32,000 bases of DNA from positions 2,490,001-2,522,000 of the forward strand of contig NZ_CP010341.1 in the NCBI RefSeq assembly GCF_000940845.1, read 5' to 3'. Position 1 is the first letter of the stretch, and each line of letters opens with the position of its first letter. This stretch comes from Propionibacterium freudenreichii subsp. freudenreichii. Lineage in GTDB: Bacteria > Actinomycetota > Actinomycetes > Propionibacteriales > Propionibacteriaceae. The notes below the pieces were generated by a model. It did not search any database. It was not told the DNA's origin and worked only from the letters and a program-made list of their open reading frames with translations. The position numbers and the translations under genes were made by a program. Shown here piece by piece: positions 1 through 32,000 of this stretch.

Positions 1-476
1 TCGAGCACGCTCTTCTGGTATTCGAGCACCTCGAGCTGCGTACCGTCCCAGGGGTTCACCACCCACGCCGGGTACTTTCCGTCGGGGTCGGTGCCGGGGG
101 TGCCCGACATGCAGACGATCTCGCCGACGCCCAACTTGCCGGCCAGCTCAATGGCCCGACGCAGGTCGTAGGCGTGCTTGGGCCCCTGATCGGGCAGGGG
201 GCTGAGCACATTGCCCGAGGTGTTCAGCCCGGCCAGGCGCATGCCGTGCGCCTCGAACGTGGCCAGGTAGTCGTCGCGTGCCGTCTGCGACCCGATCAAC
301 AGGTCAACCGGGCAGTGCGGCGAGGGGATGAAGCCGCCGACGTTCACCTCGGCGCCGGTGAGCCCATCGGCGGCGAGGATCTCGAGGGCCTCCTCGAGCG
401 TGTAGTTGTGCAGGCAGGCGGTGTAGGCGCCCAGGTTGAGCGGGCTGGGCGCATTGGTCGTGGTTGAGCTGGTCAT
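1..476 (-). CDS. Sugar phosphate isomerase/epimerase (xylose-isomerase-like TIM barrel). N-terminal part only; the C-terminus lies outside the window.
   Basis: Not in the ORF track because it runs off the window edge. The reverse complement from the ATG at 476 reads MTSSTTTNAPSPLNLGAYTACLHNYTLEEALEILAADGLTGAEVNVGGF..., which is typical of AP-endonuclease-2/xylose-isomerase-like TIM barrels. It is co-directional with the oxidoreductase and LacI genes upstream. Confidence 0.7.
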   Translation of the reverse strand, partial: MTSSTTTNAPSPLNLGAYTACLHNYTLEEALEILAADGLTGAEVNVGGFIPSPHCPVDLLIGSQTARDDYLATFEAHGMRLAGLNTSGNVLSPLPDQGPKHAYDLRRAIELAGKLGVGEIVCMSGTPGTDPDGKYPAWVVNPWDGTQLEVLEYQKSVL

Positions 477-599
477 GGTGCTTTCTACTGATGAGTGCTG
501 GGTTGGGACGAGTGCTGGTTTGGGACCGGTACCGGATTGAGACCAGTGCCGAGTTGGGACCTGTACTGGGTTGAGACCGGCGCCGAACAGCGCCGTCGG

Positions 600-1787
600 C
601 TACTTGATCTCGACGCTGGCGCCGCCCCTGCCGGCCGATGTGGCCACGGCGTCCTGGATGCGCATCGCGCGGTAGCCGTGCGCGAAGCTGGGCACGGGCG
701 GAAGCCCCTCGTCCAGCCCGATCACCTGGTCAAGGAAGGCGCGCGCCTGGTAGGTGAACTGCTCGATCTGGGTATTGCCGACACCGGCGAAGTCCATCGA
801 CGAGCCGCCCTTGTAATAGGGGAAGCTCGGGTTGGTGAGCACCTGCTTGGGGCCGCGCAGGCCGGCGGGCGAGTTGGTGTCGTCGAGCTTGATCTCGCCC
901 GACCGGGCAAGGTCGAACGAGGCGTGCCCCTGGGTGCCGAAGACGTGAAAGCACAGCGCATTGGGCATGCCGAAGGCGACCCGCGACACCGAGATCGATC
1001 CGATGGCGCCCGAGGCGAAGTGCATGTTGAACTCGGCAATGTCGTCATTCTCGACGGTCTCGGTGGCCTCGGCGTCACCGGCCGCGCCGCGTCCGCCGGC
1101 CAGGCCCTCGACCGCGGGGGGACGCTTGGCGATCACGGTGGCGAAGCTGCCGCCGCTCACCGAGGCGATCGGCCCGGCCACGAACTCCGCCAGGTCGGTG
1201 ATGTGCGAGCCGACGTCGCCCAGCGCGCCGGAACCCATCGGACCGCGGTAGCGCCATGCGATCGGCACCTGCGGGTCGGCCCCGTAGTCGCACCAATAGC
1301 GTCCGTCGAAGTGCAGGATCTCGCCGAGCGCCCCGCTATTGGCCAGCTCCGCGATCTCGGCGATCGCCGGGTGGCGACGGTAACCGAAGCCGATGCCCGA
1401 GACCACGGACGCGTCGGCGGCCGCGGCAGCCATGGCGGCGGCGTCGTCGAGGTTGTCACTCAACGGCTTCTCGCACAGCACGTGCTTGCCGGCGGCCATC
1501 AGGGCCAGGGCGATCTCGCGGTGCAGCTTGTTGGCCACCACGATCGAGACGATGTCGATGTCGTCGGCCTCGACGATCTCATGCCAGTCGGAGGTGGCGC
1601 GCTCGTAGCCGTAGCTGTTGGCGGCATCGGTGGCGAAGGGTAGGTAGGCGTCGCAGATGGCCGCCAGTCGCACCTGCGGCACGCCGCGGGTGCCGAAGAC
1701 GGTGCGCACCTGGCGCCAGGCGTTGGCGTGCGTGCGCCCCGCCATACCGGCGCCGATCACGGCTACTGACAGTGTGTTCTCAGGCAT
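600..1787 (-). CDS. Gfo/Idh/MocA family NAD(P)-dependent oxidoreductase (inositol/sugar dehydrogenase-like)
   Basis: 395 aa ORF. N-terminal Rossmann motif VAVIGAGMAGRTHANAW and an EKPL motif (CEKPLSDN). AAGGGAGA Shine-Dalgarno sequence just upstream of the ATG at 1787. Confidence 0.85.
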   Translation of the reverse strand: MPENTLSVAVIGAGMAGRTHANAWRQVRTVFGTRGVPQVRLAAICDAYLPFATDAANSYGYERATSDWHEIVEADDIDIVSIVVANKLHREIALALMAAGKHVLCEKPLSDNLDDAAAMAAAAADASVVSGIGFGYRRHPAIAEIAELANSGALGEILHFDGRYWCDYGADPQVPIAWRYRGPMGSGALGDVGSHITDLAEFVAGPIASVSGGSFATVIAKRPPAVEGLAGGRGAAGDAEATETVENDDIAEFNMHFASGAIGSISVSRVAFGMPNALCFHVFGTQGHASFDLARSGEIKLDDTNSPAGLRGPKQVLTNPSFPYYKGGSSMDFAGVGNTQIEQFTYQARAFLDQVIGLDEGLPPVPSFAHGYRAMRIQDAVATSAGRGGASVEIK

Positions 1788-1842
1788 TCCTGTGTCTCCC
1801 TTGACTGGACCTGCGATGGTCCGGGGTCCGTGACCCGGACGA

Positions 1843-1858
1843 TTTAACGCGCGTTAAA
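1843..1858. promoter_or_regulatory. Perfect 16-bp palindrome TTTAACGCGCGTTAAA; candidate LacI-family operator
   Basis: Perfect dyad with a central CG, 56-71 nt upstream of the oxidoreductase ATG. It lies immediately downstream of the LacI-family gene. Confidence 0.5.
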
Positions 1859-1918
1859 CGCGATGTGTCCAGTGTCACAGCACGACATTTGTCCCGTCAA
1901 GGAGTTGTCCGGGATTGC

Positions 1919-2968
1919 TCAGGACGAGCTGCGCACCGACAACGCCGGCGCCACGATGAACTCGCGCCCACGCAGCGGCTCGTCATCGCCCTCGGCGGCG
2001 TCGGGATGGCGCCGCAGCGCACGGGCACCCATCCATTCGGCACGACCCTGCAGGGCCACCATCGCCAGCCGGGCGAGCTCCCCGGTGTTCTGCGACACCG
2101 AGGTGATGTCGAATTCCGGACGCCGGGCCATGTGCGTGTCATCGAAGCCGATCACCGCCAGGTCGTGCCCCGGACGCAATCCGCGGGCGCGCACGAAGGC
2201 GAGCACGTCGGCGGCGGTCAGGTCGTTGTGGGTGACCACGGCCACCCGCTGGTCGGCCTGCGCTGCCAGCACCCCGCCGAGCTGGGGGGCCAGCGCCTCG
2301 CCGCGCGGCACCTCGACGCGCTCCAGCGGCATCCCCGCCGCCGCGGCGGCACGGGCCAGGGCGCGATGGCGATGGGCCACCCACACCTCGCCCAGTCCAC
2401 TGACGAACGAGACGGCCACGATGCGGCGCCACCCATGGCTCCGCAGGTGCTCCACGATCAGGGCGGCCGCGGCGTCCTCGTCGACATGCACCGAATCGAA
2501 GCCGTCGCCGGCCAGGGCCGCGCCGATGAGCACCAGTGGAAGCTGCGAGCCGATGCGGGTGAACGCCTCGGGGCCCTCCACCGGTGAGACCATCACGATG
2601 CCAGCGGCGCGCAACTCGCGGAAGCGTTGCAGCACCGTGGTCTCGCGCGAGCGGTCGTCGGCCGAGGTCGCCACCAGCGGCAGCAGCCCCAACCCGTCGG
2701 CCTCATGCTGCAGGTTGTCCACGACGCTCTCGAAGAACGGATTGCGCAGGTCGGGCAGCACCACGCCCACCACGGGCGAGCGCTTCGACGCCAACGACGC
2801 GGCCCCCAGGTTGCGGGTGTAGCCGAGCTCGTGGGCCACCTGCACGATGCGCTCGCGGGTGTCGTCGGCCACCAGCGAGGAGCCCGACAGGGCCAGCGAG
2901 ACCAGGCCGCGCGAGACGCCGGCGGCCCGGGCGACATCGCGCTGGGTGGGATCAGCGGCCATCGTCAC
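1919..2968 (-). CDS. LacI family transcriptional regulator
   Basis: 349 aa. N-terminal HTH TQRDVARAAGVSRGLVSLALSG, followed by a periplasmic-binding-protein-like sugar-binding fold. Confidence 0.9.
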   Translation of the reverse strand: MTMAADPTQRDVARAAGVSRGLVSLALSGSSLVADDTRERIVQVAHELGYTRNLGAASLASKRSPVVGVVLPDLRNPFFESVVDNLQHEADGLGLLPLVATSADDRSRETTVLQRFRELRAAGIVMVSPVEGPEAFTRIGSQLPLVLIGAALAGDGFDSVHVDEDAAAALIVEHLRSHGWRRIVAVSFVSGLGEVWVAHRHRALARAAAAAGMPLERVEVPRGEALAPQLGGVLAAQADQRVAVVTHNDLTAADVLAFVRARGLRPGHDLAVIGFDDTHMARRPEFDITSVSQNTGELARLAMVALQGRAEWMGARALRRHPDAAEGDDEPLRGREFIVAPALSVRSSS

Positions 2969-2988
2969 AGCCCCCGCCCACGGTGTGG

Positions 2989-3807
2989 CTAGCCGCGCTC
3001 AACGGGCCGGGAGTCGTCGGAGATCCAGTCGCTCCACGAGCCGGGGTAGAGCTTCACGCCGTTGATGCCGGCGACGTGCATCGCCAGCAACGCCTGCGAG
3101 GCGGTGATGCCCGAGCCGCAGTAGACGGCGTCGCCGGGCTTGACCGCAGGGAACACCTTCTTCAGCTCATCGGGCGACTTGAAGGTGCCGTCCGATTCCT
3201 GGGCCTCGGTGGCGGGCAGGTTGCGTGCACCGGGGATGTGTCCCGCCTTCGGATCGATCGGCTCCTCGTCGCCGCGATAGCGCTCCGGTGAGCGCACGTC
3301 CCACAGCGTGCCGCCGTTGGCCAGCAGGTGCTTGGCATCCACGCGCTCGAGGTGGCCGGCGCGCAGCATGATGTCGCCCACCTTCGACGACCAGGTGGGC
3401 CCGGTCTCGACGGGATATCCGGCGGCCTTCCACGCGGCGAAGCCCCCGTTGAGCACCTGCACATCGGTGAGGCCGCCGTCGGTGAGCAGCCACCACAGGC
3501 GTCCGGCAGCCAGGGAGTTGCCACCATCGAGCACCACCACGGAGCTGTCCTCGTTGAGTCCCTTGCGGCGCATGTCGGCCTCGAAGGCACCCGGGTCGGG
3601 CAGCGGATGGCGTCCGCCCGGCACGTCGGGGTTCGACATCTCCTTGTTCATGCTCACCCACAGCGAGCCGGGGATGTGCCCGGTCTCGAAGTCCTTGTGG
3701 CCTTCATCCACCGTGGCGGCGGGGCCCGACCAACGGGCGTCCAGCACGACGGGGGGATTGTCTGAGGCGAGCTTCGCCCTGAGGGTGGCGGGGTCGATAA
3801 GTGTCAT
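2989..3807 (-). CDS. Rhodanese-domain sulfurtransferase (thiosulfate/3-mercaptopyruvate sulfurtransferase, SseA-like)
   Basis: Tandem rhodanese architecture with active-site loop CGSGITAS. I place the start at the ATG at 3807 (MTLIDPATL...) because GGAAGGGAG sits 6 nt upstream. The ORF-track start at 3840 has no such site. Confidence 0.85.
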   Translation of the reverse strand: MTLIDPATLRAKLASDNPPVVLDARWSGPAATVDEGHKDFETGHIPGSLWVSMNKEMSNPDVPGGRHPLPDPGAFEADMRRKGLNEDSSVVVLDGGNSLAAGRLWWLLTDGGLTDVQVLNGGFAAWKAAGYPVETGPTWSSKVGDIMLRAGHLERVDAKHLLANGGTLWDVRSPERYRGDEEPIDPKAGHIPGARNLPATEAQESDGTFKSPDELKKVFPAVKPGDAVYCGSGITASQALLAMHVAGINGVKLYPGSWSDWISDDSRPVERG

Positions 3808-4219
3808 GGACTGCTCCCTTCCTTGGTTCCAGCTTGTCATGCGCCACCCCCAACCGACGCCCGGGGATCACCCGCCGGCCTGCGCCGACCATGGGGCGAC
3901 CACCCTCGGCACTGCACATGGTTGCGTTGCCATACATCCTGGGTGCACGCCCTCCGAATGTTTGGTCCGGTGATCGCTACGCCAGATCGCACTGCTACCG
4001 TCGAAAACGACAACAAAATCGTGTCAGGTGGCGCCCCGCGGCCGCAGTTCCTTTCGCGGCCGCAGACATGCCGAACCATCTCGCCAGAATCGCCCATCCA
4101 CTCGGACGGGTGCTGGCTTGCAGATCAGAATCCGACAGCGAATCCCCCTCCGCAGCCCCCTCGGGCCGCACCGTTCCCCTGACCGCGATCACGCATCGCT
4201 TCAATCCCTGGAGGATATT

Positions 4220-5632
4220 TTGAACGATCCGACCCGTCATCCCACATACTCAATCGATCGCTCGCAGCTCGGCGCTGTGGAGATCAACCCGGTGTTCGCC
4301 CGCCCCGCGGAGGCCACCGAATTCTCGAAGTTCCGCCTGCCGGCGTCCGAGAGCCTGCCCGAGACCGCCTACCAGGTGGTGCACGACGAGGCCATGCTCG
4401 ACGGCAACGCCCGCCTCAACCTGGCCACCTTCGTGGGCACCTGGATGGACGGCTACGCCAACCGCCTCTATGCCGAGTCGGCTGACAAGAACATGATCGA
4501 CAAGGACGAATACCCCAAGACCGCCGAGATCGAGACCCGTTGCTGGACGATGCTCGCCGACCTGTGGCACGCGCCCGACCCCGACAACACCATCGGCACG
4601 TCGACCATCGGCTCGTCCGAGGCCTGCATGCTGGGTGGCCTGGCGCTGAAGCGCCGCTGGCAGCACGCCCGCAAGGCCGCCGGCAAGCCCACCGACCACC
4701 CGAACATGGTGATGTCGTCGGCCGTGCAGGTGTGCTGGGAGAAGTTCTGCAACTACTGGGACATCGAGCCCCGCTATGTGCCGATCTCGGAGGACCACAA
4801 GGTGCTCGACGGCACCAACCTGGCCGATTACGTCGACGAGAACACCATCGGCGTGGTGGCCATCATGGGCGTGACCTACACCGGCATGTATGAGCCGGTG
4901 AAGCAGATCGCCGCGGCGCTCGACGAGATCCAGGAACGCACCGGCCTTGACGTGAAGATCCACGTGGACGCGGCCTCGGGCGGCATGATCGCCCCGTTCA
5001 TCCAGCCCGACCTGGAATGGGACTTCCGCGTCGAGCGCGTGGCATCGATCAACACCTCGGGCCACAAGTACGGGCTGGTCTACCCCGGCCTGGGCTGGGT
5101 TGTCTGGCGCAGCGTCGACGACCTGCCCGAAGACCTCATCTTCAAGGTCAGCTACCTGGGCGGCGACATGCCCACCTTCGCGCTGAACTTCTCGCGTCCC
5201 GGCGCTCAGGTGCTGCTGCAGTACTACATGTTCCTGCGCCTGGGCATGGACGGCTTCCGCCGCGTGCAGACGAACTCGCATGACGTGGCCAAGTTCCTGT
5301 CGAGCCAGATCGGCGCCATGGACGACTTCGAGCTGTGGAACGACGGCTCCGATATCCCGGTGTTCGCCTGGCGGCTGAAGGATCGCCCGAACCGCAAGTG
5401 GGATCTTTACGACCTGTCGGAGCGCCTGCGCACGCGCGGCTGGTTGGTGCCCGCCTACCCGATGCCGGCCGACCTCACCGATGTCACCGTGCAACGCATC
5501 GTGGTGCGCAATGGGTTGAGCCATGACCTGGCCGACGCCTTCCTGGAGAGCATGCGCGCCGAGGTGGCCTACCTGGACGCCCTGCCGGCCCCGATGCCCT
5601 CGCAGCACAAGCAGTCGGGCTTCCACCACTGA
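4220..5632 (+). CDS. gadB: Glutamate decarboxylase (PLP-dependent)
   Basis: Strong family resemblance (LDGNARLNLATFVGTWMD, PLP-lysine motif NTSGHKYGLVYPGLGWVVWR). Start assigned to the TTG at 4220, preceded by GGAGGA at 4210-4215, giving 470 aa. The 64-codon upstream extension in the ORF track looks non-coding. Confidence 0.9.
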   Translation: MNDPTRHPTYSIDRSQLGAVEINPVFARPAEATEFSKFRLPASESLPETAYQVVHDEAMLDGNARLNLATFVGTWMDGYANRLYAESADKNMIDKDEYPKTAEIETRCWTMLADLWHAPDPDNTIGTSTIGSSEACMLGGLALKRRWQHARKAAGKPTDHPNMVMSSAVQVCWEKFCNYWDIEPRYVPISEDHKVLDGTNLADYVDENTIGVVAIMGVTYTGMYEPVKQIAAALDEIQERTGLDVKIHVDAASGGMIAPFIQPDLEWDFRVERVASINTSGHKYGLVYPGLGWVVWRSVDDLPEDLIFKVSYLGGDMPTFALNFSRPGAQVLLQYYMFLRLGMDGFRRVQTNSHDVAKFLSSQIGAMDDFELWNDGSDIPVFAWRLKDRPNRKWDLYDLSERLRTRGWLVPAYPMPADLTDVTVQRIVVRNGLSHDLADAFLESMRAEVAYLDALPAPMPSQHKQSGFHH

Positions 5633-5677
5633 GTGCCCCTTCGGCAAACCACACCCCACCCCTGAAGGAAGCACTCC

Positions 5678-7219
5678 GTGAGCAGCACTGACAGTCATGC
5701 GAACACGCCATCGCGGCGCGCCGCAGCACCCCGCCGGGCAGCAGCACCCCCGACAGCGCCATCCCGGACAACGGCATCCGAGGTGCCGGCGCATCCACCG
5801 CGCTTCATGAGCGCCACCCGGATGGCCATGCTGACGCTGGTGACCGTGGCGTCGTTGCGCTCGCTACCGGCGATGGCCGAATACGGGCTGGCGTCGGTGG
5901 CGCTGTTCATCATTCCGGCGGTGCTGTTCCTGGTGCCGACGGCGCTGGTCGCGGCCGAACTCGCGACCGGCTGGAAGGGCGGCATCTACACCTGGGTGCG
6001 TGAGGCCTTCGGCAACCGCTGGGGCTTCGTGGCCATCTGGCTGCAATGGATCCAGAACGTGGTGTGGTACCCGATGCAGCTGGCGTTCATCGCGGTCTGC
6101 CTCACCTATGTGTTCGGGGTGAACATCGGCAACAACGGCTTCTACGTGGCTGCCGTGATCATCGTGTTCTACTGGGCCTCGACGTTGCTTTCGCTGGCCG
6201 GCAAGGGGTTGTTCGCCAAGGTCGGTTCGTGGAGCGGCATCGTCGGCACGATCTTCCCCGCCGTGCTGCTCATCGTGCTGGGCGCGCTGTGGCTCACCAC
6301 GGGGGCGCCGGTGCAGACCGACATGCATGCCTCGGCGATGCTGCCGCCGTGGACCGGCATCGCGTCGATCGTGCTCATCGTGTCGAATGTGCTGGCCTAT
6401 GCCGGCATGGAGGTGAACGCGGTGCACGCCGAGACGATGCGCGATCCCGGACGCGAATTCCCCCGCGCCACCGCTCTTGCCACGGTGCTGATCCTGTTGG
6501 TGTTCATCCTTCCGACGATGGCCATCGCCATCGCGGTGCCGCACAGCAAGCTGGGACTGATGGACAGCGTCAACCTGGCCTTCCAGGAGTTCTTCACCCA
6601 CTGGCACATGGCATGGGCCACGCCCCTGATCTCGCTGCTCATCGCCGCGGGTGCGATCGCCTCGGTGATCGCCTGGATCTCCGGCCCGTCGAAGGGCCTA
6701 CTGGCCGCGGCCCGCACCGGACTCATGCCGGTGGCGCTCCAGAAGCGCAACAAGGAGGGCGTGCAGTCGCACATCCTGTTCGCCCAGGCGGGCATCGTCA
6801 CCGTATTGGCGCTGTTGTTCGTGGTGATCCCCAATGGGGACACCGCCTTCGCGACGCTGATCGGCATGGCGTCGGCGCTGTACCTGATCATGTACATGCT
6901 CATGTTCGCCGCTGCCATCCGGCTGCGTCACACCAAGCCTGAGGTGAAGCGCACCTACCGCACACCGGCGATGAATCTGGTGGCCGGTGTCGGTTTCGTC
7001 GCCTGTGCGGCGGCCTTCGTGCTGTCATTCATCCGACCGGCTGGGTTCACCGGCATCAGCGGCGTGGGATATCCGCTGCTGGTGGCTGTGGTCGTGGTGG
7101 TGCTCGGTGTGCCACCGCTGATCCTCTATGCGCTGCGTCGTCCCGGCTGGGATGTGCGCACCGACGAGGAGAAGGCCGATGACCAGGCGATCCTGGTGAA
7201 TCCGGCACCGAAGGACTAA
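5678..7219 (+). CDS. gadC: Glutamate:GABA antiporter (APC superfamily amino-acid permease)
   Basis: 513 aa polytopic permease directly after gadB. GTG start with GAAGGAAG 6 nt upstream. The motif GWKGGIYTWVREAFGNRWGFVAIWLQW is typical of the GadC/APC family. The N-terminal ~43 aa are low complexity, so the true start could be the ATG at 5807. Confidence 0.8.
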   Translation: MSSTDSHANTPSRRAAAPRRAAAPPTAPSRTTASEVPAHPPRFMSATRMAMLTLVTVASLRSLPAMAEYGLASVALFIIPAVLFLVPTALVAAELATGWKGGIYTWVREAFGNRWGFVAIWLQWIQNVVWYPMQLAFIAVCLTYVFGVNIGNNGFYVAAVIIVFYWASTLLSLAGKGLFAKVGSWSGIVGTIFPAVLLIVLGALWLTTGAPVQTDMHASAMLPPWTGIASIVLIVSNVLAYAGMEVNAVHAETMRDPGREFPRATALATVLILLVFILPTMAIAIAVPHSKLGLMDSVNLAFQEFFTHWHMAWATPLISLLIAAGAIASVIAWISGPSKGLLAAARTGLMPVALQKRNKEGVQSHILFAQAGIVTVLALLFVVIPNGDTAFATLIGMASALYLIMYMLMFAAAIRLRHTKPEVKRTYRTPAMNLVAGVGFVACAAAFVLSFIRPAGFTGISGVGYPLLVAVVVVVLGVPPLILYALRRPGWDVRTDEEKADDQAILVNPAPKD

Positions 7220-7267
7220 CCCCTGCGGCAGGTTCACGTCCGGTCAGCGAGGCCAGTGCGCAGCGAA

Positions 7268-8167
7268 TCAGCGTGCAGAGAAGTAGTCGGGTCCGGCGAG
7301 GTCGTCGAGCAACCCCGGGCCAGTGGGCGTCCAGCCGAGGAGCTGCTGGGTGAGTTCGCTGGACGCCGGACGGTCGCTCATGGCATACCCGGCGAATGCC
7401 TTGAAATACCACCGTGCACGCAGCGCGGACATGCCCACCGCGGGCACACCCAGGCCACGTCCGATCGCCTGTGCGATCTGCCGGAACTCAACGCCGGTCT
7501 CTCCGACGGCGTGATAGCGAAGGCTTGCTGCCGGATGCTCGACGGCGAGCCGGAAGAGCCTGGCCGCGTCTGCCACGTACACGGCGGGAAGGCGATTCGC
7601 TCCCTGCCCGGCGTAACCCGAAACGCGTTGCCGCCTGGCGAGTTCGATCAACCGAGACATCGTGAAGTGGTCACCCGCTCCATGCACGGCCGGCATCCGC
7701 ACGACGGAGGCGCTGATGCCGCGATCGGCCAGGTCCACGATCGTGCGCTCCACATTGCGTCCCGCCGGACCGGTATGGGCTGAAGCCTCATCGGTCTCAA
7801 CGAGTACCGGACCAGTCGCGACGACGGGAGCAAAACCTCCTGCGGCCACGAGGGGTCGACGCGAGCCGCTGAGGGCATCACCCATTGCCTGCAGCGCGGC
7901 CCGCTCAATCTTGCTGTTGCGAAGGAAGCTGGCCACGGACGAGTTATCAAACGCGGCGTGGATCACCGCATCAGCGTCTGATGCACCGGCACGGATCGCG
8001 TCTAGGTCTTCGAGCGACCCGGCCTGCGGGGTCGCTCCGGCAGCCGTCAAGCGGGCCGCCGATGCCTCGGACCGTGCCAGAGCCAGCACCTCGTGCCCGG
8101 CCGCAAGCAGCTCACGCACAACCGCCGAACCGACGAAACCGGTGCCCCCGGTGACGAATACCCGCAT
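7268..8167 (-). CDS. NAD-dependent epimerase/dehydratase family protein (atypical SDR)
   Basis: MRVFVTGGTGFVGSAVVRELLAAGHEVLALARS Rossmann start at the ATG at 8167. The longer track ORF (to 8284) adds an Arg-rich, non-coding-looking extension. Confidence 0.8.
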   Translation of the reverse strand: MRVFVTGGTGFVGSAVVRELLAAGHEVLALARSEASAARLTAAGATPQAGSLEDLDAIRAGASDADAVIHAAFDNSSVASFLRNSKIERAALQAMGDALSGSRRPLVAAGGFAPVVATGPVLVETDEASAHTGPAGRNVERTIVDLADRGISASVVRMPAVHGAGDHFTMSRLIELARRQRVSGYAGQGANRLPAVYVADAARLFRLAVEHPAASLRYHAVGETGVEFRQIAQAIGRGLGVPAVGMSALRARWYFKAFAGYAMSDRPASSELTQQLLGWTPTGPGLLDDLAGPDYFSAR

Positions 8168-8304
8168 CAGACGTCCGAGCCCAGGCCGTCCACCCACATC
8201 ACATCGCGCCAGATCATTCTGTCGCCCATCGTGCCTCCCGGGACCGCTCGTCGTGGATCTCCGACGATAGCGCCGGGCCCTCACCTCTTCGCGTGCTGAC
8301 GCTC

Positions 8305-8336
8305 ACACAGCGACACAGCGACACAGCGACACAGCG
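8305..8336. repeat. Perfect tandem repeat (ACACAGCG) x4
   Basis: Four contiguous identical 8-bp units, counted directly. They lie in the divergent intergenic region between the epimerase gene (start 8167, minus) and the MFS gene (start 8450, plus). Confidence 0.95.
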
Positions 8337-8449
8337 GGCAGGCCCATCGAGGCGGCCCGGCATTCTCGGGTTATGAGTTGCACACGACATCTCCAAATTC
8401 CTGACGCCGTTTGCCTCTTGACGCCACGGCGAGGGCTGGTTGATGCTTG

Positions 8450-9748
8450 ATGGCGTCCAGCAACCAAGCCGGGGGCGCAATGCAGCGCGCGGTGCGTAGG
8501 GACTATCTGTTCTGGCTGACGGCCACCACATCAGACATGCTGTCGCGCGCGGTGTGGAGCCTGGCGCTGCCCTTCGTGATCTTCGCCCTCACCAGCTCCA
8601 CCGCCACGGCGGGGCTCGTGCAATCGCTGGGTCAGATCGCCTATCTGTGCGTCATGTTGCTGGGCGGGGCGCTCGTCGACCGGATCAGTCGTCGCACCGG
8701 CATGGTCGTCCGCGGACTCACCGGGATGGTGCTGTGGATCGGGTTCGGCGTCCTGGTGTGGACGCATCTGCTCAACCTGTGGATTCTCATCGCCATCTTC
8801 CTGACCGCGCAGCTGCTCGATGGACTGTTCGGGATGGCGGACAATGCAGCCCTGCGCTCCATCGTGCACGACGATGAGCAGTTCGTGCAGGTCACGGGCA
8901 TCAACCAGGGACGCGAGGCCGCCGTGCGCATCGGCGGCGCTCCTATCGGCGGTCTGCTCTATGCCCTGGGCGCTGCGGTGCCCTTCCTGGTCTCGGGCGC
9001 CTTGCTGGGTCTGGTGATCGCCTCGGCGAAGGCCATCCGCGCTGACCTGCGGCCACCGGTCGTCGCCGAGAATCGGCCCGAGCAGCGGCGCGGGATTGTG
9101 CGCTCGGTGGCGCGGTCGGTGGCGCAGGGGATCTCGTTCATGTGGTCGCAGCGGATCATGCGGACGCTGGCGATCACCTCCCTGTTCATCAACGCGGCCT
9201 TCTCCATCGTGATCTCCACCGCGATGCTCGGGCTGCTGGGCGCGGGCTACACAGCGCTACAGCTGGCCTATCTGGAGACTGTCTACGGCGTGGTGATGAT
9301 GCTCACCGCGTTCGTGGCGGCCCGGCTCGTCTCCCGGCTGCCGACCGGTCGGCTCCTCATCGGCGCGCAGCTGTTCATGATGGTCGTAGCCGTTGGCGCG
9401 GCGTTCTGGCACAGCTATGCGATGTTGTTCCTGTGGCTGTCGCTGTACGGACTGGTCACCCCACTGTTCGCGACAAGCCTGTCGGGATACACCTTTGCCC
9501 GCACTCCCGATCATCTCCAGGGACGCGTGCGCTCGGTGGCGGCCCTGCTCGAGCTGAGCGCCACCATGGTGATCCCAGCAGTGGCTGGATGGATGGTGAA
9601 CAGCGGCCACAACACCCCGTCATATCTGCTGGGCGCCGTCCTGGCCCTGGTGGGCATCATCGTGGTCTGCGTCAACCCCGGGGCGCGGAGGCTCGGCCCC
9701 ACCCGCATGTGGCGTGAGGACGCCACCGAGAACTCATTGAGCACCTAG
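8450..9748 (+). CDS. MFS transporter
   Basis: About 12 predicted hydrophobic helices. MFS loop motif LLGGALVDRISRR between TM2 and TM3. Start ambiguous (TTG 8447, ATG 8450 or ATG 8480). Confidence 0.8.
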   Translation: MASSNQAGGAMQRAVRRDYLFWLTATTSDMLSRAVWSLALPFVIFALTSSTATAGLVQSLGQIAYLCVMLLGGALVDRISRRTGMVVRGLTGMVLWIGFGVLVWTHLLNLWILIAIFLTAQLLDGLFGMADNAALRSIVHDDEQFVQVTGINQGREAAVRIGGAPIGGLLYALGAAVPFLVSGALLGLVIASAKAIRADLRPPVVAENRPEQRRGIVRSVARSVAQGISFMWSQRIMRTLAITSLFINAAFSIVISTAMLGLLGAGYTALQLAYLETVYGVVMMLTAFVAARLVSRLPTGRLLIGAQLFMMVVAVGAAFWHSYAMLFLWLSLYGLVTPLFATSLSGYTFARTPDHLQGRVRSVAALLELSATMVIPAVAGWMVNSGHNTPSYLLGAVLALVGIIVVCVNPGARRLGPTRMWREDATENSLST

Positions 9749-9814
9749 CCCTGGGTCGTCGCACGCACTTACAGGGCGCGAATCCGGGGTTCTTCATTTC
9801 CTCGCCCCATCGAC

Positions 9815-11374
9815 CTAACGCTCCCATAAGAAGATGGTGTTGCCCTGCGCAGGACCACGCTTCGAGTAACCCACGTGATAGCCAAGGGCCGCCAGCTGCT
9901 CCCCATACAGCGATCCCCCCTGATTCCACGCGCCCACCCAAATCCGGTTCGGCAGATTCGGCAGCGTGGCCAGATCCACGGCTGGGGGATCATGCGCCCA
10001 CGGATAATCCAGCGGAAGCCGTTCCGGGGCAGCGAGGTCGGCCATGCCCTTATAGGCACCTGGATCAGTCACGATTGCTGCCCGATAAGAGCCAATCAAG
10101 CCATCCAATGGATCGACCAGATAACCGTCTCCAGCACGGCCATGCTGCCTCACAACACTCGGCATGAGCCCATAATCATCGATGGGCGATTTGGAGAAAG
10201 GACGCTGTTGGAAGCCGTAGAGGACCAGGGCTCCGACGGCCAGCAGCACCACGAGCACTTTCGCAGCGCGCCATCGAGCCAACAGCACCGCCTCAGCGAG
10301 GACCATGGCGAAGAAGGGTGCAGCCGAAGAAAGATAACGGGATGCGAAGACGGGCATTGACGTAAGCGCAAGTATCCACATGGTGCCCACCGAGAGCACC
10401 AACGGAATGGATGCAATCCCCAAGCGTGCCAGTCCTCGTCCCCGCGATGCGACGATCACCAGCACGATGAGCAGCCCGGCGATGACTGCCATGGCAAGGG
10501 CAACGCGGCCAGGCGTCAGATCAGTGACGGTAGGCGCGGCATTCACTCTGGACGTCGCCCATGACTCCACCAAGAAGCGGTTGGCGAGTGAGAACTTCTG
10601 GTCAGCCAACCACGATGACTGGCCGATCTGTTGATAGGACAGCCACAAGAACGGGGACAAGATCGCTGCTGAGAAAGCGGCTGCAATGGTCACAAGCCAT
10701 CGCGCCCGACCTTTCAGGAAGAACCACGAGGCCACGACAAGCCCGGCGATTGGGAACGCTGCATAAAGCTGCATCGCCACCGCACCCACCATCGACATCA
10801 CCAACAGCAGCCAACCCCACCAGGCCAGCTTGCGCCTGGCCATCACAACGAAGAGCAGCGCCGCAGCCATGAACATTGATGAGAGGGCATAAGGCCGAGC
10901 CTCAATGGCCATAGCCGTCGTGCGTGGCAGCAGACCGTAACACGTCGCATAGGCAAGTTGCCCGCGACGTCCCACGAGACGACGCCCTACCGCAGCCATG
11001 ACGGCGGTGCCCACTCCGGCGGCAATCACGCTCGGCAACCTCAACGTCAACGGTGAGATCCCGACCAGACGCACCCACTGATGCACCACGAGGTAATAGG
11101 GCGCTAGAGCCACATCGACACCTTTGAACCACCACCGCGAGGCGGTCCACAATTGCGTCATATCCCATGTGGGATAGCTCACGATATTGGCCGTGGCCGC
11201 CTCGTCGAGCCATGGGGACACATGCGCCGCGCCAACGAGTGTGAGGACGACAACAACCAGGGCCAGGACGATGTCACCCCTGACGTTCAGGGGGACGACG
11301 CGACGCCAGCCCCGGCCTCGCTGCGTAGAGCCTGCTTCAGCCATCAAGACCTTCCCCGATCCTGGCCGCGTCAA
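9815..11374 (-). CDS. Polytopic membrane glycosyltransferase, GT-C fold (GT39/ArnT/PMT-like mannosyltransferase-type)
   Basis: 519 aa. Many TM helices in the N-terminal two-thirds and a soluble C-terminal domain. An acidic motif (PWLDEAA) follows TM1, as in GT-C enzymes. Family assignment is from architecture only. The start may be the ATG at 11344. Confidence 0.55.
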   Translation of the reverse strand: MTRPGSGKVLMAEAGSTQRGRGWRRVVPLNVRGDIVLALVVVVLTLVGAAHVSPWLDEAATANIVSYPTWDMTQLWTASRWWFKGVDVALAPYYLVVHQWVRLVGISPLTLRLPSVIAAGVGTAVMAAVGRRLVGRRGQLAYATCYGLLPRTTAMAIEARPYALSSMFMAAALLFVVMARRKLAWWGWLLLVMSMVGAVAMQLYAAFPIAGLVVASWFFLKGRARWLVTIAAAFSAAILSPFLWLSYQQIGQSSWLADQKFSLANRFLVESWATSRVNAAPTVTDLTPGRVALAMAVIAGLLIVLVIVASRGRGLARLGIASIPLVLSVGTMWILALTSMPVFASRYLSSAAPFFAMVLAEAVLLARWRAAKVLVVLLAVGALVLYGFQQRPFSKSPIDDYGLMPSVVRQHGRAGDGYLVDPLDGLIGSYRAAIVTDPGAYKGMADLAAPERLPLDYPWAHDPPAVDLATLPNLPNRIWVGAWNQGGSLYGEQLAALGYHVGYSKRGPAQGNTIFLWER

Positions 11375-11559
11375 ATGATGGTCAAAGGGACACCGTGAAT
11401 CGGACTACTCAGCCCAGAACCAGGCCACCACACCACCGAATGAGTGCCCGACCGCCCTTATCTCCGGCACGGACGGCCATGTGGCCATGACGGAGCCCTC
11501 ACAGGATAGCCGCGAGCGCCTCTACTCTCGAGTCATGGCAGTGCTGTTCATCACGATTG

Positions 11560-12387
11560 CTATTCGGGCAGCCCCACCATGGCAGCGCTCATTCTCCACA
11601 ATTGTGTCGCAAGGCGCGGGTTGCGTGCCTTGCGTGACGGGCGCACTGGTTCTGAATCGTTGTAGTACAGGCCGCTGATCCAATCGCGCGGCGGACGCCC
11701 CCGGGCAAGGAAGACCAATGTCTTGGCGGCATGCTCCGGGCTCACCATCATGCTCCGACCAACTCGCGACCGGTAGAAGACCCCTACCGGTCCCGGGAGA
11801 TCAAGCGCGAAACTGCTGGCCACAATGCCGGGATGGAAGCATGCCGATGAGATTCCCTTGAGGGAATAGCGCTTGTGCAGCTCCCGGGTGAACAGAATGT
11901 TCATGAGCTTTGAATTGGCATAGGCACGCCAAGGCGACCATCCCCGGGCGAGCTCCGGGTCACGCATGGTGAGACGTGCCGTCCGGTGGGCGACGCTTGA
12001 CGTGGTGATCACCGAGGCCCTGGACCGCTCCAGCATGTCCACCAACAGGTTTGTGAGCAGAAAGGGGGCCAGATGATTCACTTGAAGGGTCATCTCGTGG
12101 CCATCGAGACTTAGTTCCCGGGACGGCATGACGCCTCCGGCATTATTGGCGAGCACATCAATGTGGTCGAGATTATTTCGCAGGTCTTCAGCAAGACGAC
12201 GAACATCATCGAGATCTGAGTAATCACAAATAAAATGTTGTGCTTTGATCTCGTTGGCGACCTGCTGGGTCCGGCGAGGATTGCGCCCCACGACCACGAC
12301 GTCATCGCCCTGTCGGGCCAGTTCACGGGCGGCGGCGGCGCCCACCCCGCCACTCGCACCGGTGACCACCACCACGCGTCCGCTCAT
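11560..12387 (-). CDS. Short-chain dehydrogenase/reductase (classical SDR, retinol-dehydrogenase-like)
   Basis: VVVVTGASGGVGAAAAREL cofactor motif, NNAG, and catalytic YANSK. Start placed at the ATG at 12387 (MSGRVVVV). Confidence 0.85.
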   Translation of the reverse strand: MSGRVVVVTGASGGVGAAAARELARQGDDVVVVGRNPRRTQQVANEIKAQHFICDYSDLDDVRRLAEDLRNNLDHIDVLANNAGGVMPSRELSLDGHEMTLQVNHLAPFLLTNLLVDMLERSRASVITTSSVAHRTARLTMRDPELARGWSPWRAYANSKLMNILFTRELHKRYSLKGISSACFHPGIVASSFALDLPGPVGVFYRSRVGRSMMVSPEHAAKTLVFLARGRPPRDWISGLYYNDSEPVRPSRKARNPRLATQLWRMSAAMVGLPE

Positions 12388-12390
12388 GAG

Positions 12391-12467
12391 CCACAGACTA
12401 CTTGGGCAAGCTTGACGGCGGGCCGGCGACGCTGTGGATGCGCAGTGCAAGGGCTATTAGTCTGTGG
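12391..12467. repeat. 10-bp perfect inverted repeat CCACAGACTA ... TAGTCTGTGG separated by 57 bp
   Basis: Arms at 12391-12400 and 12458-12467, read directly. The left arm begins 4 nt upstream of the SDR start codon. Confidence 0.8.
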
Positions 12468-12518
12468 TCGCGTCGGGGCTGTGTCTGTACCCATACCGGG
12501 GACTGTCCCGGCAAGATC

Positions 12519-12554
12519 GGTCCGGCAGGTCCGGCAGGTCCGGCAGGTCCGGCA
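12519..12554. repeat. Perfect tandem repeat (GGTCCGGCA) x4
   Basis: Four contiguous identical 9-bp units, counted directly, in an intergenic region. Confidence 0.95.
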
Positions 12555-12776
12555 GGTGACGGTCTCATGCGACACGATTCAGCGTGGCAGGGTTCGACGC
12601 CGGATGCCTCGACACAGCCCGGTTCAGTACGCCATGGTTCCGCACGGCACGATTCAGCGCGGTGAGGCCGACGCGGCAGACGATTATGGGCCCACCGGGC
12701 ATTCCGGGATCATGGCCGAAGAAGGCACCATGACGCGCAGCGCTTGTGCGGTGCACATCAATTGAGGAGCATCCAG

Positions 12777-13178
12777 ATGGACAAAGGCGTGATCCTGGCG
12801 ATCGCCTGCCTGGTCGGCACTGTCGCGATCTGGGCGGTGGGACTGTTCTCCGTCATCGCCCGGGCACCCCTGACACGCCCAACCGGGAATGCCCACCCCG
12901 AAGAACCAGAGGCCAACCAGCCCACCGACGCGTCAGCGGCGGTCAACGCCGCCTGGCGGCGCACCGGGACACGCCATCTGCGCGTCTGGGGCCTCACGCT
13001 CATCCCAGTCGGCGTGATCGCCATCCTCTTCGTCACCCGGGCACCGGGAATCGTCGCGGGCGTCGAGGGCCTGCTCGCTTTCGCGAGCTTCGCCTGGCTT
13101 GTCGTCGCCCTACGCGACGGGGCTGACGCTGTTGCTCGGCAGAGAACCGACGACGAAGGGCCCGGCGCCCCACACTGA
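12777..13178 (+). CDS. Hypothetical small membrane protein (about 3 TM segments)
   Basis: ATG at 12777 preceded by GAGGAG. Hydrophobic segments VILAIACLVGTVAIWAVGLFSVI, VWGLTLIPVGVIAILFV and GLLAFASFAWLVVAL. No family recognised. Confidence 0.45.
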   Translation: MDKGVILAIACLVGTVAIWAVGLFSVIARAPLTRPTGNAHPEEPEANQPTDASAAVNAAWRRTGTRHLRVWGLTLIPVGVIAILFVTRAPGIVAGVEGLLAFASFAWLVVALRDGADAVARQRTDDEGPGAPH

Positions 13179-13410
13179 GGTCCAGCAAGGAAGACCGTGT
13201 GGAACGACCCTTACGACGACCGGCGAGGAATCAGCCATATTCAAGGCGTCGGACCACACCGGCCGAGTGCGCGAGTCGCCACCGACGGACGTCAGGGCAT
13301 CCGCCCGCATCAGTTTCCGGTTCACACACGAACCCGATCACGGGACCGGCGCCGCTGCATGGTCGTCTGCCACGAGGGCCGTCCCGACAGAGCCGCATCG
13401 CCTCCGTGGC

Positions 13411-13458
13411 TTCTGGTATCACGCCATCTTCTGGTGTGACGCTGACTTCTGGTGTGAC
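13411..13458 (+). promoter_or_regulatory. Three direct 12-mers TTCTGGT(A/G)T(C/G)AC; candidate operator/iteron upstream of the ABC operon
   Basis: Copies at 13411-13422, 13428-13439 and 13447-13458. The last two are identical. They lie 48-95 nt upstream of the ATG at 13506. Confidence 0.35.
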
Positions 13459-13505
13459 TCTGGGCTGCTCGCCACGATGTCTGCTCCCACTATTAGTGTC
13501 GAGGC

Positions 13506-14396
13506 ATGACCGACCCCACCCGAACCCGCGACGGGGGCTCGCCCGCCATTGAGTTCCGCGGCGCCACCTTGGCCTTTGCCGACGGCACCGTGGCGGTTGA
13601 CGGGCTCAACCTCACCGCGGCGGCCGGTGCCCTGACCGTGTTGCTCGGGCTATCGGGCTCTGGCAAGACCACCCTGCTGCGCATGGTGAACCGGCTGGTC
13701 ACCCCCACATCAGGCTCGGTGCTCATCGACGGCGACGACGTGGCCAACACCGACCCGGTCCAGCTGCGTCGCCATATCGGCTATGTGATGCAGGACCCCG
13801 GGCTCTTGCCCCATCGTCGGGTCATTGACAACATCGCCACGGTGCCGCGGCTGCTGGGCCGCTCACGCGAGGCCGCGCGCGCCGAAGCCCTCCACCAGAT
13901 GGACACGGTGGGCCTCGATCGGGATCTGGCCCACCGTTATCCCCGCCAGCTGTCGGGCGGGCAACGTCAACGTGTTGGGGTGGCACGCGCACTGGCCGCG
14001 AATCCCCGCGTGCTGCTCATGGACGAGCCCTTCGGGGCCGTGGACCCGATCGTGCGGGCCGAGCTCCAACATGATCTGCTCGAATTGCAGCGCACTCTCG
14101 GCAAGACCGTGCTCTTCGTCACGCATGATGTCAGCGAGGCCTTCAAACTGGGCGACCACATCGTGCTGCTCGACACCGGCGCGCGCATCGTGCAACAGGG
14201 GCGTCCGAGCGATTTCATCACCAGACCCGCCGACGAGTTCGTCTCACGTTTCATCGGATTGGGAAGCGGCGCCGCCACCCTCCACACCGAATACGTGGAT
14301 GGTCACACGCTGGTGCTCAACAGCTCGGAGCAACCGGTGGGACTGCTCGGTGACCAGAGTGAAGACCGGAACAGCGCTGAGGGGTCCACCCCGTGA
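13506..14396 (+). CDS. ABC transporter ATP-binding protein, osmoprotectant/quaternary-amine (OpuC/OpuB/ProV-like) type
   Basis: Walker A GLSGSGKTT, signature LSGGQRQRV, Walker B LLMDEPFGAVD. Only 296 aa, so there is no room for the tandem CBS domains of OpuCA/ProV-type ATPases. Confidence 0.85.
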   Translation: MTDPTRTRDGGSPAIEFRGATLAFADGTVAVDGLNLTAAAGALTVLLGLSGSGKTTLLRMVNRLVTPTSGSVLIDGDDVANTDPVQLRRHIGYVMQDPGLLPHRRVIDNIATVPRLLGRSREAARAEALHQMDTVGLDRDLAHRYPRQLSGGQRQRVGVARALAANPRVLLMDEPFGAVDPIVRAELQHDLLELQRTLGKTVLFVTHDVSEAFKLGDHIVLLDTGARIVQQGRPSDFITRPADEFVSRFIGLGSGAATLHTEYVDGHTLVLNSSEQPVGLLGDQSEDRNSAEGSTP

Positions 14397-15040
14397 GATG
14401 GCTTTCCGGCAACTGGACGACCATCGGCGCCGCAGTCATTGATCACCTGCTGCTGGCGCTCCCTGCAATCATCGCCGCGTTGGTGATCGCCATCCCGGTG
14501 GCCTGGTTGGCGCATCACTTCCGGTGGACGCGTTTCACCCTGGTCACCCTCGGGTCACTGCTTTATGCGATCCCCTCGCTGCCGCTGCTGGTTGTCCTAC
14601 CCCTGATCATCGGAACGAATGTGCGGGATCGCCTCAATGTGATCGTCGCGCTATCGGTCTATGGATTCGCGCTGATGATCCGCGCCGCCACTGACGCCCT
14701 CGACGCGGTGCCGGTGAGCGCGACCACGGCGTCCACGGCCATGGGCTTCGGCTGGGCGCGCCGCTTCTTCACCGTGGAGCTGCCCCTGTCAGGACCCGGG
14801 CTGCTGGCTGGGCTGCGAGTGGTGTCGATGAGCACTATTGCGCTGGTCTCGGTGAGCGGCATCGTCGGGGTCAACTCCTTGGGCATGCTCTTCGTCGACG
14901 GCTTCCAGCGGGGGATTCTCGCTGAAGTAGTCGCGGGGATCGTAGCCACTGTGGCGGTGGCCCTGGCGGTCGACTTCGTGCTGGTGATCGCGGGACGGCT
15001 GCTCATGCCCTGGGCGCGCGGCGAAGAGGTCCGATCATGA
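14393..15040 (+). CDS. ABC transporter permease (OpuCB-like, BPD_transp_1)
   Basis: 215 aa, 5-6 TM helices. 4-nt overlap with the ATPase stop. Confidence 0.85.
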   Translation: MRWLSGNWTTIGAAVIDHLLLALPAIIAALVIAIPVAWLAHHFRWTRFTLVTLGSLLYAIPSLPLLVVLPLIIGTNVRDRLNVIVALSVYGFALMIRAATDALDAVPVSATTASTAMGFGWARRFFTVELPLSGPGLLAGLRVVSMSTIALVSVSGIVGVNSLGMLFVDGFQRGILAEVVAGIVATVAVALAVDFVLVIAGRLLMPWARGEEVRS

Positions 15041-15717
15041 ACTGGATCTCCCAGGCCATCGCCTGGCTCACCGACCCGGTGCATCTGGCTGGACCAACCG
15101 GTCTGTGGGCCTTGGTGGGTCAGCATCTGGCCATCACCGGCTGGGCGACCCTCATCGCCGTGGTGATCGGCGTCCCAGCGGGTCTGGTGATCGGGCATAC
15201 CGGACGCGGACGCCAGCTGGTCGTGGGCCTGTCGGGTGCCGCGCGGGCCCTGCCCGCCATCGGCCTGCTCACCATGGTCGCCCTGATCGCCGGCATCGGG
15301 CTGATCGGGCCGCTCGTCGCGCTGGTTGTGTTGGCGATGCCGTCGGTGATCGCGGGAGCCTATTCGGGGATCGACTCCATTGAACCGGTCACCCGCGACG
15401 CGGCCCGGGGCGTGGGCATGTCACCCATGCAGGTGCTGTGGCAGGTGGAACTCCCGCTGGCGCTTCCCCAGCTGGTGGGCGGCATTCGTGCCGCCGCGCT
15501 GCAGGTGATCGCCACCGCCACGCTCGCCGCCTATGTGGGAGCCGGAGGGCTCGGCGTACTGCTGTTCCGCGGGTTGAAGACCCAGGACTATCCCCAGATG
15601 CTTGCCGGATCGATCGTGGTGGTGGCTCTGGCCTTCCTGGTTGACGCCGTCTTCGAGGTGCTCGGACGGCTGATCTCCCGGTGCACCGGCGTCGTCAACC
15701 TGGCGACATCACGCTGA
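15037..15717 (+). CDS. ABC transporter permease (OpuCD-like)
   Basis: 226 aa, paralogous to the preceding permease, with a 4-nt overlap. Confidence 0.85.
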   Translation: MNWISQAIAWLTDPVHLAGPTGLWALVGQHLAITGWATLIAVVIGVPAGLVIGHTGRGRQLVVGLSGAARALPAIGLLTMVALIAGIGLIGPLVALVVLAMPSVIAGAYSGIDSIEPVTRDAARGVGMSPMQVLWQVELPLALPQLVGGIRAAALQVIATATLAAYVGAGGLGVLLFRGLKTQDYPQMLAGSIVVVALAFLVDAVFEVLGRLISRCTGVVNLATSR

Positions 15718-15791
15718 GAGCTGTGCCACCGGGCGATGTCCGCCCAGTTGCTGACGTCATCTCGACATCTGCAAATTGGACGGCCCCACGC

Positions 15792-16811
15792 TCACTCCTC
15801 GTTGTAAAGCACTGCGCGGGAGGCGAGCTTTCCTTCGGCCAGGAGCTGCAGGGCCTTGTCTGCCTGATCCATCGGGAAACGCTGCGTGATCGTGTGCACC
15901 TTCCCCGCTGCGGCCAATTCCAGCACCCGCTCCATGCCAGCATGATTGGCCAGAATGGTGCCCTTGATGATCTGCCCCTTGTTGAAGGGGAACTCCTTGA
16001 AGTGCAGGGGCACCGCATTCACCAGGGTGCCGCCCCACTTGAGGGCCTCGAAGGCCTGTGCCGTCACCACATCGGAATCGGCGAAGGTGATCACGGCGTC
16101 CATCGCATCGGTCAGCGAGGCGAGTTCATCGGAATCTGTGGAATTGACCGCTCGCGTGGCGCCCACTTCCAGCGCCACCTTGAGATGCTCAGGAGTCCGT
16201 CCCACGGCGACAACCTCGGCACCGGTGAGGGCGGCGAACTGAATGGCCATATGGCCCACGCCGCCGGGCCCGAAGATCGCCACCGTGTCACCGGGGCCGA
16301 CGTCGAGCTTCTCGACGGCGCCGAAGGCGGTGATTCCGGGGCAGAACAGCGGTGCGGCGTCGATGAGGTCGAGCCCCTCGGGGATGCGATAGGCATAATC
16401 GGCGGTGGCCACCATGTACTCGGCATAACCGCCATTGACGGTCTCTCCGGTGATCTCCCGGTGGTGACACAGCATCTCGCGACCGCTGGTGCAGAACTCG
16501 CAGACGCCGCAGGTCTTCCATAGGGGCGTGACGCCCACAGGGTCGCCCACGGCGAAGTTCGTGACCCCCTCGCCCAGCTCGACGACACGTCCAGTCACTT
16601 CGTGGCCCGGCACGATCGGGCTGATGGAGGGCACATCCGGCAGCCAGTCGCCCTCGATCATGTGCAGATTCGACCGGCAGACGCCACAGGCGACAACCTT
16701 CATGAGAATCTGCCCAGGGCCAGCCGAGGGCTTGGCGGTCTCGCGCCAGTTCACGGGATGAGTGGTGATGGGGGCGGTGTGATCCAGTTCATTGGCGAAC
16801 ATTGTGGTCAT
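15792..16811 (-). CDS. Zinc-dependent alcohol dehydrogenase (MDR family)
   Basis: GHEVTGRVVELG catalytic zinc motif, structural zinc cysteines CGVCEFCTSGREMLC, and NAD motif IFGPGGVGHMA. Confidence 0.9.
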   Translation of the reverse strand: MTTMFANELDHTAPITTHPVNWRETAKPSAGPGQILMKVVACGVCRSNLHMIEGDWLPDVPSISPIVPGHEVTGRVVELGEGVTNFAVGDPVGVTPLWKTCGVCEFCTSGREMLCHHREITGETVNGGYAEYMVATADYAYRIPEGLDLIDAAPLFCPGITAFGAVEKLDVGPGDTVAIFGPGGVGHMAIQFAALTGAEVVAVGRTPEHLKVALEVGATRAVNSTDSDELASLTDAMDAVITFADSDVVTAQAFEALKWGGTLVNAVPLHFKEFPFNKGQIIKGTILANHAGMERVLELAAAGKVHTITQRFPMDQADKALQLLAEGKLASRAVLYNEE

Positions 16812-16880
16812 GCTGCGAGCCTATCCGGGCGCTCTGACATCGCTCCGAGCCCGCCAGGGGAGCCCGGCACACCAGCTCCC

Positions 16881-18071
16881 TCAGGCGTTTGCCGGAAGCA
16901 GCGCGGCGAGCTTCTCGAGGCGCTTCAACGATTCGGTGAGAATCTCATCGGCCTTGGCGAAATGCAATCGGATATAGCGGTTGACCGGCTCGTGGAAGAA
17001 GCTTGACCCGGGCACGGCCGCCACGCCGATCTCACGGATCACCCATTCGCAGAATTCAAGATCGGTCATATTCGCGAATTGCGGCAGCGCCAGGAAATCA
17101 GCGACGTCGATCATCACGAAATAGGTGCCCTGCGGCCAGGTGATGGTGAATCCCAGTTTCTCCAGGCCACCGCACAGCAGATCACGCTTGTGGGTGTAGG
17201 TCGCCTGGAGCTGCTTGTAGTAGTCGGGGCCCAGCCTCAGGCCCACCACGGCGGCCTCTTGTAGCGGGGCGGCCGCGCCGACGGTGAGAAAGTCATGCAC
17301 CTTGCGGGCTGCCTCGATCACCCGGGCCGGGCCGATCAGGAAACCGAGACGCCAGCCGGTCATCGAATAGGTCTTCGACAATGAATTGCAGGTGATGGTG
17401 CGGTCGAACATGCCGGGCAGGCTGGCCACCGGCACGTGCACATTGGGCGCATAGATGATGTGCTCGTAGACCTCATCGGTGATGACGAAGGCGTCGTATT
17501 TGGTGGCCAGCCTCGCGATCACCTCCAGCTCCTCGCGAGTGAACACCTTGCCGGTGGGATTCGACGGATTGCAGACGATGATCGCCTTGACGCCACGGGC
17601 AAAGGCGGCCTCGAGGATCACCGGGTCGAACGAGAAATCGGGCGGATCGAGCGGCACGAAGATCGGATCGGCACCCGACAGGATGGCGTCGGCGCCGTAG
17701 TTCTCGTAGAAGGGGCTGAACACGATCACCTTGTCGCCGGGATCGCAGACGGTCATCACCGCGGCCATCATCGCCTCGGTACCGCCACAGGTGACCACGA
17801 TCTCACTGGCCGGGTCGATGGTGCGTCCGATGGTGGGCGAGTATTTGTCGGCAAGTGCCTCACGGAAGTTCTGAGCGCCCCAGGTGGTGGCGTACTGATG
17901 TGGCCCCTCATAGGCCACCTGCGCCAGCCGGTCGAGCACCGGAAGGGGCGGCGGAAAATCAGGGAATCCCTGCGACAGATTGATCGACCCGGGCGTTTCA
18001 GCGTTGATCCGGGTCATCCGGCGGATGACCGAGTCGGTGAACGTGGCAACGCGTGCAGACAGTTGGGGCAT
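16881..18071 (-). CDS. PLP-dependent aminotransferase, class I (YbdL/KAT/MtnE-like)
   Basis: 396 aa. NLSQGFPDF, NPSNPTG, and the PLP-lysine motif SLSKTYSMTGWRLGF. Confidence 0.9.
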   Translation of the reverse strand: MPQLSARVATFTDSVIRRMTRINAETPGSINLSQGFPDFPPPLPVLDRLAQVAYEGPHQYATTWGAQNFREALADKYSPTIGRTIDPASEIVVTCGGTEAMMAAVMTVCDPGDKVIVFSPFYENYGADAILSGADPIFVPLDPPDFSFDPVILEAAFARGVKAIIVCNPSNPTGKVFTREELEVIARLATKYDAFVITDEVYEHIIYAPNVHVPVASLPGMFDRTITCNSLSKTYSMTGWRLGFLIGPARVIEAARKVHDFLTVGAAAPLQEAAVVGLRLGPDYYKQLQATYTHKRDLLCGGLEKLGFTITWPQGTYFVMIDVADFLALPQFANMTDLEFCEWVIREIGVAAVPGSSFFHEPVNRYIRLHFAKADEILTESLKRLEKLAALLPANA

Positions 18072-18163
18072 GGCTCCTTCTCACGCCGGCGGACGATGGG
18101 CCAGCTCTTTCCCCTCCCATTGTGCCCGCCCGGGCGCGGAGACCGCCTCACGACGGATGATGG

Positions 18164-18553
18164 TCAGTCGCGAGGACGTCCTTCAGCCTCCACGAGGCCC
18201 CGGATGCGGGATGCACCCTCAGCCACATCGAGGTGCCCTGCCGCGGCCGCCATGATCAGGTCGAACCAGTCGTCGTCACTGACATGGGAGATATCGATGC
18301 CATTTCCCATGAGAACAAGCGCAACCATCAGGAAACCAACTCGTTTGTTCCCATCGACAAATGGATGAGACCCTTCGACGGAATCCAAGAAGGCGGCCGC
18401 CTTCTCCCACAATGTTGGGTACACATCACTTCCACCGATTGTAGCCAGCGGTCGGTTCAGGGCAGCATCAAAGAGACCCCAATCTCGAGCGACGAACCCG
18501 TTGTTCACCACCCACGATTGGACATCGTCGAAGACCGACCACCACAGACTCAC
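18164..18553 (-). CDS. doc: Doc (death-on-curing) toxin, Fic-fold kinase
   Basis: 129 aa. Diagnostic Doc variant of the Fic motif HPFVDGNKRVG, with upstream RDWGLFDAALNRP...YP...KAAAFL. GTG start overlaps the upstream stop (GTGA). Confidence 0.85.
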   Translation of the reverse strand: MSLWWSVFDDVQSWVVNNGFVARDWGLFDAALNRPLATIGGSDVYPTLWEKAAAFLDSVEGSHPFVDGNKRVGFLMVALVLMGNGIDISHVSDDDWFDLIMAAAAGHLDVAEGASRIRGLVEAEGRPRD

Positions 18554-18753
18554 TGTGCGAGTCGCCGCATCAGGTCGGCACGTTCTGACGCGAGCTGGTC
18601 AAGAATTGAATGCGTGTAGGTGCGGGTCTGGCGCCGTTGCCATTCCTGACGCACCAGGTCAGCCACCAGCTGGTTCTTCGACTTTCCCTCCTGGGCAGCC
18701 ATCTGCTCGAGGAACTTGTCGTCGCTGTCGGAAAGACGTAGCTGCATGCCCAT
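18550..18753 (-). CDS. Ribbon-helix-helix (CopG/Arc-type) antitoxin partner of Doc
   Basis: 67 aa (MGMQLRLSDSDDKFLEQMAAQEGKSKNQLVADLVRQEW...), showing a beta-strand then helix-helix pattern. 4-nt overlap with doc. Start is the ATG at 18753 or 18747. The longer track ORF (to 18846) is unlikely. Confidence 0.65.
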   Translation of the reverse strand: MGMQLRLSDSDDKFLEQMAAQEGKSKNQLVADLVRQEWQRRQTRTYTHSILDQLASERADLMRRLAQ

Positions 18754-18762
18754 GCGCGCAAA

Positions 18763-18782
18763 GGTACCACCGCGGTACCACC
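18763..18782. promoter_or_regulatory. GGTACCACC-GC-GGTACCACC direct repeat of palindromic GGTACC cores; candidate TA operator
   Basis: Two identical 9-mers 11 bp apart centre to centre, starting 10 nt upstream of the antitoxin ATG in the 137-bp divergent region. Confidence 0.35.
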
Positions 18783-18890
18783 CCGGAGACGTCCAGGGAG
18801 CGAAGCCACCACCATCAGGCATGGCTCGCGATGGAGCAGCGGCCACGCGTCACAATGGAGGCGTCCCAGATTCCGGTCCGAGGAGATTCC

Positions 18891-19673
18891 ATGAGTGTGC
18901 GCGACAAGTTCCCCGCCGATGTGCTGACCACGCGTGACCGGGGGTTCCAGGCGCTCCAGTCGGCCTATGACCTGTGGGTCGGCGCGCGCTACAGCCGCGA
19001 GGGCTTCGAGGCGTTGGCGCCCCGCGACCAGGAGAAGGCGGCGCTCTACACGCTGCTCACCCGCACGATGAACGCCTCCTTCACCAGCTTCCTGGAGGAC
19101 GACGTCGCCACCTTCATGGGCACGGCGGCACAGCAGGCGTTGAAGAACATCGGCGCCACCGACACCCTGGCGATCATCGAGGAATACCGCCAGCACCTCA
19201 CGCCGTTCGCCGACGCACAGGCCTGGCCGCCCTATTCCCAGGTGCCCGAGGCCGACAACGACAACGAGCTGGTGGCACGTCTGCACAAGGAATTCTTCGA
19301 CTACCCCGACGACATCGAGACCCTGGCCGCCGACTACTACGGCAACGACCCCGAGCCCACCGATGCGCCGAAGCTGCCCTCGTCGGGCGAGGAACTTGCG
19401 ATGGACATCGACGAGATCACCTACATCATCGAGGCGCGCTTCATCGGCGTCTTCGACCCGCCCACCGGCGATTACGGCACCTACGAGAGCTGGCCGGCCA
19501 TCCGCCTGCTGCCCAGGCAGCGCCGCCAGATCATCGAGGGTTGGCGCTACCAGATTCCCTATGGGGCCCATGCCACCGGCGATGACCTGGCGGAGGCGAG
19601 CACCTTCCTGTACCAGAACAACGTTGACCTCCAGGCCGCAGCGCAGGAGCAGCTGAAGGCCGCGACGAACTGA
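18891..19673 (+). CDS. Hypothetical acidic protein with a DUF4375 (DMP19-like)-type N-terminal domain
   Basis: ATG at 18891 with AGGAGA upstream, 260 aa. The pattern EKAALYTLLTRTMNASFTSFLEDD...ALKNIGATDTLAIIEEY...LHKEFFDYPDDIETLAADYY resembles the DUF4375 layout from memory. The antisense 384-aa ORF looks like a GC shadow. Confidence 0.5.
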   Translation: MSVRDKFPADVLTTRDRGFQALQSAYDLWVGARYSREGFEALAPRDQEKAALYTLLTRTMNASFTSFLEDDVATFMGTAAQQALKNIGATDTLAIIEEYRQHLTPFADAQAWPPYSQVPEADNDNELVARLHKEFFDYPDDIETLAADYYGNDPEPTDAPKLPSSGEELAMDIDEITYIIEARFIGVFDPPTGDYGTYESWPAIRLLPRQRRQIIEGWRYQIPYGAHATGDDLAEASTFLYQNNVDLQAAAQEQLKAATN

Positions 19674-19687
19674 GCGGACCCTCGGCG

Positions 19688-20293
19688 ATGAACAGCCCCC
19701 AGCCGGCCACGACGCGGTTCGCACTCTTCCTGCGCGGCATCAACGTGGGCGGGGTCAAGGTGCCGATGGCGCAGCTGCGCGAAGTGCTGACGCAGATGGG
19801 TGGCTCATCGGTGCGCAGCTGGCTGGCAAGCGGCAATGTGGCGTTGGACTGGCCGGGCGATGCCCCCGGCTTGCAGCGTGCCGCGGAGGCCGTGCTGGGT
19901 GAGCGCTTCGGTTACCGGGCGCGCGTGCTCGTGCGTCGTGTCGACGAGCTCGCCGCCATCATCGCGGCCTGCCCGTGGGCCCCCGACGACGGCTTCCACC
20001 GCTATGTGGTGTTGTTCGACGACGCCGACGACGCCGACGACGCCGCCCGGGCGCTGGCCGGCCTGGCCTCCCCCGGTGGTTCCGCGGGGGATCCAGGACG
20101 TGACGGGCCCGTGGTGCCCGCCGGAGCGCTCCTGGCCGGGGAGCGCGTCCAGTTGCACGGTGACCTGATCTATTGGCGCTGCCCCAAGGGCCGCACCACC
20201 GACAGTGCGTTCGGCAAGCAGCAGAACCGTGGGCCGGCGGTTCGGCGTCCAACCGTGCGCAACCTGCAGACATTGCAACGCATGGTGGGCTGA
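19688..20293 (+). CDS. DUF1697 domain protein
   Basis: N-terminus FALFLRGINVGGVKVPMAQLREVL...SGNVALD is the DUF1697 signature. Contains an in-frame (GACGACGCC)x3 insert (DDADDADDA). Confidence 0.8.
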   Translation: MNSPQPATTRFALFLRGINVGGVKVPMAQLREVLTQMGGSSVRSWLASGNVALDWPGDAPGLQRAAEAVLGERFGYRARVLVRRVDELAAIIAACPWAPDDGFHRYVVLFDDADDADDAARALAGLASPGGSAGDPGRDGPVVPAGALLAGERVQLHGDLIYWRCPKGRTTDSAFGKQQNRGPAVRRPTVRNLQTLQRMVG

Positions 20294-20335
20294 CGCGCGG
20301 CAGCGATAACCAAGTCCCCAGGGATCGCACCCGGG

Positions 20336-20404
20336 CCCTGGGTGGACACCTGTGCGGCGTCATTGCCGCACAGCTGTCCCCTTAACGGTGCCCACCTAAC
20401 AGGG
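20336..20404 (+). repeat. Hairpin repeat, copy 1 (core 20344-20379), nested in an outer inverted repeat; candidate bidirectional terminator
   Basis: GGACACCTGTGCGGC-GTCATT-GCCGCACAGCTGTCC, 14 of 15 positions paired. Outer arms CCCTG-GGTGG and CCACC-TAA-CAGGG. Lies between the convergent stops at 20293 and 20450. Confidence 0.7.
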
Positions 20405-20449
20405 AAACGGGGGCCGGCCACCCACAAGCGGCCGAACCGCGCCGCACCC

Positions 20450-22110
20450 CTAGGACTTCATCTGGCCGGTATTGGTCACCGGCGGGGCACCCAGGATCAT
20501 GTAGTGGGTCACCTGCGGGGCATCGTCGGCCAGGGCCCGCGCGGCGGTCAGCAGGTCCTCCTCATGACCGGTCCAGCGCACCGTGTGCTGCAGGATGTGC
20601 TCCTCCCAGCTGGGCACGGTGAACTCCTCGGCGAAGGAACCCTCAGCGTCGGTCTGCTCAAGCAGCTGCCACGACGCCGCACCCGTGCGCAGCCGCGCCG
20701 CCCGCACCGGCCACATGGCCTCGCGGAAGGCGTCGATGTTCTCCTTCTTCACGTGATAGGTGCTGCGCACCACCACCGGATCGCTCTTCGACTCGTCGAG
20801 CGACAGCACCGGCAGGTCGGTCGACAGGGCCACCACATTGCGGTCGAGCTTGCCCTTCACCTTGATCAGCGGCAGCAGCGGCACCGACAGCCCCGCCAGC
20901 AGCAGGAACACGCCCGCCACCACCAGCGTCCAGGCCACGCCCACGCGATCGGCGACGATGCCCCAGATGAACGAGCCGATCGCCTGTGAACCCATGAACA
21001 CCAGCAGGTACACCGACAGGCCGCGGGCGCGCACCCACTCGGGCAGCGTCAACTGCATGGCGACGTTCAGCGTGGTGAGGCTCAGGATCCAGGCGATGCC
21101 GGAGATCAGGGCGATCGGCCACATCACCTGCAGCGACACCTTGGCCACCGCCAGCGTGCCCAACCCGAACACGATCGCCGAGATGAACAGCGCGGTGGAG
21201 TTGCTCATGATCTGGCGCACCTTGTCCATGAGCAGCGCGCCGATGATGGCGCCCACGCCCAGCAGCACGAGCAGGGTCGAATAGCCGGCCGCGTTGGTGC
21301 CCATCAGGTCGTGCGCAGCGGTGGGCAGCAGGGCCCCCACAGGGCACATCCGGGGAAGGCGAACAGGACGCAGCGGATGAGGATGCGGCGGATGCCCGGC
21401 GCCGAACGCACGTAGCGCATGCCCGACAACAGCCCGGGCAGCACCTGCTCGCGCACGGCCGGCTGCTGCTGGGTGCCACGACGCCACAACACCAGCGCCA
21501 GGGCCACGGCCAGGAATGACACCGCGTTGATGCCGAAGACCATGGCCGGACCCGACGCCACCACGATGATGCCGGCGATGGCCGGCCCGATCGCGCGGGC
21601 ACCGTTCACCGTGATGCTGCCCAGCGACGACGCCTGCGGCAGCTCCTCACGGGGCACCAACTCGGGCTGGATCGCCTGCCAGGCCGGACCCATGATGGCG
21701 GCCGCGCAGCCAAGGATGAAGGTGAAGCCCAGCAGCTCCCACGGCCCCAGCCAACCGGCCGCCGTCACCACGGTCAGGGCCACGGCGATGGCCGCCGACA
21801 CCAGGCTCAGGGTCAGCAGCAGCCGCTTGCGGTTCACCAGGTCGGCCGCCACGCCCGCGAACAGGGACAGCAGCAACACCGGCAGGGTGCCGGCCGTCTG
21901 CACCCACGCCACCAGGGCGGGGCTACCCGCCTGCTCCACCAGGAACCACTGGGCACCAACGCTCTGCATCCAGCTGCCGATGTTCGACACCAGCTGGGCC
22001 ACGAAGAGCATCAGGAAAACCGGGCGTCGCAGGACGGCCAAGGAGCCACCCCCGGACGGCCGGGCCTTTTCGGTGTTCCTGCCCGACGTCTGTTTGTCGC
22101 TCACACCCAT
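20450..22110 (-). pseudogene. MFS transporter (EntS/MFS_3-like, with a ~110-aa soluble C-terminal extension) interrupted by a frameshift
   Basis: Two overlapping ORFs (22110-21304 and 21487-20450) read as one protein if the run at 21334-21338 (C5 on plus, G5 on the coding strand) is changed by +1 or -2 nt. That gives ...FAFPGCALW(G)ALLPTAAHDLMGTNAAGYS... Confidence 0.7.
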
Positions 22111-22266
22111 GAATCTACTACCGGGCCCGCGCGGAAACACCCGTATCAGCCACCAGCGTTGACGCCCCGCCGCAGCGCCCCCATTTGCCGTCCCACAAGC
22201 GCAAACGTGCACTGCTGCGAAAAGCCCCGACGCCCGCCGGGAAATCGCGCATCGACAGGCCGATCC

Positions 22267-22312
22267 CAGTTGTTGCCCAGTCGTTACCCGCACGACGCCT
22301 TGGTAACAACTG
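22267..22312. promoter_or_regulatory. Three copies of an 11-mer: CAGTTGTTGCC, CAGTCGTTACC (direct) and GGTAACAACTG (inverted); candidate operator or leader hairpin
   Basis: Read directly at 22267-22277, 22278-22288 and 22302-22312. They lie 75-120 nt upstream of the sugar ABC operon start at 22387. Confidence 0.35.
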
Positions 22313-22386
22313 CCGATCATTCGCGGTCCCTAGCCTCAACACGTTGCTTGGCCGCGGAACCAACGCGGCGGATTGGAAGGAAGCAC

Positions 22387-23394
22387 GTGACGGCAATCGA
22401 GTCGCACTACGTGGCGCCGGCCCCACCACAGGTATCCACACCCGAACCCCTGCCCGACCAGCCTGCCGGACGACGGCTGCGACGACATCCCCACCGGGGA
22501 CGCGCCAGCCGCAACGGCCTGCGCGAGAAGTTGCTGTTCGTGGCGCTCATCGCACCCAATGTGGTGCTCATCGCGGTGTTCGTCTACCGGCCGATCATCA
22601 TGAACCTCTACTACTCGTTGCTTGACTGGACGCTGGGCAGCTCGACGGCCAAGTTCGTCGGCCTGGGCAACTACGTGGAGTTCTTCACCTCCCGCGACGC
22701 CCCCAGCGTGCTCGGCACCACCGCCGTGTTCACCATCGCCACCGTGGGCGGGTCGATGGCGATCGGCCTGATGCTCGCCACGGTGCTCAACCGCCGCCTG
22801 ATCGGACGCAATGTGGCCCGCGCCACCGTCTTCGCGCCCTATGTGCTGTCGGGGGTGGGCGTCGGGCTGGTCTGGTCGTTCATCTTCGGCCCCACCATCG
22901 GCGTGCTGGCCGGCGTGCTGGCCGGCGTGCTGCGCAAGCTCAACGTGGCCTCACCGCAATGGTTCCTCGACCCGAAGCTGTCGCTGGTGATGGTGGTGCT
23001 GGTGTACGTGTGGAAGAACCTCGGCTACTGCGCGGTGATCTACCTGGCGGCGCTGCAGGCCGTGCCACGCGACGTGCTCGAGGCCGCAGCCCTGGACGGC
23101 GCCAGCCGCACCCGCACCTTCTGGTCGGTGATCTGGCCACTGCTGGGGCCCACGAACTTCTTCCTGCTGCTCACCACCCTGCTGGGCTCGCTGCAGGCGT
23201 TCGACATCATCCGCATCATGACGCCCATGGGCCAGGGCACCACCACCCTGATGTACAGCTCGTACCTGCAGGCCTTCGGCAGCTACAACCGGGCCGGCTA
23301 CTCGGCCGCCATCTCCACCGTGCTGTTGGTGATCCTGATGATCCTCACGCTGGTGCAGATGCGTCTGCTCGAACGAAGGGTGCACTACGCATGA
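22387..23394 (+). CDS. Carbohydrate ABC transporter permease (UgpA/MalF-like)
   Basis: GTG at 22387 with GGAAGGAAG upstream, 335 aa. Six TM helices and an EAA-type loop (EAAALDGASRTRTFWSVIWPLL). Confidence 0.85.
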   Translation: MTAIESHYVAPAPPQVSTPEPLPDQPAGRRLRRHPHRGRASRNGLREKLLFVALIAPNVVLIAVFVYRPIIMNLYYSLLDWTLGSSTAKFVGLGNYVEFFTSRDAPSVLGTTAVFTIATVGGSMAIGLMLATVLNRRLIGRNVARATVFAPYVLSGVGVGLVWSFIFGPTIGVLAGVLAGVLRKLNVASPQWFLDPKLSLVMVVLVYVWKNLGYCAVIYLAALQAVPRDVLEAAALDGASRTRTFWSVIWPLLGPTNFFLLLTTLLGSLQAFDIIRIMTPMGQGTTTLMYSSYLQAFGSYNRAGYSAAISTVLLVILMILTLVQMRLLERRVHYA

Positions 23395-24371
23395 GCGTCA
23401 CGATCAATCGTCCCCGCGGGGACCATCGCGAGACCGACACCGCCCACGACGACCGTGCCCGACGCAGGACGCTCAGCAAGCTGCTCAAGCGCGGCTCGCT
23501 GCGCCACGACCGCACCGACAATGCCCCGATCGGGGTGGTGGGACCCACCAGCCGCACGCGCACCCTGTTGGGCGGCTACCTGCCGCTGATCCTGGCGTCG
23601 CTGGCGGTTCTGGCGCCGCTGGCATGGATGGTGCTCGGCTCGTTCAAGGGCTCCAGTGAGATCGTCAACCAGAACGTGGTGTGGCTGCCCCACGACCCGA
23701 ACTGGGACGCCTACCTGACCGCCTCGCAGCGGGTGAACTTCCCGCGCCTGTTCGCCAACTCGGTGCTGGTGACCGCCGTCGGCGCCACCATCAAGCTGGT
23801 GCTCGCCGTGCTCAGCGCCTACGCCCTGGTGTTCATCCGGTTCCCGTTCAAGCGGGTGATCTTCATGTTCATCCTCGCGGCGCTCATGGTGCCGGCGCAG
23901 GTGTCGATGCTGCCGAACTACATCCTCATCTCCGGGATGGGCGGGGTGAACACCTACTGGGGCATCATCCTGCCGGGCCTGGGCACCGCGTTCGGCACCT
24001 TCCTGCTGCGCCAGCACTTCATGTCGCTGCCCGGCGAGGTCCTGGAGGCCGCCAAGCTCGACGGCGCCGGGCACCTGAGCCGCCTGCTGCGCATCGTGGT
24101 GCCGATCTCCACCCCGGCGATCGCCACCGTGGCGTTGGTCACGATCGTCGACGAGTGGAACTCCTACCTCTGGCCGCTGGTCATCACCAATGACGACACC
24201 CGCATGACGCTGCCGGTGGGCCTGACGCTGCTCAAGAACATCGAGGGCGATCCCAGCGCCTATCCCGTGCTGATGGCCGGCGCGGTGCTGGTGATCGTGC
24301 CGGTGATCGTCATCTTCCTATTCCTCCAGCGATACATCGTCGCCGGACTCACGCAGGGCGCAGTCGACTGA
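23391..24371 (+). CDS. Carbohydrate ABC transporter permease (UgpE/MalG-like)
   Basis: ATGA overlap with the previous gene, 326 aa. EAA loop EAAKLDGAGHLSRLLRIVVPI. Confidence 0.85.
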   Translation: MSVTINRPRGDHRETDTAHDDRARRRTLSKLLKRGSLRHDRTDNAPIGVVGPTSRTRTLLGGYLPLILASLAVLAPLAWMVLGSFKGSSEIVNQNVVWLPHDPNWDAYLTASQRVNFPRLFANSVLVTAVGATIKLVLAVLSAYALVFIRFPFKRVIFMFILAALMVPAQVSMLPNYILISGMGGVNTYWGIILPGLGTAFGTFLLRQHFMSLPGEVLEAAKLDGAGHLSRLLRIVVPISTPAIATVALVTIVDEWNSYLWPLVITNDDTRMTLPVGLTLLKNIEGDPSAYPVLMAGAVLVIVPVIVIFLFLQRYIVAGLTQGAVD

Positions 24372-24403
24372 TGGCGCTCACATCCCGAGGAGAGAAACTC
24401 TCA

Positions 24404-25837
24404 ATGAACCCCGTCTCACCAAGGAACAGTGCTCCTTCACACAGCGCTTCCTCACAGGGCAGTGCCGCACCCCACGTTCTCTCGACGACGTTGTCGCGTC
24501 GTCGCCTGCTGTCGATGGCGGCCCTCGGCGCTGGTGCGGTGGCCCTGGCCGCCTGCGCCGGCCCGTCCACCTCAAGCGGCGCGTCGAGCTCGGCAGCCGA
24601 CGCCAATGGCCCCGACTTCAGCGGCGTGACGCCCGCCACCACCATCACCTTCTGGTCGAACCACCCGGGCTCGTCGGAGGACATCACCAAGCAGATCATC
24701 TCCGACTTCAAGAACGAGACCGGCATCACCGTCAACCTGGTGACCGCCGGATCGAGCTATGAGGACGTGGCGCAGAAGTTCCAGACCGCCCAGACCGGCG
24801 GCACGCTGCCCGACATCGTCGTGTTCTCCGACGTGTGGTGGTTCCGCTACTACATGCAGGACTCGATCATCCCGCTGACCAATGCCCTCAAGGCGGCCAA
24901 CGTGGACACCTCCGACTACCGCGACGGCCTGTTCGCCGACTACCAGTACAAGGGCTCCCAGTGGGCGGTGCCGTGGGCGCGCTCGACGCCGCTGTTCTAC
25001 TACAACAAGAGCCACTGGGCGGCCGCCGGACTGCCCGACCGGGTGCCCGCCACCTGGGACGAGTTCGCACAGTGGGCCCCCAAGCTGAAGGACGCCAACA
25101 GCTCGGCCCAGCATGTCTACGAGCACCCCGCACTGGCCGACTACGCCGGCTGGACCCTGCAGAACATCCTGTGGGGCTACGGCGGCGGCTGGTCCGCCAA
25201 GGGCAGCTTCGACGTCACCTGCGACTCCGAGGCGTCGGTGAAGGCGCTGCAGTACGTGAAGGACTCGGTGTACCAGGGCAAGTGGGCCGGGGTGGCCTCG
25301 TCGGCCGGCACCGACGACCTCGCCGCCGGCGCCTGCTCGGCGACGCTGGGTTCCACCGGATCGCTGGTGGGCGTGCAGAAGGCTGCCGCCGGCAAGTTCG
25401 AGGTGGGCGTCGGCAACCTTCCCGGCGGCCCCTCGGTGACCACGCCGGTCTGCCCCACCGGCGGCGCCGGCGTGGGCATCCCCAAGAAGGTGCCGGCGGC
25501 CAACCAGCTGGCAGCCGCGAAGTCCATCGGCTTCCTCACCAACCCGAAGAACACCGTCGCCTTCTCGCAGCAGACGGGCTACATGCCGGTGCGCAAGTCG
25601 GCCGACACCAGCGAGCTGCTGGCGAAGAACCCGCTCATCGAGACCGCCATCAAGCAGCTCGACGTCACCCGCACCCAGGACTATGCGCGCGTCTTCCTGC
25701 CCGGGGCCGACCAGGAGATGGCCAAGTCGGTGGCGCAGATCGTCACCCAGAATGCCGACGTCGCCTCCACCATGAAGTCGCTGCGCTCCACGTTGGAGGG
25801 CATCTACAACGGGCAGGTGAAGTCAAAGACCTCGTGA
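24404..25837 (+). CDS. Extracellular solute-binding lipoprotein of a carbohydrate ABC transporter (family 1)
   Basis: ATG at 24404 with GAGGAGAG upstream. Twin-arginine-like SRRRLLSMAALGAGAVALAAC signal with a lipobox Cys. 477 aa. Confidence 0.85.
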   Translation: MNPVSPRNSAPSHSASSQGSAAPHVLSTTLSRRRLLSMAALGAGAVALAACAGPSTSSGASSSAADANGPDFSGVTPATTITFWSNHPGSSEDITKQIISDFKNETGITVNLVTAGSSYEDVAQKFQTAQTGGTLPDIVVFSDVWWFRYYMQDSIIPLTNALKAANVDTSDYRDGLFADYQYKGSQWAVPWARSTPLFYYNKSHWAAAGLPDRVPATWDEFAQWAPKLKDANSSAQHVYEHPALADYAGWTLQNILWGYGGGWSAKGSFDVTCDSEASVKALQYVKDSVYQGKWAGVASSAGTDDLAAGACSATLGSTGSLVGVQKAAAGKFEVGVGNLPGGPSVTTPVCPTGGAGVGIPKKVPAANQLAAAKSIGFLTNPKNTVAFSQQTGYMPVRKSADTSELLAKNPLIETAIKQLDVTRTQDYARVFLPGADQEMAKSVAQIVTQNADVASTMKSLRSTLEGIYNGQVKSKTS

Positions 25838-26081
25838 TCCCATCATCACGAGCGCGAGGAATGCATGACCGTCAGGGCCGTTGGCGATGAGACCGCGCCG
25901 GCGGCCCTGACGCTGCCCGGGGTTCGCGTGCCGCGACGCCGGGGTGGCGGGCCACGCTGCCCACGATTGTCCGCGGCCCGTGCACGGACACCACGTCCGG
26001 GCGCATCCACACCCCCGAAGGACCGGTTGATGATGCAGGTTTCCCCCATGAGCCAGATGACCCCATGAGCCGGGTGTTCCT

Positions 26082-27623
26082 GTGAGCCAGGACTCCGCCG
26101 CAGGCCGCTCGTCGGCAGGTCACTCGTCGTCCCCCACCGACGTGGGCGATGACGGCGCACGCCCGCATCCCAACCGCGGCATCGTCATGGCGGCGGTGTT
26201 CATCGCCACCTTCATGACGTCGGTGGAGGTGACCATCGTCACCACCGCCCTGCCGACGATCATCAGCGAGCTGCACGGCCTGTCGCTGCAGAGCTGGATC
26301 ATGAGCGCCTATCTGCTCACCACGGCGATCACCACCCCCATCTACGGCAAGCTTGCCGACAGCCTGGGACGCAAGCGCATCTTCCAGTTCGGCGTGGTGC
26401 TGTTCACCGTCGGTTCGCTGCTCAGCGGGCTGTCGCCGTCGATCGGCATGATGATCGGCTTCCGCGCGCTGCAGGGCATCGGCGCCGGCGCCGTGATGCC
26501 GCTGACGTTCACGATCATCGCCGACTACTACAGCTTCGCCGAACGCGCCCGCATCATCGCGTTCAACAACACCGCGTGGGGACTGTCAGCCCTGATCGGA
26601 CCGCTGTTGGGCGGGTTCCTGGTGGACGCGCTGTCGTGGCACTGGGTGTTCTTCGTCAACGTGCCGCTTGGGGCGGCCGTGCTGGTGCTCGTTGCGTGGG
26701 GCTACAAGGAGAAGCGCCAGCCCGCGCACGGACTCAGGCCGGATTGGGCGGGCATCTGGTGGTTGACGCTGTGCCTGGTGTGCCTGCTGCTGGCGGTGCA
26801 GGACCTCGACGTGCGTCCGCTGGTGAGCGGCGCGCTGTTCGTGGTGGCGGTGGTCGCGGGGCTCATGCTGGTGCACGTGGAGCGGCGCTCGGCCGATCCG
26901 CTCATTGCGCCGGCGATGTTCGCCCGGCCCACCTTCACTGTGCAGATCGTGACAGCGACCATCCTCAGCGGGGTGCTGATCGGCTACCAGACCTATGTGC
27001 CGATGTGGCTTCAGTCGTTGTACCACCGGCCCCCGACGATCGCCGGGCTGGTGGTGACGCCGAGTTCGATCATGTGGCTCACCGGCTCGTTCTTCGTCGG
27101 CGGGCTGATCTCGCGTTTCGTGCCGAAGCGGATCGCCGTGGTGTTCATTGCGGTGCTGCTGGTGGGATACGGCGCCCTGGCCGTGGCGCCGGCCGGCTTC
27201 CCGGTGTGGGCGTTCTATGTGTTCGCAGCGGTCAATGGCACCGGCATGGGCATCGTCATCTCGATGAACACCGTGCTCACCCAGCACCTCGTGGACCCTT
27301 CGATGGTCGGCTCGGCCACCGGCATCTTCACCCTCGGACGTTCGCTGGGCCCCACGTTGATGGCCGGCATCTACGGGGCCGTGCTCAATGTGGCGATCCG
27401 GGTGCAGCTGCGCGGCCAGCAGGCCGTCGGTGCCGGGGTGGACTTCGGGCAGGTGAACACGGTGATTTCCAGCTCCGGGGGCGCCGGCTCGTCGGTCGAC
27501 CGGGCGGTGGTCGACCCGATCCTGCTCAACTCATTCCACGCGCTGTTCGGCGTGGTGGTGGTGATCCTGGTGGTGGCGCTGTTGATCAATGTGTTCGACC
27601 CGAACAAGAAGGTCATCAGGTAG
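26082..27623 (+). CDS. MFS transporter, DHA2 (EmrB/QacA, 14-TMS) drug:H+ antiporter type
   Basis: 513 aa. Motifs FMTSVEVTIVTTALPTI, GKLADSLGRKRIF and LQGIGAGAVMP. Confidence 0.85.
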   Translation: MSQDSAAGRSSAGHSSSPTDVGDDGARPHPNRGIVMAAVFIATFMTSVEVTIVTTALPTIISELHGLSLQSWIMSAYLLTTAITTPIYGKLADSLGRKRIFQFGVVLFTVGSLLSGLSPSIGMMIGFRALQGIGAGAVMPLTFTIIADYYSFAERARIIAFNNTAWGLSALIGPLLGGFLVDALSWHWVFFVNVPLGAAVLVLVAWGYKEKRQPAHGLRPDWAGIWWLTLCLVCLLLAVQDLDVRPLVSGALFVVAVVAGLMLVHVERRSADPLIAPAMFARPTFTVQIVTATILSGVLIGYQTYVPMWLQSLYHRPPTIAGLVVTPSSIMWLTGSFFVGGLISRFVPKRIAVVFIAVLLVGYGALAVAPAGFPVWAFYVFAAVNGTGMGIVISMNTVLTQHLVDPSMVGSATGIFTLGRSLGPTLMAGIYGAVLNVAIRVQLRGQQAVGAGVDFGQVNTVISSSGGAGSSVDRAVVDPILLNSFHALFGVVVVILVVALLINVFDPNKKVIR

Positions 27624-27687
27624 CGGCGGGGGGACATGCCCCGGGGCCCAATACCGCGGTCCCACCACACCGGCCCCGAACGCAGCT

Positions 27688-27722
27688 GCGCCCGGCAGGT
27701 CCACTCGGGACCCACCGGGCGC
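27688..27722. terminator. GC-rich hairpin between convergent genes; candidate bidirectional intrinsic terminator
   Basis: GCGCCCGG-CA-GGTCC-ACTCG-GGACC-CA-CCGGGCGC: an 8-bp and a 5-bp stem around a symmetric CA/CA internal loop. Sits between the stops at 27623 (+) and 27752 (-). No U-tract. Confidence 0.4.
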
Positions 27723-27751
27723 AGTGATGTTCTCGCGCTGGTGCGCATGCC

Positions 27752-28204
27752 CTACTTGCCGGCAGGCACAACCTCAACGTCAAGGTGGATCTTGACCGCG
27801 TCGGTCAGCTTCACCTCAACGCCGTGACGGCCGACCGTGCGGATCGGCTTGTTCGCGGTGACGGAACGCTTGTCGATCGCAGGGCCACCGGCCTTGCGAA
27901 CGGCCAGGGCGATGTCAGCGTTGGTGACGGCGCCGAAGAGCTTGCCGGTGTCGGACGCATTGGCCGGCACCTGCACCTCGAGTCCGTCGAGCTGCTCACG
28001 CACCTGCAGGGCGTGCTCGTTGTCGCGAATGGTCTTCGCGTTGCGCGCGCGCTGGATGCCCTCGATCTCCTTGGCGGTGCCACGGTTGTAGACAATCGCG
28101 AAGTTCTTGGGCAGCAGGAAGTTACGGCCATAGCCGTCCTTCACCTCGACGACGTCGCCGGCCACACCCAGGTTCTCCACCGGGGCGGTAAGAATGAGCT
28201 TCAT
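27752..28204 (-). CDS. rplI: 50S ribosomal protein L9
   Basis: MKLILTAPVENLGVAGDVVEVKDGYGRNFLLP... is a canonical L9. It is last in the rpsF-ssb-rpsR-rplI order. Confidence 0.95.
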   Translation of the reverse strand: MKLILTAPVENLGVAGDVVEVKDGYGRNFLLPKNFAIVYNRGTAKEIEGIQRARNAKTIRDNEHALQVREQLDGLEVQVPANASDTGKLFGAVTNADIALAVRKAGGPAIDKRSVTANKPIRTVGRHGVEVKLTDAVKIHLDVEVVPAGK

Positions 28205-28215
28205 TTCCTGCCTCC

Positions 28216-28455
28216 TCAGCGGGTGGTGGTGGTGTAGGGAAGCAGGGCGAGCTCACGGGCGTTCTTGATCGCCATGGCGACCTTGCTCTGATCCTGCACG
28301 GACAGCCCGGTCACGCGACGGGCGCGGATCTTGCCGCGTTCGCTGATGAAGCGACGCAGCAGGGTGGTGTCCTTGTAATCGACGTGGTCGACGTGGGTCG
28401 TCTTGACCGGAACGACCTTCTTCTTGTTCACAGACTTGCGCTGTGGACCGGCCAT
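28216..28455 (-). CDS. rpsR: 30S ribosomal protein S18
   Basis: 79 aa. [30 protein letters not shown] is a canonical S18. Confidence 0.95.
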
Positions 28456-28556
28456 TGTGGTGCTCCTTCTCGTTGGCGGACGACGACTGTGCGTCGTCCT
28501 GAGCCCGGCATCGATGTGCCGGAATGTGCCTGGTTCTTGGAATTGTTGGGGATGGA

Positions 28557-29123
28557 TCAGAACGGGGGTTCGTCGCTCTGGGCGCTCGCCCAGGGATCGG
28601 AGACCGGGCCCTGATTGCCACCTTGCTGGCCGCCGCCGGCCATCCCCTGGTTGCCCTGGGGTGCCTGCTGCTGACCGCCGCCGTAGGGCTGACCGCCCCC
28701 GGCGTTGCCCCGCGACTGGCCGCCACCGGCATTGTTTCCCTGCCAGTTGCTGCCGCCGGACGCGGCACGGGTGACCTTGGCGGTTGCGAACCGCAGCGCC
28801 GGGCCAACCTCGTCCACCTCAACCTCGAAGACCGTGCGGCGATTGCCCTCACGGTCGTCGTAGCTGCGGGCGCGAAGGCGTCCCTGCACGATCACGCGCA
28901 TGCCCTTGGTGAGCGATTCGGCAACGTTCTCCGCCGCCTGACGCCACACCGCACAGTTCAGGAACAGGGCCTCGCCGTCCTTCCATTCGTTCGCCTGGCG
29001 ATCGAATGTGCGGGGCGTGGAGGCAACCGTGAAGTTGGCCACCGCGGCACCCGAGGGGGTGAAGCGCAGTTCCGGGTCGGCCGTCAGATTGCCGACCAGT
29101 GTGATTGGGGTTTCGCCTGCCAT
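28557..29123 (-). CDS. ssb: Single-stranded DNA-binding protein
   Basis: OB-fold N-terminus [34 protein letters not shown], a Gly/Gln-rich linker, and the acidic tail DEPPF. Confidence 0.95.
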
Positions 29124-29303
29124 GATGCGTCCTCGTCGTGGTTGTGTGCCTGAAACGGATCGGGATGAGTGCCCTCAGCCTGCCAGCTGCCTGCCACAGT
29201 TTGCGACGGCTGTGGGCGAATATGCCCGCCGCTGCCGCCTGTGGAAAACCATCTGATCGGGCACCGCACGCTGTGCGGCCCGAGCCGATGCTCGCTGGGA
29301 GCC

Positions 29304-29591
29304 TCAGGAATCGATGCGCATGACCTTCGTGCGCATGACCTGCTCGTCGATGCCCATGAGACGGTTCATCTCAGAGACGCTCGCGGGCTCACAGGTCAGG
29401 TCGATGACCGCGTAGAGGCCCTCGGTCTTCTTCTGGATCGGATACGCCAGGTGACGGCGGCCCCAGATGTCGACGTTGTCGACGGTGCCACCTTCCTTGG
29501 TGATGATCGCGGTGTACTTATCAACGATGGGCTGCAGCTGACGCTCATCGACATCAGGGCTGATGATTGCCATGACCTCGTACTTGCGCAT
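29304..29591 (-). CDS. rpsF: 30S ribosomal protein S6
   Basis: MRKYEVMAIISPDVDE... 95 aa from the ATG at 29591, with GAAGGAGGTGG upstream. The 151-aa track ORF is an upstream over-extension. Confidence 0.9.
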   Translation of the reverse strand: MRKYEVMAIISPDVDERQLQPIVDKYTAIITKEGGTVDNVDIWGRRHLAYPIQKKTEGLYAVIDLTCEPASVSEMNRLMGIDEQVMRTKVMRIDS

Positions 29592-29830
29592 TGCGAACTC
29601 CACCTCCTTCGGTCTCAACGGCCATGGGTCGTTCCCATGGCAGGAGGGCGTAATGCTCGGATCCGCATGCGTGACGCGGACCCGACGACACGGCTCGTAC
29701 GTGTGACGCACGGGTCGAATTACATGGCCCACGCGACGTGCGTGCGGGCCAATCCCCAAGTTTACGCGACGAGGGGGTGCAGGCGGAAACCGATGCCCGG
29801 GCGATGGGGGTTCGGGGTGGGTTGGTGGCG

Positions 29831-29994
29831 TGGGTGGCGTGGGGCGAAGGTGCGCTGGGTGGGCAACTGTGCGGCGTCATTGCCGCACAAGTGCCCAGTT
29901 AGAGACCGAAGCAGGCGCCCGCGCGCCGAGCCAGCCTGATCCGGCACTCACCGGATGGTTTCGATGCGTCTATTCACCAGAACCATCCAGTTAG
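29831..29994 (+). repeat. Composite hairpin repeat, copy 2 (core 29861-29896 plus a 98-nt tail)
   Basis: GGGCAACTGTGCGGC-GTCATT-GCCGCACAAGTGCCC, then AGTTAG...CCAGTTAG. Positions 29925-29994 are identical to 31488-31557. Confidence 0.85.
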
Positions 29995-30261
29995 TCGTTC
30001 TTCCTCGGGAGGTTATGAACGGTTGAGGTATTGGGGAAGGTCCGGCACCGTGTAGGTCAGCTGACGCACGGCGGCCGTCCTTGCGATGCGTACTCGCCCG
30101 GCGTCGACATGCCACGACCCATGGGGCGACGGCGTCCTGTTCTTCGGGACCGTCCTATGTGGGGCACTGTCCTGCGAATGATCCCCTGGATGCCAAAGTG
30201 CCGCGCCATAGTGAAGTGCCATAGTCTGGCCGGTTCACCGTCGACGCCGAGGAATGGATCC

Positions 30262-30558
30262 ATGAGCACATACCGAACCGAAGTCTTCGAGGACGGCGAA
30301 CCCTGCTGGTGGTGCGAGCGGGAGGCACTGCGGGCCGAATTGGACACCGAGGCGGGCGAGCCTGATCCCTCCGTGGTCGCCGCCCTGGCGGAGGCCGAAC
30401 ACCACCCGGACCTGGAGATGAAGGAGGTCATCGCCGAAGCCCGCAACTCCCCCGCAGATCCGGAGGACATCGCCCTGGCGGAACGCGTCTTCGGACAGGG
30501 GCCGGCTTCCGAACCCACTGGCCAGGGTGACGCTACGTCAGGGACGCCGACGGAATAG
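30262..30558 (+). CDS. Hypothetical small acidic protein (98 aa, single CWWC motif)
   Basis: ATG at 30262 preceded by GAGGAATGG. High third-position GC consistent with coding. No family recognised. Confidence 0.4.
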   Translation: MSTYRTEVFEDGEPCWWCEREALRAELDTEAGEPDPSVVAALAEAEHHPDLEMKEVIAEARNSPADPEDIALAERVFGQGPASEPTGQGDATSGTPTE

Positions 30559-30629
30559 GGAGCGGTGAGCCAGACACGTGGAGTGCAGGCGTGGGGGCGA
30601 ACGCCAGCCGTCCGGACGACCGCGCCGAA

Positions 30630-30989
30630 TCAGGCGGCGTCGCTACTGCTCCACACCAGCATGTGGAGTTCCTGCTCCAGGAAGTTGCGCACGATCCCGA
30701 TCTCTTCCGAGGTGCAACTGATGAGCACCTTGGGTTCCAGCTCCTGCTTCATCAGGTCGAGGCACAGGATCACGCCGGTCACCCGATGCTCGGGCAGCGT
30801 ACCGACGAAGACATCGAGGCCCTCACCATCAACCGACTTCAGGTCGACATATCCATAGTCGACGGGATAGACGATGCTCGGGAACCGTGGATGCCTGGAG
30901 CCCTTGGGACGGTCCAATCTCACCGGACGCGACAAGAGCTCCCGGAACAGCGGACCCTCAAATGACGTGTTGAAACCCTTATCGCCCAT
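30630..30989 (-). CDS. Small inorganic-pyrophosphatase-like protein (119 aa mini-PPase family)
   Basis: ATG at 30989 with GGGAGG upstream. The pattern DRPKGSRHPRFPSIVYPVDYGYV...DGEGLDVFVG...VTGVI matches the short DRPxGSxHP...YPxNYGY...DGxxxD PPase-like family, recalled from memory. Confidence 0.55.
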   Translation of the reverse strand: MGDKGFNTSFEGPLFRELLSRPVRLDRPKGSRHPRFPSIVYPVDYGYVDLKSVDGEGLDVFVGTLPEHRVTGVILCLDLMKQELEPKVLISCTSEEIGIVRNFLEQELHMLVWSSSDAA

Positions 30990-31163
30990 GACCGGCCTCC
31001 CGCCTTCTTGACGCATTCTCGCAGGCCACCCGACGGTGTGTTGGGACGAGGCGAACTGCTGCCCGGATTTGCTGCCGGATCATGCGCTGACCCAAAGATG
31101 GGGAGGACCTTTGCAGGGTAGACGACGCAAAAGTCCTCCCCATCTTCGTTTACGGGCCGGCCT

Positions 31164-31247
31164 GGGGCCCGAAGGTGGGATGGGTGGGCAACTGTGCGGC
31201 GTCATTGCCGCACAGTTGCCCAGTTAGAGACCGAGGCAGGCGTCCAC
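31164..31247 (+). repeat. Hairpin repeat, copy 3 (core 31186-31221, perfect 15-bp stem), truncated tail
   Basis: GGGCAACTGTGCGGC-GTCATT-GCCGCACAGTTGCCC. The arms are exact reverse complements. Flanks GGGGCCCGAAGGTG and AGTTAGAGACCGAGGCAGGCGTCCAC are shared with the other copies. Confidence 0.9.
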
Positions 31248-31271
31248 GGGTCCGAACCATGGAGAACCGAA

Positions 31272-31319
31272 GATAGGTGCGGATAAAGCACCCCAGACGG
31301 TGCTTTTGCCGCACCTATC
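31272..31319. other. 48-nt near-perfect hairpin (19 of 21 positions paired, 6-nt loop) between repeat copies 3 and 4
   Basis: GATAGGTGCGGATAAAGCACC-CCAGAC-GGTGCTTTTGCCGCACCTATC, read directly. No flanking U-tract on either strand. Confidence 0.8.
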
Positions 31320-31391
31320 CCGCGTCCACCCGCCGGCACAGCCCCGGACATGCCCTGGGTGGACACCTGTGTTGGGGAGCGGGATGGGTGA

Positions 31392-31557
31392 GTGTGTGGC
31401 GCGGGCCCGAAGGTGCCCTAAGTGGGCACCTGTGCGGCGTCATTGCCGCACAACTGCCCAGTTAGTGGCCGAAGCAAGCGTCCACCCGCCGAGCCAGCCT
31501 GATCCGGCACTCACCGGATGGTTTCGATGCGTCTATTCACCAGAACCATCCAGTTAG
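31392..31557 (+). repeat. Composite hairpin repeat, copy 4 (core 31424-31459 plus a 98-nt tail)
   Basis: GGGCACCTGTGCGGC-GTCATT-GCCGCACAACTGCCC, then a tail ending CCAGTTAG. It ends 23 nt from the hemQ stop codon. A 20-nt fragment at 31352-31371 is identical to the left arm of copy 1 (20335-20354). Confidence 0.85.
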
Positions 31558-31579
31558 TGACGGGAACGTGTCCGCAGGC

Positions 31580-32000
31580 TCAGCCCCAGCTGTTGACGAT
31601 CTCGGTGAGGTCGCGGCGGCGTCCGGAGTAGAAGGGCGTCTCCACGCGCACATGGCGACGTGCCCCGGTGGTGCGCATGACGCGCATCAGGTCGACGATG
31701 CGGGCCATCTCGTCGGCCTCGAAGCACAGGATCCACTCGTAGTCGCCCAACCCGAACGACGCCATGGTGTTGGCCCGCACATCGGCGAAGCCGGACGCGG
31801 CGCGTCCATGGTCGGCCAGCAACTGGGCGCGGTCCTCGTCGGGCAGCAGGTACCACTCGTGGGACCGCACGAACGGGTAGACGCAGATGTTGTCGCGCGG
31901 CTGCTCGTCAGCCAGGAACGCCGGCACATGGGCCTTGTTGAACTCGGCGGCTCGGTGCAGGGCGAGCTGCGACCATACGGGCGTCAGCACATTGCCCAGG
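31580..32000 (-). CDS. hemQ: Coproheme decarboxylase / chlorite-dismutase-family protein (HemQ/ChdC). C-terminal part only; the N-terminus lies outside the window.
   Basis: [69 protein letters not shown] matches the conserved HemQ C-terminal domain. The ORF is open to the window edge. Confidence 0.85.

Follow-up and report, generated by a model that had tools for sequence, protein, structure and literature searches.

The hairpins described here in Propionibacterium freudenreichii form a real, apparently undescribed family of small palindromic intergenic repeats, hereafter H, whose main demonstrable property is that the insertion sequence (IS) ISPfr5 lands almost exclusively in its centre. H is probably a REP/MITE-like family of palindromes, specific to its lineage, that expands locally through recombination between repeats and serves as a landing pad for ISPfr5. 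In this model, H would be the core of dispersed intergenic quasi-palindromes specific to the P. freudenreichii chromosome and at least one sister lineage. Its central 22 bp is the preferred ISPfr5 integration site, and ISPfr5 copies residing in different H sites recombine with each other, thereby generating strain-to-strain rearrangements around the clusters. The near-invariant core would reflect either recognition by a sequence-specific protein (on duplex or cruciform DNA, and at least by the ISPfr5 transposase) or recent common descent, and not an RNA stem kept by selection; H would reach new loci by a putative transposition-like process, and any effect on transcripts, as 3' hairpins, would be a by-product.

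P. freudenreichii is used industrially for Swiss-type cheese, vitamin B12 and probiotics, and its strains differ by IS-driven rearrangements. The funnelling of ISPfr5 into a 22-bp palindrome explains where ISPfr5-linked rearrangements start, including beside the rpsF-ssb operon, and the preference helps in the interpretation of P. freudenreichii assemblies.

H copies in the window

In the window, i.e. the whole stretch of 32,000 nucleotides that was analysed, the exact 22-nt core TGTGCGGC-GTCATT-GCCGCACA (that is, TGTGCGGCGTCATTGCCGCACA) is matched four times, always on the + strand (starts at 20351, 29868, 31193 and 31431), against 0.00 matches expected from 100 shuffles. These matches coincide with the four same-orientation intergenic hairpins, each with a 36-nt core, that a sequence-only reading of this DNA had reported. 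Copy 1 (20327-20396, core 20351-20372; 66.2 bits with the covariance model R1) occupies the convergent spacer between the end of a DUF1697 gene at 20293 and that of an MFS_3 gene at about 20428, and its DNA fold reaches -16.9 kcal/mol (z = -4.3). Copy 2 (29844-29913, core 29868-29889) is found in a divergent spacer upstream of rpsF (about 29304-29591, - strand), while copies 3 (31169-31238, core 31193-31214) and 4 (31407-31476, core 31431-31452) lie between rpsF and a Chlor_dismutase/HemQ gene on the - strand (31580 to beyond 32000); both genes are confirmed by annotated contigs that match exactly. Folding bears out the perfect 15-bp stem attributed to copy 3, whose predicted DNA fold has 17 pairs (-23.3 kcal/mol, z = -8.3); in copy 4, arm pairing reaches CCCTAAGTGGGCA / TGCCCAGTTAGTGG (-23.1 kcal/mol, z = -7.4). 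Between copies 2 and 3, gene calls in strain contigs place two ORFs, of 98 aa (30262-30558, + strand) and 119 aa (30630-30989, - strand), in which a Pfam search found no known domain and which are deleted together in strain L007.

Extent of the family

In all, 38-40 distinct intact copies, counted as 70-mers, were collected from about 25 intergenic loci of P. freudenreichii and one sister lineage; copy number and map distribution are estimates, and biased ones, the loci having been reached via pattern matches and IS neighbourhoods. The hairpins hence make up a multi-copy family, as had been proposed, and not a purely local duplication. Their general form is CCACTnAGTGG-nCAnnTG-TGCGGC-GTCATT-GCCGCA-CAnnTGn-CCACTnAGTGG, with palindrome arms that reach 21-26 nt; this length, like the role of H as a specific ISPfr5 target, had escaped the first reading. 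All copies are located between called genes, except three that are overrun by ORF calls. The flanking genes are ordinary housekeeping ones, and a Pfam analysis of 20 flanking proteins found metabolic and transport genes only, with no recombinase or RAYT.

The metagenome contigs that carry H belong to P. freudenreichii, L115 being 98.6-99.1% identical to L137 at the rib locus, and no family member was found in viral contigs, phage records or plasmid records. A search of species-representative genomes with a 20-mer of the core returned four chance matches in unrelated taxa and not P. freudenreichii itself; since this species was missed despite its many H loci, the scan is uninformative for the source species, and it is weak evidence that H is absent from other taxa. 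The view that the consensus belongs to no named family holds for Rfam, which gave no match over the whole window at the gathering score and, at E <= 10, only chance-level miRNA-type matches (E > 0.1) between 29600 and 31700. In the literature, H is not mentioned in the P. freudenreichii genome paper (PMC2909200), no description of it was found in the papers searched, and the REP survey that was consulted mentions neither Propionibacterium nor Actinobacteria.

Insertion of ISPfr5 into H

The ISPfr5 element, of the IS481 family, was followed through its junctions at L012, L131 and L141-L160, which represent 15 distinct target sites. Thirteen of them are H and two are not. Within H, the cut is always TGTG^CGGCGTCATTGCCG^CACA, with a symmetric 14-bp duplication of CGGCGTCATTGCCG; the junction is TGTG^CGGC on either strand, hence symmetric, and the element lies either way relative to the loop (7:6). 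Empty counterparts of filled sites are available in the window for L012 and L151, in L060 for L143 and in L053 for L148, copy 2 of the window corresponding to the empty site of both the L012 insertion (into a copy termed A) and the L151 insertion (into a copy termed B). H is thus a palindromic repeat in which one IS is predominantly found, always at the same place, and of which other strains show unoccupied examples. In addition, recombinant flanks surround ISPfr5 at L145-147, L150, L152, L158 and L160. Because ISPfr5 lands almost only in the centre of H, the H clusters are hot spots of genome rearrangement.

The IS3-family element ISPfr12 serves as a control for this preference. It is inserted in the companion module M2 (see below) in strains L007, L009 and L172, with the junction GGATAAA^, and at about eight other places its ends touch no repeat module. 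M2 was therefore rejected as a dedicated ISPfr12 target, given these insertions elsewhere. Likewise, L009 was considered as a hairpin-mediated rearrangement and set aside, its breakpoint being an ISPfr12 copy.

Companion modules and local turnover

The mosaic of re-used modules described from the window extends to other loci, where H and three further modules, M2, M3 and M4, recur in varying order. All three are on the + strand in the window. M2 (31268-31325) is a nested hairpin, GATAGGTGCGG / AAAGCACC-CCAGAC-GGTGCTTT / CCGCACCTATC, with a DNA fold of -20.8 kcal/mol (z = -8.2) and copies at L005, L017, L031, L032, L053 and L060. M4 (31090-31150) is a long hairpin, AAGATGGGGAGGAC...GTCCTCCCCATCTT (-19.2 kcal/mol, z = -6.6), found again with 90-96% identity at L049, L053, L076/L103 and L121. 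M3 is a 71-nt tail ending in CCAGTTAGT, present as direct repeats at 29925-29995 and 31488-31558, the latter reaching to within 22 nt of the hemQ stop codon; the first copy can adopt alternative short hairpins, its fold is not significant (z = -1.5), and further copies are found at L032, L103/L076 and L131. The re-use of flanking pieces that had been noticed inside the window is likewise borne out: a 151-nt repeat (29845-29995 and 31408-31558) is 93% identical, a 79-nt repeat is present in three copies, and GCGTCCACCCGCCG occurs at both 31322 and 31478. The stray left arm of H, GCCCTGGGTGGACACCTGTG (31352-31371, + strand), is confirmed as well; it ends directly after TGTG and, compared with the A-to-B unit of L005, marks where a truncated H-T1-M2-X1 unit of 175 nt ends.

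As to the arrangement of H within the clusters, the 16 neighbouring pairs are all head-to-tail, whereas BIMEs and REPINs alternate, so that the BIME-like organisation initially suggested is not supported. Neighbouring copies differ at 14.2 of 48 flank and arm positions, against 22.2 for random pairs. Strains moreover differ by an exact, hairpin-to-hairpin indel of 175 bp: L005, L006, L008, L013 and L014 have the unit in which copies A and B stand 175 bp from each other, and it is collapsed in the window, L010 and L011, copy 2 of the window being a hybrid of the copies A and B of other strains. Homology between L058 and L103 also breaks at an H core. These observations show local change of H clusters through recombination or slippage involving head-to-tail neighbours.

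Stem variation and a possible role in RNA

An RNA-level function, whereby H copies would be U-tract-less intrinsic terminators or mRNA-stabilising 3' hairpins kept for the stem-loop of the transcript, in the manner of mycobacterial TRIT or of enterobacterial REPs within 3' UTRs, is unlikely. It would agree with the high stability of the hairpins (DNA folds of -17 to -23 kcal/mol, with z as low as -8), with the occurrence of several copies 47-240 nt past a stop codon in the orientation of the upstream gene, with the position of copy 1 and of the rib-locus copy between convergent genes, and with the TAA/TAG/TGA triplets often carried by the arms. Besides, about 11 of the 14 copies adjoining the 3' end of a gene share the orientation of that gene, which leaves room for a transcript-level role. 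However, hemQ is transcribed opposite to copies 3 and 4, the sequence of the loop and inner stem is fixed, of which a terminator has no need, and neither T-tract terminators nor any promoter or terminator consensus were found between 29500 and 31700. Of 14 loci, about 4 lie in convergent, 6 in tandem and 4 in divergent contexts, which looks like random intergenic placement. Found in spacers of all three kinds and devoid of T-tracts, H is not a terminator family, and the likeness to terminator repeats that had been put forward is not supported.

The variation of the stem also speaks against a selected RNA structure. The sequence-only reading had taken the replacement of GGACA/TGTCC by GGGCA/TGCCC as a compensatory swap betraying selection on the hairpin, a claim to be abandoned if a larger alignment displayed stem changes that are not compensatory. 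This is what the alignment of 38 copies displays: the pair concerned (columns 20/51) is unpaired in 20 of 38 copies, and the CAnnTG columns 23/48 and 24/47 are so in 29 and 19 of them, respectively. Altogether, 50-76% of the 38 copies lack a pair at the variable stem positions; mismatches predominate there, and pairing is rarer than in shuffles. The covariation score is 0.075 compared to 0.109 in shuffles, 500 of 500 shuffles being at least as high, and every covariation measure falls below the shuffled control (500/500). The compensatory, helix-keeping changes of a structured RNA under selection are thus not seen in H, and a two-sided change among four copies is no evidence of structural selection. 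About one third of the copies share a recurrent internal mismatch, in which a left CACCTG faces a right CAACTG. The statement that the loop and the inner 8 bp never vary is correct for the four window copies but does not extend to the family, in which the loop-closing pair is broken in 9 of 38 copies (a GTCATTC sub-family) and a few further variants exist.

Orthologous copies can be compared in two cases. Between L133 and L137, the flanks are about 10% different, with no change over some 40 nt of the core and inner arms. Between L057 and L121, apparently orthologous with flanks 93% identical, the H copies differ at about eight positions, including one place in the inner stem where G-C is replaced by A-T on both sides; these differences fit neutral decay or some pairing pressure, and not a strict sequence constraint.

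Recognition by a host protein or a recombinase

The possibility that H is the recognition site of a dedicated, putative Propionibacterium DNA-processing protein, in the manner of REP-RAYT or xrs-Xer pairs, is rather unlikely. ISPfr5 would then find H through that protein complex or through an extruded cruciform, which would parallel the ISAba32 group at XerCD sites. If true, this would add a new repeat-enzyme system in a phylum without any described, and one that comes with a naturally site-specific integrase of the IS481 family.

It is improbable that H is a selected binding site of a host DNA-binding protein (a nucleoid or origin-domain organiser, or a regulator) that ISPfr5 merely exploits. 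The invariance of the dyad-symmetric core amid variable flanks, together with the unchanged core of the L133/L137 orthologue despite 10% flank divergence, is compatible with such a protein, as is the location of all mapped H loci within the origin-proximal ~44% of the chromosome; this map bias is however confounded, as it was IS copies that led to most of the mapped loci. Moreover, tandem clusters of variable spacing, mixed with other repeat modules, are typical of selfish repeats, and no candidate protein is known.

A quite improbable reading is that H is the site of a site-specific recombinase (Xer/xrs-like or integron attC-like), the segments between direct copies being excised and reshuffled. 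Such an activity would account for the mosaic flanks and for the two small ORFs between copies 2 and 3. The architecture of H invites the comparison, with inverted arms of 8-15 bp, an asymmetric 6-nt centre (GTCATT) and clustered copies that are all direct, and so do the exact 175-bp indel, the break between L058 and L103 at the core and the independent assortment of left and right arms. In addition, elements of the ISAba32 group (IS1202 family), whose transposases are distantly related to that of ISPfr5, target XerCD sites (bioRxiv 10.1101/2022.12.17.520857). Nevertheless, H, with its arms TGTGCGGC / GCCGCACA around a 6-bp centre, is devoid of the ATAA-N6-TTAT Xer signature and of GTTRRRY attC boxes (GTTAGAG and GTTAGTG misfit), and is conserved in its centre and variable outside, the reverse of attC, so that it fits neither a Xer site (dif/xrs) nor an integron attC. 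The 175-bp crossover maps to the right arm of H (TGCCCAGTTAG) and not to the spacer, assuming an L006-like ancestor, no recombinase or integrase gene adjoins any H locus examined, and ISPfr5 inserts inside H, not beside it. The ISAba32 subgroup resembles ISPfr5 in having a dyad-symmetric target with a 6-bp centre, repeated in the replicon, but inserts 5 bp beside xrs/dif, in one orientation and with a 5-bp duplication (bioRxiv 10.1101/2022.12.17.520857), whereas ISPfr5 inserts centrally, in either orientation, duplicates 14 bp and uses a target without the Xer consensus.

Comparison with known repeat systems

The preferred reading, a REP/MITE-like family used by ISPfr5 as a landing pad, can be set against several known systems. 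The TRIT of mycobacteria are terminator-like repeats with a conserved GC-rich stem-loop, found 3' of genes. H shares with them a conserved, GC-rich stem-loop that recurs in the genome of an actinobacterium, but it also occupies divergent spacers and is without stem covariation, whereas TRIT are defined by their position. Pneumococcal BOX elements are modular boxA-boxB-boxC intergenic repeats with the order A-B(n)-C. Like H clusters, they combine short structured intergenic modules in varying ways with no identified transposase; the sequences are unrelated, however, and the order of H, M2, M3 and M4 is variable.

MITEs are defined by terminal inverted repeats matching a resident IS, which H does not possess with respect to ISPfr5, ISL3 or ISPfr12, the three elements compared. 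Local alignment of H with the ISPfr5 inverted repeats is no better than with shuffles (p about 0.3), and the ends of ISL3 (GGGGCTCTTCG...) and ISPfr12 (TGAAGCGCC...) are unrelated to it. H as a MITE of any of the three was rejected on these unrelated ends and on the lack of solo H arms at IS ends. Among the loci examined, neither a strain pair with H present and absent at one site, nor an obvious flanking direct repeat or target duplication of H, nor a mobilising enzyme was found.

That H is a classical REP system, in which a single-copy RAYT (a Y1 transposase of the IS200/IS605 type) would mobilise the repeat and maintain it through its action on single-stranded hairpins, is highly improbable. 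In favour of this reading, H is imperfectly palindromic, with an internal mismatch that recurs, it is extragenic and dispersed in many copies, and, like REPs (Tobes and Pareja 2006, PMC1525189), it is a hot spot for IS. Against it, the foot of its stem, C(T)nAGTGG / CCACTnAG, has no GTAG or CGTC tag (the sole CGTC being in the loop), neighbours are inverted in 0 of 16 pairs, so that there are no REPIN doublets, clusters are not biased in strand relative to the replichore (about 7:7, a rough estimate from coordinates), only the IS3, ISL3, IS30 and IS481 families, and not IS200/IS605, are listed in the genome paper (PMC2909200), and no Y1 gene was seen near any H locus examined. The resemblance to the REP/BIME/REPIN of Enterobacteria and Pseudomonas nonetheless covers short, GC-rich, imperfect palindromes, extragenic and dispersed, which cluster with other motifs in mosaics and are hot spots for particular IS. 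H differs from REPs by its longer arms (21-26 nt), its fixed 6-nt loop, its actinobacterial host and an apparent copy number of tens, not hundreds, and from BIMEs and REPINs by its head-to-tail neighbours and by the lack of a RAYT at the loci examined.

The closest parallel to ISPfr5 is offered by the REP-specific IS, namely IS1397/ISKpn1, ISPpu9, ISPpu10, ISPa11, ISPsy8 and ISRm22/19 (Tobes and Pareja 2006, PMC1525189). Like ISPfr5, these elements have their copies almost only inside one family of extragenic palindromes, thereby creating rearrangement hot spots. They belong to the IS3 or IS110 family, and their duplications are short or absent, whereas ISPfr5, of the IS481 family, makes symmetric cuts on the two sides of the loop, at a distance of 14 bp, with duplication of most of the inner hairpin. 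While REP-like families and the IS that target them have been described mainly in Proteobacteria, H, targeted by an IS481-family element with a symmetric 14-bp stagger, is an actinobacterial case that broadens this picture, and the ISPfr5/H pair is a candidate tool for site-directed integration in high-GC Gram-positive bacteria.

A Dispersed Family of Intergenic Palindromes

The hairpin repeat H is present in the window as four same-strand copies, as the sequence-only reading had proposed: the 22-nt core TGTGCGGC-GTCATT-GCCGCACA occurs exactly four times (copies 1 to 4, at 20351, 29868, 31193 and 31431), always on the + strand, against none expected by chance. The palindrome is larger than was first seen, with arms of 21-26 nt and up to 26 perfect pairs, the latter in locus L057, and takes the form of a left arm CCACTnAGTGG-nCAnnTG-TGCGGC, the loop GTCATT and a right arm GCCGCA-CAnnTGn-CCACTnAGTGG. 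Within it, no variation affects the loop, GG.CA / TG.CC or six of the eight inner pairs (the other two are nearly invariant), while the n of GGnCA (G, A or T), both n of CAnnTG and the outer TRR/YYA triplets vary; in a GTCATTC sub-family, comprising 9 of 38 copies, the loop-closing pair is broken.

Copy 1 is flanked by convergent genes. The MFS_3 transporter gene adjoining it (20428-22297, - strand) encodes a single 553-aa product in one strain and is called as two or three fragments in others (equivalents in L006-L014), and a sugar-binding protein gene is likewise split in L006; these are probably strain-specific frameshifts or pseudogenes. The other copies follow the order rplI-rpsR-ssb-rpsF (- strand), copy 2, two small ORFs, copies 3 and 4, and the HemQ/Chlor_dismutase gene (- strand), the window SSB protein being matched residue for residue on the P. 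freudenreichii chromosomes LT576034, LT618785 and CP018002, among others. The two ORFs, of 98 aa (30262-30558, + strand) and 119 aa (30630-30989, - strand), are convergent, contain no Pfam domain, are bracketed by the direct copies 2 and 3 as a possible mobile cassette, and are missing in strain L007. A G-rich run, GGGGTTCGGGGTGGGTTGGTGGCGTGGGTGGCGTGGGG (29806-29845), a possible G-quadruplex, lies directly upstream of copy 2, and there are similar stretches ahead of copies 3 and 4.

The flanking pieces are indeed re-used, as a 151-nt unit (29845-29995 and 31408-31558), a unit of 79 nt in three copies and a left arm standing alone (31352-31371). Three further modules accompany H, namely M2 (a nested hairpin at 31268-31325, z = -8.2), M3 (29925-29995 and 31488-31558, structure not significant) and M4 (a long hairpin at 31090-31150, z = -6.6), and the description of the clusters as mosaic is right because all three recur with H at other loci in differing orders.

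As had been supposed, H is a multi-copy family rather than a local duplication: 38-40 distinct intact 70-mers were counted at about 25 loci, by adding loci reached through IS copies to the members of a metagenome scan. This 18-mer scan yielded, among many chance matches, at least about 25 true members on contigs of 66-70% G+C. All H loci sit between ordinary housekeeping genes. At the rib operon one of these contigs, L115, matches a P. freudenreichii genome with 98.6-99.1% identity and has its H copies at the same places, so that at least this contig is a further stretch of that species' genome; other H contigs from its sample probably are too. The contig L121 (93% gene identity) comes from a sister lineage and carries one canonical and one diverged copy. 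The roughly 25 loci would have been seeded by some transposition-like process.

H was unmatched in Rfam, viral contigs, phage records and plasmid records, and no mention of it was found in the literature searched. A 20-mer scan of species-representative genomes gave chance matches only, which is weak evidence, since P. freudenreichii itself was not returned. This species carries that 20-mer at many loci, yet the collection, from which it appears to be missing or masked, gave no P. freudenreichii match; negatives from this source therefore need care. Loci with known coordinates in complete genomes (L005-L014, L133-L134, L142-L148, L153-L155 and L161-L166) are origin-proximal, at about 0-250 kb, at 585 kb or past 2.12 Mb on chromosomes of 2.6-2.7 Mb, and clusters are oriented about evenly with respect to the replichore; most were reached through IS copies, which biases ascertainment, and the figures for map distribution, strand bias and copy number per genome are rough.

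Pairing and Covariation in the Stem

As single-stranded DNA, the four window copies have fold energies between -16.9 and -23.3 kcal/mol (z between -4.3 and -8.3), and about 79-80% of the cells of a 23-bp helix pair, whether counted over 30 or 38 distinct copies. A compensatory swap had been read as a sign of structural selection. That interpretation does not hold: the pair concerned (columns 20/51) is unpaired in 20 of 38 copies, and every covariation measure for the helix falls under the shuffled control, being equalled or exceeded in 500 of 500 shuffles. Pairing is absent at the CAnnTG positions in 29/38 and 19/38 copies, and certain mismatches turn up repeatedly, left CACCTG with right CAACTG above all; such combinations look like lineages of copies and not like a conserved RNA.

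Between strains, orthologous copies were seen to differ only in the right-arm CAnnTG, at its second n: GC/GG for copy 1 (20373-20374 against L011) and AG/AC for copy A, one of two rpsF-proximal copies of other strains (29890-29891 against L005). Exceptionally, the L011 change makes the stem of copy 1 perfect. The diverged L121 copy (7241-7310) differs from its apparent ortholog in L057 (13570-13630; flanks 93% identical) at about 8 positions; among these are a G-C to A-T change on both sides of one inner-stem pair and a loop changed to GTCGCT. Both exceptions would be compatible with template-switch correction in quasi-palindromes, and they do not add up to family-wide covariation.

Besides this stem evidence, the cluster contains neither a T-tract terminator nor a sigma-70 promoter consensus, and roughly 4 loci lie between convergent genes, 6 between tandem and 4 between divergent ones, as expected from random intergenic placement. 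The suggested likeness to terminator repeats was rejected on these grounds, and it is unlikely that H, its folding notwithstanding, is an RNA terminator or stabiliser.

H as a Target of ISPfr5

In L012 (7913-9256), an insertion sequence whose transposase is named ISPfr5 (IS481 family) lies inside the rpsF-proximal hairpin, reading ...TGTG[CGGCGTCATTGCCG]-IS-[CGGCGTCATTGCCG]CACA..., at the equivalent of window 29868-29889. With junctions read at another 22 places, on complete genomes as well as contigs (including L131 and L141-L160), the centre of H accounts for 13 of 15 distinct ISPfr5 target sites. The cut positions in H are constant, the symmetric target duplication is always 14 bp there, either orientation relative to the loop occurs (7:6), and sequence variants of H are also used. 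Only two targets lie elsewhere, CGGACTTCTCCCGAC, between parA and gidB, and GTCGGGTGACAAGC; at one non-H site the duplication is 15 bp. Empty counterparts exist for three occupied sites: the window (for L012 and L151), L060 (for L143) and L053 (for L148). Since H and the inverted repeats of ISPfr5 are not significantly similar, the derivation of H from this element was rejected, and H is a target. Proteins would read the core as DNA; that H is the site of a host protein is quite unlikely.

As a control, ISPfr12 (IS3 family) touched no repeat module at about eight other places, and was found in M2 beside rpsF in L007 (7812-9160), L009 (7821-9170) and L172, equivalent to window 31268-31325. It deleted both small ORFs and two H copies in L007, and is the breakpoint of a larger rearrangement in L009. 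Kocuria, Micrococcus and Microbacterium have transposases near-identical to that of ISPfr12 (95%).

Local Gain, Loss and Rearrangement

Copies are gained and lost locally, and neighbouring ones differ less (14.2 differences per 48 nt) than random ones (22.2). Five strains carry a 175-bp unit (H-tail-M2-left arm) that is collapsed in the window, L010 and L011. Because the collapse junction, an L006-like ancestor being assumed, lies in the right arm and not in the 6-nt centre, slippage or homologous recombination fits better than a spacer-specific recombinase, and a site-specific recombination site, which could also account for breakpoints at H, is very unlikely. Several ISPfr5 copies whose flanks come from two different H sites (L145-147, L150, L152, L158 and L160) carry the footprint of IS-IS recombination. 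Moreover, L058 (1-498) and L103 (4982-5479) are 99.6% identical up to an H core and unrelated beyond, so that H there marks a rearrangement breakpoint without an IS.

Relation to Known Extragenic Palindromes

The clusters had been called BIME-like. This was rejected, as doublets in REPIN/BIME are inverted whereas neighbouring H copies are head-to-tail in 16 of 16 pairs (in 10 of them both copies are intact, in the other 6 one is interrupted by ISPfr5). A RAYT-type REP, which H resembles as a dispersed palindrome, is scarcely probable: the end tag and inverted pairing that define REPs are absent, and H is therefore filed as REP/MITE-like, not REP. Most likely, H is a lineage-specific new addition to the small intergenic palindromes, a broad class of dispersed elements, and in its behaviour it is like those proteobacterial extragenic palindromes that are hot spots for insertion sequences (Tobes and Pareja 2006, PMC1525189).
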